Virus record (IMG/VR): IMGVR_UViG_3300037067_011079
Location: 781 to 64,780 of that record
DNA: 64,000 bases
Source: a virus
Taxonomy: Duplodnaviria; Caudoviricetes
Strand: one strand, 5' to 3'
In this document: positions 1-64,000 of the stretch, piece by piece
Position numbering within the stretch: the stretch's first letter is position 1
Layout of the letters: every line of letters starts with the position of its first letter
The notes under the pieces: model-generated
Database searches by the model: none
The model's input: the letters and a program-made list of their open reading frames with translations, nothing else
Told to the model about the DNA's origin: nothing
Position numbers and translations under genes: made by a program

Positions 1-482
1 TCCGTGCACCCATCATTCCTTAGCCCGAAACTGGACTCGTCTCGCTCCTTGATTAGCAAGATTACGCCTAGCGCGGTGCTTGGGATGTCATCGGAGAAGT
101 CGATGTTTGTCCACGCGCTTTCGGTGACGATTGAATATTCAATTGGCTGGCTCAGGAACTCGAATCCGCCGGTCAGGTAGCCTATAATATATATGCTGAC
201 ATAAGTATTACTCTGTGCATATGCCTGAAAAACGTTGCTTGCATCGACACCCACCCACATGTCGTGTTGCTCAAGCGATGACGTGCCCGAACCATACGGC
301 ACCGACAGCGTGCACCCTTTCATACGAACGCCGCTATCGTAATCGCCCCTCGATACGATTCGCACCGCTACGCCGTTGGCCCCACCGGGCGGAAGCGTCA
401 CATAGTTGTCAAGATCTATGTCTACCCAAACACTGGTCGAGGCTATCGTTATTTTCGTGGGCTCAACTGCTACATATGGCAT
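1..482 (-). CDS. Partial tail-associated protein running off the left end, with two internal repeats
   Basis: Not in the ORF track. ATG at 482 (MPYVAVEPTKI...) is open to base 1; repeats WVDIDL..GANGVAVRI..GVRMKGCT and WTNIDF..ALGVILLI..GLRNDGCT; follows the fibre gene. Confidence 0.7.
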   Translation of the reverse strand, partial: MPYVAVEPTKITIASTSVWVDIDLDNYVTLPPGGANGVAVRIVSRGDYDSGVRMKGCTLSVPYGSGTSSLEQHDMWVGVDASNVFQAYAQSNTYVSIYIIGYLTGGFEFLSQPIEYSIVTESAWTNIDFSDDIPSTALGVILLIKERDESSFGLRNDGCT

Positions 483-485
483 GGC

Positions 486-1691
486 TCACTCCGAATGCTT
501 GTTGATGCCGATTTTGAGCTTGACACCAAGCACGTAGATGGTCTCATCCAATACGTCGTCGCCGTGGGTAGGATCACGGTATAGCCTCAGCTCGCACGTT
601 TCCCCGCCAGCGGGCGTGCCGCCTAGCGTGATGTCGGCCATGACCGGCGACTTAAGCCGCTTATAAGTTGCGCCTGTGGCTGAATCCGTCACCTCGACCG
701 CTGTTCCCCAACTGGCATCCATAGATTCATCATTGCCAATTGCGACCCCCTGCAGGCCGAACCGTACCCCGCTGCTTGTGGTTCCGGTGGAATACCAGGT
801 CACATAACCCGAGATGGTGCCACCATCATAACCGTCGGGAAGCTCAAAATCACATGTTGCATATTTTTTTGCAGTATGCGGGAAGGCCAACGCGACCAGA
901 TTAAAATCGTTGGTGGAAAGCTCGATCTGTGTGGTGGATGAGGCCGCTGTACAACCATTGGTTATTGAGGCCAACCATGTCCCGGCCTTGATGTTGACGT
1001 GGATATACTTCTTGGCGAAGCTGTCCGCCGTCTTGCGCTTCATCGTGCCATTTTCATCGACTACCAGGCTGTCGGTGGTACCCACTGGCGCGGTGGTAGA
1101 AGCCGACTCCGCGAGCAGAACCGCATTTACAATAGTCTCCGGCGTGCCAGCGTCCTTGCCAAGCTTGCCGGAATTATCGCCAAAAGAGACTATATGATCA
1201 GTGGTCGATGAGGCAGGACCCACGAAATCGCCAGTTCCGGCACCATCCGCTCCGCCGTAAGCAAACGCGCTCCAGACCGTTGCCCAATCTGCCCCCACTT
1301 CAGGCTCTGTTGATGCGCCTGATGTGTGCCCGGATGTGCATATATAGGAGCCTTTACCGTATCCGCTTCTGGCATGCTGGACCAAATCGTTGGCCTGGTA
1401 GGTTGTCGAAGTGGCCCAATCGCCCTCTTCAGCCATAGTACCAGGATCGCCCGTGTCGCCCTTCACACCAGCTGGTCCCGCCCCCGGAAATACCTCCCAA
1501 TAAGTTGCATAGCTCCCACCGGTGCCGGGTTCGCTTGCCGCTCCCGAAGTATGCGCTAGGATGCAGATGTAGCCAGAACCGTCATTGATTACCGTGTCAT
1601 CGACGGCATAATCCACAGATGTGAGCCATACGCTTTTCCAGAGGATAGGCGAACCGTCGCCTACCCGGATGAATTTCTCGACCAGTGTCAT
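486..1691 (-). CDS. Tail fibre/receptor-binding protein of module 1, with two CBM5/12-like Trp-rich modules and a short collagen-like linker
   Basis: W..Y..D.V..Y.C...HTSG...EP.G..ATxW occurs twice; GPAGVKGDTGDPG; position after the Dit-like gene. Confidence 0.7.
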   Translation of the reverse strand: MTLVEKFIRVGDGSPILWKSVWLTSVDYAVDDTVINDGSGYICILAHTSGAASEPGTGGSYATYWEVFPGAGPAGVKGDTGDPGTMAEEGDWATSTTYQANDLVQHARSGYGKGSYICTSGHTSGASTEPEVGADWATVWSAFAYGGADGAGTGDFVGPASSTTDHIVSFGDNSGKLGKDAGTPETIVNAVLLAESASTTAPVGTTDSLVVDENGTMKRKTADSFAKKYIHVNIKAGTWLASITNGCTAASSTTQIELSTNDFNLVALAFPHTAKKYATCDFELPDGYDGGTISGYVTWYSTGTTSSGVRFGLQGVAIGNDESMDASWGTAVEVTDSATGATYKRLKSPVMADITLGGTPAGGETCELRLYRDPTHGDDVLDETIYVLGVKLKIGINKHSE

Positions 1692-1701
1692 AAAACAAAC
1701 C

Positions 1702-2844
1702 TCAGAAAATATCTCTATAAGTAGCGATTAAAAACGATAGCAGATGGTTAGATGTCTCTCCATCGCCAACTGTCAATGTTGCCGTTTCATCTTCTTCAAT
1801 AGAAGGAAGATCGTTAACATTACAATATCTTTCAATCTGTGCCTTCAGGCCCGATATCTGGATACTGGCATCGTCGCCGGTGACTATTCCGACAGCGATA
1901 AACGATTCCCCAACGGCGTCCAGAGGGAAGTCAATCTCATTTTTCCCGACAACCAGCGTATCGCAATCTATCTCTTCCAGATCGGATAGATCGGAGCTGT
2001 AAGCTATCTGCACCGTTGGCGCACCCGCGATTGCGGTAACATCTACTTCCAAATGAGGCGGTACATTACAGAGCAGCGGCCCATAGAAGGGGATCAGGAT
2101 CTTGCCAGATGCGCCAATTATTAGCGCGCCCTCTGCTATTGAGCCGCTTGTGCCATAATCGCAGAACGTGCTCCCTAAAAGGTCGATTTGCTGTTCTGCA
2201 TAGGTCTTTTTGAAGGTCGTGGAATACTCATGCTTACAATTGCCAAATCTGTCTAATGTAAATCGGTCCCCTCTCATCAACTGTTGACAAAGAGTCACGT
2301 TGTTGGAACCTATCGAGAAATAAGCATCTGTGGTATATTTTGGCGCGACGTAACCGCCCGACATGGTAAGGCAATCCAGGCCCGAAGGATAGTAGCCTGC
2401 ATTAACAATGGTCGCTGTCTTCGGCAGGGGAACATTTCGCTGGAAGGCTATACCAGCATCCGCCCCATACAATAGCTCATTTTCGCATACTACAGTCGCA
2501 TCGCTGTAATAAATCTGCCCGCCGCCCGCGATCTTGGTTATCTTGGCCGGGGTCGCATAGGCTTGCTGGATGTATGCTACCTGATCACTGTCAAATGGGC
2601 AAAATTCGGCTCCCGATGGAGCAGTATTGATCTCCTGGCGGGCCCGCTCTATGTCGCCCCTGGTGGTCGAATGAATCTCAAAAGAATAGGTTGCAGCGTC
2701 GTGCCCCGATTCGAGGACAGTCGCGTAGCTCATGCCAGAGGAAGACAGAGAGTCTATGTTCCGACCGCCGCCCGACACCGACACACCATCAATGTCCACG
2801 ATATCTGTAAGGACAAGCCCATGCAAAGAACAGTATGCGCTCAT
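1702..2844 (-). CDS. Distal tail (Dit-like) protein of module 1
   Basis: Position in the tail tip; clear paralogue of 60470..61636. Confidence 0.55.
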   Translation of the reverse strand: MSAYCSLHGLVLTDIVDIDGVSVSGGGRNIDSLSSSGMSYATVLESGHDAATYSFEIHSTTRGDIERARQEINTAPSGAEFCPFDSDQVAYIQQAYATPAKITKIAGGGQIYYSDATVVCENELLYGADAGIAFQRNVPLPKTATIVNAGYYPSGLDCLTMSGGYVAPKYTTDAYFSIGSNNVTLCQQLMRGDRFTLDRFGNCKHEYSTTFKKTYAEQQIDLLGSTFCDYGTSGSIAEGALIIGASGKILIPFYGPLLCNVPPHLEVDVTAIAGAPTVQIAYSSDLSDLEEIDCDTLVVGKNEIDFPLDAVGESFIAVGIVTGDDASIQISGLKAQIERYCNVNDLPSIEEDETATLTVGDGETSNHLLSFLIATYRDIF

Positions 2845-4778
2845 ATTGACAACCTCTTATAAAAATTCATAGAAGCCGAAACCGATAGCTCTGGATGGTC
2901 TTCCTCATCGGTATGGGCCACCTCGTACTCGCTTGCCATGTGCACCCAGACTTTTACAGTATTTGTGGCCTTAGTGGTTATGCTGTCGGTGATGTCGATT
3001 TCTGGAATAGAGCTGCTACTGGTCTGCCCGATGCAGAGCCCTACTATGGCCCCATCTGGAACGACCACATCATCTATTTTTACTTCCAGTGCGCATCGGC
3101 CCAAATCCAGATCCTTTGTCTCGCTTATTTCTATCCAGTCGGTCGCCCATGAGGCCCCTATGCCCGGCTTGGTTGATGCAGCAGACGTGTGATCCGCAAT
3201 GCAGCGATACAATTTTGTGATTTCGTCTGAATCATCGCAATAGACCTCATCTCCAATAACGTATGCAGTTGAAGTTTTCCACATGGCGGTATTATCCACT
3301 GGCGAGATGGTCAAGCCAAGCGTGATCTTTGGATTGTATTTGTCCAAATCAACGCCAGGAGGAACATAGAACTCCATGCCGGCGGGTGCAAAGACGTGGG
3401 ATGGATCTGATATGTGGATAGTCTCTGTCTTGGTGAGGGATTCCCGTTGATCCCTCAAATATTTATCAGTGAACCCACCTGGCGTGGACTCTCTCGCGTC
3501 CTCGACATCTTTCAGGGTCAAGTCCCTGTGCCCAAGCGACAGCTTGGTTTTGCCAGGCGACTCCACAATTTCCTGAGATCGGAAAATGCCCGGTGTCGCA
3601 TGCAACGGATAGAATTTGAAGTAATCCCCGGGATAAATTTGAAACTGCCTGGCAACCTCGATATCATATTGCTGGTCTTGCTGCCGCCCGATGTAGTGGG
3701 CATCGACCTTGCGCTGGAACATACCATCGTCGCCGATGAATCCTGACTCCACTTCTAAAATTTCATGGACCCTCAGGCCCATGTAGGTAGGATCATCGGC
3801 AGAATATCGCTGCTCTCCGAACCCCTGCCCGATGGTGCAGTGCGTCTTAGGATCGCCAGCGGTTGACTTCTCTATAGAACAGAATCCCCTCTCGCCTTCC
3901 CTGATAGTATACAGGCCGCCGGTTGACCCCCGGCCATCGGAAATCATCAGGTCAATGTAAGTGTAATTGTCATCGTCCCTGACCCTAACATACAGGTTGC
4001 TTGCGGTAATCAGATCCGCAATGAGGTCCCCTATTTCGTCTAAGTTGGTTTCAAGGTCGCCTAATAGCGTTTGGGATGAATCATAGACCTCCCCTAGCCT
4101 AATCGTGGTATCATAGGCACCATCCACAAGAAGGCCGCCATGCAGATACCAGGATCGGCATTTCTGATTATCTACTCGGATATACAGATCACTGACATCC
4201 CTATAATATCCTGTGTCGGTATAGGTCAGGAGCGCCAGCGTTCCAGCATCAGTAAGCTTGATAGTGGCCGTGTTGCCAATGACATATAGATCACGGGTGC
4301 TGAAATAGCTCTGCGTGCCATATCCCACGAGCTTGATGATGTTATGCGTCGCGTCATAGATCGAATATGGTAGGCCGGGCGGCACGGCGCTATTTGCCAT
4401 TGCCAACAATCCAGGCACCGCATTATCTGTTAATTCGTCTGTTAGTATTTCTTCCAATGAAGATATGCCCATTGGATAGAAATATCGCACCGCTGGCCGG
4501 GAGTTTAGCAGCCCCTCCATGCCTTTGACCGTCCATGTGGTCTTTGAGCCAGATGAGATATCTATCGAATTGCTCTCACAGTATCCTCGGAACTTGACCA
4601 TGTTGCCGTCTTTGGCGGTGACGATGGAGAACTGCGGAATGGGCAAGCGGCGATCTACCGTTAGCTCCATCTCGCGCGCATCCATGCGATCCAAGACAAC
4701 CGGTCTGGTTAGCTCATAGTCGCAGTCGATGTTTTTTAGGGTTGTACCAGACGGCGTCTTTACATTGATCTTAATCAT
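2841..4778 (-). CDS. Tail-tip/baseplate hub-like protein of module 1
   Basis: Directly after the tape measure gene (ATGA overlap); paralogue of 61639..63501; carries an inserted CBM-like module. Confidence 0.6.
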   Translation of the reverse strand: MIKINVKTPSGTTLKNIDCDYELTRPVVLDRMDAREMELTVDRRLPIPQFSIVTAKDGNMVKFRGYCESNSIDISSGSKTTWTVKGMEGLLNSRPAVRYFYPMGISSLEEILTDELTDNAVPGLLAMANSAVPPGLPYSIYDATHNIIKLVGYGTQSYFSTRDLYVIGNTATIKLTDAGTLALLTYTDTGYYRDVSDLYIRVDNQKCRSWYLHGGLLVDGAYDTTIRLGEVYDSSQTLLGDLETNLDEIGDLIADLITASNLYVRVRDDDNYTYIDLMISDGRGSTGGLYTIREGERGFCSIEKSTAGDPKTHCTIGQGFGEQRYSADDPTYMGLRVHEILEVESGFIGDDGMFQRKVDAHYIGRQQDQQYDIEVARQFQIYPGDYFKFYPLHATPGIFRSQEIVESPGKTKLSLGHRDLTLKDVEDARESTPGGFTDKYLRDQRESLTKTETIHISDPSHVFAPAGMEFYVPPGVDLDKYNPKITLGLTISPVDNTAMWKTSTAYVIGDEVYCDDSDEITKLYRCIADHTSAASTKPGIGASWATDWIEISETKDLDLGRCALEVKIDDVVVPDGAIVGLCIGQTSSSSIPEIDITDSITTKATNTVKVWVHMASEYEVAHTDEEDHPELSVSASMNFYKRLSI

Positions 4779-7700
4779 TTCGCCGCCTCATACATCTTTT
4801 TGGTCAGTCTGCTCTCGATTTCTTTTGCAAGTTTCTTCTCATTTACGGCGGTCTTGGAATTGTTAATGACAGTGATGTTTATGTCACCGAACCCGCCCAA
4901 CGCAGAGGCCGAACCGTGCCCTGCAAACCCACCTGAGGCAAAGGTCCTGATGCCCAATTCCTTCATGACCTGTGGCAAGATGCGCCTGCCTGCCGCGCGA
5001 TCTGAGATGGGGACAAAGGCTTCTCTTCCGGCCTCGCCGAATACGCCGTAAACTGGATGATCGGTTATGCCGCCTTCGGCCCACCCCCACGAAACACCGC
5101 CATATGAACCGCTTGATCCAGCATTTGCAGAGGCTTGTGCGCCCCATCCAGACGATGATGCGCCGGTTCCCACCCAGCCACCGCCACCTGAGACCGACAA
5201 ACCGCCCCAAAAACTTCCAGACGTGCTCCCATACAGCCCGCTAGATCCTCCGCCGCCGCCCACCGAAGACACCAACATGCCCGTGGCATCCAATGTCAAT
5301 CCGCTGAGCGACAGTGCTTGCTGCTGAAGGGCATACTGCTTTCCCAATTGATCATATATGTTGCTGGTATTCTCTTCAGTTTTCTGTTGCTCTTTATAAG
5401 ATTCTTCGGCGACCTTCATCTGATTTTTCAGATCGGAGTTTGCTGCTGTAGCAACATTTGACCACCCATAGCCAGGTTCCTTGTCCTCGCTTCTGTATGG
5501 GCTATTTGTAGATAGTCCGAGATAGAATGGATCAGTGGTCTTTAGGCTTGCATCCGGGGCCACAAATGAAAGCCCCTCACAGGTATCGGTTCTCGGGTCA
5601 TATGTGGCAATGTAACCCTCCTTGCTCAGGCCGGTTACTAGCGCGCCGCTTCCGCCTACTGAGAATGCGCCACCCGGAAAATTGGAGAGAGATCCACTTG
5701 TCTCGAATATACCGGTAGATAGAATGTCTATCTGCTCGGAGAGGAACTTTTCGCTTGCAGCGGTGTTATCTTCGATGTCCGCGAGGATAGATTCAGCCCG
5801 GTCGCTTGATGATGCCACTGTCTGGCGGGCAGACAGTGGCATTGATCCAGATGCCAGATAAAACGGGTCAGTGGTTTTCAGGTAAGGCGCTTTCAACAAC
5901 GGAATGCAAGAATCTGACCTTGGATCTTTCAACAAGGTTACATCCTCATTAATTTTCATTGACCCACTGTTAAGATAAAATTCGTCTGTTGTTTTTAAAT
6001 ATGGGGCACTCAATAGAGGAATGCAAGCATCGCTTCTTGGATCTCTGAGCAAAGTCACATTATCATTTACTTTTATATCTCCCGTATCGATACTGGGGAC
6101 GGCCCCGCCCTTATTCGCGGCCCAATTCTCAGCATACTTGGGCGACAATGCCGTTGCCGCTTCTGTCCACCAATCAGGTTGCGCCACCTCGCCTTTTAGC
6201 CAATATGGTACGACTGACCCCGCGCCGGTCTTGATCGCGTCGAGCTGCATTGCTCGGATCTCGGAGCTGATCATCTCCATGCCGGTAGTTTGTCCCTCGG
6301 ACAGCCACGCGCTAGGCACGTTGCCAGATACGTTGACCTGTGGGGCGTTGGGCCATTTGCTATATTGGTAGCCGGATGGAGGAGTTATCTGATATTGGTA
6401 GTCCTCGAAGAATTTTTCTCCAGTCAAATATTGCATCGAGCCTTTAGCGGCCTTGGCAAAGTCTGGGTAAAGGCCTTTGATATCTGACTCTTTAATAACT
6501 CGCTCGCCTTTTTGTACCCACGCAGGCCCGGATTGTGCAACAACACCGGTTTTTATTCCTTCATCATACCAAGCGCCAGCCGCCTTGAATTGGCTCTCTA
6601 AATTTGATGCAGCATATGGATTGGCAAATGCGGCAGAAATCGCTTGCCCTGACCATTTAGAGCTTGTTAGTGATGTGCCTTGCCAGGTTGTTCCTGCGCT
6701 GCCGTAAGAACTCGCATGGGCACTGGAAAAAGAACTTGCAGCGGAGATCGCGGCAGCGGCAGCGCCCAATATCGCGGTATTGAACTGCAATAAGCTGCCG
6801 TTGGTCATCGCTATATGGTTATCGGTGATGAGAAACGTGGTTCCTAATTGTTTACCGCCCGCATCGAGCACCACGAGACTGTTTCCGACCTGTTTAACTT
6901 GGCTATTGTACTCGACCATCCCGGTAGAGAGCAGCTGGCGGTACCAGGTCTCTTTTGTTATTTCAGGGGATAGTTCCTCGATATCTTTCTTCAGAGAGGG
7001 GAACGTGCTAAGAAGTCCAACGTCTTTGCTGGTGACGGCCTGCTCCATCGCATTAATCCAGGTCTTGGTCTGCTCCGGGGTGGTCTTGTCGGCCTCCCAA
7101 TCATGCCTAGATCTTTGCTGTTCATATTTTGGTATCTGGCCGGTTACATCTGCGATGGCGACATAGAGATCTGCCTTTTGCTGGAGCCACAGAGCAAAAT
7201 CAGCCTCGAAATCACCGCTTGCTTTTAGATTAACTTCAAACGTCTTACCAGATAGGATGTCATCGATGTTGGTCAACAGTGCCTGGTCATCAGCCGAAAA
7301 ATCTAGGGGGATATTTTGCTTATAAGTCTCTAGCAGTTCCTTATAAACCTCCAACTGTTTGCGTTCCATGTCGCCAAATATACCGTCTGAGACAACCTCT
7401 CCTAGATCGCTGCTCATGCCGGTATATTGGGTTTCCATGAACTTGGCAGAATTTTTGATACTGCCTCTCAGGTCGTTGTAATAGGCATCGGCAATTGCTT
7501 CTGATGTGTCTTTTCCAGACGACTCTATCTCTTTCCATTCCGTATCGTCCGGGCCTTTCCACCAGTTGAGCTTGGTGTTATTGGATTCAGTTTGTCTAAG
7601 GGTATATTGGGAGCCTAGGATGCTCATGGTGTTGTCGGCGCGCTTCATCTTGCCTTGGCCGCCCGATTGGGACTCGGCAGCAGCAAGCGCGGCGTTTGTT

Positions 7701-9619
7701 GTCATTCCAGACGCGATGAGTGCCGCTACTTCAGGCGAATTTTCTTTAAGAAGTTCGTTTACCTTGTCGAGATACGCCTGCCCGAACAGACTGCCCATCT
7801 GTTTTCCGGCCTGCCCCGCCACATCATACAGTTTCAAATAATTATCTGAGAACGTCTTAGGCAGTGCGGTATTAAGTTCCTGGTTGAGCGCGTCCACATA
7901 ACCAATGCCTGTCTTGCTGCCCAAATCCTTGAAAGATGCATCTGAGAAGCTTGCGCCGCTTGTGGCCTGCTCGCCCACCTTGTACATTGCAGATGCTTTG
8001 TAAGCGGCGGCAGCATTAGCAGCATCAGTATCTACTTGGGGCTCAGTGTAATATTTTCCGCCCGGCATATAGTCGGCGTTGTTATAGCCCATGAAACTAA
8101 GATATGAATTGGTGGCGCTGGTCATGGCCGATCCCGCGCCCGTTGCGAGTTTTTGCGCTGCTACAAATGCCTCAGATCCTAGCTGGTTGCCTTTTACCCA
8201 TGCGTCTGCGATGGTGTTGGCAATATCGGCCACAATGGGCAGCAATAGGCCGCCAATCTTCTCTAAGCTGACCTGGGCAGCCTGGCCGATGCGATCAAAT
8301 GCCTTGCTCGCATTATCTGCAACATCCTCATAGCCCTGAGCCACATTGCCCGGCTTCATCGCCAGGTCAATCGCGCCCTGGAGCTTGCCGGTTCCGGCCT
8401 CTATATCAGCAACTACCTTGTCGATTAGGACTTTGCCCTCTAGCCCAAACATCTTCGCGGTGTCGGGGCGTTCTGACTCCGGCAGGGCGGCTATGGCTTC
8501 GCCCAACCCCTGGACCGTGCCCATGAAGTCGGTCTTAAGCGATGATGAAAGGGAAGCCTGGTCTATGCCTAGGATGGCGGCAACCCCTGCCCCATTCTGA
8601 TCCATCTTTTGGGCGACGCGCTCTATTTGGGTTCCGGCTTCTCCCGCGCTCGATCCTGTATCTATCAGGAAAGAGGCCATCGCTTGCCACTTACCATAGG
8701 TTTCCTCGCTTGGCGCATACTTGGCAATGGCACCCGATGAGTTCCTCATCGCAGTAACTATTTCTTCTTCAGAGGAGCCCATCGCATTGGCAAGATTGTC
8801 CACTTGTCCGCCCACCCTATAGGCATAGTCAGCCCATGACATCTCTTCCTCGCCGCGCGCCTTTCTTTGGACATTCCACGCGCCCAATGTGACAGAGCCC
8901 ATCTTGCCGATGCCCTGAGCGGTCGATTCGGCAGACATCCCCCAGGCACCTTGCAGGATTGCGGTTGCTTTGGTGAAATCCAGGATCTCCTGTTTATAAC
9001 CAGACACATCGCCAGCAGTTAGCTTGGATTGACCGACTCCAATAGATCCGGCCTGTTCCACCATGCTAGAGGCGGCCTGAGCAGTGACACCGAACTCCTG
9101 CCTGAGATCCTGGAGCTGGTTCATCAGGTCTTCCAGGTTGTCGCCTTTGAGTCCCGTGGTGCGGCCTATGCTGGTTTTCATATCCTCCCAGGCCATTGCA
9201 GCGTTAACAGACGCTGCCGCAAGCACACCGACACCTACGGCTGCCGCTCCTGCCGCTATTCCAATGGGGCCGAGGGCAGTCGCTACGCTGGTAGCCATGC
9301 CGCCCATCACGCCAAACTGTTGGGTCATGCCCATTGTCAGAGTTTGGCCCATCTCCTTTCCGACATTGGCAAACTTGCCTTTCTCGGAATTTAGGAAAGA
9401 GGAGAAGCCACCAGATACGGTGTTGGGCGGCTCGATAACAGACTTGATTTTTAGAGTCTTGGCTTCGATCTTATCAATAGCCGAAAAAAAGTTTCCAAAG
9501 TTGGGTTCCGGCACCTTGATTGCAGGAACTTTAATGTTTGATAGTGTTGTATTCAGTTTTTGCAATTCGCTTGTAATGTTGCTGAAATTTGCAGTTCCTG
9601 ATATCTCAAATGCTGGCAT
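4775..9619 (-). CDS. Tail tape measure protein (1614 aa)
   Basis: Long Ala/Gly-rich helical protein after the chaperone; TMP-type segment AMAWEDMKTSIGRTTG; C-terminal AEGG...GEAGREAFVPI motif. Confidence 0.9.
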   Translation of the reverse strand: MPAFEISGTANFSNITSELQKLNTTLSNIKVPAIKVPEPNFGNFFSAIDKIEAKTLKIKSVIEPPNTVSGGFSSFLNSEKGKFANVGKEMGQTLTMGMTQQFGVMGGMATSVATALGPIGIAAGAAAVGVGVLAAASVNAAMAWEDMKTSIGRTTGLKGDNLEDLMNQLQDLRQEFGVTAQAASSMVEQAGSIGVGQSKLTAGDVSGYKQEILDFTKATAILQGAWGMSAESTAQGIGKMGSVTLGAWNVQRKARGEEEMSWADYAYRVGGQVDNLANAMGSSEEEIVTAMRNSSGAIAKYAPSEETYGKWQAMASFLIDTGSSAGEAGTQIERVAQKMDQNGAGVAAILGIDQASLSSSLKTDFMGTVQGLGEAIAALPESERPDTAKMFGLEGKVLIDKVVADIEAGTGKLQGAIDLAMKPGNVAQGYEDVADNASKAFDRIGQAAQVSLEKIGGLLLPIVADIANTIADAWVKGNQLGSEAFVAAQKLATGAGSAMTSATNSYLSFMGYNNADYMPGGKYYTEPQVDTDAANAAAAYKASAMYKVGEQATSGASFSDASFKDLGSKTGIGYVDALNQELNTALPKTFSDNYLKLYDVAGQAGKQMGSLFGQAYLDKVNELLKENSPEVAALIASGMTTNAALAAAESQSGGQGKMKRADNTMSILGSQYTLRQTESNNTKLNWWKGPDDTEWKEIESSGKDTSEAIADAYYNDLRGSIKNSAKFMETQYTGMSSDLGEVVSDGIFGDMERKQLEVYKELLETYKQNIPLDFSADDQALLTNIDDILSGKTFEVNLKASGDFEADFALWLQQKADLYVAIADVTGQIPKYEQQRSRHDWEADKTTPEQTKTWINAMEQAVTSKDVGLLSTFPSLKKDIEELSPEITKETWYRQLLSTGMVEYNSQVKQVGNSLVVLDAGGKQLGTTFLITDNHIAMTNGSLLQFNTAILGAAAAAISAASSFSSAHASSYGSAGTTWQGTSLTSSKWSGQAISAAFANPYAASNLESQFKAAGAWYDEGIKTGVVAQSGPAWVQKGERVIKESDIKGLYPDFAKAAKGSMQYLTGEKFFEDYQYQITPPSGYQYSKWPNAPQVNVSGNVPSAWLSEGQTTGMEMISSEIRAMQLDAIKTGAGSVVPYWLKGEVAQPDWWTEAATALSPKYAENWAANKGGAVPSIDTGDIKVNDNVTLLRDPRSDACIPLLSAPYLKTTDEFYLNSGSMKINEDVTLLKDPRSDSCIPLLKAPYLKTTDPFYLASGSMPLSARQTVASSSDRAESILADIEDNTAASEKFLSEQIDILSTGIFETSGSLSNFPGGAFSVGGSGALVTGLSKEGYIATYDPRTDTCEGLSFVAPDASLKTTDPFYLGLSTNSPYRSEDKEPGYGWSNVATAANSDLKNQMKVAEESYKEQQKTEENTSNIYDQLGKQYALQQQALSLSGLTLDATGMLVSSVGGGGGSSGLYGSTSGSFWGGLSVSGGGGWVGTGASSSGWGAQASANAGSSGSYGGVSWGWAEGGITDHPVYGVFGEAGREAFVPISDRAAGRRILPQVMKELGIRTFASGGFAGHGSASALGGFGDINITVINNSKTAVNEKKLAKEIESRLTKKMYEAAK

Positions 9620-9620
9620 T

Positions 9621-10143
9621 TTACCTCTTTGGTGGCGTTATTCCCATTTTCTGGCAAGCGTTTACAAGCTCGGAAAATTCTTCTTCCTGGATTTCTTTGG
9701 CCTCTTCGGGCGGGCGGAAAAGCTCATCAAACGGCTTGAACTCAAACTCTTTCTGCCCGAAAATTGGCCGATTGGTCGAGGCCATCCAAGTGTACCAAGC
9801 TTGCCTCTGCATGGTGCTTTCGCGAATTTTGCTTTCTTCACGCGCGCGATAGGCATCTTCTAAGATGTCATTATAAGTATAATCTGTTAGTTTGTCTGGC
9901 GATAAGCCTAATTCAAGCCTGGCGATTCTGAGGAAGTAGAACCAGGGGTCAGCCTGGCCTTCGCATCTGCTATAGCTTTCGCTACCGCCTCCATCTGTTG
10001 ATTCTCCGCTTCCGTCAGCATCGCCTGTCTTTCGTCTGATACTTTCCAGCTCCTCTCCAGAGAGGCAAGAGAAGAAGGGTCTGTGGCAAGCTTGTATGCT
10101 CTGGCGATGTCCCTGATTAGATCCAGCTTCTTGCCGCCAGACT
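9621..10143 (-). other. Open -1 frame overlapping the chaperone gene, probable frameshifted G-T extension
   Basis: Frame is stop-free from ~10143 to 9621 and encodes DPWFYFLRIARLELGLSPDKLTDYTYNDILE, with no ATG until 9812. Confidence 0.6.
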
Positions 10144-10438
10144 CAATATAACTGTCAATTCCATTGTCAATTTCTTCTAACGATATCTTATCGTCTTCGT
10201 GTTTCAATCCGTGATACAAAACTTGGCTCAGGATCTTGGCATTGCCGAGCCAGCCGGATACGATAGTATCCGCAAAAAGCATGCCGTCTTTGGATATGCC
10301 ATTGGCTCGCAAAATCCGGTTAGCGTCCTCTTCCAGATTGCCTATTGCAGTATGCGAAAACTTGATCTGTCTGGTCTGGCCTGCGAATTCGATACTGACG
10401 GTTCTGAGTCCTTTTTCGGGATTGGATTTTTTAGACAT
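9908..10438 (-). CDS. Tail assembly chaperone (G-like)
   Basis: Lies between the tail tube and tape measure genes; IKFSHTAIGNLEE motif; likely start MSKKS at 10438. Confidence 0.7.
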   Translation of the reverse strand: MSKKSNPEKGLRTVSIEFAGQTRQIKFSHTAIGNLEEDANRILRANGISKDGMLFADTIVSGWLGNAKILSQVLYHGLKHEDDKISLEEIDNGIDSYIESGGKKLDLIRDIARAYKLATDPSSLASLERSWKVSDERQAMLTEAENQQMEAVAKAIADAKARLTPGSTSSESPGLN

Positions 10439-10571
10439 AACAATTCTCCTGCAAAATTGTACCTGGAAAGAGGCCAACCAAACCGCCAGGATTCGGCTTG
10501 TCAGGTACGTATCCCTATGATTGGCCCGCGAAAGCGTCTTTAACGCGATTCTGTGAATTATAAAAAGATGG

Positions 10572-10772
10572 TTATACTTTTGGTGTTAGAATGTAATCTT
10601 CTTCCAATGCCGCCTTAAGCAATGGATAGAACACTGTGAAAATATTTGCCTGATCCGGCTCGCTGCCCGCCAAAAGTGCTAGAATCTGAGGATATAGCGA
10701 GGCGGCAAGCACCGCCTCATCTACATTGTACTCTATTTGCCCGACCTTCGGGTACGTATGCACTATCTTCAT
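10572..10772 (-). CDS. Small hypothetical tail-region protein
   Basis: ATGA overlap with the upstream tail tube paralogue. Confidence 0.55.
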   Translation of the reverse strand: MKIVHTYPKVGQIEYNVDEAVLAASLYPQILALLAGSEPDQANIFTVFYPLLKAALEEDYILTPKV

Positions 10773-11770
10773 GATTCCCTGAAGTACAGGGGAGTCCCAC
10801 ACGATTCCAGCGTCAGGCTTTGCTCAATGAGCTTGCCCGGATCTATGGTTATGCTGTTGCCCTTGATCACTGCATATCCTTCATATCTCCTGTCAGAGCT
10901 ATATGTATCGTAGAATATCGCGATCAGCTTCGCGGTTTCCGATGTCAGGTCCGTTGCATCGAGGCCGCCGGTTAGCGCGCCATTGGGTGATGCCAGAGCC
11001 GCCACTATGCCTACACCGGTTTCCGCCCCTGCAAGCGCAGCGGTGATCTTCAGGTTTGAGACGGCATCCGCCGTGCTCAGGGCAGCGACAAGCTCCAATG
11101 CTGTAGTGGTGATGGCCGGAACGGCAGAACTTGCCAAGGTCACGGTTATGGTCGTGCCAGTGACAGATACATCCGCCGTGGCATTTTCCACACCCGGATC
11201 GACCAGGACCAGCTCGTAGTCATTCCCATCCGTGCCGCCGGGCTCGTGGGTTAGGGTGATGTGGCTGTTGGCATCCCCACCCGATGTGGTCAACGTGGCC
11301 TGAGTTAGCGGCCAATATGCGCCTACTGTAGCCGTCCAATCCTTGTGAATGAGGCTTGCAGACGGGACAGAATCGCCCAGGCACATAGATTTTTCGGTAA
11401 CCCATGACATATCCAGCCGCCAATCCTTAGCTCCTAGGCACTTGGCATAAGTGTAATAATTACCAGAGTGGACCCGGACGGCATGGCCTGAAGTGAGGGC
11501 CGAACTCAAAAATATCCTGCCGCCGGCGTATTGGACTTCTGCGGGGGTCAGTGTTTGCCAGTCGGTGATTCCTTGATCTTCCTGGAACACCACAGCGGCA
11601 TTATCTTTTATGTACCGCTTAGTGTCGTCTGTGACCTGATAGACGGTATAGCGAGGATAGCCTTCAGCCGAAAGGTTCACCTCCGACATGGCTTCATCGC
11701 TGTATGCGCTGCCTGTTCCTTTGGCTAAATAGAATGCAGCGACCTTACCAGTGCTGTTAACAAGAGCCAT
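10769..11770 (-). CDS. Tail tube protein paralogue with N-terminal extension and internal insertion
   Basis: LDMSWVTEKSMCLGDSVPSASLIHKDWTAT aligns with IDPAWSTEKLMHLQDTAPSALLNFKEWTVT of 11783..12184. Confidence 0.65.
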   Translation of the reverse strand: MALVNSTGKVAAFYLAKGTGSAYSDEAMSEVNLSAEGYPRYTVYQVTDDTKRYIKDNAAVVFQEDQGITDWQTLTPAEVQYAGGRIFLSSALTSGHAVRVHSGNYYTYAKCLGAKDWRLDMSWVTEKSMCLGDSVPSASLIHKDWTATVGAYWPLTQATLTTSGGDANSHITLTHEPGGTDGNDYELVLVDPGVENATADVSVTGTTITVTLASSAVPAITTTALELVAALSTADAVSNLKITAALAGAETGVGIVAALASPNGALTGGLDATDLTSETAKLIAIFYDTYSSDRRYEGYAVIKGNSITIDPGKLIEQSLTLESCGTPLYFRES

Positions 11771-11782
11771 TTAAGACTCTCC

Positions 11783-12184
11783 TCACAGGCTGTTGGTAAT
11801 CGCAGTGCCCATGTACGGCTCGAAGGTCACGCTTGCGGTATTGGACTTGTTGGGGTCCACATTGATGCTATATTTGGTGACAACTGCCGTGCTGGTCCAA
11901 TAATGGGTAGCATCCACGTAGCCTTTGAATGCCAGGCTGGTGCCGTCATCGAACGCCGTCCGGATGAGATCCTGGCCGGCATCTGCAAGATCCTCGGTCA
12001 GATCAAAGGTTACAGTCCATTCCTTGAAGTTGAGCAGTGCGCTAGGTGCGGTATCCTGCAAATGCATGAGCTTTTCGGTGCTCCATGCTGGATCGATTTT
12101 CAGATTTCTAACTCCGAGTACAGAGGTGTCCGCGCCGCTGACTTTCAGATTACCGGCGCGGCCTGGTGCATTAACTAGACTCAT
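11783..12184 (-). CDS. Major tail tube protein, minimal form
   Basis: 133 aa beta-rich protein after the terminator-like gene; tube-like C-terminal pattern. Confidence 0.7.
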   Translation of the reverse strand: MSLVNAPGRAGNLKVSGADTSVLGVRNLKIDPAWSTEKLMHLQDTAPSALLNFKEWTVTFDLTEDLADAGQDLIRTAFDDGTSLAFKGYVDATHYWTSTAVVTKYSINVDPNKSNTASVTFEPYMGTAITNSL

Positions 12185-12276
12185 TTATTCAATTCTCCTT
12201 CAATTGTTTTTGCAAAAACATTCATAGACTATGCATAGCCTCAGCTTCTTGGTAGATGCATCATAGGCGAAAAATA

Positions 12277-12687
12277 TCAAATGTAATCAATTGTAAGAAT
12301 CTCTAACCAGATACTCAGATCGTCGCTTGTATCCGAAAACTGGTAGATGTTTGTCAGATTAAACGGGATGGTTGCCCCTTGCCAGGGCAGGCTTACCGCC
12401 GTGCTCAGGTAGGCTATGACGGCATCCGCCAGATCCTTGCATTCTTGCTCACTGCTTTTCGATATGCAGCGAACTTCAATTTGGCCGAACTTCTCCATGT
12501 CGGATGCCCCGAGATAGGGCTTTCTGGTAACTGGAAGGTCGCATATCGCGATACATGCATACGGAGATGCCGCGAGCAAGGCATCCTGCAAGGTAAAGTT
12601 CCGGCCCGATATAACGCCCGAGATCAATATAGATATACCGGAATCGTTTTGCAGTGCGGCGGCTAAGGCGGCGGATAAGGAAGACAT
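12277..12687 (-). CDS. Tail terminator/completion protein (DUF3168-like)
   Basis: Size, position and the pattern L..L.ND..I..l...PY..I...QIEVRC.S....CK.LADAV..YL. Confidence 0.6.
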   Translation of the reverse strand: MSSLSAALAAALQNDSGISILISGVISGRNFTLQDALLAASPYACIAICDLPVTRKPYLGASDMEKFGQIEVRCISKSSEQECKDLADAVIAYLSTAVSLPWQGATIPFNLTNIYQFSDTSDDLSIWLEILTIDYI

Positions 12688-12733
12688 GGGGGGACCTCGA
12701 TAAGTATTTATGTGATAAAATCAATTTGCGTAT

Positions 12734-12883
12734 ATGGATAATTGGAAATTATCAGAACCATACAACTTGGGCGATGTCGTATCGCATTTGATCTGGATCA
12801 TGCCGAAATTTTATGGCCCGCGTCGGCTGTCCGATTTGGCAAAAGATCATGAGTTTTGGGAGGTCAAAGCGGCCTATCCATAA
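12734..12883 (+). CDS. 49 aa microprotein resembling a degenerate CBM5/12-like module
   Basis: MDNWKLSEPYNLGDVVSH...HEFWEV; below the ORF-track cutoff. Confidence 0.35.
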   Translation: MDNWKLSEPYNLGDVVSHLIWIMPKFYGPRRLSDLAKDHEFWEVKAAYP

Positions 12884-12914
12884 CTATATAAGACAAGAAA
12901 TCAATTCGCTTGTC

Positions 12915-13145
12915 ATGAAGATAATACTAACAATGATCCTTTTGGCGCTTTTAGTGACATGCGCAGATGCCAGGATGCCGCAAGTCGGTGAGAAAGTATC
13001 GATCAAGACCGTGAACACTGACATAGACGGGGTGGTCACAGAGATAGCCGATACCATGATAAGCGTCGAGGGCTACATGGGGTCCAATAAGATTGATGTT
13101 TGTATCGGCCTTGGGAGCATCACGACATTGACGTGGGTAACCTAG
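12915..13145 (+). CDS. Small secreted protein, possibly Sm/SH3-like beta-barrel
   Basis: Signal peptide MKIILTMILLALLVTCADA; TATA-like CTATATAAG ~25 nt upstream; opposite strand to the tail operon. Confidence 0.65.
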   Translation: MKIILTMILLALLVTCADARMPQVGEKVSIKTVNTDIDGVVTEIADTMISVEGYMGSNKIDVCIGLGSITTLTWVT

Positions 13146-13516
13146 TCGCCAAACACTCTATCTATACATTCTTCCGATTTGACCATCATGACCATGCCGC
13201 CCGGCCTGATATGCGGGCTGAATCCCCACGTTTTTTCGCTATCTATCGGGCCGGTTTCCTGCGCCGCGCCATATTCGACCCCATTCGCGAGAGTTATCGC
13301 AAACTGGCATGGCGCGATCCTGGTTACGCTTGATGCCTCGGCGATGCTATCTTTCAGTGCCCCGGTATCCTTTCGGCACATGCCCTGCGCGGCAGCGACA
13401 CCTTCTAAGAGGATTTGCTGCGAGGCTTGCATGCCATTGGAATCTAGGCGCTTGATCTCTTCGGCTATAGCGGCACGGATAGCAGATTGATCTATCTTGA
13501 ACTGGATGTCACCCAT
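13142..13516 (-). CDS. HK97 gp10-like tail component
   Basis: A...C..DTGALKDSI...NGVEYGAAQETG...PHIRPG pattern. Confidence 0.7.
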   Translation of the reverse strand: MGDIQFKIDQSAIRAAIAEEIKRLDSNGMQASQQILLEGVAAAQGMCRKDTGALKDSIAEASSVTRIAPCQFAITLANGVEYGAAQETGPIDSEKTWGFSPHIRPGGMVMMVKSEECIDRVFGD

Positions 13517-14258
13517 ATAGCTCCTGCAATTTTGCCATGCTAGGATGAGGATGATCGGCAACCTTGGGCGAAAAATTGAACTCTTCCCATCCGCGACAAT
13601 TAATATCTACTTCTCCGGGATACATCTCGCCGTTGCTGTATGGGCGATCCATCGGCACTTCTTCCCCCATTATCTTTCGGTGAGATGGTCGCGTTCTGTG
13701 ATCGCCTACCTCACGCCGTATCCTAGATTTTGCTCCAGCTTCCAGCGAAATGATTCTTGCTCCTGATCGTATGGCCCGGCCTCTTTCCGTCCTGATTATC
13801 GTTTCCGGCCTATGGCCCGCGACTATCGAGACCAGGTTAGGCTCCTTGAGGATTTGCCTAGCCAATGGTCTTTCATTCTTCATCGAATTTTGCCAGATGA
13901 AGGCAGTAAGGCGCTTCTGGTCGGTGGCGGTCATGCGCTTAATCAGGAACCCGCCTCTTGCCCCCATGTAATCGGTCGCGATCTCGCGAACGTTGGGAGG
14001 CTTGATCAGGCCATATGCAACGATGAAGGCGGTACCGAAATCTACCATCTCAGGAAACAGCCACTTCTCCAAGACGCTCCAGACTTCGCGATTCTTGGCC
14101 AGGGAGGCTTTGCGATAGGCCGCCATCGCGCGGGGATTGAGAAGATCGGTTGCTGTATATGGTCCAGCGATATCGAAAAACCGTTGGCTTTTCAGGTACG
14201 CTTCGATTTCCGGGCCAAATTTCTTCAGGACGGCGGCAACCTCGCGATCAGGTAGCAT
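13509..14258 (-). CDS. Phage head morphogenesis protein (MuF/SPP1 gp7-like)
   Basis: TIIRTE...GDHRTRPSHRKI.GE.V.MDRPYSNG.MYPG...INCRG. Confidence 0.8.
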   Translation of the reverse strand: MLPDREVAAVLKKFGPEIEAYLKSQRFFDIAGPYTATDLLNPRAMAAYRKASLAKNREVWSVLEKWLFPEMVDFGTAFIVAYGLIKPPNVREIATDYMGARGGFLIKRMTATDQKRLTAFIWQNSMKNERPLARQILKEPNLVSIVAGHRPETIIRTERGRAIRSGARIISLEAGAKSRIRREVGDHRTRPSHRKIMGEEVPMDRPYSNGEMYPGEVDINCRGWEEFNFSPKVADHPHPSMAKLQELYG

Positions 14259-14267
14259 TGGAAACCT

Positions 14268-14597
14268 CTAGCTGCATATATCGTTCCTCGGCCAATCGAT
14301 ACTCATAAAATCATACGTATAATAATCCCCCATATACAAACCAAATGGCGTATATTCCCAGGATAGCTCTCTCAATTGCCGCTTATCTGCTTGTCTGCGC
14401 CCCATGTACCGCTTTTCCTTCAGCCTCTTGCATGTCGCGCAATTGCCCATGCAGTATGCCCCATATCGCCTGAAGATATACCAGTCCTCTGCAATGGCAA
14501 CTATCCTAGGATCATCCAGATTGCTCATGATCCATCCTTTTAGGCCGGGGCCGCCCAGAAGTGGCCGCTTGTGGTAATCTCTGATCGTGTGGCTCAT
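14268..14597 (-). CDS. Hypothetical protein with a CxxxCxxC-spaced Cys cluster (CMGNCATC)
   Basis: ORF track; fits the minus-strand operon. Confidence 0.5.
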   Translation of the reverse strand: MSHTIRDYHKRPLLGGPGLKGWIMSNLDDPRIVAIAEDWYIFRRYGAYCMGNCATCKRLKEKRYMGRRQADKRQLRELSWEYTPFGLYMGDYYTYDFMSIDWPRNDICS

Positions 14598-14923
14598 CTA
14601 CGTGTAACCTGCAATTGCATGTCGATCTGTCAGAAAGTCCTAAAATGCATTCCAGCCAACAACTGATTCCTATAGTCTTGGTAAAACCGGGTTTACAATT
14701 CGCCGATATCGATTTTTCGATAGCAGTAAAACGAAAAGTGAATTTCACTTTCCGCCGCGCAACCCCATGCGTTACCGGGCGTGATCTATATTTATAGAAT
14801 TTTTCTGATCGCAGGCAGCGATTTGGCGGCATGGTTGGTTGGTATGTACAACTTGTTAGCGTGCTAGATGTTAGCACGATGCATAGATAACTATAAATAG
14901 ACGTACGTACGTACATAGTATCT

Positions 14924-15058
14924 ATGGCAAGAATCACCAGAACAATCGGAAAACTCTGGAATAGGCTCTGCGACAAGTCCGAAACCGTTGATCACCTTGA
15001 TAGCATGATCCGCTACAGGATCGCGCTCATGGGGGGATTTAATGCCCAAACTTTTTGA
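14924..15058 (+). CDS. 44 aa hypothetical protein, probably leaderless
   Basis: TATAAATA ~25 nt before the ATG; overlaps the next ORF. Confidence 0.45.
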   Translation: MARITRTIGKLWNRLCDKSETVDHLDSMIRYRIALMGGFNAQTF

Positions 15059-15263
15059 CTCGTTTGGAAACGAGATCGGAAAGGAATATTTCATGACCCT
15101 AAATTCTTCATGGGACGGCCAATTTTTTGAATTTGCCAATGGAGCAAAGGTCGTCTTTGCTCGAAAATATGGAGGCATGGGATTTGATCGCTTATGGGAA
15201 AACACGAATGGGGGCTTAGAAACCTATGAGCACTGGAGAAGGCACGGCTGCCTCCCGACCTGA
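15042..15263 (+). CDS. Hypothetical protein
   Basis: ORF track; GGGGGA upstream. Confidence 0.55.
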   Translation: MPKLFDSFGNEIGKEYFMTLNSSWDGQFFEFANGAKVVFARKYGGMGFDRLWENTNGGLETYEHWRRHGCLPT

Positions 15264-15368
15264 CCCCCTCGTGTCGGTCAGCATAAAAATTAGGGCCTCC
15301 CAACGAGAAAAGGTGCGAAATATCAATCTCTCCGAGGGGGTTCGCGATTGGATTGATCGCGGTATGCC

Positions 15369-15695
15369 CTAACCAAATTTCCTGAATAATCGAGTCAGCC
15401 GGTGTTGCGAGTTCTCGGTGGGGGCCTTTTCTGGTGTCATGCCCGCTGCCTTGAATGCGCTCACAAGCTTTCTCATCTCGGCCTTATAATCACCCCTTTC
15501 GCCGGCGGCGGCGGTTGCCGCTTCTATCTGATTTTCTGACATTTTTGAATGGATCGGCACGCCACTATATCCCAGTGTTTTGGGCTCATTTGCCTTATTC
15601 GCTTCTCTGAATACCTCGCCGGGTTGCTGATTATCCGGCAGCGATGCACCGCCCCCGCCGCCAGATTTACTTCCGCCACTGCCACCACAACACAT
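15369..15695 (-). CDS. MCCGG-tag protein 2 (108 aa)
   Basis: Starts MCCGGSGGSKSGGGGGAS; AGGTG SD upstream; TATAAATA further upstream. Confidence 0.8.
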   Translation of the reverse strand: MCCGGSGGSKSGGGGGASLPDNQQPGEVFREANKANEPKTLGYSGVPIHSKMSENQIEAATAAAGERGDYKAEMRKLVSAFKAAGMTPEKAPTENSQHRLTRLFRKFG

Positions 15696-15810
15696 AATTA
15701 TGCACCTATCCATTTATCATATATTTTCATTTTGGGTAACTCCGAGGGAAGGTTATTTATACCATTATAGCCACTATAGTTATTGTGCGAAGGCACAAGG
15801 ACTGATACAA

Positions 15811-16137
15811 ATGGTAACTCAAGAAGCAATCAATATGATAATGTCTGGAAAGCATTCTGAGAAAATCGTCGCCGAAGAGGACGATGATTACTCCGAAAAG
15901 CTCCAGCGAGCGGCGGTTTCCTGCGAAGTTCCTGAATGGGTCAGGCGAGCCTCCCAAAGGATCATAGAGTCTTCTATGAGGCAGAATATCCCCGTAGATC
16001 GCGTGAGCTTCGACTCAGTTGGCCTCGGACTGCACGACAACATTGTAGAAGCCGCCATCATTGGATGCGAGTCAGAGCGATTCTTCAAGATTGTGATGAA
16101 TTTTGAAGAGGCAATCGAGAATATGAGGGGCTTCTAA
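15811..16137 (+). CDS. Hypothetical acidic protein
   Basis: ORF track, start corrected to MVTQEA. Confidence 0.6.
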   Translation: MVTQEAINMIMSGKHSEKIVAEEDDDYSEKLQRAAVSCEVPEWVRRASQRIIESSMRQNIPVDRVSFDSVGLGLHDNIVEAAIIGCESERFFKIVMNFEEAIENMRGF

Positions 16138-16374
16138 ATGGTCCGCCCCTGTAATTTTTGGGTAGATCAGGCAGACAAGTTTCACGGGGATTGCCAACAC
16201 CCGGATGTCCAACCGGGCACACCCTGTATCCTGAATACAGAGGACCACTGCATTCTCAGAGAGGAGTCTTCGACCACGATTCAGGTCTCTCGGCGAAATC
16301 GTGCCAGGCTGGAAAAGGTGGCATCGACCGCGAATTTAGCGGTCGAGAAGCTGCTAGATGACGCAGGATATTAG
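16138..16374 (+). CDS. Small Cys-containing protein with RHH-like C-terminus
   Basis: C-terminal TTIQVSRRNRARLEKV...AVEKLLD; abuts the upstream ORF. Confidence 0.55.
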   Translation: MVRPCNFWVDQADKFHGDCQHPDVQPGTPCILNTEDHCILREESSTTIQVSRRNRARLEKVASTANLAVEKLLDDAGY

Positions 16375-16856
16375 AAGAGAGTTGGGTCCCACTTTCGGCC
16401 AACTCTCTTCTCATATTCTTTGTCGAACTCCTTTTGTGATTGTTTTTTGGGCATCGGATTCGCTTTGGCATATTTTGTCGCCTCCGCCGGGGATCTGATA
16501 CCATAACCACGCGGCAAGGCATCATGTAAGGGATCGCCAGCAAACGGATCATTCCTGGTATTCTGCGTGACCCGTCTTGGTTGAATGACCGCTGCCCGTT
16601 GCGGTGCGTTGGATTTTCCCAAGAGTTCATGTGGCTTGATTTTCGCGGCAGTCGCTAAATCGGATGCCTTGAACATTAAATCCTTCGCGGTTGCATAATC
16701 TCCTTTGGATTTTGCTTCATTGGCTTGCGCTTGCATCAACTTTACGGCTTCAATTACTTGACTTCGTTGCAGACTTCCCGATGATATGTTCTCTTGGATT
16801 GTATTGCCGCCGCCACCTCCGCCCGATTTACTTCCTCCGCTTCCACCACAGCACAT
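16371..16856 (-). CDS. MCCGG-tag protein 1 (161 aa, basic)
   Basis: Starts MCCGGSGGSKSGGGGGGN; the ATG overlaps the radical SAM stop codon (TAATG); GAGGTG SD. Confidence 0.85.
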   Translation of the reverse strand: MCCGGSGGSKSGGGGGGNTIQENISSGSLQRSQVIEAVKLMQAQANEAKSKGDYATAKDLMFKASDLATAAKIKPHELLGKSNAPQRAAVIQPRRVTQNTRNDPFAGDPLHDALPRGYGIRSPAEATKYAKANPMPKKQSQKEFDKEYEKRVGRKWDPTLF

Positions 16857-17962
16857 TAAGAACACCTCGAATAAGTCATATCGTCTTTGTGAAAAACAAT
16901 GCCCGGAACCGCCTTAGTCAATCGGCCCTTAGACCATTCCATTGCAAATTCCTTGTCCCAAGGACAGTCTAAACCAGCCATATATTCCTCATAGCTCGTA
17001 TGCTCAGTTATCTTATGCCCTCGGACATGATACGCCCAAGGAGCAGCCGCAAATCCCGGCGCACCATCGATGCCACAACATGACCTCCAGTTACGGGTTC
17101 CTGTAAAATCGTCAACAGACAGCACTTCCAGCCCAATCTCGCGACAGATCTCTTCCAGTTTCAGGATCTCTGTTTTTTGATCTGACAGACTGGCAATCCT
17201 GAAGTTGTGTCGTTGCTCCCAAGACACGCAAGAATTATCAGGCAAGTCATAGCCTAAAGTTTGGCGGAATCGCGCTCTGTCGTTGCCTGCATTGAAGAGC
17301 TTCAAGAAATTTGCTTGGACAGTCCTAACTCCGGCATCATGGGCGGCATTTAGCAGAACCTCCAGATTGCCACATAGATCGGGGATGTAAGGGACTAGCC
17401 GTAGGATGCAAGTAACGCCGGAATCGGAAAGAGTGGACATAGCAGCAAGCCGCCTCTTCCAGCTCGGAGCTGCAGGTTCTAGGACACTTAGCATGGCCTG
17501 ATCCTCACTTGATATGCTGCATTGTACCACAAGAGGCAGGCCGTCGATGGCCGCCAAATAGGGATCTTCTGTGAGCATGCCCGGCCACTTGGTAGTTATG
17601 ATGGTCGGATATTCGAAGTCTTTTAGGATGCCCAATGTCTTCAAGGTTATGCGATGCGCCTTTTCTAACGGCTGAAGAGGATCACTTGATGGTGACATCT
17701 GCACCGGATATCTGCGATCTATAAGCTGCCTCTCCATGCCGCGCGACTTATAGAAGATGTGCTCGATATATTTTATGGGGCTTGGGGCCACCTGGTCGAA
17801 ATGGCCCATCGCGCGACTATCCCATCTCGCGGTCTGCGCTCCCATGCTACAGTATTTGCATCCGCCTTGGCAACCCCTGTAACAATTGATTTTCAAGGGG
17901 ATGGGGCACAAGAGACGGTCGTCCCCATCGGCAATGAAGGCGGGGCGATTGTAGGGAAGCAT
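16856..17962 (-). CDS. Radical SAM enzyme (spore photoproduct lyase-like family)
   Basis: CQGGCKYC (CxxxCxxC); SDPLQP.E; ITTK; LEP.AP...RRL motifs. Confidence 0.9.
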   Translation of the reverse strand: MLPYNRPAFIADGDDRLLCPIPLKINCYRGCQGGCKYCSMGAQTARWDSRAMGHFDQVAPSPIKYIEHIFYKSRGMERQLIDRRYPVQMSPSSDPLQPLEKAHRITLKTLGILKDFEYPTIITTKWPGMLTEDPYLAAIDGLPLVVQCSISSEDQAMLSVLEPAAPSWKRRLAAMSTLSDSGVTCILRLVPYIPDLCGNLEVLLNAAHDAGVRTVQANFLKLFNAGNDRARFRQTLGYDLPDNSCVSWEQRHNFRIASLSDQKTEILKLEEICREIGLEVLSVDDFTGTRNWRSCCGIDGAPGFAAAPWAYHVRGHKITEHTSYEEYMAGLDCPWDKEFAMEWSKGRLTKAVPGIVFHKDDMTYSRCS

Positions 17963-18060
17963 GGAAGATTACCAAGAAAGGTCGCGAGCTGGAATATCAC
18001 TCACGATTTAATCAGCTCTCATGTCGCTAAAATTGTACTGTTTATAATCCAGAGTAAAGG

Positions 18061-18261
18061 CTAAAGTTTTAGTCTTTAGCTCTAAAATCAGATCTATCTA
18101 TCATTTTACTGCTTATATACTATCTATTTTATATCATATCCATATCCTAAGATACGATTATATAGAAATATGCGATAACCACATATTTCTTTCGCGAAGT
18201 CAGAGAAAGAGGGCAACCCGCCCCAAGTATCTGAGGAAAGGACTAAAGCCTAAAATTTTAG
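18061..18261. repeat. Imperfect 19 bp inverted repeats around an AT-rich core
   Basis: 18061-18079 CTAAAGTTTTAGTCTTTAG versus reverse complement of 18243-18261 CTAAAATTTTAGGCTTTAG (17/19 match). Confidence 0.6.
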
Positions 18262-18773
18262 GGTTCGCCTCTGAGCAAATGCTCATAATAAATCTTGGTA
18301 AGCTTGACCAGCTTGCCGCCAGAGGTCTTGCCATCAGTCACAACAAAACTCTTCTTGTCGGCCTCTAGGAGCTTGCCAAAATGAGTCATGTTTTGCTCGC
18401 GAGTATTCTTGCCGTTCTTTCGCGAACCTAGCTCTAAGAACTTGCCAATCTGAGCGTAAGTCATGCCGATATTCTTGGTTGCGACAAGTTGGTCCGCGAG
18501 GGCCTTCTTTCTGGCATCGGACTTCTTACCGGGTTTCGCGACCTTAGCGGCATACTTCAGATCTTGGATATATTCAGATTGCTTGTTGAGCCTTAATTCA
18601 TGTTCGTTTATTTGCGATTTAAGGCCCATATTTTCTTTTTCTAAGATAATCAGTCGTTCTAGTATCTGATCGTTGAGCCTTGCCCGTTCTGTGAGATCCT
18701 GGTATGTTTCCGTGAGGATCGTGGTAAGCGTCGGCCCTTCCATCATCGCCTCAGCCCCCATACCAGATCGCAC
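18258..18773 (-). CDS. Coiled-coil plus HTH-like DNA-binding protein
   Basis: Heptad N-terminal half; GMTYAQIGKFLEL HTH-like segment; basic. Confidence 0.55.
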   Translation of the reverse strand: MRSGMGAEAMMEGPTLTTILTETYQDLTERARLNDQILERLIILEKENMGLKSQINEHELRLNKQSEYIQDLKYAAKVAKPGKKSDARKKALADQLVATKNIGMTYAQIGKFLELGSRKNGKNTREQNMTHFGKLLEADKKSFVVTDGKTSGGKLVKLTKIYYEHLLRGEP

Positions 18774-19036
18774 CCATCAACAACGGTCGCGATGGGCGTA
18801 TTGCCCCATTTCGCGCGATATAGGTCGAGGGCAGTCTTGAACTCGATGATGTGCGCCTCTCCGCACATGCCACGCACCAAGTGCGACGGCTTGGCTGATA
18901 GGAGATATTCGTCTACCTTCAAGCATGCCCGCCCAAAGGCTGAAATAGGATTGACGCCTTCTTGCATATGTAATCCCTTCCACAGGTTACAATGCTTAGG
19001 CTGAGCAAAGGGTCTTACCGTTTCCCTTTGTCTCAC
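18743..19036 (-). CDS. Hypothetical protein
   Basis: ORF track; operon context. Confidence 0.5.
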   Translation of the reverse strand: MRQRETVRPFAQPKHCNLWKGLHMQEGVNPISAFGRACLKVDEYLLSAKPSHLVRGMCGEAHIIEFKTALDLYRAKWGNTPIATVVDGCDLVWGLRR

Positions 19037-19178
19037 CTATTTGCTTTTCATGCTCTATTCCTGCCAGTATCAGCTCATTGATTACCTTACTCTGCTCCTT
19101 TAGCCGCCTTCCCGATACGGCCATGAACATAGCCAGCTCTCGCGCTACGTCCTCGCGCATTTCAACCGTGGTGATCAT
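18996..19178 (-). CDS. Ribbon-helix-helix regulator
   Basis: ITTVEMREDVAREL...QSKVINELILAGI. Confidence 0.6.
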   Translation of the reverse strand: MITTVEMREDVARELAMFMAVSGRRLKEQSKVINELILAGIEHEKQIGETKGNGKTLCSA

Positions 19179-19298
19179 GAGGGATACTTATGAAGGCTTA
19201 TGGTTTATATACCTTTCTAGGTAAAATATGCAACCTAGATGAGTATGCGAAAAGGTTAAATACTAGCGAAGCCTACTAGGGTATAGAGGTAAGATTAA

Positions 19299-19499
19299 AT
19301 GAGAGATATTGTAGTATTCGAGCGCGATGCGCGCTATACAGAATCGGGAAAAGACGAACTCGGCTTTAGGCTCCATAGGAGCATTTTGCCTGCCGGATCT
19401 TCTCCGGTGGCAATTGTCAACGATAACCAGATTATGGTTATTGGTGGGCAGTGGTTCACGCAAGAAGAGATAATTGCGTATATCAGAGAGGTGGCTTAA
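19299..19499 (+). CDS. Hypothetical protein, first gene of a divergent plus-strand operon
   Basis: GAGGTA SD; ORF track. Confidence 0.6.
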   Translation: MRDIVVFERDARYTESGKDELGFRLHRSILPAGSSPVAIVNDNQIMVIGGQWFTQEEIIAYIREVA

Positions 19500-19526
19500 T
19501 TTCTTTTTGAGGAGATGAAGGAAAAC

Positions 19527-20074
19527 ATGATAGACGATGAATTCGTTAAGGTGCATGGATGCACCACAAGAGCAAATTGGAATATCGAATTGTGTCTGGG
19601 TTGCATGTATCGCATTGATTGCCCGCGAGTATGGAATCCAGATTTCAGAGCATTCCACGGGTTGGGGGCATGAGTGACAGATTACTTAGACGAATGCTCT
19701 CCACGTGGCTGCAACAGCTCTGCATGTGGATGATCTGACATGAAGCCATTCACCATCGAAGGCATGACCCTCCGGCCATGCTATGATGACTGCCTGGAGG
19801 AGTATCGCGGCTGTCTGGACGAGTCAGGAGAATTTGAGGCATGCGATAATTGCAGGCTTAGGGCGAAATGTCCGATAAATGGAGATGAGGACGAATGAAG
19901 AAATTATGCCCGCTATGGGCAGCATCCGCCGCGATAGAGAAATCAATCGGTCCGTGTGAGTGCATCAACGATGAATGTCAAATGTGGTGCAAAGAAGAAA
20001 TATATCCAGGAAGTGGAAACGCCAAGTATCGCGCCGGATGTGGCTTAATGCCCAAGGAGAACAGGGCAATCTAA
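19527..20074 (+). CDS. Three overlapping Cys-rich microproteins (19527-19673, 19740-19898, 19895-20074)
   Basis: Read by hand: CLGCMYRIDCP; CDNCRLRAKCP; KLCPL..CINDECQMWC; ATGA coupling. Confidence 0.55.
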
Positions 20075-20189
20075 ATTCATTTCCTCTTTTCCGCCAGCAC
20101 CTCATTGCAAATCGCGATCATCTGCTCCAAATCTTCAGGCGGCCAATCTCGCATGACCGCCCTGAAATCCATATCACAAAATCTCATGA

Positions 20190-21020
20190 TCATCCGTACA
20201 ATTTGCCGATCCCGGCCTGGTCCCCGGTGCCAAGCGATCTTGTCACTTTTAGGTAGTATCCGTACATTGCTTGGCCAGAGTCAGTGTTGCTATACAGATC
20301 TCCTAGCCCTAACGTGTGCCCCAACTCATGCAAGGCTATGGTCTCTACATCTGCACCAACTGTGCCCTCTGTCCGCCATGCATAATTCGTGTTAAACACC
20401 AGGTCGGAGTCTACGGTGGTTTTGTATCCATCCACCAGGGTACTCTTATACCAGGATCTGGAATATGCGATGCATCGGTTCAGGAAGGGCTTCCAGTTGA
20501 TGGTATTGATCTTGTTGTAGCTGTCGGTTGCGATGGCCGAGCTTGATGTGATCAGGCCGCTATCTGCGAATAGGTTCTGGGGGGCGGCAGTATCCCATGT
20601 CTGGGTGGCATTGTATATGGCCGACTGTACCTTTCCGGCGGCAAGCCCCTCTCCCGCCAGGTATGCATCAGTCTTCAGCACAAATTTAAGCTGAGGATCG
20701 CGCGCGTTCCATCGCTTGCCAGTGAGGACATAGGCAGTCGCTACATCTTCGCGAGCTGTAACCTTTGTCAGGCCATTCGAGGCAGTGACCTTGAAGCCCC
20801 GGACCTTCCCCGGAACATTGATGGATACATCGACACCTATTTTTTCTTTTGCAAGTACCTTGGCCTCATCTCGCGAGAGTATGATGGTGCCTTGATATTT
20901 CAGATCTCTCTGCGATATGCTTAGATCATTCTTGTGCGGGGTATCCGCCGGAATCATGTAGTTGGCGGAGGCAAGTGAGCAAATCAAAAATAGGGCTAAC
21001 GCCCATGCTATATATTTCAT
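20190..21020 (-). CDS. Secreted zinc metalloprotease (matrixin/M10-like)
   Basis: Signal peptide MKYIAWALALFLICSLASA; HELGHTLGLGD zincin motif; Met-turn AMYG. Confidence 0.85.
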   Translation of the reverse strand: MKYIAWALALFLICSLASANYMIPADTPHKNDLSISQRDLKYQGTIILSRDEAKVLAKEKIGVDVSINVPGKVRGFKVTASNGLTKVTAREDVATAYVLTGKRWNARDPQLKFVLKTDAYLAGEGLAAGKVQSAIYNATQTWDTAAPQNLFADSGLITSSSAIATDSYNKINTINWKPFLNRCIAYSRSWYKSTLVDGYKTTVDSDLVFNTNYAWRTEGTVGADVETIALHELGHTLGLGDLYSNTDSGQAMYGYYLKVTRSLGTGDQAGIGKLYG

Positions 21021-21033
21021 AGAATAACCTCTA

Positions 21034-21294
21034 TTATTTTGCGCCGCCAATCACTATCCAGCCCCATCCCATGAGCAGACACAGTACCGCAAACGCCCCT
21101 GCCCCGACCCATCTTGCCTTTTCCAGACTCGATACCCTGGCGGGCAAATCCTGATGAGCTTTACAGTTGCTTTGCAAGTTCGCAATTTCGATTGCAGCGG
21201 AGTCCTTGAAGGCACAGAATGACTTTACTTTTTCTTGAATGTACTCCAATCGCACATCCATCCTGGACAGTAAATCATGCTCTTCCGGTGTCAG
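21034..21294 (-). CDS. Coiled-coil protein with a C-terminal transmembrane helix (holin/XhlA-like); probable CTG start
   Basis: RVSSLEKARWVGAGAFAVLCLLMGWGWIVIG; GGAGG 7 nt before CTG at 21294. Confidence 0.6.
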   Translation of the reverse strand: MTPEEHDLLSRMDVRLEYIQEKVKSFCAFKDSAAIEIANLQSNCKAHQDLPARVSSLEKARWVGAGAFAVLCLLMGWGWIVIGGAK

Positions 21295-21389
21295 GGTCGC
21301 GCCTCCGAGGAAATGATATAAATATGATAGCAGTTATAAGTAGAACCGGCGCGGCGGCTAGATGGTAAGGTCATCATGTCGTTTGCGCC

Positions 21390-21692
21390 TCAAAGTTTTG
21401 CAGTGGTGTTATAGGTTATCTGGTTAGGCCGGACCAAATGGTCAAACCAATGCAGCCTAGGAGCTTCATCTGTCATCGTGTAGGGCCTTTCTTCCAGCCT
21501 CTTGACCTTTTCTTTCAGCCCCGCAATCTCATCTCTCTGGTCTTCTAGGCATCCTCGGAGTGCATCGAAGTCTTTCATGAGGGCCAAGATCATTTCGGCA
21601 TTATCGCATTCTGAGTCATCCTCTTCAAAGAACTCTTCCAACGCGGCAAGCGATGCTTGCTTGATATCGGAATTTGTAATTATAACGCACAT
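21390..21692 (-). CDS. Hypothetical acidic/coiled-coil protein
   Basis: ORF track. Confidence 0.55.
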   Translation of the reverse strand: MCVIITNSDIKQASLAALEEFFEEDDSECDNAEMILALMKDFDALRGCLEDQRDEIAGLKEKVKRLEERPYTMTDEAPRLHWFDHLVRPNQITYNTTAKL

Positions 21693-21694
21693 GT

Positions 21695-21859
21695 TCAAGC
21701 CTCTGTAACTGTTTGATGGCTGCCGAAATAGAAGCCGATCACGAGACCCACGACCTCAGTAGGAATGGCCGCGCCAAGTGCCCATGCCCCGATAACAGAC
21801 ATTGCCAAAAGGAACCGCTTGCTGATGAGTTCCTTCTCTACATAGGGAGTAATATCCAT
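21695..21859 (-). CDS. 54 aa two-TM holin-like protein
   Basis: Read by hand: MDITPYVEKELISKRFLLAMSVIGAWALGAAIPTEVVGLVIGFYFGSHQ; the IGFYFGS motif is typical of small holins. Confidence 0.65.
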   Translation of the reverse strand: MDITPYVEKELISKRFLLAMSVIGAWALGAAIPTEVVGLVIGFYFGSHQTVTEA

Positions 21860-22135
21860 CTATACCGGCCTCGGTGCCATGCCGACATAGGCGTGCTTAG
21901 TCGCATTGCCAATTGGCTTGCCATCGGCTGCATTGTCTCTCAGGACGCTTGCCTGAGAAGGAGTGACACTATAAGCAGTAGGATCAAAAGCCCAACCGTC
22001 TTGAAAGTAGCCCACCTCAAAAACGCTTGCATTGGTCCCGGACAGTCTGGTTACACCGTCAACTTTTACGAAGTCTTGTCCAAAAGCGATACCTGTAAGT
22101 GCTATGATTGTTAACATGATAATTGACAGTCTCAT
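21860..22135 (-). CDS. Small secreted protein
   Basis: Signal peptide MRLSIIMLTIIALTGIAFG. Confidence 0.65.
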   Translation of the reverse strand: MRLSIIMLTIIALTGIAFGQDFVKVDGVTRLSGTNASVFEVGYFQDGWAFDPTAYSVTPSQASVLRDNAADGKPIGNATKHAYVGMAPRPV

Positions 22136-22144
22136 CTAGTCACC

Positions 22145-22534
22145 TCACGGAATTTTAAACACTGTATTCCCTTGCCTAATCTGCTTAAGAGCTTCCAGCT
22201 CCAGGACATCCGAGCCAAAGGCGGCCTTCCATTCCCATCTATCCAGAAGGGTTCCGCCACCCGCCCTCTTTGCCACAAAGAACCGCTTGCCATAGGCGGT
22301 TACGATCTTGTCAAAAGAGTTTTCATTTATCTGGCAACCTATAATTTTATCCTCGGGCTTCAGATCGGCCCCCTTCACTTCCCGGAATCCAGCCTCTTCT
22401 TCCACGTCTAGGATCTCCCACCGTCTAACCAGATCCATTGCTCGGAAATTTGGGATAGTAGTTATCTCACCCACCGGAAGGTCTGCCTCAGTGCCGTTCC
22501 AGGGGATACATTCAAGCCATTCATTTTCAGCCAT
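22145..22534 (-). CDS. Hypothetical protein
   Basis: ORF track; natural amino-acid composition. Confidence 0.65.
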   Translation of the reverse strand: MAENEWLECIPWNGTEADLPVGEITTIPNFRAMDLVRRWEILDVEEEAGFREVKGADLKPEDKIIGCQINENSFDKIVTAYGKRFFVAKRAGGGTLLDRWEWKAAFGSDVLELEALKQIRQGNTVFKIP

Positions 22535-22595
22535 TAAGCATCAAGCCACCAATGTGTTACGGGATCTATCTTATTATTCATATTATAATAAAAAT

Positions 22596-22865
22596 TTATG
22601 AGGACTTGATGTCCTCATCTTGATCTCCGATAGCAGCCAAAACCGGCGTATCGGTTGCTGGCTTATCAAGCAGCGGCATAACCTGCTCTTCCAGGATGGC
22701 CTTGGCCCTGGCGGAATCGAATTTCAGGAAGCCCGCGCCAAAATGCCGGGAATTGCTGGTTATCAGTTCGCCCATAACTAGCTCAAAAAGTTCTCCGAGA
22801 TAGTTGATGGTATTGTTCTTTACCTTCGGGAAATCCGTAGGTACTGGTATCGAAATTTCAGTCAT
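22596..22865 (-). CDS. Hypothetical protein
   Basis: ORF track; GGTGAG SD. Confidence 0.6.
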   Translation of the reverse strand: MTEISIPVPTDFPKVKNNTINYLGELFELVMGELITSNSRHFGAGFLKFDSARAKAILEEQVMPLLDKPATDTPVLAAIGDQDEDIKSS

Positions 22866-22983
22866 ATCTACTCACCTATTCATGTGGCCCTCGGGCGGGC
22901 GTTCCTTCCCGCATTCATGGGGCAATTATTGCAAAAATAATCGGTAGCGGTCCGAAGGTGGCCCGCGCAGGCGATATAAGAAA

Positions 22984-23358
22984 TCATGCCCCCGTCCAAG
23001 TGCCTCTTAGAACAACCGCCAGATGGTTTGTCGTGTCCAGCGGAACCAAACGCACCCATCCGTATTGTGTGACAGTGGAGATCTGATCGTATGCGGTACC
23101 GTTGCAAATTATCTTTTTTCCCGATGCAGCTTTGACGATTTGAATATGATTGTACCGATTAATTACCTCTCTGGCAGTGGTATTCAGGCCCGGATCGCTT
23201 AGAGTAATCGTTTGGGACCAAGAAGCATGACCGCCCCGGATAATTTCAGGAGAGGAAGCTGTAAGCGTGATGTTGTTTTCGGTGCTCCAGTAACCCGTGA
23301 ACGCCGAAGCCGATCCAATCAATATCAATACAAGCAAAAATATAATTTTAGATTGCAT
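22984..23358 (-). CDS. Secreted beta-rich protein
   Basis: Signal peptide MQSKIIFLLVLILIGSASA. Confidence 0.65.
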   Translation of the reverse strand: MQSKIIFLLVLILIGSASAFTGYWSTENNITLTASSPEIIRGGHASWSQTITLSDPGLNTTAREVINRYNHIQIVKAASGKKIICNGTAYDQISTVTQYGWVRLVPLDTTNHLAVVLRGTWTGA

Positions 23359-24886
23359 AAGCACTCCTCGCAAACCAGTAGAATGTCACTCCGGCATCCA
23401 CAGTTGCTAAAATGTTCTTGCTGCTAACCGGCACGCCCCGCCGCTCTCCGGTGGCTGGGATGAAAATATACGCATCCGAAAGATCCCAATATAGGCCGGA
23501 TGCGATAGTCTGCTCTGCGCCGGTCCCAACAGAACTGCCTGCATTCTTCGCCTTATAGGTGCAATCTTCGAATTTATTTCCAGTCCCGTATGTGGGATTT
23601 ACCAGAGATGTGAAAGTACACCTTCTGAATCGATTATTTGTGGTTGCCTCGTAGAGGGCAGAGTTTGAAAACGCACAATCCTCAAATACTGTATCAATTC
23701 CCTGCAATCTAGTGGATCGGATGCCCCATGTGCCGATGGCAGAGAAGTTCTTCACCCTGCCACCAGTGCCAGCAACATCGAGTCCGTAAGTGGCCGGAGA
23801 AGACGCAGCAGGAGTTATGATAACGTCAAACAATTTTCCCGTACCGCCTAATCTAATCGCGTATGTGTTTACGCAGTTCAATATTTCAGAATGCTCCAAT
23901 GATCCGTCGATATTGAACATAGCCGATATGGTACCGGGGCTTATGACGGGATTATTTACAAAGATTTTAGTGGCATGTGTCGAAGTTGGGACGGTATTCC
24001 AACCACAAGCGTCTTCGCGTATCGTATCCCATGAAATGTTGACACTTTTGCCCGTAGCACACCCTATTCCTGCTTCACAGGCATACAATTCTATATTTTT
24101 GAAGTGGACATCTTCGCAGGGCGTTTCTGTGTCAGTATGGTTATGGACATCGAGCGCGGGGATCGGAGATGCTGCCGGCCCAATGTTCTTTAATATACCA
24201 TTTGAGATCCATGCGCCTTTGACCCCATTCTGTACCTCGATGCCCCGGCAGACAGTATCGATATCGAACCCGTCAACACGAACGTTTGTCGCACCGTTGC
24301 CGATGTAAATAGCATCAGTATAATATCCTGCACCGGGATAGGCATTTGCTATTTTTATATCTCTTAGAACTATGTTATTAATTGCGCCACCGACGCGAAA
24401 TCCAGCGACGGTTCCAAATCCGCCAGCAACGCCTATTCGTTCTGCGAATGAATCCGATGCCATCCAGATAGACCGCTCGAACCCGGATGATGGGCAAGAT
24501 ATTGAAAAATCAGATAGGTATGAGCCTGTGCCAGCCTGTATAGATCGACCAGTCGGAGAAGCTTCAGCGATCCCGGACATATCGAAGACTGTAATATCTC
24601 GGCCAAGACCGACCATGCCAACTTTCGCAGAAAGTGCAATATAAGTTTGTGGTGCGATGGATCTAGCAGCGATTTTTATTATCCCGCCGCCAAGGCCGTT
24701 AAGATAGGTGTTGGCAGCGAATATGACCGCGCTTTCGTTTGCCCCGACATCCCCATATGCTCCTGATATACGCTTTCCTCGATAGTTCTCTGCGTATATT
24801 TTCCCGCCCGCGCCCTCTGAAAATAGTGTAGCAACTGATTCATGTCGCTTAATGGCCGGGGGCGAAGATTGCGCCATTACGTCCAC
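23348..24886 (-). CDS. Right-handed beta-helix (pectin lyase-like) protein
   Basis: GGGIIKI...YI.L...V.MVGLG N-terminal motif; repeated beta-helix rungs (NVRVDGFDI, VHFKNIEL, NRFRRCTF). Confidence 0.7.
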   Translation of the reverse strand: MDVMAQSSPPAIKRHESVATLFSEGAGGKIYAENYRGKRISGAYGDVGANESAVIFAANTYLNGLGGGIIKIAARSIAPQTYIALSAKVGMVGLGRDITVFDMSGIAEASPTGRSIQAGTGSYLSDFSISCPSSGFERSIWMASDSFAERIGVAGGFGTVAGFRVGGAINNIVLRDIKIANAYPGAGYYTDAIYIGNGATNVRVDGFDIDTVCRGIEVQNGVKGAWISNGILKNIGPAASPIPALDVHNHTDTETPCEDVHFKNIELYACEAGIGCATGKSVNISWDTIREDACGWNTVPTSTHATKIFVNNPVISPGTISAMFNIDGSLEHSEILNCVNTYAIRLGGTGKLFDVIITPAASSPATYGLDVAGTGGRVKNFSAIGTWGIRSTRLQGIDTVFEDCAFSNSALYEATTNNRFRRCTFTSLVNPTYGTGNKFEDCTYKAKNAGSSVGTGAEQTIASGLYWDLSDAYIFIPATGERRGVPVSSKNILATVDAGVTFYWFARSAYAI

Positions 24887-25488
24887 ATCTCCAGAAGCAC
24901 AATGTCGCCCGCTGTTATGCCCGCGACATAGAGCGTTTCGCTGGTCAGAAGCAGATTGCTTTCGGAGTAGACCGACCCGCCATCCAAAAGCATAAATGGC
25001 AATGTGGAATCATGAACTTTGTCAGTTTCAAAAGCGTATCGAATGTCGCTGCCTGCATTTATCTTCGTAGAATCAACGCACCGGAAAGTTAGGGTCTTGC
25101 AGTTTGCGGGAAGTGCTTTGCTGTATTCGGTATTTGCAAGAGTCAGCGTTATGCTGTCCATCGTCACAGTGCCCGCCGGGGTTGCCCCCTCCACAGCCGT
25201 CTTGATGCTTGACAGGCTCGCGTTTCCGGTGTCTTGCTTTGCTTCCGTCGCTGGCGCTGCTATGAGCTTTGCCAGGATCGCTTGCTCTGCCGTGATCTGA
25301 GTATCTTGCTTGGCGGATGTGGCTGCGCCAGTTGGCAATGCAGATGATGCTGTGCTCACCACCAATGTTCCCGTGCCATCTCCATTATCCGTTACCAGCA
25401 ACGGCTTTAATGCCGCCTTCGCTGCTGTATATCCATATTGAACGAATGCGCCTATAGCATTTCCCCAAATCTTTTCGCCTAATACCAT
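24877..25488 (-). CDS. Probable virion structural protein
   Basis: ATSAKQD/ATEAKQD repeats; position in the head-tail cluster. Confidence 0.5.
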   Translation of the reverse strand: MVLGEKIWGNAIGAFVQYGYTAAKAALKPLLVTDNGDGTGTLVVSTASSALPTGAATSAKQDTQITAEQAILAKLIAAPATEAKQDTGNASLSSIKTAVEGATPAGTVTMDSITLTLANTEYSKALPANCKTLTFRCVDSTKINAGSDIRYAFETDKVHDSTLPFMLLDGGSVYSESNLLLTSETLYVAGITAGDIVLLEMWT

Positions 25489-25521
25489 ATGTTCATCTCC
25501 GCTGCCATTTCAGCCGGTAAT

Positions 25522-26067
25522 CTATGCTAAATAAGTGTAAAAGTCGGATTCTTGACCCAAATCCGGGTTATCTTCAGCATTTTGAATTCTATAATCTCGT
25601 GCACCTTTGCGAACGATGTCGCCAATTTGCAATTCAGTTGTGCTAAGGATCAGGCTATTAGTTTTTGTCCAGACGCCCTGCGAATTGTAAAAACCGCTAT
25701 TGTAGGCCTCGATCCTGGTATTAATTGCGGTAAGTGTTTCGGCCACAACATCCGCACCGCCCACATCGATGACAGTAATATGGCAATGACAATCCAGACC
25801 AGAGCTGGTTATAACCGGGGTTGCTGTCAAGCTTACTGTGGTCTGCTTAGTTCCGGCCTGAATAAATGTTAGCGTCTCGCTGCCTATTGTCATCGTTCCG
25901 GCGCAATCGGTATGTCCGATTGCAGATGAGATAGTAACCTTGCATCGACCAGTGACACCATCCGGCCATGCTCCAATAGTGGGCGAGGCCACCATCACAC
26001 CATAGAAAAGAGATACAGCCGCCTTAGTTACCTTGTAGGCCCCCGCAGCTAGATAATCCTCGATCAT
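25522..26067 (-). CDS. Probable head closure protein
   Basis: Follows the connector; C-terminal IGDIV...DYRIQ pattern. Confidence 0.5.
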   Translation of the reverse strand: MIEDYLAAGAYKVTKAAVSLFYGVMVASPTIGAWPDGVTGRCKVTISSAIGHTDCAGTMTIGSETLTFIQAGTKQTTVSLTATPVITSSGLDCHCHITVIDVGGADVVAETLTAINTRIEAYNSGFYNSQGVWTKTNSLILSTTELQIGDIVRKGARDYRIQNAEDNPDLGQESDFYTYLA

Positions 26068-26597
26068 GGCATTGGCCGCACTGCCCCGGCGATGTATTGT
26101 TTCATGAGGTCGTAAGCTTCCTGGCTATGCAGGCCCTTCCATTTGGCCGATGTGCTAACATTCCCATAGCTTTCTGACAGTTTGCCTATGGAAAAGCTCT
26201 TCACGCCTTGGTTTTGCAGCTTCCTCCGCTTCTGATCGCCTGGAGAAGACACATAAAAGTCATAGAGAGCTATGGCTTCTTCCAGACATGCCTTCTTGAC
26301 ATCTTCGGGAACGATGGCGGTACTTGTCGAATCATCCCAGTCGTGGGCATAGCCGTTAATGACCCTCGGAAACATCAGGGCTTGCTCATCGGTGGATGGT
26401 GATGTCTTGTCGATGTAATTATAGGTAGATCCTTTCAAGGGCAAGGCATCGATCAGCAAAGTGGCCTTCTGCAAGTACCATGTTTGACTTGCATCAGACG
26501 CGGCAAGTAAAGCGATTGCAGCAGACCTAGGATCAGATGTAAGCCTCGTCTCTAAATCAGCAATCGTTGTAATGTATGAATCGCTTACATCCACCAT
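26064..26597 (-). CDS. Head-tail connector/adaptor
   Basis: YIT.AD...LQKAT..ID...QALMFPR...VPEDVKKAC.EEA; VKSFSIGKLSESY. Confidence 0.75.
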   Translation of the reverse strand: MVDVSDSYITTIADLETRLTSDPRSAAIALLAASDASQTWYLQKATLLIDALPLKGSTYNYIDKTSPSTDEQALMFPRVINGYAHDWDDSTSTAIVPEDVKKACLEEAIALYDFYVSSPGDQKRRKLQNQGVKSFSIGKLSESYGNVSTSAKWKGLHSQEAYDLMKQYIAGAVRPMP

Positions 26598-26600
26598 ACC

Positions 26601-26753
26601 CTACTCCTTCTTTCGCTTTTTTGCGGGCTTGGCTGCATCGGCCAAAGATCGCTCAATCATTATATTGCCAGTAGAATCAGGAACCGTGAGGCGTGTTCCT
26701 ATCTCTAGGCGAACCGTGCCTAATACCATAGGGCGCTTAGTAATTATTTCCAT
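26601..26753 (-). CDS. Small basic protein typical of post-capsid genes
   Basis: IGTRLTVPD...MIERSLA, Lys-rich tail. Confidence 0.5.
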   Translation of the reverse strand: MEIITKRPMVLGTVRLEIGTRLTVPDSTGNIMIERSLADAAKPAKKRKKE

Positions 26754-26757
26754 GTTA

Positions 26758-27180
26758 TTATATTTTCTTGGCCGGATTTCCGGCAATTGTACAATGCCCT
26801 TCCGGGAAGCTGTGAGTCACAACAGAACCGGCCCCCACAATCGTATGATCGCCCAGTGTCACGCCCGGCAGGATCACTGCATTCATGCCTATCCAACAGT
26901 TGTCGCCTATGTAGACATCTTCAGGCGGCAAATGGTTAGACGGGTTCGCTGGATCGTGATTTATGGCTATTATTCCCGCGTTTGGGGCGATGTAACAGCC
27001 CTGCCCAATGTGGATATGTGGCGTGTCTTGGATGTAAACACCGGGTGACCAGATGTGTGAATGATCTTTGCAATCAATTTTCGATATGTGGCGACCAAAT
27101 TTCACCAAGATCGTCGGCCATCCAGGAAAACTCCTCATCTGATGGAAGAAAAAACTTCTCAAAGAGCCAATCAAGAACAA
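26758..27180 (-). CDS. Hexapeptide-repeat (left-handed beta-helix) acyltransferase, sugar O-acetyltransferase-like
   Basis: IHIGQGCYIAPN; VYIGDNCWIGMNAVILPGVTLGDHTIVGAGSVVT..AGNPAK. Confidence 0.9.
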   Translation of the reverse strand: MFLIGSLRSFFFHQMRSFPGWPTILVKFGRHISKIDCKDHSHIWSPGVYIQDTPHIHIGQGCYIAPNAGIIAINHDPANPSNHLPPEDVYIGDNCWIGMNAVILPGVTLGDHTIVGAGSVVTHSFPEGHCTIAGNPAKKI

Positions 27181-27441
27181 TCATCTCTGCCGCCTCAGCG
27201 CGTTCCATTCAGGGTTCAGCTTGCTATTGAATTCAAGTTCAGACGGTAAGAAATATTTATACCAAATTATAGTTATCGAAGTTATTGCAACAAATCCAAT
27301 CGCTAAACAGATTGCAGCGAGCCATTTAACCTCTGATGTCTTCCAAAATATATATGCTATCATCGGGCCGTTGATGAGCAGGCCATAAAATATCATTGCC
27401 TGTTGTGCAAGCATTTTCAGCTTAATTATTTTTAGCTTCAT
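27181..27441 (-). CDS. Two-TM membrane protein
   Basis: Two hydrophobic segments; abuts the acyltransferase gene. Confidence 0.6.
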   Translation of the reverse strand: MKLKIIKLKMLAQQAMIFYGLLINGPMIAYIFWKTSEVKWLAAICLAIGFVAITSITIIWYKYFLPSELEFNSKLNPEWNALRRQR

Positions 27442-27457
27442 AAAAAGGTAGGCGGGC

Positions 27458-28822
27458 CTATGCGTGGCCGCCCCATGTTCCTATGCTATTCAGTTCATAC
27501 CAGGAAGTGCCATCGCAGATGACCGCCAGGAGCGTGCCAACTGCATCAGTTGTTGCCTGAATTGCCGTGCCATCCACGGTTTCCGCGCCTTCGCCATCAA
27601 CCCTAACATAGTTAGCGCCTAGATCGGTGGTCACCAAGAACGTGATGATCCTACCAGTATTATCGACAGCCGTGGGCAATGTGTATGTCTGATTGCCCGG
27701 CTCAGTAGAATTGCCACAGAACCAGAAGTCAGGATCGGTGTCAGTGATAGTGATATTGGTCGCGGATGTGTTAGTCCTGTGCTCAGTCTCGCCGACTGTA
27801 AATGTCTTGCCGGCATCGATAGACGTAGAACCCTTGAGCGCGACCGCGCCGGTGCCCGTGGTGAAGGTCTTAGCGCCGCTTATTGTGGTATCGCCGCTCA
27901 AGGTATTTGCGCCAGTCGGAGTTGTGAATATACCTGACGACAGGCTATAATCTATATCGGACGCCCCGCCAATCGCTACCAGATCGGACGCGCTGGACGG
28001 CGAAGCCGTGCCAGACCAGGTATAACCGTCATCAAATTGCGGGTTGCCCTTAATTGTCATATAGTTGCCGGATGTCAGCCACTGGATATATCCGGTCCCA
28101 GCCGTGTTAAATATGAGCTTCTTGTTTTGGGTCAGGCTCACATTTTCAAAGGTGGCATCGCCGTTGGTATCGAGCGTGGTATTGATTGTCAGGCTCGCTA
28201 TGGTGCTTGCCTCATCGATTCTTGCCGCACCATCGACCACCAGATTATCAGTGACAGTTGCATCGTCCGACGCCGTTAGGTTAGCGCCAGCCACGGTGCC
28301 CGATCCGGTGATGTCGGTTCCGCCGATGGTCGAATTGCAAGAAATCACATTGACAGTCAGGGTTTCGTCAATTCTCGCGCCGCCGTCAACGGTCAGATCA
28401 TCGGTTATGATTGCGTCATCGGATGCTGTTACATCAGATGCGGCAACGGTTGTGTTGCTCACAACATCATTGGCGGTGAGCGTCCCATATACCAGAGCGT
28501 CATCGGTGCTGGTAAGCTGCTCTCCTTGGATGGTCCCGGTGGCGGTTACTGAAGTGGCTGATATTGCCCCGCCCGTGAACCCTGCCCCCAATGTCACCGC
28601 TTCTTCCAGATAGATTGGCGTATTATTGACGTAGATCTTATCTTCCGAAGAATCGTAGCTTATCGCGGCATCCGCGCCAGTCCCAAAGAACATGTATTTG
28701 TCATCAACTAGCGTGATGTTATCGTAGTTGGTGACAGGGACATTTACTTTTTGCGGATACCATGCCGCGCTAGATGCCCCAATCACTATCAGGAGCACCA
28801 AGAGAATCATAGTTTTCTTCAT
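27458..28822 (-). CDS. Secreted fibre-like beta-helix repeat protein
   Basis: Signal peptide MKKTMILLVLLIVIGASSAA; tandem TASDDA..TD.L.VDG.ARIDE repeats; fibre-type C-terminus YTLPTA...ICDGTSWY. Confidence 0.65.
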   Translation of the reverse strand: MKKTMILLVLLIVIGASSAAWYPQKVNVPVTNYDNITLVDDKYMFFGTGADAAISYDSSEDKIYVNNTPIYLEEAVTLGAGFTGGAISATSVTATGTIQGEQLTSTDDALVYGTLTANDVVSNTTVAASDVTASDDAIITDDLTVDGGARIDETLTVNVISCNSTIGGTDITGSGTVAGANLTASDDATVTDNLVVDGAARIDEASTIASLTINTTLDTNGDATFENVSLTQNKKLIFNTAGTGYIQWLTSGNYMTIKGNPQFDDGYTWSGTASPSSASDLVAIGGASDIDYSLSSGIFTTPTGANTLSGDTTISGAKTFTTGTGAVALKGSTSIDAGKTFTVGETEHRTNTSATNITITDTDPDFWFCGNSTEPGNQTYTLPTAVDNTGRIITFLVTTDLGANYVRVDGEGAETVDGTAIQATTDAVGTLLAVICDGTSWYELNSIGTWGGHA

Positions 28823-28858
28823 GAATAATCTCCTAAAATGAGAATGCCGAAGCATTCT

Positions 28859-29863
28859 CTAGGGCACCAGCACAGAGAACGGGTACCTGCTCGCGTCGGT
28901 TGTCTGGATCTGGTTTTCGGGGTTGGGGAGTTGCCAGCCAAGCCTGCATGTGACTCGCATAGCGAGCATGTCCTGTTGCAATAGGTTGAACACGACAGCA
29001 CCAGAAGCATCGGTGATCACGCCGCTATCGAATATCTTATAGGTGATATCCTGCCTCCAGCAGTAGACGGCCCTTTGCCAATCGCCCGCGATCAGGAGCG
29101 CGGCTGTGCTATCCAGAGCGCCGTTCTTGGGGAATGCCACCGGCACACCGGCCAAGCTGTACTTAGTTGGGCTGGTCACGTCGGGCTGAAGCAAGAACTG
29201 TCCTGTAGAGTCTCTGAGGCCCCGGAGAGCAGCCTTTTGGCTGAGTGCTCCAACAATGCCATTGACATCATAGCCATCGGCCTCTACCAGGGCAAACAGG
29301 CCGCCTTCTCCCAGGATGGCATCTGCGAGATCCGGGAATGTCAGGCCGGAACCAACCGAAGAGGACTTATCGATGCTCTGAGACTTGCTTGTGGCATCGG
29401 TTACGATGCCATTGGGCCAGGACGTAGGCTTGTTTGTGCCGTGGATGATGGCTGCATCAATCGCCTTTGCAATGGCCTCAGCGAGCCGAGGGGCCGTTTC
29501 GCCCCAAATATCATAGCCACCGCTTGCAGCGTCATCAATGACGGCAGACGGGATCGGCACAATAACAGCAAGCTCTTCAGCCGTGATGGTGGCATAGGAC
29601 CAGTTCTGCTTTGTGGTCTTCTTCAGGCCTTCGTCGTATGAAGAGCTGGTGCCATCGCCAGACTCGGACGCCAGGAAGTAGGCCGTAGGGTACAGGCTCA
29701 TGACCGGCAACTGCCTAACCTTGGTAGGCATGTCGTTGAGCCTGGTCATCCTGGGTAGGGTAAAGCTTCCCTCGATGGCGGTCTGGATGATAGTCTTTGC
29801 ATATTCGGTTGGGATAAGGTTACTTACCCCGCTCCGAGTGATAATATTGTCATAATCTGTCAT
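28859..29863 (-). CDS. Major capsid protein (HK97 fold)
   Basis: LIPTEYAK.II; AEELAVIVPI; LAEAIAKAIDAAII.G; GDW; QQDM.A.RVTCRLG. Confidence 0.92.
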   Translation of the reverse strand: MTDYDNIITRSGVSNLIPTEYAKTIIQTAIEGSFTLPRMTRLNDMPTKVRQLPVMSLYPTAYFLASESGDGTSSSYDEGLKKTTKQNWSYATITAEELAVIVPIPSAVIDDAASGGYDIWGETAPRLAEAIAKAIDAAIIHGTNKPTSWPNGIVTDATSKSQSIDKSSSVGSGLTFPDLADAILGEGGLFALVEADGYDVNGIVGALSQKAALRGLRDSTGQFLLQPDVTSPTKYSLAGVPVAFPKNGALDSTAALLIAGDWQRAVYCWRQDITYKIFDSGVITDASGAVVFNLLQQDMLAMRVTCRLGWQLPNPENQIQTTDASRYPFSVLVP

Positions 29864-29878
29864 AAGAAATTACCTCAT

Positions 29879-30439
29879 TCATCGGCCCCCCCTACCAGCA
29901 GCCGCGAGAATAGCCGCGTTCATGAACGCATGCTTGCTTTCCGGCGCCTCGCTGCCGGATGGAGTAGGATTGCCGATGTTCTTTTTTAGCTTTAGGCCAA
30001 AATCGGCGGCTATTGACTCGATGTTCTTTAGGATTTCCTCTTCGTTCTTGCCCTTAACGTATTTTAGCAAATTACTTGGAAGAGGCTCGCCGCTTTTGGT
30101 CTTGAAGTCAGAGAACAGTTTGGTCCGAAGTTCCAGCGCCTCGAATTTCTCGAGTTTCTTCTTAGTGGACTCGGCCTCTTTCTTGGCCTCATCGCGCTCA
30201 AGCTGGAGCTGTTGGGCTTCGGTGAGCTTGGACTTCTCGATTTCTTTGAGCTTCGTCTTCAGGTCGTCATAGTCTGCGAATTGTTCCTTAATTCGCGACC
30301 TTTCGGCTGAAAGAATCTTGCCAAGCTTCTTTTTCTGTTCGGGTGTAAAATCATCAGATTCCGGCTCTGACGGGTTCGCCGATGCACCAGATTTATCTGC
30401 TGGCGGCTGGTTCCCGCCATTAAGCTCATCATCTGTCAT
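29879..30439 (-). CDS. Capsid scaffolding protein
   Basis: Coiled coil FADYDDLK.K...KLTEAQ; position between portal and MCP. Confidence 0.8.
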   Translation of the reverse strand: MTDDELNGGNQPPADKSGASANPSEPESDDFTPEQKKKLGKILSAERSRIKEQFADYDDLKTKLKEIEKSKLTEAQQLQLERDEAKKEAESTKKKLEKFEALELRTKLFSDFKTKSGEPLPSNLLKYVKGKNEEEILKNIESIAADFGLKLKKNIGNPTPSGSEAPESKHAFMNAAILAAAGRGGR

Positions 30440-30549
30440 GTAATTTCACCAAACTTTAACGCAAGTTAGCAGCGAGTAGGAATTGTTAACGGACAACTCC
30501 CAAAACCGAAATATTGAAATTATTATCAAAAAAGAATAATACGGGCAGC

Positions 30550-31884
30550 CTATATGCCGCCCTGTAAAGCCAACTCTTCCTTAATTTGCATCTGGTCAGC
30601 ATCGGCCTGGTCTGAGGTCCATCCGTACCGACGCATTGCAGCGGCCTTCTTGCTAGATATGCCTGCCGTTGTATCGTTCATCTCTATCTGAGACTGTTGC
30701 AATTCGTCTTCTGGCAGGCCATCCTTCCATTTGATGGTTATCTCATTGGGCTCAATTGGGATGTCTGACAGGCCCGCCAACAGCAATATAAGCTTCTTTA
30801 GGGCAGGATCTATATTGAGCCTTAAGCGCTCGACGCGCTTCAATGGGGCCATCATTCGCAGTCTGAGCGAGGTGCCACTTTCGGCAGTGCCGCTTATGGA
30901 TTGGCCGAAGGCTTGCGGGCAGGTTTCAGACAACGCATAGAGCTGATCCATGAGGAAAGAGATCTCTTGGAAGGAAGCCGATAACTGCCCGTCCCAGGTG
31001 ATGTACTCGGGCGGCTTCTGCCCATCCGCCATCGGGAAAACTCGAAGATTGCTGTCATAGGACATTTCGCCCGTTTCCGGGTTCCTGGTCACTGCATCTT
31101 CAGGAACTCCCATCGCAGGCTCAGAGTGCGCGTCTAGGATTCGGCCTAACCTAGTAAGCCTGGTTTCCAGCCGCTTGATAATGGGGTCGAGGGAGGTATA
31201 ATCATCTATCCCCCATTGGTTCGTGGTGGTTGTCAGATTGCAGAAGGGGATTAACAGGAAATCGTCTATACCATATGTCTCTTTGGCCTCTTTGTTAATT
31301 TCTATCTCAGTGGCCTCACTAGCAATCTTGCCATCGATTACCTGGTAAGTCCTGGTTTCGACTTCGCCTTTGCGGTGAATCTCACAGTTCAAAGTTTTGT
31401 CAACTTGCCAGGCTAAAAGATGCTCTATAACCCGCCCAGAAGTATCGACGACAGGGAACCACCTAGAAGGCGCGATGGCCTGAGCATGTGGTAGGCCTGA
31501 CTCATCCAGATATGCCTTTATTGGCCCGGTACCAAATCGAGATGTATCGATCAGGGCTTTATATGCCTCTGGAAATAGCGAAGTATCAAGAATGAGCTGA
31601 TCAATCGCTTTCTGGCTGCTTTCGGATACCTTAATTTCAGGCAGTTCGCCGATCAACAGATCAGGCCACAAGGTCGATAGCCTGCGATGCCAATTCAGGC
31701 ACATCACTATCTTCTGGTGTTCGGCTGCATTCTCATGGAAGAGTCTGAGTAGGCCTGTATAAACCGCGGTATGATTGCCATCGAAAAGGTTTTCATTTTG
31801 CTTATATAGCGTGAGCCTAGTTTTTTCGGCATCGGGAGGCCATCGCAAACCTTTTTGCAAGATCGAATCTGCATCATAAATCAT
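30550..31884 (-). CDS. Portal protein (SPP1 gp6-like)
   Basis: Follows TerL; GIDDY..LDPI; YITWDG; ESGTSLR..M; ITIKWKDGLP. Confidence 0.88.
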   Translation of the reverse strand: MIYDADSILQKGLRWPPDAEKTRLTLYKQNENLFDGNHTAVYTGLLRLFHENAAEHQKIVMCLNWHRRLSTLWPDLLIGELPEIKVSESSQKAIDQLILDTSLFPEAYKALIDTSRFGTGPIKAYLDESGLPHAQAIAPSRWFPVVDTSGRVIEHLLAWQVDKTLNCEIHRKGEVETRTYQVIDGKIASEATEIEINKEAKETYGIDDFLLIPFCNLTTTTNQWGIDDYTSLDPIIKRLETRLTRLGRILDAHSEPAMGVPEDAVTRNPETGEMSYDSNLRVFPMADGQKPPEYITWDGQLSASFQEISFLMDQLYALSETCPQAFGQSISGTAESGTSLRLRMMAPLKRVERLRLNIDPALKKLILLLAGLSDIPIEPNEITIKWKDGLPEDELQQSQIEMNDTTAGISSKKAAAMRRYGWTSDQADADQMQIKEELALQGGI

Positions 31885-33215
31885 AATATTTGCCCCATTT
31901 GCCGTAAGACTTTTGCCGCGTATCTTGCCCCATACCTGAAGGCATCCGAACCATGATCAGCCGCGCCAGTGCCGCCCTTCAAGTACATATCCTTTCCTTG
32001 TGCCTGTTGTTTGGGGTCCCAGAGCAATTCGTTAATACTGCGAATTGTAACCGGGCAATTGTGCCGATAGATCTTGCATTTTCCCAGGCTCAAGATGGTG
32101 GTCACATCCTCTATACCGGGCATAATGCTGTTATCCGCCTGGTGTGCACCTATCAGGTTCGGTCTGGTCTGGCCCGCCCTCTTCAGATCCCGTATGAACC
32201 CGTTTTCTTCGGGCGGCACCAGGATCTTTTTTGGAAACACCGGCTTACCATTCCAGTTAATCAGCCTGGTCATGTCCTCGATATAATCAGGATTGCTTTT
32301 CTGTTTCTGCTCTTTTACAGAGTCCCAATTGAACTCATCTAGGATGTACCAACAGCCACCAGACAGGCCCCAAAGCTGGGCGATAAACGGATTGCTAATG
32401 CCGTAATCAAGAGATACTAGATATTCAATGAAGTGGTTAGGTACCTGGTCAACTACATAACCGGCATCTGGATCATCGGAGAAAAACGGGAACACCCGGC
32501 CTTCCGCCATTACCCATAGGCCAAGAATGTTTCGATTGTAGAATACTGAGCCTTTCGGCCATCTGCGCTCGTATCTGGCGCGCGTCTTTGCGGACAAAGA
32601 CAGATTGTCGTCCATCAAAAAATGCAAATGGAGAAGTTGCTTCTCTTGCAATTTTTGCAAATACTCCTGATAAAACCAATGGTTCGCCCCCTGTGGATTG
32701 CAGTTATACCAGAGCTTCGCATCCTCCAGGGAGCAACGGCCTTCGGCAGTTTCAACGAAACTGCGTGGCATAAGTTCAACCTGGTCGAAGTAGAAGCCGC
32801 CACCAGTAAAACCCAAAACCGGATCTTGGCTTCGTTCGTTGTTGCCACCAAACAGATAAAATTTATTAACTCTCCTGCCTTTGGAGATCTCTAAATGGGG
32901 CTCTTCCGCGCTCCGGTTATCCTTGATCTTGTAACCGCGCCCTGGCAGGACTCTCTTCAGAGGGCCAATGACATTTCGCCGGAGGGCCCCAAGGGTCTTC
33001 CCGGCCATGCCAAGTGTTTCATTGTTGTATGTCTGCATGCCCCAATCGATGAAACTTACAGACTCTGGCAAGGTCTTGCCGGCCCTGATAGAGCCATCCA
33101 GAATTATGCCGTCATAATCAGATACGCCGCTTTCAGGCATCCACCAGTTCATCACCGACCGCTGCTTGTCGCTCAGTGGTTTCCATTGAAACAGGGCGGG
33201 CGTCTTTCCAGTCAT
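31881..33215 (-). CDS. terL: Terminase large subunit (PBSX type); start uncertain (33215 or 33275)
   Basis: LDGSIRAGKT Walker A; YFDQVELM Walker B; NCNP; DYGISNP; DHGSDAFRY nuclease motif. Confidence 0.93.
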   Translation of the reverse strand: MTGKTPALFQWKPLSDKQRSVMNWWMPESGVSDYDGIILDGSIRAGKTLPESVSFIDWGMQTYNNETLGMAGKTLGALRRNVIGPLKRVLPGRGYKIKDNRSAEEPHLEISKGRRVNKFYLFGGNNERSQDPVLGFTGGGFYFDQVELMPRSFVETAEGRCSLEDAKLWYNCNPQGANHWFYQEYLQKLQEKQLLHLHFLMDDNLSLSAKTRARYERRWPKGSVFYNRNILGLWVMAEGRVFPFFSDDPDAGYVVDQVPNHFIEYLVSLDYGISNPFIAQLWGLSGGCWYILDEFNWDSVKEQKQKSNPDYIEDMTRLINWNGKPVFPKKILVPPEENGFIRDLKRAGQTRPNLIGAHQADNSIMPGIEDVTTILSLGKCKIYRHNCPVTIRSINELLWDPKQQAQGKDMYLKGGTGAADHGSDAFRYGARYAAKVLRQMGQIL

Positions 33216-33678
33216 TTTTTGCTGCCACTCTGACGGCCTCAATGTAACCGTCTGATTCAGTTTCGTTCGTATCATCGAGCATGGTTTTTCCCATCAACCC
33301 GAGCGCTCTTATCGCCGGCTCCAAACAGTTCGCAGCTGCTTGATAATCGCGTGAAGTTGCCGCCGTTTCCTCAGCCAACACACTCAGATTCTTGCACCGC
33401 TCATAGATCTCGTTAATGCGATCTTCGACGGCGATCTTATGCCGCTTCTCGATTATATCCGTGAACGTCCCTGGATTGGGCGGCTGCATGCGCTCAGGAT
33501 ACTTGCCAACATGCCCCATGTGAGCATGCTTGCTTATTTCCCGCCAGGCTTGCTTTCTATTGATCTGCTTATCGTATTTGCGGGCGATGGCGGCATAGGA
33601 CATCTCGTGTGTTAGGTCGAGGTCTATGGCGCGACGGATGTCAGGATCTAGGGCGCAAATACGGCAATAGGGGGCAAT
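33133..33678 (-). CDS. Terminase small subunit-like HTH protein with a probable ATT start
   Basis: Frame extends 25 codons above the ATG at 33603 to ATT-GCC-CCC-TAT-TGC-CGT-ATT-TGC, adding CxxC plus an HTH; in-frame TGA and GAGTTGA SD just upstream. Confidence 0.6.
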   Translation of the reverse strand: MAPYCRICALDPDIRRAIDLDLTHEMSYAAIARKYDKQINRKQAWREISKHAHMGHVGKYPERMQPPNPGTFTDIIEKRHKIAVEDRINEIYERCKNLSVLAEETAATSRDYQAAANCLEPAIRALGLMGKTMLDDTNETESDGYIEAVRVAAKNDWKDARPVSMETTERQAAVGDELVDA

Positions 33679-33690
33679 GGGAGATCAACT

Positions 33691-33710
33691 CGAAAGGCTT
33701 ATATATTATA
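33691..33710 (+). promoter_or_regulatory. Archaeal promoter (BRE plus TATA) for the plus-strand operon
   Basis: CGAAAGGC-TTATATA ~24 nt before the ATG at 33728. Confidence 0.65.
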
Positions 33711-33727
33711 GAATACTCTAGGATACT

Positions 33728-33844
33728 ATGAAACTCAAATGCAAGAACAAGGATTGCGGGTACAAATGGGACTACAAAGGCAAGAATCCGTTTTGGGCGT
33801 GCTGCCCGAGATGCAAGCATTCGGTGAAGGTGACAAAGAAATGA
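33728..33844 (+). CDS. 38 aa zinc-ribbon protein
   Basis: MKLKCKNKDCGYKWDYKGKNPFWACCPRCKH; ATGA overlap with the next gene. Confidence 0.7.
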   Translation: MKLKCKNKDCGYKWDYKGKNPFWACCPRCKHSVKVTKK

Positions 33845-34170
33845 TCTATCTCGCTTGCCCTTACTCGCATCCGCTGGAAGGCATCCGATTGGCCCGTTTC
33901 CGAGCCGCAAACATCGCCGCCGCGCGCCTGATGGCGGAAGGGCATATCGTCTATTCAGCCATCAGCCACACGCACCCAATCGCGGTTGAGAACAATTTGG
34001 GCCTTGATTGGGATTACTGGCGGTCCGCGGATGTCTATTTCATCGGACTATGCGATGAGATGGTCGTTTTGAAATATCCGGGATGGGAAGAATCGAAAGG
34101 CATCGACGCAGAAATTCGCCTCGCGAAGAGTTTGGGTAAGAAGATTAGATTCATGGAGTGGACAGAATGA
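33841..34170 (+). CDS. DUF1937-like protein (nucleoside 2-deoxyribosyltransferase-like fold)
   Basis: MIYLACPYSH...YSAISHTH...GWEESKG..AEI..AK.LGK. Confidence 0.75.
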   Translation: MIYLACPYSHPLEGIRLARFRAANIAAARLMAEGHIVYSAISHTHPIAVENNLGLDWDYWRSADVYFIGLCDEMVVLKYPGWEESKGIDAEIRLAKSLGKKIRFMEWTE

Positions 34171-35540
34171 ACGATTATCAAACATTCCTGGCATCAAAGC
34201 GATTTCATGCCAAACCGAGCGGATTTCAACCCAAAGACATCAACGCAAAACTCTTCCCATTCCAACGAGATATAGTCTCTTGGGCTTGCCAGAAAGGCAA
34301 GGCCGCCATTTTCGCCGGGACCGGTCTAGGCAAGACGCCTATTCAATTGGAATGGGCCAGACAGGTCTACAACGAATCTAAAGGCAATGTCCTTATCTTA
34401 GCACCACTGGCGGTTGCTCAGCAGACAGTTGATGAAGGTCACAAGTTTGGGGTCGAGGTCCGCCTATGCAGGAAACAAGCCGATGTCATGCCAGGGATAA
34501 ACATAACTAACTATGAAATGCTAGACCATTTCGATGCCAAGCAGTTCATTGGCGTGGTTCTGGATGAATCGAGCATAATCAAGGCCTTTGAGGGAAAAGT
34601 CAGGAATCAGATCGTAGATAGCTTCAGGGAAACGCCCTATAAGCTCGCTTGCACCGCGACGCCTGCTCCAAATGACCACATGGAGCTAGGCAATCACGCA
34701 GAGTTCATGGGAGTCATGTCCAGGACCGAAATGTTGAGTGCATATTTCGTACATGACGGCGGAAAGACAAGCCAATGGAGGCTCAAGGGCCATGCCAAAA
34801 CCGCCTTCTGGAAATGGGTCGCATCATGGGCCGTCATGCTTCAGATGCCTTCTGATTTAGGCTATGAGGACAACGGCTTCAAGTTGCCGCCCCTAAACAT
34901 TGAGCAGCATGTGGTAGATCATACCGGCTACATTGTTCGCGAAGCGCAAACGCTTCAGGATCGCAGAGGCGCACGCCGGAATAGCTTAGATTTGCGTGTC
35001 GCGAAGGCTGCAGAACTGGCAACCTCTTCAGAAGGCCCGTGGCTTGTGTGGTGCGATCTGAATGTTGAAGCCGATGCGTTGCGAAAGGCTATTCCCGGAT
35101 CGGTTGAAATACGCGGCTCGGATGATCCTGAAAAGAAAGCTCAGGCGGCTCGCGATTTTGCGGCAGGGAAGATCAACGTGCTCATTTCCAAAAGTTCAAT
35201 TTTTGGTTTTGGCCTCAATTTTCAGGTCTGCCACAAAATGATATTCACCGGCATCTCGGACAGCTTTGAGCAGTACTATCAGGCGGTGCGCCGCGCCTGG
35301 CGGTTTGGCCAAACATCGCAGGTAGACGTTTATGTCGTCACTTCAGAAGCGGAAGGCGCTGTCGTGAAGAACATCAAGCGCAAAGAGCACGAATTCGAGA
35401 TCATGCTAAAAGGCATGGTCGCGAATACCCAAGAGATTTGTGCCGAGAACCTGAAAATGGTTAGCAGAGAGACAGATGAGTATAACTGCAATTTGGCCAT
35501 GATGTTACCAAATTGGGTAAAAACCGAAATCTATATATAG
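34167..35540 (+). CDS. SNF2-like SF2 helicase
   Basis: GTGLGKT; LDESS; CTATPAPND; QAVRRAWRFGQ. Confidence 0.9.
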   Translation: MNDYQTFLASKRFHAKPSGFQPKDINAKLFPFQRDIVSWACQKGKAAIFAGTGLGKTPIQLEWARQVYNESKGNVLILAPLAVAQQTVDEGHKFGVEVRLCRKQADVMPGINITNYEMLDHFDAKQFIGVVLDESSIIKAFEGKVRNQIVDSFRETPYKLACTATPAPNDHMELGNHAEFMGVMSRTEMLSAYFVHDGGKTSQWRLKGHAKTAFWKWVASWAVMLQMPSDLGYEDNGFKLPPLNIEQHVVDHTGYIVREAQTLQDRRGARRNSLDLRVAKAAELATSSEGPWLVWCDLNVEADALRKAIPGSVEIRGSDDPEKKAQAARDFAAGKINVLISKSSIFGFGLNFQVCHKMIFTGISDSFEQYYQAVRRAWRFGQTSQVDVYVVTSEAEGAVVKNIKRKEHEFEIMLKGMVANTQEICAENLKMVSRETDEYNCNLAMMLPNWVKTEIYI

Positions 35541-35562
35541 CTATAGAACCCTATAGCAGTCT

Positions 35563-36117
35563 ATGATAATAGAATACGACTGCGTCGTGTGTGGAAAACA
35601 TGTTAGGAAACGGCGCAGTCCGGGAAACCTCAAAGTGTATCCTAAGTATTGCAGTCAGAAATGTCACGGGATCGCGTCGCGTGTTCCTGATAGGGTTCAA
35701 GCGCCTAATACAAAATTTACCTGCATTGTATGTGGCAAAGAAGTTGAGACATATCGGAGTCCGTCTAGCATGTCCAACTACATACCAAAATATTGTAGTG
35801 TCGCGTGTACTGGAAAAGGCCAAATGGGAAAAAATAATCCAGCATATAGCGGCGGAAGACACAAACTAAGCACGGGATATGTCGTGGTTCTTTGCCCGGA
35901 TCATCCGCGATGCGACTCGCGCGGATACGTATTAGAGCACCGATTTGTAATGGAGTCGGTATTATGCCGATATTTAGACGAATCGGAGGCAGTACACCAC
36001 ATAAACGGCATAATTGATGATAATCGGATTTGCAATTTATGTGTATTCAAAACGCATAGCGAACACGAGATGTACCACCAAGCGCTTAAGGAGCTGAAAA
36101 ACAATGAACGTGATTGA
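35563..36117 (+). CDS. HNH endonuclease with two N-terminal Zn-finger repeats
   Basis: C.VCGK...KYCS..C twice; YVLEHRFVME...VHHING..DDNRI.NL. Confidence 0.88.
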   Translation: MIIEYDCVVCGKHVRKRRSPGNLKVYPKYCSQKCHGIASRVPDRVQAPNTKFTCIVCGKEVETYRSPSSMSNYIPKYCSVACTGKGQMGKNNPAYSGGRHKLSTGYVVVLCPDHPRCDSRGYVLEHRFVMESVLCRYLDESEAVHHINGIIDDNRICNLCVFKTHSEHEMYHQALKELKNNERD

Positions 36118-37006
36118 TCAAGAGATAACCGAAAAATATGCAATGTATAGAGGAGATTGCTGCGAAACGGTAAAGGGCATTCCAGAAAACTCGATTCACT
36201 GGATATGTTTTTCTCCTCCCTTCTCCAGTCTTTACACCTATAGCAACTCCGAGAGGGATCTAGGCAACTGCAAGGACGATAACGAATTCTTTCAGCACTT
36301 TGAGTTCTTGTCATCGGAACTCTTCAGAGTTCTCATGCCAGGCCGCTTGATGTCGGTCCACTGCATGAATCTGCCTACCTCTAAGCAATCTCAGGGAGTT
36401 ATTGGCATCAGGGACTTTAGAGGAGATCTCATTAGAATATTCCAAAAGGCAGGATTCATTTATCATTCCGAAGTCTGCATATGGAAAGATCCAGTAACTG
36501 CTATGCAGAGAACTAAAGCATTGGGATTGCTTCATAAGCAACTGAAAAAGGATAGCTGCATGAGTAGGCAGGGTATACCCGATTACCTAGTAACTTTCAG
36601 AAAGCCAGGAGACAATCCCGAAAGGGTCACGCACACAAATGAGACATTCCCGGTAAAGATCTGGCAGGAATATGCATCGCCCGTATGGGATGATATTAAC
36701 CCATCGGAGACATTGCAAAAGACATCCGCCAGAGAGGATGCTGATGAAAGGCATATCGCGCCACTTCAGCTCGAGGTAATCAGGCGCGGATTGGAGCTTT
36801 GGACTAATCCGGGCGATATTGTTTTCTCTCCGTTCGCGGGCATCGGGTCAGAAGGCTTTGAGGCCGTCAAGAATGGCCGCCGCTTCGTGGGAATTGAGCT
36901 GAAAGAAAGCTACTACGAGCAGGCCCGAAAGAATCTGGCACGAGCAGAATTTGAATCCAAGAAGCCCGCGCAGATTGGATTGGATGCATTTGCGCAGGAG
37001 GCTTAA
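36104..37006 (+). CDS. DNA N4-C/N6-A methyltransferase (beta class)
   Basis: FSPPF catalytic motif; HIAPLQL; SPFAGIGSEG SAM-binding motif. Confidence 0.9.
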   Translation: MNVIDQEITEKYAMYRGDCCETVKGIPENSIHWICFSPPFSSLYTYSNSERDLGNCKDDNEFFQHFEFLSSELFRVLMPGRLMSVHCMNLPTSKQSQGVIGIRDFRGDLIRIFQKAGFIYHSEVCIWKDPVTAMQRTKALGLLHKQLKKDSCMSRQGIPDYLVTFRKPGDNPERVTHTNETFPVKIWQEYASPVWDDINPSETLQKTSAREDADERHIAPLQLEVIRRGLELWTNPGDIVFSPFAGIGSEGFEAVKNGRRFVGIELKESYYEQARKNLARAEFESKKPAQIGLDAFAQEA

Positions 37007-37101
37007 TCATGCCTCTTGATACTAAAATTATTATCGCCTTAAGAAAGGCGCTCAGACATCCTAATCAAAGAACCTTAATAGATTTCGGTATGGTGATTTA
37101 A

Positions 37102-37827
37102 ATGTTCAATGTTGTTATCAGTCAAAATAATCTGAAAGGCGTGATAGATGCGGTCAGCCACCTGGTGAGCGAGGCAAAGATTATGATCTTGGAAGATGGC
37201 ATCAAGATAGAGGCAGTCGACCCGGCCAATGTCGCGATGGTCTTCTTACACGCATCAAGCGGTGCATTTGAGTACTTCAAGGCCACCCCCGGAGAGATCG
37301 CGCTGGATCTGTCGAAGCTATCCAGCCTGTCCGCTGGCAAGGACAGTGTCAGCATGGAACTGGAAGAGGAGACGCATAAGCTCAAGATCGTTGTCGGGAA
37401 GGCCAAATATAAGATGTCCTTGTTAGATCCCACTGCGATCAAACCCGGCCCGCGACTGCCCTCTATGGACATGCCTGCGCATGTGGCGCTGTCTGGCGGC
37501 GATCTGCAAGAGGCGGTTAAGGCAGCGGCGAAGGTGTCTGATCATGTGATATTCAGCCAGGGGGAGAGCAATTTCACGGTCAGCGCCAAAGGCGACATAG
37601 ACGCCTTTGAGATGCCGTTCCCGCTAACAGAATTGCAAGGGGTCAAGATGGGTGAAAGCAGAGCCTTATTCTCACTTGAGTACATTGAGGATATTGCGAA
37701 AGTCGCGAGCCGGGCAGATCTGGCAAAGATAGAGACGGGGATAGATTATCCCGCCAGGATAACGTTTAATATTGGGGAATATATTAATATCCAGTATCTT
37801 TTAGCTCCCCGAATCGAGCAAGAGTGA
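37102..37827 (+). CDS. pcn: DNA polymerase sliding clamp (PCNA)
   Basis: AVDPANVAMV.L; FSLEYIEDI; DYPARI; YLLAPRIE. Confidence 0.95.
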   Translation: MFNVVISQNNLKGVIDAVSHLVSEAKIMILEDGIKIEAVDPANVAMVFLHASSGAFEYFKATPGEIALDLSKLSSLSAGKDSVSMELEEETHKLKIVVGKAKYKMSLLDPTAIKPGPRLPSMDMPAHVALSGGDLQEAVKAAAKVSDHVIFSQGESNFTVSAKGDIDAFEMPFPLTELQGVKMGESRALFSLEYIEDIAKVASRADLAKIETGIDYPARITFNIGEYINIQYLLAPRIEQE

Positions 37828-38002
37828 GGACGATTCGTCCTCATTGTTAATATTTTCATTTACAATCAGATAACAAGGATACCCTCCAAGGTTATTATCC
37901 TTGAAGGAGGTAGCGTAGATTTCCTTGCCGTCTTCGGCTCACCAAATTGACGGCTTCGCATGGATGGTTGTCACAGATTAGGTGACTAGGAAAGGATATG
38001 AA

Positions 38003-38092
38003 AGCCACATGAGAGACTTGAACTCCCGACAGGGGGATATTCTGGAGGAATATCTTACAGATCCCCGACTCTACCAACTGAGCTAATGTGGC
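38003..38092 (-). tRNA. tRNA-Thr(UGU) with a 17 nt intron at 37/38 (38039-38055) and non-canonical C33
   Basis: GCCACAT/ATGTGGC acceptor with U73; GCTC/GAGT D stem; GGGGA/TCCCC anticodon stem; GGGAG-TTCAAGT-CTCTC T arm; strict BHB (TCTG/CAGA helix, two 3 nt bulges). Confidence 0.85.
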
Positions 38093-38227
38093 ACATGCCG
38101 CTTGCTTGCTATTCCGTTCTATCGTAAATGCGCGCTGCGCATTTCAATAAGCGGTGAGAGGCAAGCGATAATTAGGAAACGCAAATTTTAATTCAGGAAC
38201 AAAAGTATATATAGTTTTGTCCCTCCA

Positions 38228-38500
38228 TTAAAATAATTCCCGGTGATGGTCCCCACTGCCCCCGGGAAAGTCGTATATGATCAGAAAGCCAAACCGCCCC
38301 GTACTTCCTCTCGATGGGCATAACCCCTCGTCATTGTTTTCCGAGGCTGATCTTATATGGCTAAAATAAATATGATGGCGGATCGCGTTTGCAGCCTCGC
38401 TACTAGCGACCCGCATATGCCGATGATCATAAGCTCATCCAGGCTCGGCGGACACCTGGAAGGCACTCTTGCAAGAGGTCGAAGGCAGGGGATCGGCCTG
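38228..38500 (-). ncRNA. Candidate structured RNA B
   Basis: Dense helices: GCAGG/CCTGC, TCCAGG/CCTGGA, GCGGGTCGC/GCGATCCGC, GATCAG/CTGATC, CCTCG/CGAGG, TTCCCGG/CCGGGAA followed by TTATTTT. Confidence 0.5.
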
Positions 38501-38725
38501 CTATGACTGTGATTCATACCCAAATGGTTTCTTCCCGCCAGTTTCCTCAATCGATAGGATGTCTCTGATAGCTACGATCATACTGGTTTCGCCTTGCAAA
38601 ACAAGGCTATGTTCGCCCCATTTCATTAGGCAACCGTCGCATATCGTTCCTACCTTTGTCACTATATGCAAATTTGTATTGAGATATCTGCCTAGAAAAT
38701 CTCTGAAAGTTTCGTCGCATTTCAT
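38501..38725 (-). CDS. 74 aa Sm/LSm/Hfq-like fold protein
   Basis: Helix FRDFLGRYLN then LHIVTKVGTICDGCL...SLVL...IVAIRDILSIE; GAGTTGA SD. Confidence 0.55.
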   Translation of the reverse strand: MKCDETFRDFLGRYLNTNLHIVTKVGTICDGCLMKWGEHSLVLQGETSMIVAIRDILSIEETGGKKPFGYESQS

Positions 38726-38759
38726 GTTAATCAACTCTTTTTTGATCTTTTTGTGGGGA

Positions 38760-39120
38760 TCGGCCAATGGTGATGTGAGAGGCCCCGCGCCAACGGGATC
38801 TCTCTGATGCAAAATAGGTCACGGTGTGACCCATGACAATGATAACCGGGAAAGCTGCAACCTTCCCGGATGATGGAAGTCTGGTCTCTGTATCGTGCGG
38901 CTTGGCGGCCACAGTGACAAGTAATGGGCAAATTTCAAGTCTTGCTCGGGACTATTATCGCATGGGCCGCCAATTGTGCGCTATGCAGCCTAGGATTTTC
39001 ACCTATTTAGGCAGCCCTTGTTAGGCATCCTTCTTGCAGATCGAAGGTCTCTTAGGATATTTCATAATGGGGAGCCGCCGTCCTTGAACCCCGTAGGGCG
39101 CGTTGAGCTTTGACAGCGAC
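38760..39120 (-). ncRNA. Candidate structured RNA A (~360 nt) with its own TATA box
   Basis: 5' stem GTCGCTGTC/GACGGCGGC; C(UACG)G tetraloop; TTGGCGGCC/GGCCGCCAA; CCGGGAAGG/CTTTCCCGG; TGGGTCAC/GTGACCTA; GAGAG/CTCTC; G-U pairs mostly favour the minus strand. Confidence 0.6.
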
Positions 39121-39139
39121 ATCGAGAGATAGATCGAGT

Positions 39140-39155
39140 GATATATAGAGTTATC
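39140..39155 (-). promoter_or_regulatory. TATA box upstream of RNA A
   Basis: CTCTATATATC on the minus strand, ~22 nt before the first stem. Confidence 0.5.
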
Positions 39156-39179
39156 GCTTGATAAGATGAATGCCAGGAC

Positions 39180-39731
39180 TTATGCCGACTCCTCCTCAGA
39201 GGAAATGTCTTGCCTGGCATAACTGTAATATTCTTCTTGTGGTATGTCGCGCTTTTGCGGCTCATCTAACTCATTAGATAGCGTATAATTAGATGATAAC
39301 AGCCCACACTCGATACACCGCTTGAAGCCGTTTTCCTTGAATCGCACTTCTCCGCCACACTCATCGCATTTGGTAGACTCAAACCACCGGTGCGTTTCGC
39401 CGTGCTTGTCTTGCTTCTCTACCAGATGCTCGACTCGTTGGCCTACTTTGCTTTCATTGCCAACTTTGGGATGGCACCCTATGACTTGCTGACGGCGGTA
39501 TAAGAGGAAATGCTTTTTGGCTTCAGGTGATTGGAAGGAGATTGTTATCTTTCGATATTTTCCTTTCAATTGTAAGCGGCTCATTTTACCGCTTTTTGCA
39601 TTATTTGCATTTCTTCTCTCTTTGTCGCATTCTTTACATAATCTTCTATATCCATGCCCGCTTTTTCGATTCTTATAAGCATTTTCGCGGTATAATCGAA
39701 TGCCACACACACGACAGAAATGTTTCGACAT
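39180..39731 (-). CDS. Basic protein with N- and C-terminal Zn-finger motifs
   Basis: CRVC..CKEC; CDECGG..CIECG. Confidence 0.7.
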   Translation of the reverse strand: MSKHFCRVCGIRLYRENAYKNRKSGHGYRRLCKECDKERRNANNAKSGKMSRLQLKGKYRKITISFQSPEAKKHFLLYRRQQVIGCHPKVGNESKVGQRVEHLVEKQDKHGETHRWFESTKCDECGGEVRFKENGFKRCIECGLLSSNYTLSNELDEPQKRDIPQEEYYSYARQDISSEEESA

Positions 39732-39858
39732 GTTATGCTCCTTTAGAGGTTCGGTGGTAAGGCGAACCCAATTGTCCTGATAATCGTTATGGTATAAATA
39801 GGTATGGATAATATAAAATTGATATTAGGACAGATAGGAAAAAAGAGTTAAGGATATA

Positions 39859-40098
39859 TTACCAGCTTTCTTCGAACTTAGGCCATCTCATCATGCCGGG
39901 CCGATCACTTGCCGCCGCCTTGACATAGCCAAACGGCCTATATCGGATCTCTAATGTCTGCCTCTCCACAAGCCCCTTCCTCATGAGGCTGTTCAGGCGG
40001 TGGGACAGGACACCGCTTTCGATGTGAAGCTGCTGCATAAGTTGTTTCTGTGTTAGGGGTTCATCTGACAGAGCCGCCAGGACAACATCCTGCGACAT
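39859..40098 (-). CDS. Winged-helix regulator
   Basis: LTQKQLMQQLHIESGVLSHRLNSLMRKGLVER. Confidence 0.75.
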   Translation of the reverse strand: MSQDVVLAALSDEPLTQKQLMQQLHIESGVLSHRLNSLMRKGLVERQTLEIRYRPFGYVKAAASDRPGMMRWPKFEESW

Positions 40099-40099
40099 G

Positions 40100-40515
40100 T
40101 CAAGCCTTCTCCCACAATGCAATCCTGCCCAGTGGCCCGGTCCTGCCCACCCGCTTGATCCGGCCCATATCCTCCAGGTGCGCCAGCACGCCGCCCATAC
40201 CAGGACCAAGGCCGATATCCTTGGCGGTGAATTGGCCGGCTGGCATCTGAGCTAGAAGGGCTTCGTCACGATAGCGATGGCGGCCTTTCATACCCACCAC
40301 ATGATGAATTGGTTCGCCCTAGCAGGATATTCGCAATGCACTGCGCCGTCTTTCTTCAGCCTGGTCATGAAGTGCCGGCATGACTCCAAGTTGTTGTCGG
40401 TCTCTCTGGAAATTTCGGCTATAGTATGCTTGCCAGGGTGGGATTGCAGGAAAGACACGCATTCTGCCTTGCTCATGCAACCTCGCCTTTCATCGCCAAA
40501 AGGGCGTATCCGCAC
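40100..40515 (-). CDS. Two small wHTH-like proteins (40100-40300, 40288-40515)
   Basis: GVLAHLEDMGRIKRVG; TIAEISRET...MTRLKKDGAV. Confidence 0.55.
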
Positions 40516-40802
40516 TTATCGGCCCATGCATCCTCGTTTCCCTGGTTGCCCGTCGCTATCCTCATGCTCTTATCAAAGTCCCTGACCAGAGCTAAGAGAT
40601 CCTCATATTGCTCCGGCCTGATGCCATCTGGATAGAGGAGTCGCAGGTAATCGGGGCACTTGTGAAAGCTGTCTCCATACTGTCTTTGCTTGCTATCCAC
40701 CAGGCGGCCTATGGCCCGCCCTTTGGCTTCGTAGCCGCATATATCTTGTTTCCTATTTTCCGCTATATGTAAATCGGTCTGCTCACAAATCGTACAATCC
40801 AT
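40473..40802 (-). CDS. All-alpha NTP-pyrophosphatase-like/nucleotide-modification-associated protein
   Basis: KQRQYGDSF...DKSMRIA...EDAWADKCGYA. Confidence 0.5.
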   Translation of the reverse strand: MDCTICEQTDLHIAENRKQDICGYEAKGRAIGRLVDSKQRQYGDSFHKCPDYLRLLYPDGIRPEQYEDLLALVRDFDKSMRIATGNQGNEDAWADKCGYALLAMKGEVA

Positions 40803-40884
40803 ACGATTAACTTCGTCGAGGGCACAAAATCGCCCCCCGGTGCGATAACATTCGGCCATGTTTTAAGCTCCCATTTGGCAAGTT

Positions 40885-41184
40885 TCAAATGCGCTGAGTG
40901 GATGGTTTGAGTCCGGCATCCACCAGATTTTTGAGGTAGATCTTGGTCGCTTTATGAACAAATCTTGCGACATCGGCTACAGATACTTCATTTAATGCGA
41001 GATGTGCTCTGTCAAATCGTTTAATATTCCACGAAGACGTATAGGCCGGATGATGTTCATTTCCAAGATTTTTAACAATTTCATTTATCAATCCGTCCTC
41101 GTCACAATAATATTCAGCATGACCAAATGAAACGATGAAGTATTCACTTGGAACACCTCGCTTAAGTTCGATTAAGATACTCAT
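40885..41184 (-). CDS. Hypothetical protein
   Basis: ORF track. Confidence 0.6.
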   Translation of the reverse strand: MSILIELKRGVPSEYFIVSFGHAEYYCDEDGLINEIVKNLGNEHHPAYTSSWNIKRFDRAHLALNEVSVADVARFVHKATKIYLKNLVDAGLKPSTQRI

Positions 41185-41636
41185 GCTTTCCTCTCCTTGC
41201 CATATCTCACCCTCACCATCTGTCTATCCGCCCGCCAAACCCTGGGATGCAAAGGCAAGCGAATGGGATGAGGCGGCCAAGGGCGATGTAGGCGGATCAT
41301 GCTGGCACCATCTTGATATGATCGCCGCAGACGCATGTAAATGGATGAACTAACACGATTATTCCAGGAATACCAGACGGGATGCCTTTTTGTGTGTTCT
41401 CCCACGCGCCGTCGTCAACTTCTTGGATTCGGCCACATTCAGGACATTTTATCTTCATTTCCAGTGTCCTCCCTTAGCAAATCGTTGTGCCGCTTCTGCT
41501 TTCTGAGCTATGCGATCTATATGTTTATCGCTAATGGTTGTCTTTTTAACTATATTGCAACGCGCCGGGGTACACATCCCAAATAAAACGGTGGGTGTGG
41601 CGGTTGTGGAACTGAGATAGACACGTCCATTAAATG

Positions 41637-42446
41637 TCATGCTTTCGCCCTCATTCCGTAAACCATCGCTATCTTTTTGTCAATTATTGCAGCTCTCTTT
41701 GGCCCAATGCCCTTTATGTCGCATGGCTGCTCTGCAAATTCGCCTCTTGGCAACAGGCATAGCTCGTATTGCTCCATGACAGGCTTTAGCACGCCCGGAC
41801 CGATCTTGTCGCCGTGAAACAGGATTGCAGCGGCCAATAGCTCGCGCTCCCCGCCCGCGGGCCTCTGCCTGAAGCCCATCATGTCGCCATCTGTGAGATA
41901 GTCATGAGCCAACTCCAGGATGTCCTTGAACTGGTCCTCGCTGTCAAAAAATCCGCTGTCATCTCCTGCATGAAAGACCGGCACGCCATTCAGCATAGAC
42001 CGCTTGCGGAAGCTCTTGCACCTGGCATGCACACTTGCTATTACATGCCCGATTTCAGATCGCTTCACACCGCGCCCGGTTGCTGAGTCCTTGATAGCTG
42101 CATATATCTCATCAGAGCCGCCTAATATGACGACACACGCATCTTGGCCGGCTTCCCTGCATGAAAGTACCTGCTCTTGCAGATGGCCCGATAGAACCGA
42201 TTGTACAAAATCATTTGGCTCTTTTAATTCTATATTCAATATTTTATCGCAATATTCCTCTCCAAGCAGATCGTGCCCGACATGCTCGACTATTGAGAAT
42301 TGCAAGTCCACACCAATCTCTCGGAAGCTTGGCAGCATGAAGCGGTTATCCTCATATATCGCCAGGGCAAGATGCTTGGCCCGATCAGAGCCGCGCTCGT
42401 TGGGGCTAATGTAGACGGCTATTCTTTCCTGCATTTTACACCCCAC
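41637..42446 (-). CDS. ERCC4/XPF-like nuclease (possible resolvase)
   Basis: GVDL...IELKEPNDFVQSVLSGHLQEQ; C-terminal HhH IKGIGPKRA. Confidence 0.75.
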   Translation of the reverse strand: MGCKMQERIAVYISPNERGSDRAKHLALAIYEDNRFMLPSFREIGVDLQFSIVEHVGHDLLGEEYCDKILNIELKEPNDFVQSVLSGHLQEQVLSCREAGQDACVVILGGSDEIYAAIKDSATGRGVKRSEIGHVIASVHARCKSFRKRSMLNGVPVFHAGDDSGFFDSEDQFKDILELAHDYLTDGDMMGFRQRPAGGERELLAAAILFHGDKIGPGVLKPVMEQYELCLLPRGEFAEQPCDIKGIGPKRAAIIDKKIAMVYGMRAKA

Positions 42447-42962
42447 TCGATCTTATCAAGCATTTTCTGAAATTCCGCTTGCAACGAGCCCAATACCGTG
42501 ATGGCCTGCGAAGTATCACAGCTAATATATACATTCCATGATTGGGGCGGATCTAGCCAATTTGCTAACCGCCTGAGGTATGTGGCTATCGTTCCCTGCA
42601 TTCTTTTAGCTCCTTGACCAGCATCGGAAACATGCGCAACGCACCCGATTTAGCCGCTAGAATCTTGCTCATGTCCCTGAAATGGGCTCTTACATCTGGG
42701 TATTCTTTGGAGAGTATTTCGGCAAGCAGTTCTGCCTGCCTGAGATCTATTCGACTATCCGGCATTCCAGACATCTTGGAGTATCTATGACTGAATTTAA
42801 TTACTGTCATGATCGTGCTCCTATCCAGCATAATATAACTCCTGATGCGAATCCTAATATAAACGCGATCGCGTGACTATCAGCAACGTCAATCATGCTC
42901 TTCGTCCTCCCTAACATCCGGCAACATCTGTTCAATCAGCTTGCGCCGGGCTTCTTCAGGAG

Positions 42963-43253
42963 TCATTTGAACCACAGCCGCCATCCCAGATGTACCATGC
43001 TCTCTTGCAATTCCTCAAGTTCCTTTGTCTTGGCCTCAATTTGCCGCTTGATTGCGTTTGTTTCCGCGTCTATGAATTGAGACAGATCGACCTCGACTTC
43101 TTTGAAGAATTCGATCTTTTCAGGCGGGACATCATACGAATATATCCATCCATCACCATCACATGATAGCGGAATGGCTCCTTTGCAGATCGATTCTGCG
43201 AGAGAGTACCATTCGCGGTCTTTGGTAGAACATTTGTAGAGATTGAGCTTCAT
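42963..43253 (-). CDS. Hypothetical protein with C-terminal coiled coil
   Basis: ORF track. Confidence 0.6.
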   Translation of the reverse strand: MKLNLYKCSTKDREWYSLAESICKGAIPLSCDGDGWIYSYDVPPEKIEFFKEVEVDLSQFIDAETNAIKRQIEAKTKELEELQESMVHLGWRLWFK

Positions 43254-44119
43254 GCTGATACCTCCTTCTCAGGATCAATACCCATCTCATCGCCGTCATA
43301 CATTCCAGAGAACTCCGACGGAAACGCTTCTCGAAGAGCCTGTACCAAGGCCACTTTCCTAATCATTGTGGCGGGTTTTGAAACCCAATTAGACTTGCCC
43401 GTGCTGTATTCGCCCATCGAAACGGCCATCTTATACGGCGTTGCTTTGCGATCTGAGCGGTATACTTCGGCCCACCCCCCCAACAGATCTTCGCCTTTCA
43501 GAAGGAAGGTGCCCTCTCTGTAATCCAGCCCGTTTAGACTGCCTGGATTCTTCACAATGATTCCCGCTTTGTAGCCGTCAAATTTTGGATGGTCCTCCGC
43601 CTTTTTGGTAAATGCATCTTTGCCCACAACCATTTGAGCGGGTTTCGTCTGGTCGTACTTGATCAAGTAGGCATCACGAAGGAATGGGTTGAGGTTTCGG
43701 GCTTGACAAAGCTTCAGGAATATCATAACTTCCTGGTCGTTTGCTGCCGGGCAGATATATGTCTTGATGTCCTCGAAGGTTAAATCCGCCACCTGGATAT
43801 CGCGGACTGCCCCCGAGGCAGGCTTGATTTGCCCAAGGCCCGACGATCTCTCCTTGGTGGGAACAATTGCCTGCCCGTTGGACGATCTGCCGTTCTTGGC
43901 CACTACAGGCAGATATTCCATGAAGTCCAGCCCGAACTCCACGGGAGCAGACTGCAAGCATCCTGCATCCAGCCACACGATGGGATCACCGTCACCAGGA
44001 GCACCCGCAAATATCCTTATCTTGCCATCTTCGGACGTGCTGAAGGTCTCGCAGTTGGCGTTGCAGTAGGCGGCGACTGCTTGAGCGAGATCGGCAGGAG
44101 ACAGGGATTTGCCAGCCAT
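43250..44119 (-). CDS. bet: Single-strand annealing protein (Bet/RecT family)
   Basis: CP.ANDQE...FLKLCQARNLNPF..DAYLIKY; W..KPATMIRKVALVQALREAFP. Confidence 0.9.
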   Translation of the reverse strand: MAGKSLSPADLAQAVAAYCNANCETFSTSEDGKIRIFAGAPGDGDPIVWLDAGCLQSAPVEFGLDFMEYLPVVAKNGRSSNGQAIVPTKERSSGLGQIKPASGAVRDIQVADLTFEDIKTYICPAANDQEVMIFLKLCQARNLNPFLRDAYLIKYDQTKPAQMVVGKDAFTKKAEDHPKFDGYKAGIIVKNPGSLNGLDYREGTFLLKGEDLLGGWAEVYRSDRKATPYKMAVSMGEYSTGKSNWVSKPATMIRKVALVQALREAFPSEFSGMYDGDEMGIDPEKEVSA

Positions 44120-44120
44120 T

Positions 44121-44483
44121 TCAGATCGCCCCCAATCGTTGTGCCTCGCAATCTGCCGCCGCTTGCTCATTGCGAATTTGCCACTTCAGGCAATCCACTG
44201 CCATACAGGCAAGATCAAAGGCAAGCTGGCATTCCCGCTTTTCGGCCTCGGCTTTCTCGGCATCCTTTCGTTCATCGAAAGTTAGCTCTCGGATCGTGGC
44301 ATTTCTCGCAGCCTCGTTTCCGCCTAGCTTCTTGGGGTCGGCGGCATTGACCAGCAAAACGGCGGCCTCGGCTTTCTTCAGGGCCTCCCGCGTCGCCAAC
44401 TCACGCTCTCCTGCATGGAAGAGCGATACCTTACTATTTCGCATTGCATCGAATGCGTTTTGTAGATCGACATTGCTTACCAT
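44121..44483 (-). CDS. Coiled-coil hypothetical protein
   Basis: ORF track. Confidence 0.65.
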   Translation of the reverse strand: MVSNVDLQNAFDAMRNSKVSLFHAGERELATREALKKAEAAVLLVNAADPKKLGGNEAARNATIRELTFDERKDAEKAEAEKRECQLAFDLACMAVDCLKWQIRNEQAAADCEAQRLGAI

Positions 44484-44579
44484 TTATCACACCTCACGAA
44501 TATTAACTCCCTCAATTCAAACATGCCCAGTTTCACTAACACAAGTTGGCCGCTCATGCTCTCTTATCACAGGGAGAGA

Positions 44580-44659
44580 TATGTCGGGCCGGATTTGAAC
44601 CGGCGTTCTGGAAGGCATCATGCGATCCCAGGTTCTTGGCCGTGCTGAACTACCGACAT
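44580..44659 (-). tRNA. tRNA-like RNA with an aberrant 12 nt anticodon loop
   Basis: ATGTCGG/CCGACAT acceptor; GTTC/GAAC D stem; TGGGA/TTCCA stem; GCCGG-TTCAAAT-CCGGC T arm; loop TCGCATGATGCC. Confidence 0.7.
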
Positions 44660-44670
44660 AGGGGGAATGC

Positions 44671-44731
44671 GCCAGACGGGAAGGAAGCCCAACCGCCTGG
44701 CAAGAGGCAGGGGCGGTAACGATCCGCCCTG
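44671..44731 (-). other. Two GC-rich hairpins in the 5' leader of the tRNA-like RNA
   Basis: GCCAGGCGG/CCGTCTGGC and GGGCGG/CCGCCC. Confidence 0.5.
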
Positions 44732-44743
44732 AATCCATGCTGC

Positions 44744-45088
44744 CTATTTGAATCGATTCATGAATTGCTCGATGGAGCCCGCACCCCATGCCCAATAGCC
44801 ATCGCCTTTGATCTCCTCCGCTTTTGGCGGGTTGCTTGTCCGCACAGGCACGGCAGTCTTGAAATCCATCGCAAGCGCGTCCGAAAGCTTGCCATACCAC
44901 ATGCACCGGACTTCTCCGAGGCACCCGACCGGCGACCAGATTATGCGTATGTGGCGATCTTTGCCGGGAATATCCATATCATCGCATCCAACGCCTTCTC
45001 CATAGTAGCACATTACCCGATAAGCGCCGGTTTGTTTGACGCTTTCCAATACTTCTCCAAGATTTTCCATTTCATTCACCTCAAACAT
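44744..45088 (-). CDS. Hypothetical protein
   Basis: ORF track. Confidence 0.6.
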   Translation of the reverse strand: MFEVNEMENLGEVLESVKQTGAYRVMCYYGEGVGCDDMDIPGKDRHIRIIWSPVGCLGEVRCMWYGKLSDALAMDFKTAVPVRTSNPPKAEEIKGDGYWAWGAGSIEQFMNRFK

Positions 45089-45273
45089 GTATAGGGCCTG
45101 TATAGCCCATCATAAATCTCAATTCATCCTCGCGCTCTGCGATCTTTCCGGCTGACAGGGGCATCTTCACGGCGTAGATCGACGGATGACCACACCGCTT
45201 GCAGAGAGAGTGATGGATCGCCTGATGCTTGTGCCAGCGAGTAATCTGCTGGCAAGATAAACAGAACCGGAAG

Positions 45274-45570
45274 CTATCTCCGCACATCGTGCATCCCCTC
45301 TGCTCTGCGCTCAATCTCGGCCCGGATGTGCAGGAGAAAGCGTTCGCGGCGCTCGTTCCAGCCAAGGGAGGAATCGAGAATCTCACTGCACTCACCTAGG
45401 ATCGGGCAGTCATCACAACTCCGCCCGGTACCACCATTCACTTCCACGAGCCACCAGTCACACATGGCACATGGCACAGCGTACTTGGCCGGGTCGTTTG
45501 GTTCCACGATCCTTTCCCATTTGTTCCTGACTTTCTCAAGAACTTGCAGGGGAACTTGGGAGAGATCCAT
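45274..45570 (-). CDS. Cys-rich hypothetical protein
   Basis: CAMC...CDDCPI..EC. Confidence 0.6.
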   Translation of the reverse strand: MDLSQVPLQVLEKVRNKWERIVEPNDPAKYAVPCAMCDWWLVEVNGGTGRSCDDCPILGECSEILDSSLGWNERRERFLLHIRAEIERRAEGMHDVRR

Positions 45571-45739
45571 TCAGATCCCCCAATGGTCGCAAATTTCGAC
45601 AATTCTCTTGCCGTATTCAGGGTGCTCGTGCTCGTTGTCAATTAGATAGGCCAACTGCTTCTCTACGTGATCTGGAATTTGTTTCGTATTCATGATCTCG
45701 CTCCTGTCAGGTGGTAACTCTGACATAACCTAGCTTGTT

Positions 45740-45792
45740 TTATGAGTATATATAGTTAACGCTTAAACTAAAGTTGATAAAGTATATATAGT
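45740..45792. promoter_or_regulatory. Divergent TATA promoters
   Basis: AACTATATATAC on minus (45747-45758) and AAAGTATATATA on plus (45779-45790), at a strand switch. Confidence 0.65.
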
Positions 45793-45813
45793 AGAAACAA
45801 TAACATTATCGGT

Positions 45814-45954
45814 ATGAAACGGCTTAATGTCATGCTAGAAGACGATGCTTTCCAGATCCTAAAAGAGTATCAGGAGAAGCATAAGATGACCACGCGAGAT
45901 GAGGCGACAACCGCGCTATTAAGAGAATTCGCGAAGCGGAGACCAAAGACATGA
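45814..45954 (+). CDS. 46 aa ribbon-helix-helix regulator
   Basis: MKRLNVMLEDDAFQILKEY...TRDEATTALLREF; leaderless position after TATA. Confidence 0.7.
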   Translation: MKRLNVMLEDDAFQILKEYQEKHKMTTRDEATTALLREFAKRRPKT

Positions 45955-48616
45955 ACATGATTGCTGAGGTGGCCCGGCTGAAAGAACTGGAAGGCAGGCT
46001 CGCCGCGATCAAGGCCCGGCAACGCGACACCGGTAAGCCGAATCACGCGCTGCTTGAACGGCTGGATATCGAACGCTGCCTGGCAAATGCTTTGCCGGCC
46101 ATACTCGATGTCTTGGGTGGCTTCCAGCCAGGTGACGGTGATCTGCTGGAAGAAATGATTTCTTGGATGGAGGCAATGGACGCAGACGCCAGGAAAGACG
46201 GCATCATAGACGGATTTCTGCAAGAAGAGATTGATGTCTTGCGTCGGATGCAAGCGATGGCGGTACGGATGGAGGAGAGCAAATGAAAGACATTCTTGCA
46301 ATTCGTAGAATATTAGCAGATATATATTATCTGCGAAACATGGCGGTCACCGCCGTAGATGAGCGCGACCAGACCACTCTCGTAAATGAATTGAGAGAGA
46401 TGAAAAGAAAAATAGCGACTTTGGAAGCGATGGCCATCCAGATGGAAGCAAGCGACCCCATGCCCACCAGCGAGCTAGACCGGATCGCGAAACAGCATAC
46501 CACGGGAGGGCCGATATGAGCAAATTTGATATTGCAAAGGCCCGTCAGGAAAAACGGGTATCCGAGATCGTAGATCATCTTTTGCCCGCTGCTCTGGGTG
46601 AGATCGAACGGCTAACCCGCCTGGTAGATGAAACTGTGGTCCAACTTGGTGCGTGCCGGTTGGTCGCAAAACAAATCCAGAATGGGCAGGCCAAGCGCAT
46701 AGCAGAGCTGGAAGCTGCGCTTCAAGTCGAAAAATCAGCGCACGGGGGGACCAAATACGCTGCTGCCGAAACATCGAATCAGGCGTTCTCGCGGATCGCC
46801 AAGCAGCGTGCCGCTCTCAAGAAGCTAGGCGAGAAGGTCCGGCAGAGGGGCAAGGCGCTGGTTGAGGAGCGAGCAAGGTGCATCGCATGCGACGCATCCG
46901 GCGATTTCGTGGATGTGCGCGGGGAGTATATGTTCCGTATAGTCTCGCCTAACATTAATGTAGCCCGCGATCAGCTTCGTCAGGAGGGCTTGCTATGAGC
47001 CCCGAGGAGCTGGATGGCATGCGCGCAATGGTCGGGATCAAAGATCCTGGACGATTTGGGTTTGCTGGCAAATTGCTTGCCCATATAGATGAACAGGCCA
47101 AGCAGATCGAATCTTGGCGACAAGCATGTTTCCTGCGCACCCAGGTCGTCGGACAGGTTGAACGGGAAAATCACAAGCTGCGAGACCAGATCGCGACCTT
47201 GAAGGCGGCACTCATAACCGAAAAGGCGATGTCCCTCCATTGGTACCAGACCGCAAAAGAAGGAGAAACCCGCGATTGGGAAGAATATTCTGGCGAAGAG
47301 CAAGAATCTAGATTGTGGTATGCGGAGCATCGTTTGGCCCGCGAGCTACCCGATATTTTTGGAGATGATAGGATATGAGCGATATAGCAGACAGAGCTGA
47401 GGCTATTCTAAACAAGACATGGCATTACCCGGAAGATGCGTATGCTGCCTTTGAGATGCTGCCCGAATTGGTAACTGAGATCAAGCGGCTGCGAGAAGAA
47501 AAAACCAAAATGGTAGACGATTGGCAGGATGAACTAGATGGATGCCAAGAATGTGAAAAAGACTATGAGGGCAGATTATCGGATCTGATGGCTAACTGCA
47601 ACCAGCTAAGAACCCGATGCTGGAAAGCAGAAGAGGATTGCAAGAGATGGCAACAAGTTGCCATCGAAGCAAAAGCAGTCTTGCACTTCGTGAATTTCCC
47701 TAATAGAGAACAAGGTTTCTACTTACAACCAAAGGAAATACAGGACAACTACCGCAAGCAAACGGCCAAAGAACTTGGCTTGCAAATGGAGCAAGAAGCG
47801 AGCTATACAGATAGATTGGAGCGGTTGGCTTTATCAATGTGCCTAGAAGCTGGATGGGACCAATCCGATTTTGAGGCGGCCTTAGCTGAGATCAGGGAGG
47901 GCATATGCCAGAAATAAGTGTAGTTATATTCGATCTTCCTGAATATAAATATCAGGATATGATATATCAAGGTGATCGGGAAACATGCACTCAATTGCTG
48001 GAGGCAATTAGAACATTGATGAATGGATGGGAGGGCAGGGAATGAAAGACATGCTTGCCCGGCTTGAGAAGGCCGATCCAGAGACATACCAACGGATTAC
48101 TGAATTCCACTGGTTAGATGACATCATGAGCCGGCATGAATATGAATGCGATGAGTGGGGGCATCGCGCCACCCTAAGCATGCCGGATTTCTACGAGGAT
48201 GCGATCTTACAGGCGGTGTTGCAAGAGGCAATAACAAGCCGCGGATGGCTCTTAGAGCAGTCCACATACACCGTTAAACCATCGGCTAAAATCTGGAAGA
48301 CGGCCGACCCGATATGGAAGACCTATAGGGGCGTCGGTGATTCGCCTGTAGCGGCATTGCTCGCGGCTTACCTATCAGCTATCGAGGAGCAAGCATGAGC
48401 GACATGCAAGAAATCCTAGATAGGATGCGACAAGACGCACGCGATCTGTCATACTATTGCTTCGATTCGCGAGATATATCAGAATGCATATATTATTTTG
48501 CGAAGGAAGGTTATTCGGCAGAGGATATTAATATAAAAGTTAAAGAATTGCTTAAGGGATGCAGACATTCCGGCGATCTGTGGAATTGGATGTATCATAA
48601 TGGGGTGCAAGCATGA
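45951..48616 (+). CDS. Operon of small hypothetical, mostly coiled-coil proteins (45951-46286, 46283-46519, 46516-46998, 46995-47378, 47375-47917, 48027-48398, 48395-48616)
   Basis: Chain of ATGA overlaps with GGAG/GGAGG SD sites. Confidence 0.75.
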
Positions 48617-48795
48617 GCAAGCAGCGTGGCCCCAAAGGTCGCAGACAATCCGACATCGTGGAAGATGAGATGTACAGGCAGCTACTCACAGAAGAGCGAG
48701 CGAATGATGCCACGCTGCCGAGCTGTATGGATCAGCCGAGCGGTGATTGGCAATGAGCATCTGTCTGTTACGAGGGCTTTTTGGGGAGCCCTCTA

Positions 48796-49512
48796 TCAAG
48801 CAAATGTAACTACTTTTACGCCTTCATGCTCCAAGTAATCCAGAGAATCCTTATCAAGTTCTGTATATGTTGTTATTACCATGCGCATAGGTATTATCAC
48901 AGATCTATTCGGCAACGTCCTTCTAAGAAGGCTATTATACGTCTTGAGTTGTCGCAAAACATCGCCAATGCTATTAAGTTCCGGTTTAGCTTCAATCAGC
49001 GTGTCTGCTTGCAATTCAAATTGCCCCTTTACATACGGCTTACTATACCCCAAATCAACGCAAACGTCGCCGCTATAGAGCGATCTGATAATAGCATCTG
49101 CATAACCTATTATAAAATTTCCACTTCGAGCGATCACTTCCGTTTCATAGGAATGCTTCACCGAAATGTTTTCAAGAGTTGGTTTGGCTTCGATTTGTCG
49201 AATGGTCTTAGTGCAGATCGATTGACATGAGCAACCATAAAAATTGCACCGGTTATCATATCCGATGGTTGGAATCTCCCGATTATAGCCATCGGACCAC
49301 CCGGAATATATCGTCATTGTCTTATCAGATCGCTCGCATACGGTATATTTCTCGTTTAGGTACAATTGCCTTTTACGATCATTATACACAACTGTATCGA
49401 TGTCAATGGCATCTAACACTCGCTTTATTCCATCTTCGGATAGTGTTTTTATCATCAATTTATCATGTTTAGGTGATCCGGCTTTAAAGAATTCCTCATG
49501 AAACTTACTCAT
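48796..49512 (-). CDS. PD-(D/E)xK restriction-endonuclease-like protein
   Basis: GYADAII...LIEAKP..NSIGDVLRQLKTY. Confidence 0.65.
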   Translation of the reverse strand: MSKFHEEFFKAGSPKHDKLMIKTLSEDGIKRVLDAIDIDTVVYNDRKRQLYLNEKYTVCERSDKTMTIYSGWSDGYNREIPTIGYDNRCNFYGCSCQSICTKTIRQIEAKPTLENISVKHSYETEVIARSGNFIIGYADAIIRSLYSGDVCVDLGYSKPYVKGQFELQADTLIEAKPELNSIGDVLRQLKTYNSLLRRTLPNRSVIIPMRMVITTYTELDKDSLDYLEHEGVKVVTFA

Positions 49513-49621
49513 CGTCATCACCCGCAAGCTCCATTATGAAATCATGCCAGGACTTCCCGTCCTTCTTTTTCATAAGGCGTTCCATTTCTTCATCCTCGAA
49601 GGTTATTCGTATGTGTTTCAT
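49505..49621 (-). CDS. 38 aa RHH/antitoxin-like protein
   Basis: MKHIRITFEDEEMERLMKKKDGKSWHDFIMEL. Confidence 0.6.
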   Translation of the reverse strand: MKHIRITFEDEEMERLMKKKDGKSWHDFIMELAGDDDE

Positions 49622-49659
49622 CAATCAATGATTGACTTAATCACATAAATAGCGTTCGG

Positions 49660-51996
49660 TCACGTCTTAAAGATCGCCTGCTTATCTATATAAGTCCTGA
49701 AATGCTCTTTTCTTAAAGCATCCTGTTTATCGACTTCTTCTTTGGTGAGGACATGAGGACATGAATGGGACACTGAATGGGACAATATATTAGTATCTAT
49801 ATCACTATCTATCTCTTCATTTTTCTTATTATCTATCTTACTGTCCTCACTGTCCTCATGATTTTTGCCCTTTTCTACAAAGAAATTTTCTTTGTCTTTC
49901 TCCCTACAATCTCTCTTATTCTCATGGGACGGCGGGGTTTTGGGGACATTTGCCCCCCCGTTATCGGTTTTGCTGTCCTCATCATGTCCTTTGCCCGTGT
50001 AAATCTCCAGTGCTTCTTTAGAAATCAACCACCCATAAACACGGCTCTTATTCAACCGATATCGATATTTGCGCCTACCCTCATCCAGAACCAAGTAATC
50101 CGACTGGGCCAATGCGTCTGTAAGACTCGCCTCTGTCGGGATCTGAGTAAATACGCCGATCCGTTTTAAGGCAAACAAAGTTGCTTTTGGCTCCAGGAAA
50201 ATGCCCTTTCCGGCTATCTCTTTGCCTATAATCTCGCGATTGAATGAGTCCACAACTTCACTTGATTGAATCAATCCTGGTTGTGTAGCGAGCAGAGCAG
50301 CCACGCCAGACATGAGTTTTGCGACCTCAGTTTCCTCGCTCACCATCGCGCCTTGCTCCTCTGCACACCTGTCTAGCTCAGATAGAAACCGCTTAGACCT
50401 GGTCTCAAAGACATCTGCGAAAGGAGAGGCTAACAGTGCTGCCCATGTCGCCCTAAGCAGCGTGTAGATGGTCGCCAAGCGGCCTGAATTGACATAGTTC
50501 TTCTCATTGAACTCATCTGTCTTGGCAGTCCTATTCTCTTCGAAGCCTTCCAGGTTAAGCTCTGTGGCCGCGAGATGCCTTAACCAGTGATAACCGATCA
50601 CTGGCAAATCCTTGATGTGCTTGGCCACATAATCGACCTCTGCTTTGCTCTTTGGCTCGGACCATTTCAGGTTGAAGATTCTCGCAGAGGTACTTGCCTC
50701 ATCGGGTTTGATCTCGCCTGTCACTATCGGCGTGCAACAGAACGCCTTGCTGTCCCTGATCCCGCCGTCTTTCTTGCCACGAACCTTGTCTTTTCCTTCG
50801 ATCACGCTATGGATAGTAGCGATATATTGTTGAGCATCGCGAGGATCTACACTTTTGACATTATCGATAATATGAGGCAGAATGCCAGCGCCGCCCAAAA
50901 CCTCGGACTGCCCAACGCCCGTAGAACTATTTCTACCAAACTTAAGAAGATTGATGTCATCGTTATAACCTTCCCCATATATGCCCATAGCCTTCTTAGC
51001 TATCGATGTCTTGAGGCTTCCAGACCTGCCCCAAACACCCACTCCAAACCGATCATTGGAAAAACATCTGGCATATATCGGCGCGCCAAATATCGCAGTA
51101 ACCAAGATCGGTGTTGGTCCTGGGATGTCTAGCAGCTTGCCCAGGCAGTCTTTGGCATTCTGCAAGTTGCCATCATGGACTTGAGCCGGTATCATATCGA
51201 GCAGCTTAAATTCTATGTCATCTGCAAGATCCACGCCGGGAACCATCGGCTTACCATCTACCCAGGCCGGTGCTGTGAGCCGCCTTCTTTTTATAGTGTT
51301 CCTTGTTATCTTTTGAATCGTATCAAAAGTTAGCTCACCTAATCGATTTGCAGCGCCAAAAGCATTAGTGAGCATCGCCTTAAGTTTTCGCGAATCGGGA
51401 CAATCCCCCGCGGCCATCACGAACCGGACATGTCTCTTATCTGCCGATCCTGCTCCCTCAAAGACAAATTCCGTCTCATCCTCTGCGATTGTCTCAGTGT
51501 GAATGTAAACGGCACAATCTGACACCCATTCAAGCACCTTGGCCGTCTCACCGCTTTTTTTTTCGACCATCTTAACTTTCTTGATCGCGCCATCTTCGTC
51601 TATGCCTATGCTGCCCGGATCATCGGACAGATAGACTCTAACCGCGGTGGGCTGATCACCGGGCGGCACAATTGGCCTTTCGTAGTAAGTACATTTGACA
51701 TTTGTGCATCCATTCAAGAAGCTTGCCGACCCCATCAGTTCTTTGCAGGATAGCTCTATTTCGCTGTTATAGGCCGCTTTGACATGCAGACCTATCTCCT
51801 CTATATCCAAATCCTCTAAACTGTCCGTGTGGTCAAATAAACGGCTTATGTGCATGGCCGCGACAGATTCATCTGCACCGCAAAACTTGAACCACTTTCC
51901 CAGATTGATGCACCATGCAAGGCCATCTTCGGGCGTTGGACCGTGCTGCTTGGCGTGCTCGATGCAGGGAGGGATAACCTCTTTCGAGAAGGTCAT
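49660..51996 (-). CDS. Replication protein: N-terminal PriL-C-like Cys domain plus DUF927-like P-loop helicase
   Basis: IPPCI...SCKEL...GC...CTYY; GRSGSLKT Walker A; IIDNV Walker B. Confidence 0.7.
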   Translation of the reverse strand: MTFSKEVIPPCIEHAKQHGPTPEDGLAWCINLGKWFKFCGADESVAAMHISRLFDHTDSLEDLDIEEIGLHVKAAYNSEIELSCKELMGSASFLNGCTNVKCTYYERPIVPPGDQPTAVRVYLSDDPGSIGIDEDGAIKKVKMVEKKSGETAKVLEWVSDCAVYIHTETIAEDETEFVFEGAGSADKRHVRFVMAAGDCPDSRKLKAMLTNAFGAANRLGELTFDTIQKITRNTIKRRRLTAPAWVDGKPMVPGVDLADDIEFKLLDMIPAQVHDGNLQNAKDCLGKLLDIPGPTPILVTAIFGAPIYARCFSNDRFGVGVWGRSGSLKTSIAKKAMGIYGEGYNDDINLLKFGRNSSTGVGQSEVLGGAGILPHIIDNVKSVDPRDAQQYIATIHSVIEGKDKVRGKKDGGIRDSKAFCCTPIVTGEIKPDEASTSARIFNLKWSEPKSKAEVDYVAKHIKDLPVIGYHWLRHLAATELNLEGFEENRTAKTDEFNEKNYVNSGRLATIYTLLRATWAALLASPFADVFETRSKRFLSELDRCAEEQGAMVSEETEVAKLMSGVAALLATQPGLIQSSEVVDSFNREIIGKEIAGKGIFLEPKATLFALKRIGVFTQIPTEASLTDALAQSDYLVLDEGRRKYRYRLNKSRVYGWLISKEALEIYTGKGHDEDSKTDNGGANVPKTPPSHENKRDCREKDKENFFVEKGKNHEDSEDSKIDNKKNEEIDSDIDTNILSHSVSHSCPHVLTKEEVDKQDALRKEHFRTYIDKQAIFKT

Positions 51997-52277
51997 TTGA
52001 TCACCTGCTTGAGCTTTTCGTATGCGGCGTTCACTTGTTGCATGGTCCGCGTATCGCCGCCTTTGTCCGGGTGATGCTGGTTCGCAAGAGCCCTATAACC
52101 TGCCTGAATGATGCGTTCCATCATAGGCATTTTCGCATCCAGATAGGCCACGCGGCGCTCCTTTTCACCCCTAAACATCTTCAGATTGGCTTCGTTGGAG
52201 GTGATCATATACTCGATATAATCATCAGGGACATCCGAAAGCTCCCATCCATTGTACTTTCCAAACGAGAGCTTCAT
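51993..52277 (-). CDS. Truncated J-domain protein with an N-terminal FGKY motif
   Basis: MKLSFGKYNGWELSDVPDDYIEY; YRALANQHHPDKGGD...VNAAYE. Confidence 0.8.
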   Translation of the reverse strand: MKLSFGKYNGWELSDVPDDYIEYMITSNEANLKMFRGEKERRVAYLDAKMPMMERIIQAGYRALANQHHPDKGGDTRTMQQVNAAYEKLKQVIK

Positions 52278-52731
52278 CAGGCCCACCCCCACATTTTCAT
52301 GTAGTAACGATACTTGATACCCGGCCCCCAAATAATGTAAGTCCGATGAAACGCCTTCGCCTTGCCCCGTTTTTTGATTATGTTCTTGGCTTTCAGAGTT
52401 TGGACTAACCGCTGGTCCAATTGCATCTCTGAAGCGGTCATATTGTGGCTATCTAACTCATGGAGGCGGGATGCTTCTAACAGCTCATGGAATTCCTTAG
52501 AACGAATTCTCATGCTATAGCCGCCTTTATCCGGTGTCTGCCGTCTGCCTCCAATCGCGACTCATAATTAAGCTGAGTTGCCGCTTTTAGGAAAGCATCC
52601 GGGCGTATCGGCACGCCTGCCCATCTTGATACTCTGCTCGCATAATCTTCACAAGACCTTGGCGCATAGTGTTTTGCCGGTCTAGCGAAGTATCTAAGCC
52701 ATTTCCTGGCTAAATCGATCTCATCTTGCAT
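52277..52731 (-). CDS. Two small hypothetical proteins (52277-52513, 52510-52731)
   Basis: ATGA coupling in the replication operon. Confidence 0.6.
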
Positions 52732-52741
52732 GTTTCGCTCC

Positions 52742-52804
52742 TTGGTTGGTAATGTTTATATTAGCGGATAAATGTATATCTTTGGTTACCAATGTACATC
52801 TTTG
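52742..52804. repeat. Three direct repeats at 20 bp period upstream of the replication operon
   Basis: AATGTTTATATTAG (52751), AATGTATATCTTTG (52771), AATGTACATCTTTG (52791). Confidence 0.6.
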
Positions 52805-53146
52805 TACGTCCTATAGATTCGACCTAATCTATTGTCTCTCTATATCACCTTCGGCCTGCCCCGCTTATGCGTTTTCTTCAGCCTGAACATGGATGGCTTA
52901 AACCTGCATGTATCGCTATCCGCAATGCCAGCATATTCAGATCGGCATCGGTTGATCCAGCGACAAGAACCACATTGATCTTTCATGCCCGATCCATCCT
53001 TTCAATCGCCTCAATGATCGCCGACTCCGCCGTCTTGCCCTGACCACATACTTTTCCGGCCAATTCGCATACAAACGTGTCAATTACTGGCACATAATCA
53101 AGCGTCATGTGCCACTTCTCTTGTTTTATGCGGGAAAGCAGCTCAT

Positions 53147-53350
53147 TCATTGCCAGACCCCATTATCCAGTATCACCGGTGCTTGCATCGGCCATTCACC
53201 ATTATGCTTGACAATGTAATCAGTCAGCAATTCACCATCTTCTAGCAAATCCTGGATAGGTTTCTCAGCATATGCAATGTTAGCTTTCTTCCATTCGGCC
53301 ATCTGTCTATGGCAGTTTGGACAGTTGGCTGTTGTATAGATAATCAGCAT
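53147..53350 (-). CDS. Glutaredoxin-like (NrdH-type) protein
   Basis: IYTTANCPNC; QAPVILDNG. Confidence 0.8.
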   Translation of the reverse strand: MLIIYTTANCPNCHRQMAEWKKANIAYAEKPIQDLLEDGELLTDYIVKHNGEWPMQAPVILDNGVWQ

Positions 53351-53805
53351 TTTTCAACCGCCTTTGACGCCAAAAGCATTGTCAGTAAGACTAATATTCC
53401 TTCAGTTAAAAATATCAGATTTTGCATGTCAGTGTGTTGATTTTCTGCGTATGAATGCGCATACATAAACACGACACCTATAAAGACGCCAATCGTAGCA
53501 ACGGCGCGCGTCATTCAGTATCATCTCCTCGCTTATAGCCCCAAATCGCCATCAGAACATCCACAGATTCTTCGCTCATTGCTCATCCCTCAATATTTTT
53601 AATTCGCTATCGCAGATATTAATTCCATCCTGGTAGTCATCCCTCGCCTCGACATAACAGGCCTTTTGCGCTTCCAGCATGGCGATCCTCTCATATGCCG
53701 GAATGAGTCGCGTTGTCGGCCTGGTCGGCCGGTCCCTCTTGGAATGGATTGGATGGGTCGCCAGGACCATCTCATGTCTTCGTATTGCATCGACGTCAAA
53801 ATCGT

Positions 53806-54308
53806 TCATTTCATCACCCGATAAATCCTATCCGGCCCCTTCACGATCTCACCCAACTGAACCAATTTTGTTAGCGCCTTGCTGGTCTGGCTTTGTGCCC
53901 TGCCGATGGTGGTATGAATCTCATGCAACCCCATTGGGCCACGTGTTCTGAGAACATCCAAAATTTCTTGTTGGCTCATAATATCACTCGATACTTCTCG
54001 CCGCCAAAATAGCATCTCTCTATGGCCGATCGCGCTTGCAGGGCAGTCAGATGCCTCATGACGGGCCCTCTTTCTTGGTGTAGGCACAATTCTATGTCGA
54101 ACACCGAGCACGGGCCGTGCTGCTCGATATACGCAAGAATCTCCTGCCGATCCTTGCACCTGTAAGCTGTGTATTGGTTACACTGGCTATCTGTCGCATA
54201 CCGATCTCTCGGAAACGCACATGCCGGCACATACAGGCCATTGAAGTGCCCGGCCTCGCCGACTGCCTTGAACCTCATGATTCCCTCTGTGATGTTGCCA
54301 GCAGCCAT
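53806..54308 (-). CDS. Two wHTH proteins (53806-53979, 53976-54308)
   Basis: QQEILDVLRTRGPM...SKALTKLVQLGEI; QEILAYIEQHGP...RHLTALQARSAI. Confidence 0.65.
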
Positions 54309-54360
54309 ATGTAAAACGGCCCCAGAAACAGCAGCAACAGACCTAAAATCAATATGGCAC

Positions 54361-54597
54361 TCATGCTTGACACCTGATTACATGCCAGGTAGTCCCATTC
54401 AGCCCAACCACGCCGGTCTGGGTCACATTATACCCATGCATGGCAAGCAAAAAGGCGGATTCCTCATCAGTCAGGTTATCGCCCGGCAACTCGATCTCCA
54501 TGATATGTGAGCCGGTGCCGTTGGCGCTACCGGATTCTTCAAGGCAGATCGCCCTGGCAAGTGAAATGCAGAAAAATGCAATTGCTAAGATTCGCAT
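54361..54597 (-). CDS. Small secreted protein
   Basis: Signal peptide MRILAIAFFCISLARA. Confidence 0.55.
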   Translation of the reverse strand: MRILAIAFFCISLARAICLEESGSANGTGSHIMEIELPGDNLTDEESAFLLAMHGYNVTQTGVVGLNGTTWHVIRCQA

Positions 54598-54805
54598 ATC
54601 CCCTCCACATGCTAACACGCCGCACGGAAGGCTTTTATAGACAAATGACGACTATATGTACTAGGGGTGGCCGGTTCATGTGCCGGCTGCCTAGCATGTG
54701 CCTTCGGGCGCATGTTCTCCTTGGTTCGGGCCGGGCCTGGTAAGCCGCTATTTTTGGCCCGAACCTAATCTTAATTACTATACATTTGGTAAGGTAATCA
54801 GTTAT

Positions 54806-54964
54806 TTATACTTTGGGATTGATATTATCTCGATCATTCATTATAATGATCGCTCTTGTCACAATTTCCCCCCTTGTGACATGATTCTTTGCCGCCAAAT
54901 GGTCAATCATCGCGTCGGTTTCCGGCGCGAGCTGGAAGCAATATGCCTTCTTTCCTAATCCCAT
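54806..54964 (-). CDS. RHH (CopG-like) regulator
   Basis: YCFQLAPETDAMIDHLAAKNHVTRGEIVTRAI. Confidence 0.7.
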   Translation of the reverse strand: MGLGKKAYCFQLAPETDAMIDHLAAKNHVTRGEIVTRAIIIMNDRDNINPKV

Positions 54965-55057
54965 CTCTTCCCTCCCTTGTCTGCGGCGGACAATGCTATT
55001 TATACTCATGTTCGCCAAATACAATCATTATATCAATCCTATATAACCTTTTCTCCC

Positions 55058-55795
55058 TCAAACCAGATGCAACAGCGCATAAATCCATATCATCCAGCCA
55101 TCAATAAGCAGATCGTATTGCAAGTTAGGGCGCTGCTTACTGAAATAAAGTATAAAGATCCCAATCATGGCCGCGATAACTGGCGACAAAAAGGCAATCG
55201 GTACGTCGATGGCCGCCAGGACCATTAGCGTTCGCGAAGATCCGAGGATAACGGGCAAGGTTCGGACCCCATTCATGGAGTCGCCGCAAATATCCCTCAG
55301 ATCAGAGAATATTGTGCCGGCCATCATGAGCAAAAAGATCAGCATGTAGCCGCTGCCGGTCAGCCAGCCATAGCAGAAAGCGGTTGCAGTGGCGACAATC
55401 AGATTCTTGGCTAGAGGAATGTCCTTTGGCCGGATACCGCAAATCCTTGTTGTATAGAGTGCTCCAGCGATACCTGGCGCGAGTACGGCATATATCGCGA
55501 TAGGCCGCCAGACAGTCACTAACACGATTGCAGCGACGTAGGCAAAGGCAGCAAGCCGCTTAATAGGATACTTGGCAAGCATTGCTCTGTCAGGATCATT
55601 CAGCAAGTCCTCTCGCGAACCTGACACCTTGTCAATCGCATAGACTGCCCATGTGACCAAGAAAACAAGCGCGCTTGCTATCGGATCATAAGGCAGGCCA
55701 TATATCTTGCAGATGATCGCCGGGCCGAGGGAGGCGCTTAGGGCAATCCATATAGAAGATATAGACAATAGACGAAAGATATAGATTAAGGACAT
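55058..55795 (-). CDS. UbiA-family prenyltransferase-like membrane protein
   Basis: Multiple TM helices; VYAIDK...EDLLNDPDR; KDIPLAKN; DLRDICGD..NGVRTLPVILG. Confidence 0.85.
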   Translation of the reverse strand: MSLIYIFRLLSISSIWIALSASLGPAIICKIYGLPYDPIASALVFLVTWAVYAIDKVSGSREDLLNDPDRAMLAKYPIKRLAAFAYVAAIVLVTVWRPIAIYAVLAPGIAGALYTTRICGIRPKDIPLAKNLIVATATAFCYGWLTGSGYMLIFLLMMAGTIFSDLRDICGDSMNGVRTLPVILGSSRTLMVLAAIDVPIAFLSPVIAAMIGIFILYFSKQRPNLQYDLLIDGWMIWIYALLHLV

Positions 55796-55885
55796 AAAAA
55801 TAGCACCGTGCCTGAAGTATATAGATTATAGGAAAAGATGGAAGGAATATTTATAAGTGAGCTGAAAAGGTGAAACTAAAAGAGT

Positions 55886-56656
55886 TTAAACTTTATGGGA
55901 TAGGTTTTTATAATGATTGAATAATCGCATCCCCCATTCTACCGCCCCCGCCCCTCTGCATACTAGATCCTGATTGGTATCGTACTTGCCCGAGAGGAGA
56001 TACAATCCAAGCGATAATATGTCATCGGCCACTGTGAAGGCCGTCTTAACTTCCTGATCTATCTGATACAGATGGAAGTTGCTCGCGGCAAGCAAGCTCT
56101 TGAGCTGCTCCTGGTCGAGCAAGGCCATGATCTCGCTTGTCAGGATCAAGTGGACTTCGGCTCCTGCCTCTACCAGTCCTGCAATGAGCTCTGCATGACC
56201 CGGTGCAATGACAGGCGACACTGCCCACATATGCTTTGCCTTCGATGTTTCCCGCAAGAAGCCATCCAATGACTTCATCACGAAGCCATTGTCCTGTACG
56301 CATTGGCCGCCAGACAGCAAACCTATATCGGCCAACAGCCCAGCTGGAATGCCTGAGATATCATGAGATTGCCAAAAGGCAGCATTCTCATCCAGAGCAA
56401 TCAGGCAAGAAAGCAGCCGGTTAAGGGCCTCGGCCCGGATCATGCCTAGATTGGTCAGATGATATGTCGTCCCTTCCTTCGCGATCTCTTCTCGCATGGC
56501 CGCAATCGAATGTGCCACAGTTGATGTGCTCGCGCCAACGACCCCCGATAGAGGCCTAATCGGCATTGGCCCATCTCGGAGGGCTAGAAGGATCTTACCC
56601 CTGGTAGATGAGCCTGTTAAGGCGCGTAAGCCGGCTTCGGCTTGATTATAGATCAT
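55886..56656 (-). CDS. Archaeal wHTH regulator with a DUF1724-like C-terminal domain
   Basis: STRGKILLAL..GP..L; FWQSHDISGIP..LL..I..L; LGLY..SG.YD..DL..A.EWG..LF. Confidence 0.85.
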   Translation of the reverse strand: MIYNQAEAGLRALTGSSTRGKILLALRDGPMPIRPLSGVVGASTSTVAHSIAAMREEIAKEGTTYHLTNLGMIRAEALNRLLSCLIALDENAAFWQSHDISGIPAGLLADIGLLSGGQCVQDNGFVMKSLDGFLRETSKAKHMWAVSPVIAPGHAELIAGLVEAGAEVHLILTSEIMALLDQEQLKSLLAASNFHLYQIDQEVKTAFTVADDILSLGLYLLSGKYDTNQDLVCRGAGAVEWGMRLFNHYKNLSHKV

Positions 56657-57452
56657 AACTTGGCCTCCCTGACGGCCTGCTCACAGACGGCAGATAGCTT
56701 TCGCTTGGCCGCCAATCGGCGGGCTTTCGTCTCTAGCTCTGGCGGGATGGATATGTGCGCTCGATAGGCGCGCTCCGAAAGAGGTTTGGCGGTTGGCATC
56801 AGGCCACCTCCATGAGCTGCGGCCCATGTGGCTGAACGAACTCCGAGTCCAGCCACCCCCAATCATACCCATATTCGTCCCCTGGATGACTTGCCAGGCG
56901 ATATATCAGATGATCCTGATATTCCATCCATCCATCTCCTCTCGGGGATGGAAGAAGTTTCTTTTCCGTCTGCGGGGTCAGGGCAAATGTTTTTATCAGC
57001 CCAGACCGATAGATCTCTCGATCTCGGCCAGACAGTTCCATCATTCTGTCATAATATTTTTTTGGAAATGCAGCAATGGGCGTTTTTCCATCTCCATATG
57101 AGATGGAGACGATCCAGGCGTATTTTCCAGTCCGCGCACCTTCGCAAAGAAACATGTTGCTGCCCATTGGACATATAGATTCCATTCTCGCCGCCATATT
57201 CGGCAGCGAGAGCAGGCTGTCTTCGGAGATAGCCATCTAGGCCACCTCCTCGACCCGCACATAATGACCCGTATTAGCCATGATCACGCGGGCCGCCTCA
57301 TTGAGCGCTCTGACATCGCCTTCCGGGACGCCGGAGTAATCCATTCGGGGGAGCCAGTCAAACCAGCTTTCCAGAGTGGCGATCATCTCAGCCCAGTTCT
57401 CTATTCTTTGTACCTCATTTCCATCTGATATTTTGTATGCCATTTTTCTCAA
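56653..57452 (-). CDS. Three small hypothetical genes (RHH-like in 56653-56862, 56799-57236, 57237-57452)
   Basis: HISIPPELETKARRL...VCEQAVRE RHH-like motif; GGAGG SD sites. Confidence 0.55.
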
Positions 57453-57571
57453 CCTCGCACTTCAGTATTACCCTATTAGTAGCCACGCATATATATACTT
57501 TACGCTAAAGATCTCCAGATCTACAGATATTTCAATATCACTTATATATCGAGACCGATCTATATCTATCT

Positions 57572-57946
57572 ATGAGATTATGCCTAGATGTAGACCAATC
57601 GCTAGCAGTAAGGTTGAAACGCTACTTGCTAGATCGCTGTGGAACGACCTATAAAGTTCAGCAAGAAGTCCTGCGCGAGGCATTGATCGAGTACTTAGAT
57701 CGAAATTCGATGGCCCCGCCCATGCATGAGAAGAGGTCCGAAAAAAGGGGAATTGGCGCACCAATTCCAGTCTCGCGCGAAGGCGAGACGAAGCGGCCAA
57801 GGATTCGCGATGATCCTATGCTGGTTAAGAAAATAGGCGCGATGATCGCAGATGGCAAGACCATCGCAGAGATTGCGAGGGAGATAGGATATTCGTGGAG
57901 CACGGTGAAAAGCTACCTACAACATGCCTCGCTGGAACGCATATAA
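57572..57946 (+). CDS. RHH plus C-terminal HTH regulator
   Basis: N-terminal LDVDQSL..RLK..VLREALIEYL; C-terminal GKTIAEIAREIGYSWSTVKSYL; TTATATA ~24 nt upstream. Confidence 0.75.
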   Translation: MRLCLDVDQSLAVRLKRYLLDRCGTTYKVQQEVLREALIEYLDRNSMAPPMHEKRSEKRGIGAPIPVSREGETKRPRIRDDPMLVKKIGAMIADGKTIAEIAREIGYSWSTVKSYLQHASLERI

Positions 57947-58609
57947 GCGGCTCATTTGGGCAGGCGTAAGCGCATAATCCAGCAGTTGCAGCTCATCCAT
58001 CGAGCATGTGGGCAGGTAGCCGACCGATAGCGGTGTATATCCGTCCACATAGGCCCCTCCGATGGAGCAACACCGATACGCTGCGCTGCTCCCGAATGTG
58101 GGAGTCACCGGATTCGGTTCTTCCGCATCCACTGCCCCGTCGACATAGATCCTGGCATAGCTATCGTCTCTGGTGGCTGCTATAAGATGCCATTTGCCAT
58201 CGTTTACGACCTTGGTTCCCGCCAGGATCAACGCCCAACTTGTCGATCCATCGCCCAAAATTAGCCTAACAATTCCAGACGACGTTTCGATATCATATCC
58301 ATAGAAATTCGAGCTAGAACTATTCACTTTTATCCCCGATGCCGTGAAAAGTATAGCTCTTCCTGAAGTATCCGTCCCTTTGTACCACAATATGACGGAA
58401 AATGCGGTGAGAAACAACGTGGCAATCAACGTCAGAGCGAACCGCGCCGTTCCATCGAAAACGGCGCATTTTCCGAATCTTCCGAAAGCGAACGTCACGC
58501 CTCCGCTATCGGTTCCGTCGTGACCGTTCCCGGAAGAATCGTTGCCATTGCTCTCGAAATGCCAAAGTCCCTCGCAGCCTTCATGTGGCCAATTGTATGC
58601 GCTACTCAT
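57917..58609 (-). CDS. LamG/concanavalin A-like domain protein (receptor-binding candidate)
   Basis: W.FESN.NDSSGNGHDG; GRFGK...FDG; VNDGKWHLIAAT..IYVDG; MDELQ...ALT. Confidence 0.85.
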   Translation of the reverse strand: MSSAYNWPHEGCEGLWHFESNGNDSSGNGHDGTDSGGVTFAFGRFGKCAVFDGTARFALTLIATLFLTAFSVILWYKGTDTSGRAILFTASGIKVNSSSSNFYGYDIETSSGIVRLILGDGSTSWALILAGTKVVNDGKWHLIAATRDDSYARIYVDGAVDAEEPNPVTPTFGSSAAYRCCSIGGAYVDGYTPLSVGYLPTCSMDELQLLDYALTPAQMSRLYAFQRGML

Positions 58610-59472
58610 TCCGTATACCGCCAGGCTACCGGCATCGACCAGATATAGATATACGCATCCGCTCCCGGTGTCGTTGCGTGCCCGCTGTCATAGTCGAGAG
58701 AAATCTTGCTTTTAGCGGCGACTGCAACCGTTGCCGTGGCCTCGGTTGCAGCAGCGGCTATTTCCGGCTTTGTGGCAAAGACTGAAGTCCCATCGTCATT
58801 GATATCCCAGACTCCTTTCGTGGTCGTCGGAGCAGTCTGGTAGACCACCACAGTCGAAAATACATAACGATCTTCCCGCCAGGACAGGATCTTCCCGATG
58901 TTGGTTTGTGCCGCGATAGGCATGTTGCCAGGAATGGTCCAGCAGTCCTCTTGTGCCCGATGAATGCAGTATTTCATGCCCGTAAAGCCTGCCGAAATGG
59001 TGTTACCTTTCAACTCGAAAGTAACATAATTGGCGGCATAAGAGGCTGAAATGATCTTCGCCGCTTGCCACCCGCCGCCCGACTTCTCCCAGGAGATGAT
59101 CGTTCCTGCCGAAAAGATCAGGTCGTAACCGTTCGCGTTGGAGGTGTCTACAATTCTGAAAGAAGTATCGGACACACGCGACGGCAGGCCCGGCATATCT
59201 GCCCATATCGTTTTTATGCCGCTCGCCCCATCCGTGCCTTTTTCGGCGTATAGACTCCAGTAGGCATTCTCTGTATCAGGATACGTGGGCGGATCGTTGC
59301 CAGTCGTCTCCTGGAGGGCATAGAACGCCCTCCCTCCGAAAATCGCCCCGTCGTTGGCGGCATACGTGGTTCCCGCTCCGTACTCTCCCTTCCAGCTCAA
59401 CGTGCCTCCTGGGATGCCTTGCGGGCCGATCAGGTTAGGGATATCTGATCTGAGGAGATATCGCTGTTGCAT
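58606..59472 (-). CDS. Tail fibre-like protein of module 2 with collagen-like and CBM-like segments
   Basis: Start MQQRYLLRS with GAGG SD; GPQGIPG; WKGEY.AGTTY.AND...YWSL. Confidence 0.6.
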   Translation of the reverse strand: MQQRYLLRSDIPNLIGPQGIPGGTLSWKGEYGAGTTYAANDGAIFGGRAFYALQETTGNDPPTYPDTENAYWSLYAEKGTDGASGIKTIWADMPGLPSRVSDTSFRIVDTSNANGYDLIFSAGTIISWEKSGGGWQAAKIISASYAANYVTFELKGNTISAGFTGMKYCIHRAQEDCWTIPGNMPIAAQTNIGKILSWREDRYVFSTVVVYQTAPTTTKGVWDINDDGTSVFATKPEIAAAATEATATVAVAAKSKISLDYDSGHATTPGADAYIYIWSMPVAWRYTE

Positions 59473-59479
59473 GGCTGCC

Positions 59480-60460
59480 TCAATATTCTGCAGCTTCGTA
59501 GTTCGCCACAGCACCGAGCAGCACAAAGGTCAGGTTCGCGGTAGCTGCGTCCTTGATTCGCACACGCAGGGCGTAGGTCTCCAGATCAGCGGCATATGCC
59601 TGTTCGCCGACTGGAATTGTTACGGTCGCTGTATGCGTTCCTGCTGCCATCCTTTCAGCATTTGTGTTATGGGCCGCGTCGTAGTCTTCGTTCGCGTCCC
59701 CAGCCAGAACACCCCCGGTTGGGGCAGATCCGTCCGCTCCGAGCGTCTGCTTCACAATGTGGAACAGTACAATATCGTTCGTGGTGTCTATCGTTCCTCC
59801 AACCGTGTAGTTCACCGTCACCGATTTTAGCTTCGCGCCCTTGCTCGCAGTATTCCTTTTCGGAAGCGGAATCGGCATCCGGTAATAATGATCGGCAACG
59901 GCGGCCGTCCGGGTCACGATCTGGATATCATCGCTCGCGCCCTCGGAGACCGTCCAGGTGCCGCCTATCGCGCCTGTAGTGCCCACAGTCCCGATGCCCC
60001 TGGCGATGTCGAGAGCTATCTGGTGATCGGTCTTCACTGCGACAATTCCGCCTGTCAGTGCCAGCGAGCCGGTGACTACCATATTCCCGGTCAGCATGTC
60101 GATGGATGCTCGGAGCGCAGACGCAGCATTGTCGTAGAACTGGAGCACGCCTGCAGCTAGCCGGATCAGGACGTCATTGGCGGATCCGTCGATCAGCCTC
60201 ATGTATGGAGCGGTATCGGTGGCCTTGAAATAGGTCGCATCGGCAACGCCTATCGTCACGTACTGCAAGGCTTTCCAGACAGTTGCCCAATTCGCGCCCA
60301 CTCCCGGTTCCGTGGCGGCTGATGCCGTATGACCAGTAGTACAGATGAATGACCCGGAATTTTGGGAAAGGTTACCCACCTCGTAGTCCTCGCCGGAAAC
60401 CCACGCGCCGCGATCCACTATTATGATTCCCTCTGATCTCAAAATATATTTAGTATCCAT
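59480..60460 (-). CDS. Tail fibre protein of module 2 with a CBM5/12-like module
   Basis: WVSGEDYEVG...FICTTGHTASAATEPGVGANWATVW. Confidence 0.65.
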   Translation of the reverse strand: MDTKYILRSEGIIIVDRGAWVSGEDYEVGNLSQNSGSFICTTGHTASAATEPGVGANWATVWKALQYVTIGVADATYFKATDTAPYMRLIDGSANDVLIRLAAGVLQFYDNAASALRASIDMLTGNMVVTGSLALTGGIVAVKTDHQIALDIARGIGTVGTTGAIGGTWTVSEGASDDIQIVTRTAAVADHYYRMPIPLPKRNTASKGAKLKSVTVNYTVGGTIDTTNDIVLFHIVKQTLGADGSAPTGGVLAGDANEDYDAAHNTNAERMAAGTHTATVTIPVGEQAYAADLETYALRVRIKDAATANLTFVLLGAVANYEAAEY

Positions 60461-60469
60461 ATATAAACC

Positions 60470-61636
60470 TCAATACCAAAACCGATCATTGTAGCAGGCT
60501 TGAACAAACCTGAGCTGGGTAGCAGCCGTACTTTCTACTCTGATTTTGAAAGTTTCGTCTGGATCGGCATAAGGAATCTTGCTCGGGGCCACATATCTGT
60601 GAACCGTCCCTTTCAGTGCCGATATAGCCACAGATCCGCTTGCAGCGGCCTTGATTCCGAAGGCGATATGCTCCTCCCCCTCAACATCCGGAACATAGAT
60701 GGTATTGGCCCCGACTACCAAATCATCATGATCTAGCTCTTCCATGTCGCCTAGATCTGTCTCTACTGCCTTCCAGATGGTCGCCCCATCGCCTGTTAGC
60801 GCATCGACTGTTAGCTCTATCTTGGCCGCCCCTGCCTCTCCTGAAACCTGTAACGGCCCATAGAACGGCATCATTACATAATCGGAATTGTCGAGTGTAA
60901 GTACGCCGCCAGATATCGATCCACCGGATGTTTTGGAATGGCAATCATAGGACAGGGATGCCATCGAGATTAGGGGCGAATCATACGAGTGCCAGACTTC
61001 GCCCCTCCATCCAAGCTCGAAAATATCCCCTCGGAGCATTTTCTCGCATAGAATTAGCTCCCTGTCGTGTTCTGCGCTAGATGCGCCCGGTGTGATCCTG
61101 ACGGATAGATCCTCGACATAGTCCGCTATCCGATCAGCCGATACCTGCATGTAGCTGATCGGTGCTCGCTCGTGGCCGGCGTTGGTCAAAAGATCGGAAA
61201 CGCTAGGTATAGGGGCCGTCCAAGTCATATCAATGCCCTGATCCGGCCCGTAAAGCCACGCCTCGCGGCAAGTGATTTCAGCAACGGCTTCGTAAAGATT
61301 CTTGTCAAGTGCCATGCCAGACGAAAGATACGCATGCGCCAGGGCAATGTAGCCCGCCCTGGTAGCGTCGAATGGGTAGAACTCAGACTCAGCCGGGGCA
61401 GTGTTCACTTCCTTCAGAAATGCTTCCAGAAGTTCCCTGTCCTTGGTTTTGATTGTTCGGATCTTGTATTTCTTGGCCGCTCTGCCTTTGCTTCTGACAT
61501 CGGCATAATTTCTACCAGGCACCTGAACTTCCTCGACTCCCTGCCCACCGCCTGAGGAGTCAACGCCTTCTGCAAAAATGATATCAGAGAAATCATATCC
61601 GTGGATTTGGCAGTAGGGAGTAACGTAAGTAGCCAT
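60470..61636 (-). CDS. Dit-like protein of module 2
   Basis: Paralogue of 1702..2844 (YC.IHG; NTAP..EF.PFD; LYG.D.GI; RGD.F.L; PFYGPL). Confidence 0.6.
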   Translation of the reverse strand: MATYVTPYCQIHGYDFSDIIFAEGVDSSGGGQGVEEVQVPGRNYADVRSKGRAAKKYKIRTIKTKDRELLEAFLKEVNTAPAESEFYPFDATRAGYIALAHAYLSSGMALDKNLYEAVAEITCREAWLYGPDQGIDMTWTAPIPSVSDLLTNAGHERAPISYMQVSADRIADYVEDLSVRITPGASSAEHDRELILCEKMLRGDIFELGWRGEVWHSYDSPLISMASLSYDCHSKTSGGSISGGVLTLDNSDYVMMPFYGPLQVSGEAGAAKIELTVDALTGDGATIWKAVETDLGDMEELDHDDLVVGANTIYVPDVEGEEHIAFGIKAAASGSVAISALKGTVHRYVAPSKIPYADPDETFKIRVESTAATQLRFVQACYNDRFWY

Positions 61637-61638
61637 TT

Positions 61639-63501
61639 TCAGCTCCTGACCCAAGCGTAAACTTTTCCCTTAAGTCTCTTCCAGGTGGCGTAGGTCACTT
61701 TCTGGGTGTTGAGCCCGCGCTTGATGTTGCTTCCTAGGATCGTTCGCTTCCACATCCTAACAGTTGTAGAAATGTCGAATGTTGGATGGTTGATGCATGC
61801 CGCGCCGGACCATTCACCGTTTTTCTGTACCCAAATGGCAATAGTGCTCGCCGATCCGTAATTGACATACCTGGTTATGTCGAGCCCGGAAATTTGATCA
61901 TTCAGAAGATAATGCCGAGGTTGACAGAAAATATTTTCCCCGCCATTAATCTGTACAAACACGGCGCATGATACCGGTTTCTCATCGGCAGTGATAGAAA
62001 TATCGAGCGTGACCCTATGCGACCAGTCCGATTCGTAAGCCTCCGCTGGAACCGTGATGCTTGCTGATGCGCCGCCACACACCCCGTGAGTAGTATCGCC
62101 TAATTGCAGATCGGTGCCGCTTGTGGTTATGGCCTTTCCGAACTCGACCAAATATTCATCCAAGTAGATTCTGTTCAAAGAATCTTTTGAGTTGAAAGCA
62201 TCGACCAGATCGCTCTTTCGACCGCCTATCTCCATTTCGTAGCCGCCTTTGCTATCGGTTTTGGCGCTGGCGACTTGCAGGAGTTTTTCGGATTCTCCCA
62301 CCAACCGCAATCTGATCATATCGTTAGGCTTTGGCTTGTGACCCCAATCAGGCGATGGTGAGACGGTGAACATTTCGTCGTCGAGCCGGATAGCGTATTC
62401 GGCGTCAATGTACGGCTTCAGGTTGCCCACAGCGTCTAAAAATCCTTCGTCCACATCTAAAGAATCTTCAATCCAGATTCCTTTCCACGAATGATCTGAG
62501 GGAGTATAGACGTGCTGCACATCCCTGCTGCCGTAGCCTAGTCCGATCAAGGCATGTACTCTCTGATCCTCATTGTAGCTTTGTGTGACTTCTTCTATAT
62601 TTTCCTCCGAAAGTGTAAATTCCGTCTCGACCGGCTCATCCAGACAGTCTAAATATGTATAATTTCTTTCGCGTCTAAACCTGGGATTGAGGCCGTAGAA
62701 CTCGGCGAGATCTATGAGGACATCCATTATTCTATCAAAATTCGTCTGGAAGTTGCCAGTCAAAAGGCTGCTAGCAAGGTCTATGTCCCCCATCCGAACG
62801 CCGGTGTCGTAGGCATTTTCTGCGAGCATCATAAATTTTGGGCCGAACCCGCCATTGAGCGCGGAATCGTCGAGCCGTACCCATAGGTCGTCGTCGGACC
62901 AACAAGATACATCGGTGCTGAGCAAATCCGCGAAGCTATCTACCCGAGGCAATAGAGTGCCTTCTGCATAGATATCAGCCGAACCGATTCGGCTATCCAG
63001 TCCAAGCCCGACTAGCTTGTATATCCAATCTGAGCCATAAGCCCACCAATCATATACAGGGACAGTAGGATCAATGACAGTGTTGCCATGCAGCGGTATC
63101 ATGGAGTTGGCGATGAAAAGCAGCCCGACGTTCCCGATTACGCCGTAAGAATCCGCTACCTGCGAAGGTGCATCGGACTGGAAAACCTGCCCAAGGTAGC
63201 GAGTGCTCGCCTGATATGCAAATCGACCAGTATAGCGCCGCAAAAGAAGGTCTTCCTCGCCTTTGCAAGTTAGCTCCCTGGTTCGGATGTTCTTGATCTT
63301 CGGACTCTTGACGTAGCCCCTAAAAAGGACTCTCCTGTTCTCTATTGCCACCACATGAGCATATCGCTGAATGGGAATGTTCCGGCTGCATTGAATAGAG
63401 AAGTCTGCTGCTCGATGTGCATCCTGATACTCCTTCAGGTTCCAGCTATCGGCCTCGATCTCGATCGGATCTTTCCCGGCATTCATGATGAGGATTTCCA
63501 T
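61639..63501 (-). CDS. Tail-tip hub-like protein of module 2
   Basis: Paralogue of 2841..4778 (FRGY; KG.E.LL..R; GLL..ANS; KLVG.G; AYDT..R.G; YTY.D). Confidence 0.65.
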   Translation of the reverse strand: MEILIMNAGKDPIEIEADSWNLKEYQDAHRAADFSIQCSRNIPIQRYAHVVAIENRRVLFRGYVKSPKIKNIRTRELTCKGEEDLLLRRYTGRFAYQASTRYLGQVFQSDAPSQVADSYGVIGNVGLLFIANSMIPLHGNTVIDPTVPVYDWWAYGSDWIYKLVGLGLDSRIGSADIYAEGTLLPRVDSFADLLSTDVSCWSDDDLWVRLDDSALNGGFGPKFMMLAENAYDTGVRMGDIDLASSLLTGNFQTNFDRIMDVLIDLAEFYGLNPRFRRERNYTYLDCLDEPVETEFTLSEENIEEVTQSYNEDQRVHALIGLGYGSRDVQHVYTPSDHSWKGIWIEDSLDVDEGFLDAVGNLKPYIDAEYAIRLDDEMFTVSPSPDWGHKPKPNDMIRLRLVGESEKLLQVASAKTDSKGGYEMEIGGRKSDLVDAFNSKDSLNRIYLDEYLVEFGKAITTSGTDLQLGDTTHGVCGGASASITVPAEAYESDWSHRVTLDISITADEKPVSCAVFVQINGGENIFCQPRHYLLNDQISGLDITRYVNYGSASTIAIWVQKNGEWSGAACINHPTFDISTTVRMWKRTILGSNIKRGLNTQKVTYATWKRLKGKVYAWVRS

Positions 63502-63603
63502 CTAGTCTACTCCCGCCAGATATTTCTTCGCCGGTGGCTCACGCTTCTTCCCTCGCTCTGTCTTGGTGGCTCGGGGCTTCTCTTCCTCGGTTTCTTCCGT
63601 CAT
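63502..63603 (-). CDS. 33 aa charged microprotein abutting hub 2
   Basis: TAG directly followed by the hub ATG. Confidence 0.35.
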   Translation of the reverse strand: MTEETEEEKPRATKTERGKKREPPAKKYLAGVD

Positions 63604-63634
63604 GATTATATCCTCAGAAATGTTACTTAGGATT

Positions 63635-64000
63635 ATGCTGAAAATCGTCGTACTTTTCTTGCTTGTCGCATCGGCCAGTGGCGCGGAAAACAATAGCAGC
63701 CAGGAAATAGAGGATTTGCAGGACTTGCTAAATTCCTACCATTTTATATATAAACCGCAAATAGACGTTTTCGACTGCGTGGATATGTCAGTCGCAGATT
63801 ATCGGTTTCTCAAATGTCATGGATACGAGTCCCTGATAGTGATTTTGGAAGACCACACCCTGCCCAACGGCACTCGCATAGAGCACAGCGTCGCTTTGGC
63901 CCGCCTGTCTGGTGGGTGGGCAGGCGTTGAAACCAAGACATCTGTAATCGATACCACCAAGTCTATAGGATCCGTAATCGGCATTGACCCGGCCTATATA
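63635..64000 (+). CDS. Partial secreted transglutaminase-like (papain-fold) cysteine protease
   Basis: Not in the ORF track. Signal peptide MLKIVVLFLLVASASG; FDCVDMS...HGY...EHSVA...W.GVE; open to the window end. Confidence 0.65.
   Translation, partial: MLKIVVLFLLVASASGAENNSSQEIEDLQDLLNSYHFIYKPQIDVFDCVDMSVADYRFLKCHGYESLIVILEDHTLPNGTRIEHSVALARLSGGWAGVETKTSVIDTTKSIGSVIGIDPAYI

Follow-up and report, generated by a model that had tools for sequence, protein, structure and literature searches.

Two genes of a head-tailed virus begin with the same 16 residues, MCCGGSGGSKSGGGGG, and continue into bodies that are otherwise unrelated. Why should a virus place one short peptide on different proteins, and is the radical SAM enzyme encoded beside them its partner? 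We analysed a 64,000-nucleotide stretch of the viral DNA (the window) together with related loci in other viruses and in archaeal genome bins.

A radical SAM gene followed by two tagged genes

All three genes lie on the minus strand. The first encodes a radical SAM enzyme of 368 amino acids (16856..17962) resembling spore photoproduct lyase (SPL), the second a protein of 161 amino acids with a basic body (gene A, 16371..16856; pI 9.8) and the third a protein of 108 amino acids, also basic (gene B, 15369..15695; pI 9.4). The N-terminal tag is encoded at 16809..16856 in gene A and at 15648..15695 in gene B, and these are its only copies in the 64.78-kb virus genome. As noted in the original prediction, the ATG of gene A shares one base with the stop codon of the radical SAM gene (TAATG). 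Its Shine-Dalgarno-like site, GAGGTG (16863..16868, minus strand), lies within the 3' end of that gene, 6 nt 5' of the ATG, a spacing that recurs at related loci. Gene B is preceded by a similar AGGTG (15703..15707, minus strand) 7 nt from its ATG. Short identical contigs are present in wastewater runs labelled as RNA-Seq, which may be DNA.

The original prediction held that the peptide rather than the DNA is conserved. Across the 48 nt of the tag, genes A and B differ at eight positions, all of them third codon positions and all synonymous. Since only 35 of the 144 possible single changes in the tag are silent, eight random changes would all be silent with a probability of about 1.2e-5, and selection acts on the peptide and not on the nucleotides. 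The bodies of the two proteins are unrelated by BLASTP, which supports the portability claimed for the tag and means that the weak KGDY/RGDY similarity suggested between them is not significant. Neither protein matched a family in Pfam, PHROG or NCBIfam scans. Gene B carries a second motif, SLPDNQQPGEVFRxA, in addition to the tag.

Pairing of enzyme and tag in related viruses

Members of the enzyme clade (46-92% identity) were recovered in 15 genome contexts (the window, L001, L002, L033-L035, L038-L041, L043-L046 and G003), mostly viral contigs, with three contigs from Methanothrix or Methanosaeta metagenome-assembled genomes (MAGs). Each of the 15 contexts has between one and three abutting genes with a Met-Cys start (22 genes in total), although, the loci being from related viruses, 15/15 does not amount to 15 independent events. 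Most of the tagged genes overlap the radical SAM gene or stand a few nucleotides away from it. A distant radical SAM homologue on a human-gut contig (24% identity) has no tagged neighbour, and the predicted tie between the tag and this particular clade is thereby borne out. The sequences of three further loci (L003, L030 and L031) stop at the tag and contributed no enzyme context, and no radical SAM gene is present in the 378 nt upstream of P0007, which lies close to contig ends or directly at them. Because homologues occur on Methanothrix MAG contigs, the host of the virus is probably archaeal, a methane producer, in line with the setting originally proposed.

Among the 22 tagged genes Cys2 is invariant (22/22), and Gly4, Ser/Thr5 and Gly6 are each conserved in 20/22. 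Of the Cys-Cys pair highlighted in the original prediction only the first member has this status, position 3 being Gly in 18/22. The Gly run that follows varies in length and is nearly absent in some members, contrary to the idea that it forms a fixed recognition sequence. The codon before the Cys is ATT, ACG or GTG in 5/22 genes, and in the four ATT or ACG cases translation could begin in frame two to four codons further upstream, which would place the Cys later than position 2 in these proteins.

A sister module built on DUF4417

The bacterial-phage analogue with MGG-type starts mentioned in the original prediction turned out to be real, in the form of a pairing with DUF4417. In viral loci encoding DUF4417, the next gene has a Gly-rich start in 50 of 67 cases (background 13/2863), and none of these starts has Cys2. 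We found no publication on a DUF4417 and Gly-tag module. The Cys tag of the window belongs with this broader set of N-terminal labels, which are rich in Gly and lack Cys. The two systems are alike in placing a short Gly-rich label on hypervariable basic proteins encoded behind or overlapping one conserved enzyme-like gene, in occurring in viruses linked to Methanotrichaceae, and in sharing five cargo-body families and the QQPGEVFR motif. Homologues of gene B combine a Gly-rich start and this motif with CC, CG, GG, PK or AK at residues 2-3, the Cys-free versions standing directly behind DUF4417; a tblastn scan of viral sequences with the gene B alignment confirmed just two loci, this method being unable to cope with such variable bodies.

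The differences between the systems are equally consistent. The enzyme of the window system is a radical SAM protein, for which profile-profile comparison detected no homology to DUF4417, and the conserved Arg of DUF4417-type tags is dispensable in the radical SAM system. In the five cargo families common to both, Cys2 is always present beside the radical SAM gene and never beside DUF4417, and these families constitute more independent evidence for the pairing than the count of 15/15. No near-complete genome analysed encodes both enzymes; the complete window genome has no DUF4417, and the radical SAM gene stands in its place.

Comparison of whole genomes separates the tag from the head genes. 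G000 and the DUF4417-type genome G001 are 41% identical in portal and 50% in capsid, yet have different tags, whereas G000 and G003, whose radical SAM enzymes are 77% identical, have the same tag type and no detectable similarity in portal or capsid. Tag type follows the enzyme and not the head genes. This pattern bears directly on the possibility that scaffold, portal or capsid proteins read the tag as a simple capsid-targeting signal, to which the function of the adjacent enzyme would be unrelated. Such a signal (CTS) is known from phage T4, where it is read by the scaffolding core and is the only element common to otherwise unrelated, basic and fast-evolving effectors, the internal proteins with their diverse defence functions (PMC3012670). 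The resemblance extends to a class of cargo, Alt-like ADP-ribosyltransferases, found in both, and to the position of the module in the structural region beside the MuF gene. A label read by the head scaffold should, though, track head genes, and the tag of the window type covaries instead with the adjacent enzyme: in the five shared families residue 2 changes along with the enzyme, and the start and stop codons of enzyme and cargo overlap or abut in both systems. The T4 signal, moreover, is cleaved off by the prohead protease and is not known to involve a dedicated modifying enzyme. We consider a plain capsid signal quite unlikely.

Nature and location of the cargo

The tagged proteins are hypervariable, 46 of them falling into at least 30 body families, and basic (median pI 9.6); the label is shared by unrelated bodies. 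They include Alt-like ADP-ribosyltransferases (E 1e-24), an LPD3 domain, a metalloprotease (gp2 of Gordonia phage Anon, in which gene 1 encodes DUF4417) and proteins whose PHROG labels include 'virion structural protein' and 'minor head protein'. The module is located in the structural and packaging region of the genomes, near terminase and portal elsewhere and, in the window, near the MuF gene at 13509-14258, as had been pointed out before. The packaging or injection proposed for the tagged proteins is plausible because of the Alt-like ADP-ribosyltransferases, LPD3 and head-protein-like families among the cargo, and it is from the homology of these members that we infer virion delivery. MuF polymorphic toxins and polyvalent proteins reportedly use a constant N-terminal part to route variable effector domains into virions. 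The present cargo resembles them in its LPD3 and ADP-ribosyltransferase domains and in the proximity of a MuF gene; in contrast to them, its constant part is a tag of 6-20 residues with an enzyme gene of its own and not a MuF domain.

A constant N-terminus joined to a variable C-terminus is also the architecture of polymorphic toxins, and the ADP-ribosyltransferases and metalloprotease would fit a toxin-handling cassette that operates without loading into virions, and whose tagged toxins, once activated, masked or exported by the enzyme, would serve in host takeover, superinfection exclusion or competition. Against this, no obvious immunity gene comes soon after gene A or B in their own orientation, the neighbouring ORFs (15700-16374) being on the opposite strand; neither export machinery nor a signal peptide was found, and the module sits among viral structural and packaging genes. 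We give such a cassette a small chance of being correct. Genes A and B themselves matched no known effector family, which counts against an effector role for these two proteins.

Partners of the radical SAM enzyme range from 34 to 195 amino acids, the largest being an ADP-ribosyltransferase of 195 amino acids and others having 100-160, while several, found at L034, L035, L039 and L043-L046, have only 34-63. Short cargo with an MCGG start followed by GKVxPGTKAY was considered as SRAP or ribosomal protein L27, and neither identity was upheld (no Pfam match, E up to 10). The comparison with SRAP proteins is of interest for the tag itself, as YedK and HMCES begin with Met-Cys-Gly-Arg (PMC6821365) and thus provide a precedent for an invariant, exposed Cys2 followed by Gly serving as an N-terminal cross-linking handle. 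The likeness does not extend beyond residue 3 or 4: the cargo has neither the SRAP fold nor a Pfam match to it, and in SRAP proteins no partner enzyme assists the Cys.

The radical SAM enzyme and its possible substrates

The cluster motif CX3CX2C (C31-x3-C35-x2-C38 in the window enzyme), the hallmark of radical SAM proteins, is invariant in 16 clade members, as are four further cysteines (C19, C295, C296 and C333). An AlphaFold model of the enzyme (pLDDT 80) has only radical SAM enzymes as its top PDB matches, and the protein is predicted to adopt the partial TIM-barrel fold of this superfamily. Sequence-based assignment was weaker. The match to Pfam PF04055 scored 18.8 bits, under the cut-off of 29.5, and the NCBIfam models PA0069 and Rv2578c scored 83 and 62 bits, under cut-offs of 360 and 430; the PHROG match is phrog_13321, and the enzyme profile matched no PDB chain by sequence. 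The closest solved fold is that of SPL (4fhg, with 4fhc and related structures also ranking first; E 3e-7, TM 0.50, 15% identity). The enzyme therefore falls outside the SPL or SplB-like family (COG1533) by the curated NCBIfam cut-offs and has SPL as its nearest structural relative. It shares the CX3CX2C core with SPL and with gp53 of phage M6, an SPL-like radical SAM isomerase and a phage-encoded precedent (PMC8989533), and differs from SPL in its low identity, in the position of the motif near the N-terminus and in the four extra cysteines.

The original prediction had turned to sactipeptide- and ranthipeptide-type chemistry, and the radical SAM maturases of ribosomally made peptides (RiPPs), which produce sactipeptides, ranthipeptides and streptide, do resemble the present enzyme in serving several substrates that have a recognition sequence and Cys in common. 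The small tagged ORFs could on this basis be precursors of peptides cross-linked by thioether or similar bonds, and the partners of just 34-63 amino acids, the adjoining radical SAM gene and the invariant Cys are all compatible with such a pathway. Its hallmarks were not found, as there was no match to SPASM/twitch or RRE in Pfam or NCBIfam (E up to 0.1), the four extra cysteines do not form a SPASM signature, and the neighbourhood of genes A and B encodes no protease or exporter. Furthermore, the conserved element is the extreme N-terminus, the first six residues with a single conserved Cys, and not a leader that precedes a core; the substrates would be whole proteins of 100-160 amino acids and, in one class, a full-size enzyme, the ADP-ribosyltransferase; and sister viruses replace the radical SAM enzyme with an unrelated type of protein and the tag with Cys-free versions. 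A RiPP-like pathway is accordingly very improbable, and the chemistry first suggested is not supported.

More weight attaches to the possibility that the enzymes act on viral DNA and that the tagged basic proteins are DNA-bound partners. The nearest solved relative of the enzyme acts on DNA and not on protein, which runs counter to modification of the tag, as does the lack of any match to a peptide-recognition domain. The substrate of the SPL-like M6 gp53 is glycine carried on DNA (PMC8989533), and DUF4417, the counterpart in sister viruses, is often fused to a ParB fold (bioRxiv 10.1101/2025.10.10.680097) and modelled as a TIM-like barrel with tRNA/DNA-guanine transglycosylases (TGTs) as four of its five top matches (Z 8.2-8.5, borderline). 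The cargo is basic, and Cys2 is the residue with which YedK and HMCES form cross-links to abasic DNA (PMC6821365). Set against these points, the fold matches of both enzymes are weak (TM 0.5; Z about 8), the cargo has no SRAP similarity by Pfam scan, and the conserved partner of the window enzyme is a protein tag, not a DNA-pathway gene. Thymidine hypermodification of the M6 type was considered and discarded, the window genome having no thymidylate-synthase-like or other recognisable genes of such a pathway. Overall we regard action on DNA as unlikely. In its strongest form the tag would be linked covalently to the genome, through its N-terminal Cys by the SPL-like enzyme or through the N-terminal amine or Arg by the TGT-like DUF4417, so that a changeable set of effectors is packaged with the DNA and pulled into the host on it; in the window the bond would be of a thioether or thiazolidine type at Cys2. 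This tether has a slim chance of existing, and would constitute an enzyme-made DNA-protein conjugate serving effector delivery.

A proposed two-part module for marking viral effectors

The reading we prefer, with a probability of roughly 0.45, is that the locus is a two-part effector-marking module of a head-tailed virus, probably of Methanothrix, in which the enzyme marks swappable tagged proteins, probably for delivery in the virion. The SPL-like radical SAM enzyme would recognise the label Met-Cys-Gly-Gly-Ser/Thr-Gly, behind which a flexible Gly-rich stretch usually lies, and act on this label chemically, with the invariant Cys2 as the likely reactive residue. The label would be carried by interchangeable small basic proteins, in the window those encoded by genes A and B, and the whole may represent the radical SAM/Cys version of the much wider DUF4417 module with its Cys-free Gly-rich starts. 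The most likely purpose of the modification would be to make the cargo competent for virion delivery, to be loaded with the DNA and injected in a manner resembling that of Alt and the internal proteins of phage T4. In this reading the recurrent pairing, the covariation of tag and enzyme and the character of part of the cargo are observed, and the action of the enzyme on the tag, its chemistry and the role in delivery are inferred.

With the radical SAM/Cys pairing, a single enzyme seems to mark exchangeable viral effectors in a manner not described before. If this is so, a six-residue N-terminal label would suffice for a single enzyme to mark many different viral proteins, and the SPL-like radical SAM enzymes, a branch in which few members have a known function to our knowledge, would gain a new substrate class, the N-termini of full-size proteins, and possibly a new chemistry. 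Proteins might also be loaded into capsids artificially by means of such a small, transferable tag and the enzyme that belongs to it. The natural exchange of a radical SAM enzyme and Cys tags for DUF4417 and tags lacking Cys offers a direct handle on the role of the DUF4417 module, which is widespread and uncharacterised in hundreds of phages, and the system would illustrate how archaeal and bacterial tailed viruses load or control fast-evolving effectors such as ADP-ribosyltransferases and proteases.

The radical SAM locus

The window encodes, on the minus strand, a radical SAM protein of 368 aa (16856-17962) with the canonical motif C31-x3-C35-x2-C38, directly followed by gene A (16371-16856, minus strand; 161 aa) and, 1.2 kb beyond it, by gene B (15369-15695, minus strand; 108 aa). 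As originally predicted, the gene A ATG has one base in common with the enzyme stop codon (TAATG), and genes A and B begin with the same 16 residues, MCCGGSGGSKSGGGGG. The 48 nt encoding this tag differ at eight positions between the two genes, all of them third-codon and synonymous; because silent changes make up 35 of the 144 possible single changes, the probability of eight out of eight being silent by chance is ~1.2e-5. A GAGGTG/AGGTG site lies 6-7 nt 5' of both starts, and the two genes carry the only copies of the tag in the 64.78-kb virus genome, the record of which is rated 100% complete. Their bodies are unrelated to each other, and the weak KGDY/RGDY likeness that had been proposed to link them is not significant. 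The MuF gene, correctly placed close to the module by the original prediction, lies at 13509-14258. Directly upstream of MuF is a Cys-rich ORF of 109 aa (14268-14597, minus strand) with the N-terminus MSHTIRDYHKRPLLGGPGLKGW, kept at the same position in locus L003. Two plus-strand ORFs of 145 and 78 aa (15700-16374) occupy the gap between the tagged genes, the second with a ribbon-helix-helix-like segment at its end. Small opposite-strand ORFs likewise lie between the two tagged genes of locus L001, and a weak RHH_1 gene is found close to the tagged gene of L048; such ORFs may encode a regulator or an antidote.

The enzyme has a weak radical SAM match in Pfam, matches an unnamed family in PHROGs, and had no match in a PDB sequence search. 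Its nearest NCBIfam families are the SplB-like PA0069 and Rv2578c, with scores so far under their cut-offs that membership of these curated families was rejected. We also rejected a RiPP maturase identity since, unlike those enzymes, it has no SPASM match and its putative substrates are whole proteins. The predicted model (pLDDT 80) is structurally most similar to spore photoproduct lyase (SPL; TM 0.50, 15% identity), followed by other radical SAM enzymes. The enzyme clade comprises 56 clusters (46-92% identity), the few named ones having 'DNA repair photolyase' labels or originating from Methanothrix/Pacearchaeota MAGs, and of four reference-genome matches, three lie on MAG contigs of Methanothrix/Methanosaeta. 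Across 16 clade members, four cysteines that are not part of the radical SAM triad (C19, C295, C296 and C333) are invariant; these extra cysteines, which include a WRxCCG and a DCPW motif, could be ligands of a second Fe-S cluster.

Pairing of the enzyme clade with Met-Cys genes

The proposed tie between tag and enzyme clade held in every clade context with sufficient flanking sequence, all from related viruses (n=15: the window, L001, L002, L038-L041, L043, L033-L035, L044-L046 (MAG contigs) and the near-complete genome G003 (L042 + L055)). Each has one to three small genes (34-195 aa) starting with Met-Cys on the same strand as the enzyme, most overlapping the enzyme gene or within a few nt of it, upstream or downstream. 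No Met-Cys gene lies beside a 24%-identical radical SAM homologue from a gut contig. The Cys-Cys character originally ascribed to the tag stood in part: Cys2 is present in 22/22 tagged genes, but the second Cys is not conserved, positions 3, 4 and 6 being Gly in 18/22, 20/22 and 20/22, and position 5 Ser/Thr in 20/22. The Gly run varies from almost none (MCGGSGEKIEE, MCGGTGKTKL) to 14 Gly. A near-identical copy of gene B (L031:124-435) has a tag five residues shorter (MCCGGSGGGGG), and therefore the Gly/Ser run is, as far as these sequences go, length-polymorphic between close strains. In five of the 22 tagged genes the codon preceding Cys is ATT, ACG or GTG, and the Shine-Dalgarno spacing fits this codon as the start. 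The four ACG/ATT cases (L002:5109, L044:4085, L038:4100, L033:5993), which overlap the radical SAM gene at its end, suggest near-cognate starts; these genes may instead start at an in-frame codon two to four codons upstream.

A parallel tag behind DUF4417

Searching 1.8 billion proteins, we found gene B homologues in 55 clusters at 50% identity. They have a Gly-rich start (residues 2-3 CC, CG, GG, PK, AK or SK) and, ahead of tails that are unrelated, the further motif D-[NA]-[QG]-QPGEV-[FV]-R-x-A. All Cys-free homologues with readable context (L004, L005 (two in tandem), L007, L010, L023, L032) are directly behind a DUF4417 gene, in most cases just upstream of terminase genes. Across viral DUF4417 loci the next gene starts with the Gly-rich motif M-x(1-3)-[SGAT]-G-[GSN]-[GTSV]-[GR] in 50/67, against a background of 13/2863 Met positions, and none of these 50 genes has Cys2. 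Examples include MAKGSGGTR and MGGNSGGGGNGGR; the commonest, MAKGSGGTRNxR (L078-L123), presumably resembles the N-terminus of bacterial ribosomal protein L27 (AGGSTRNGR). The arrangement occurs in the cultured Gordonia phage Anon (gp1 DUF4417, then gp2 'metalloprotease' with a Gly-rich start) and Bacteroides phage Versailles (a 'nuclease' ORF matching DUF4417, then MGRNSSGTRGG), and Methanotrichaceae MAGs also carry DUF4417 of this clade. The published work that we found mentioning DUF4417 describes no tag pairing, and both the coupling of a radical SAM enzyme to Cys2 tags and its natural exchange with DUF4417 appear to be new.

Covariation of tag and enzyme

Clustered after removal of the first 25 residues, 46 tagged proteins fall into at least 30 families of bodies, and five of these span the radical SAM and DUF4417 systems: the ADP-ribosyltransferase pair L041/L083, L042/L056, L038:4100 with L105, L112 and L113, L038:4448/L063, and gene B/L104. 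In all five, residue 2 is Cys in the member next to the radical SAM enzyme, and Gly, Ala, Pro or Ser in the member next to DUF4417. These two enzymes show no detectable homology. The near-complete genomes encode one or the other: radical SAM only in the window virus (G000) and G003, DUF4417 only in G001. The portal and major capsid protein of G000 are 41% and 50% identical, respectively, to those of G001; neither is shared with G003, whose radical SAM enzyme has 77% identity to that of G000. The window virus is thus a mosaic (28859-31884 compared with G001/G003), with head genes as in G001 and the radical SAM-tag module as in G003. Tag type therefore tracks the enzyme and not the head, which argues, from these comparisons, that the tag is read by the enzyme rather than by a head protein. 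Phage T4 packages diverse internal defence proteins that have only an N-terminal capsid-targeting sequence in common (PMC3012670); the present module behaves otherwise, the tag tracking the enzyme and not portal or capsid, and a head-read targeting sequence appears unlikely.

Cargo of the tagged proteins

The tagged bodies are basic (median pI 9.6; pI > 9 in 37/46), including gene A (9.8) and gene B (9.4), neither of which matches a known family. One radical SAM-linked protein, encoded at L041:1751-2335, belongs to the ADP-ribosyltransferases (PF03496, E 1e-24) and matches Alt-like PHROGs; its body homologue L083 bears a DUF4417-type tag. Phage T4 packages Alt, to which this cargo is comparable. 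The remaining tagged proteins include matches to LPD3, which is a domain found in large polyvalent proteins, and to PHROGs with the labels 'virion structural protein' and 'minor head protein'. Six short tagged proteins (L034:6096-6254, L035:5885-6076, L044:4085-4249, P0009, P0087, P0095) have a common second element, approximately K-V-L-V-x-G-G-(K/Q)-V-x-P-G-T-K-A-Y, ~35-45 residues past the tag. It appears to resemble both YNVAPGTK of YedK and RGTK of ribosomal protein L27; no profile match backs either likeness.

Genome context and host

The replication/accessory region (33739-57236) encodes PCNA, RecT, a DEAD-type helicase, an N6/N4 DNA methylase, UbiA prenyltransferase, a FilR1-like regulator, DnaJ and DUF1937. 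The presence of PCNA and a FilR1-like methanogenesis regulator suggests that the host is an archaeal methanogen. ARAGORN called a putative 90-nt tRNA-Tyr(gta) (38003-38092, minus strand), in disagreement with the earlier reading as an intron-containing tRNA-Thr, and an undetermined tRNA (44578-44660, minus strand). The stretch is present in groundwater and landfill DNA runs, and identical short contigs also turn up in wastewater runs that carry an RNA-Seq label but may contain DNA.

Proposed function

A hypothetical variant in which the enzymes would act on viral DNA and the tagged basic proteins would be DNA-bound deserves attention. Each partner enzyme has a likeness to enzymes that act on nucleic acids: the radical SAM protein is SPL-like, and DUF4417 is a TIM-like barrel with top matches that include TGT, ArcTGT, QTRT2 and DpdA (Z 8.2-8.5, borderline). 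DUF4417 is often fused to ParB (bioRxiv 10.1101/2025.10.10.680097), a phage SPL-like radical SAM enzyme works on DNA-borne glycine (PMC8989533), and YedK/HMCES cross-link through an N-terminal Cys2 (PMC6821365). However, no hypermodification genes were recognisable in the window genome, nor was a thymidylate-synthase-like gene found in it.

Comparison of loci from related viruses demonstrates, at the sequence level, the pairing of enzyme and tag, the covariation of the two and the types of cargo. Our preferred reading, to which we give somewhat less than even odds (about 0.45), is an enzyme-substrate module in which the N-terminal tag would be the target of the radical SAM enzyme and Cys2 the probable reactive residue. 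This modification would mark interchangeable effector proteins, most likely for loading into, and delivery with, the virion.
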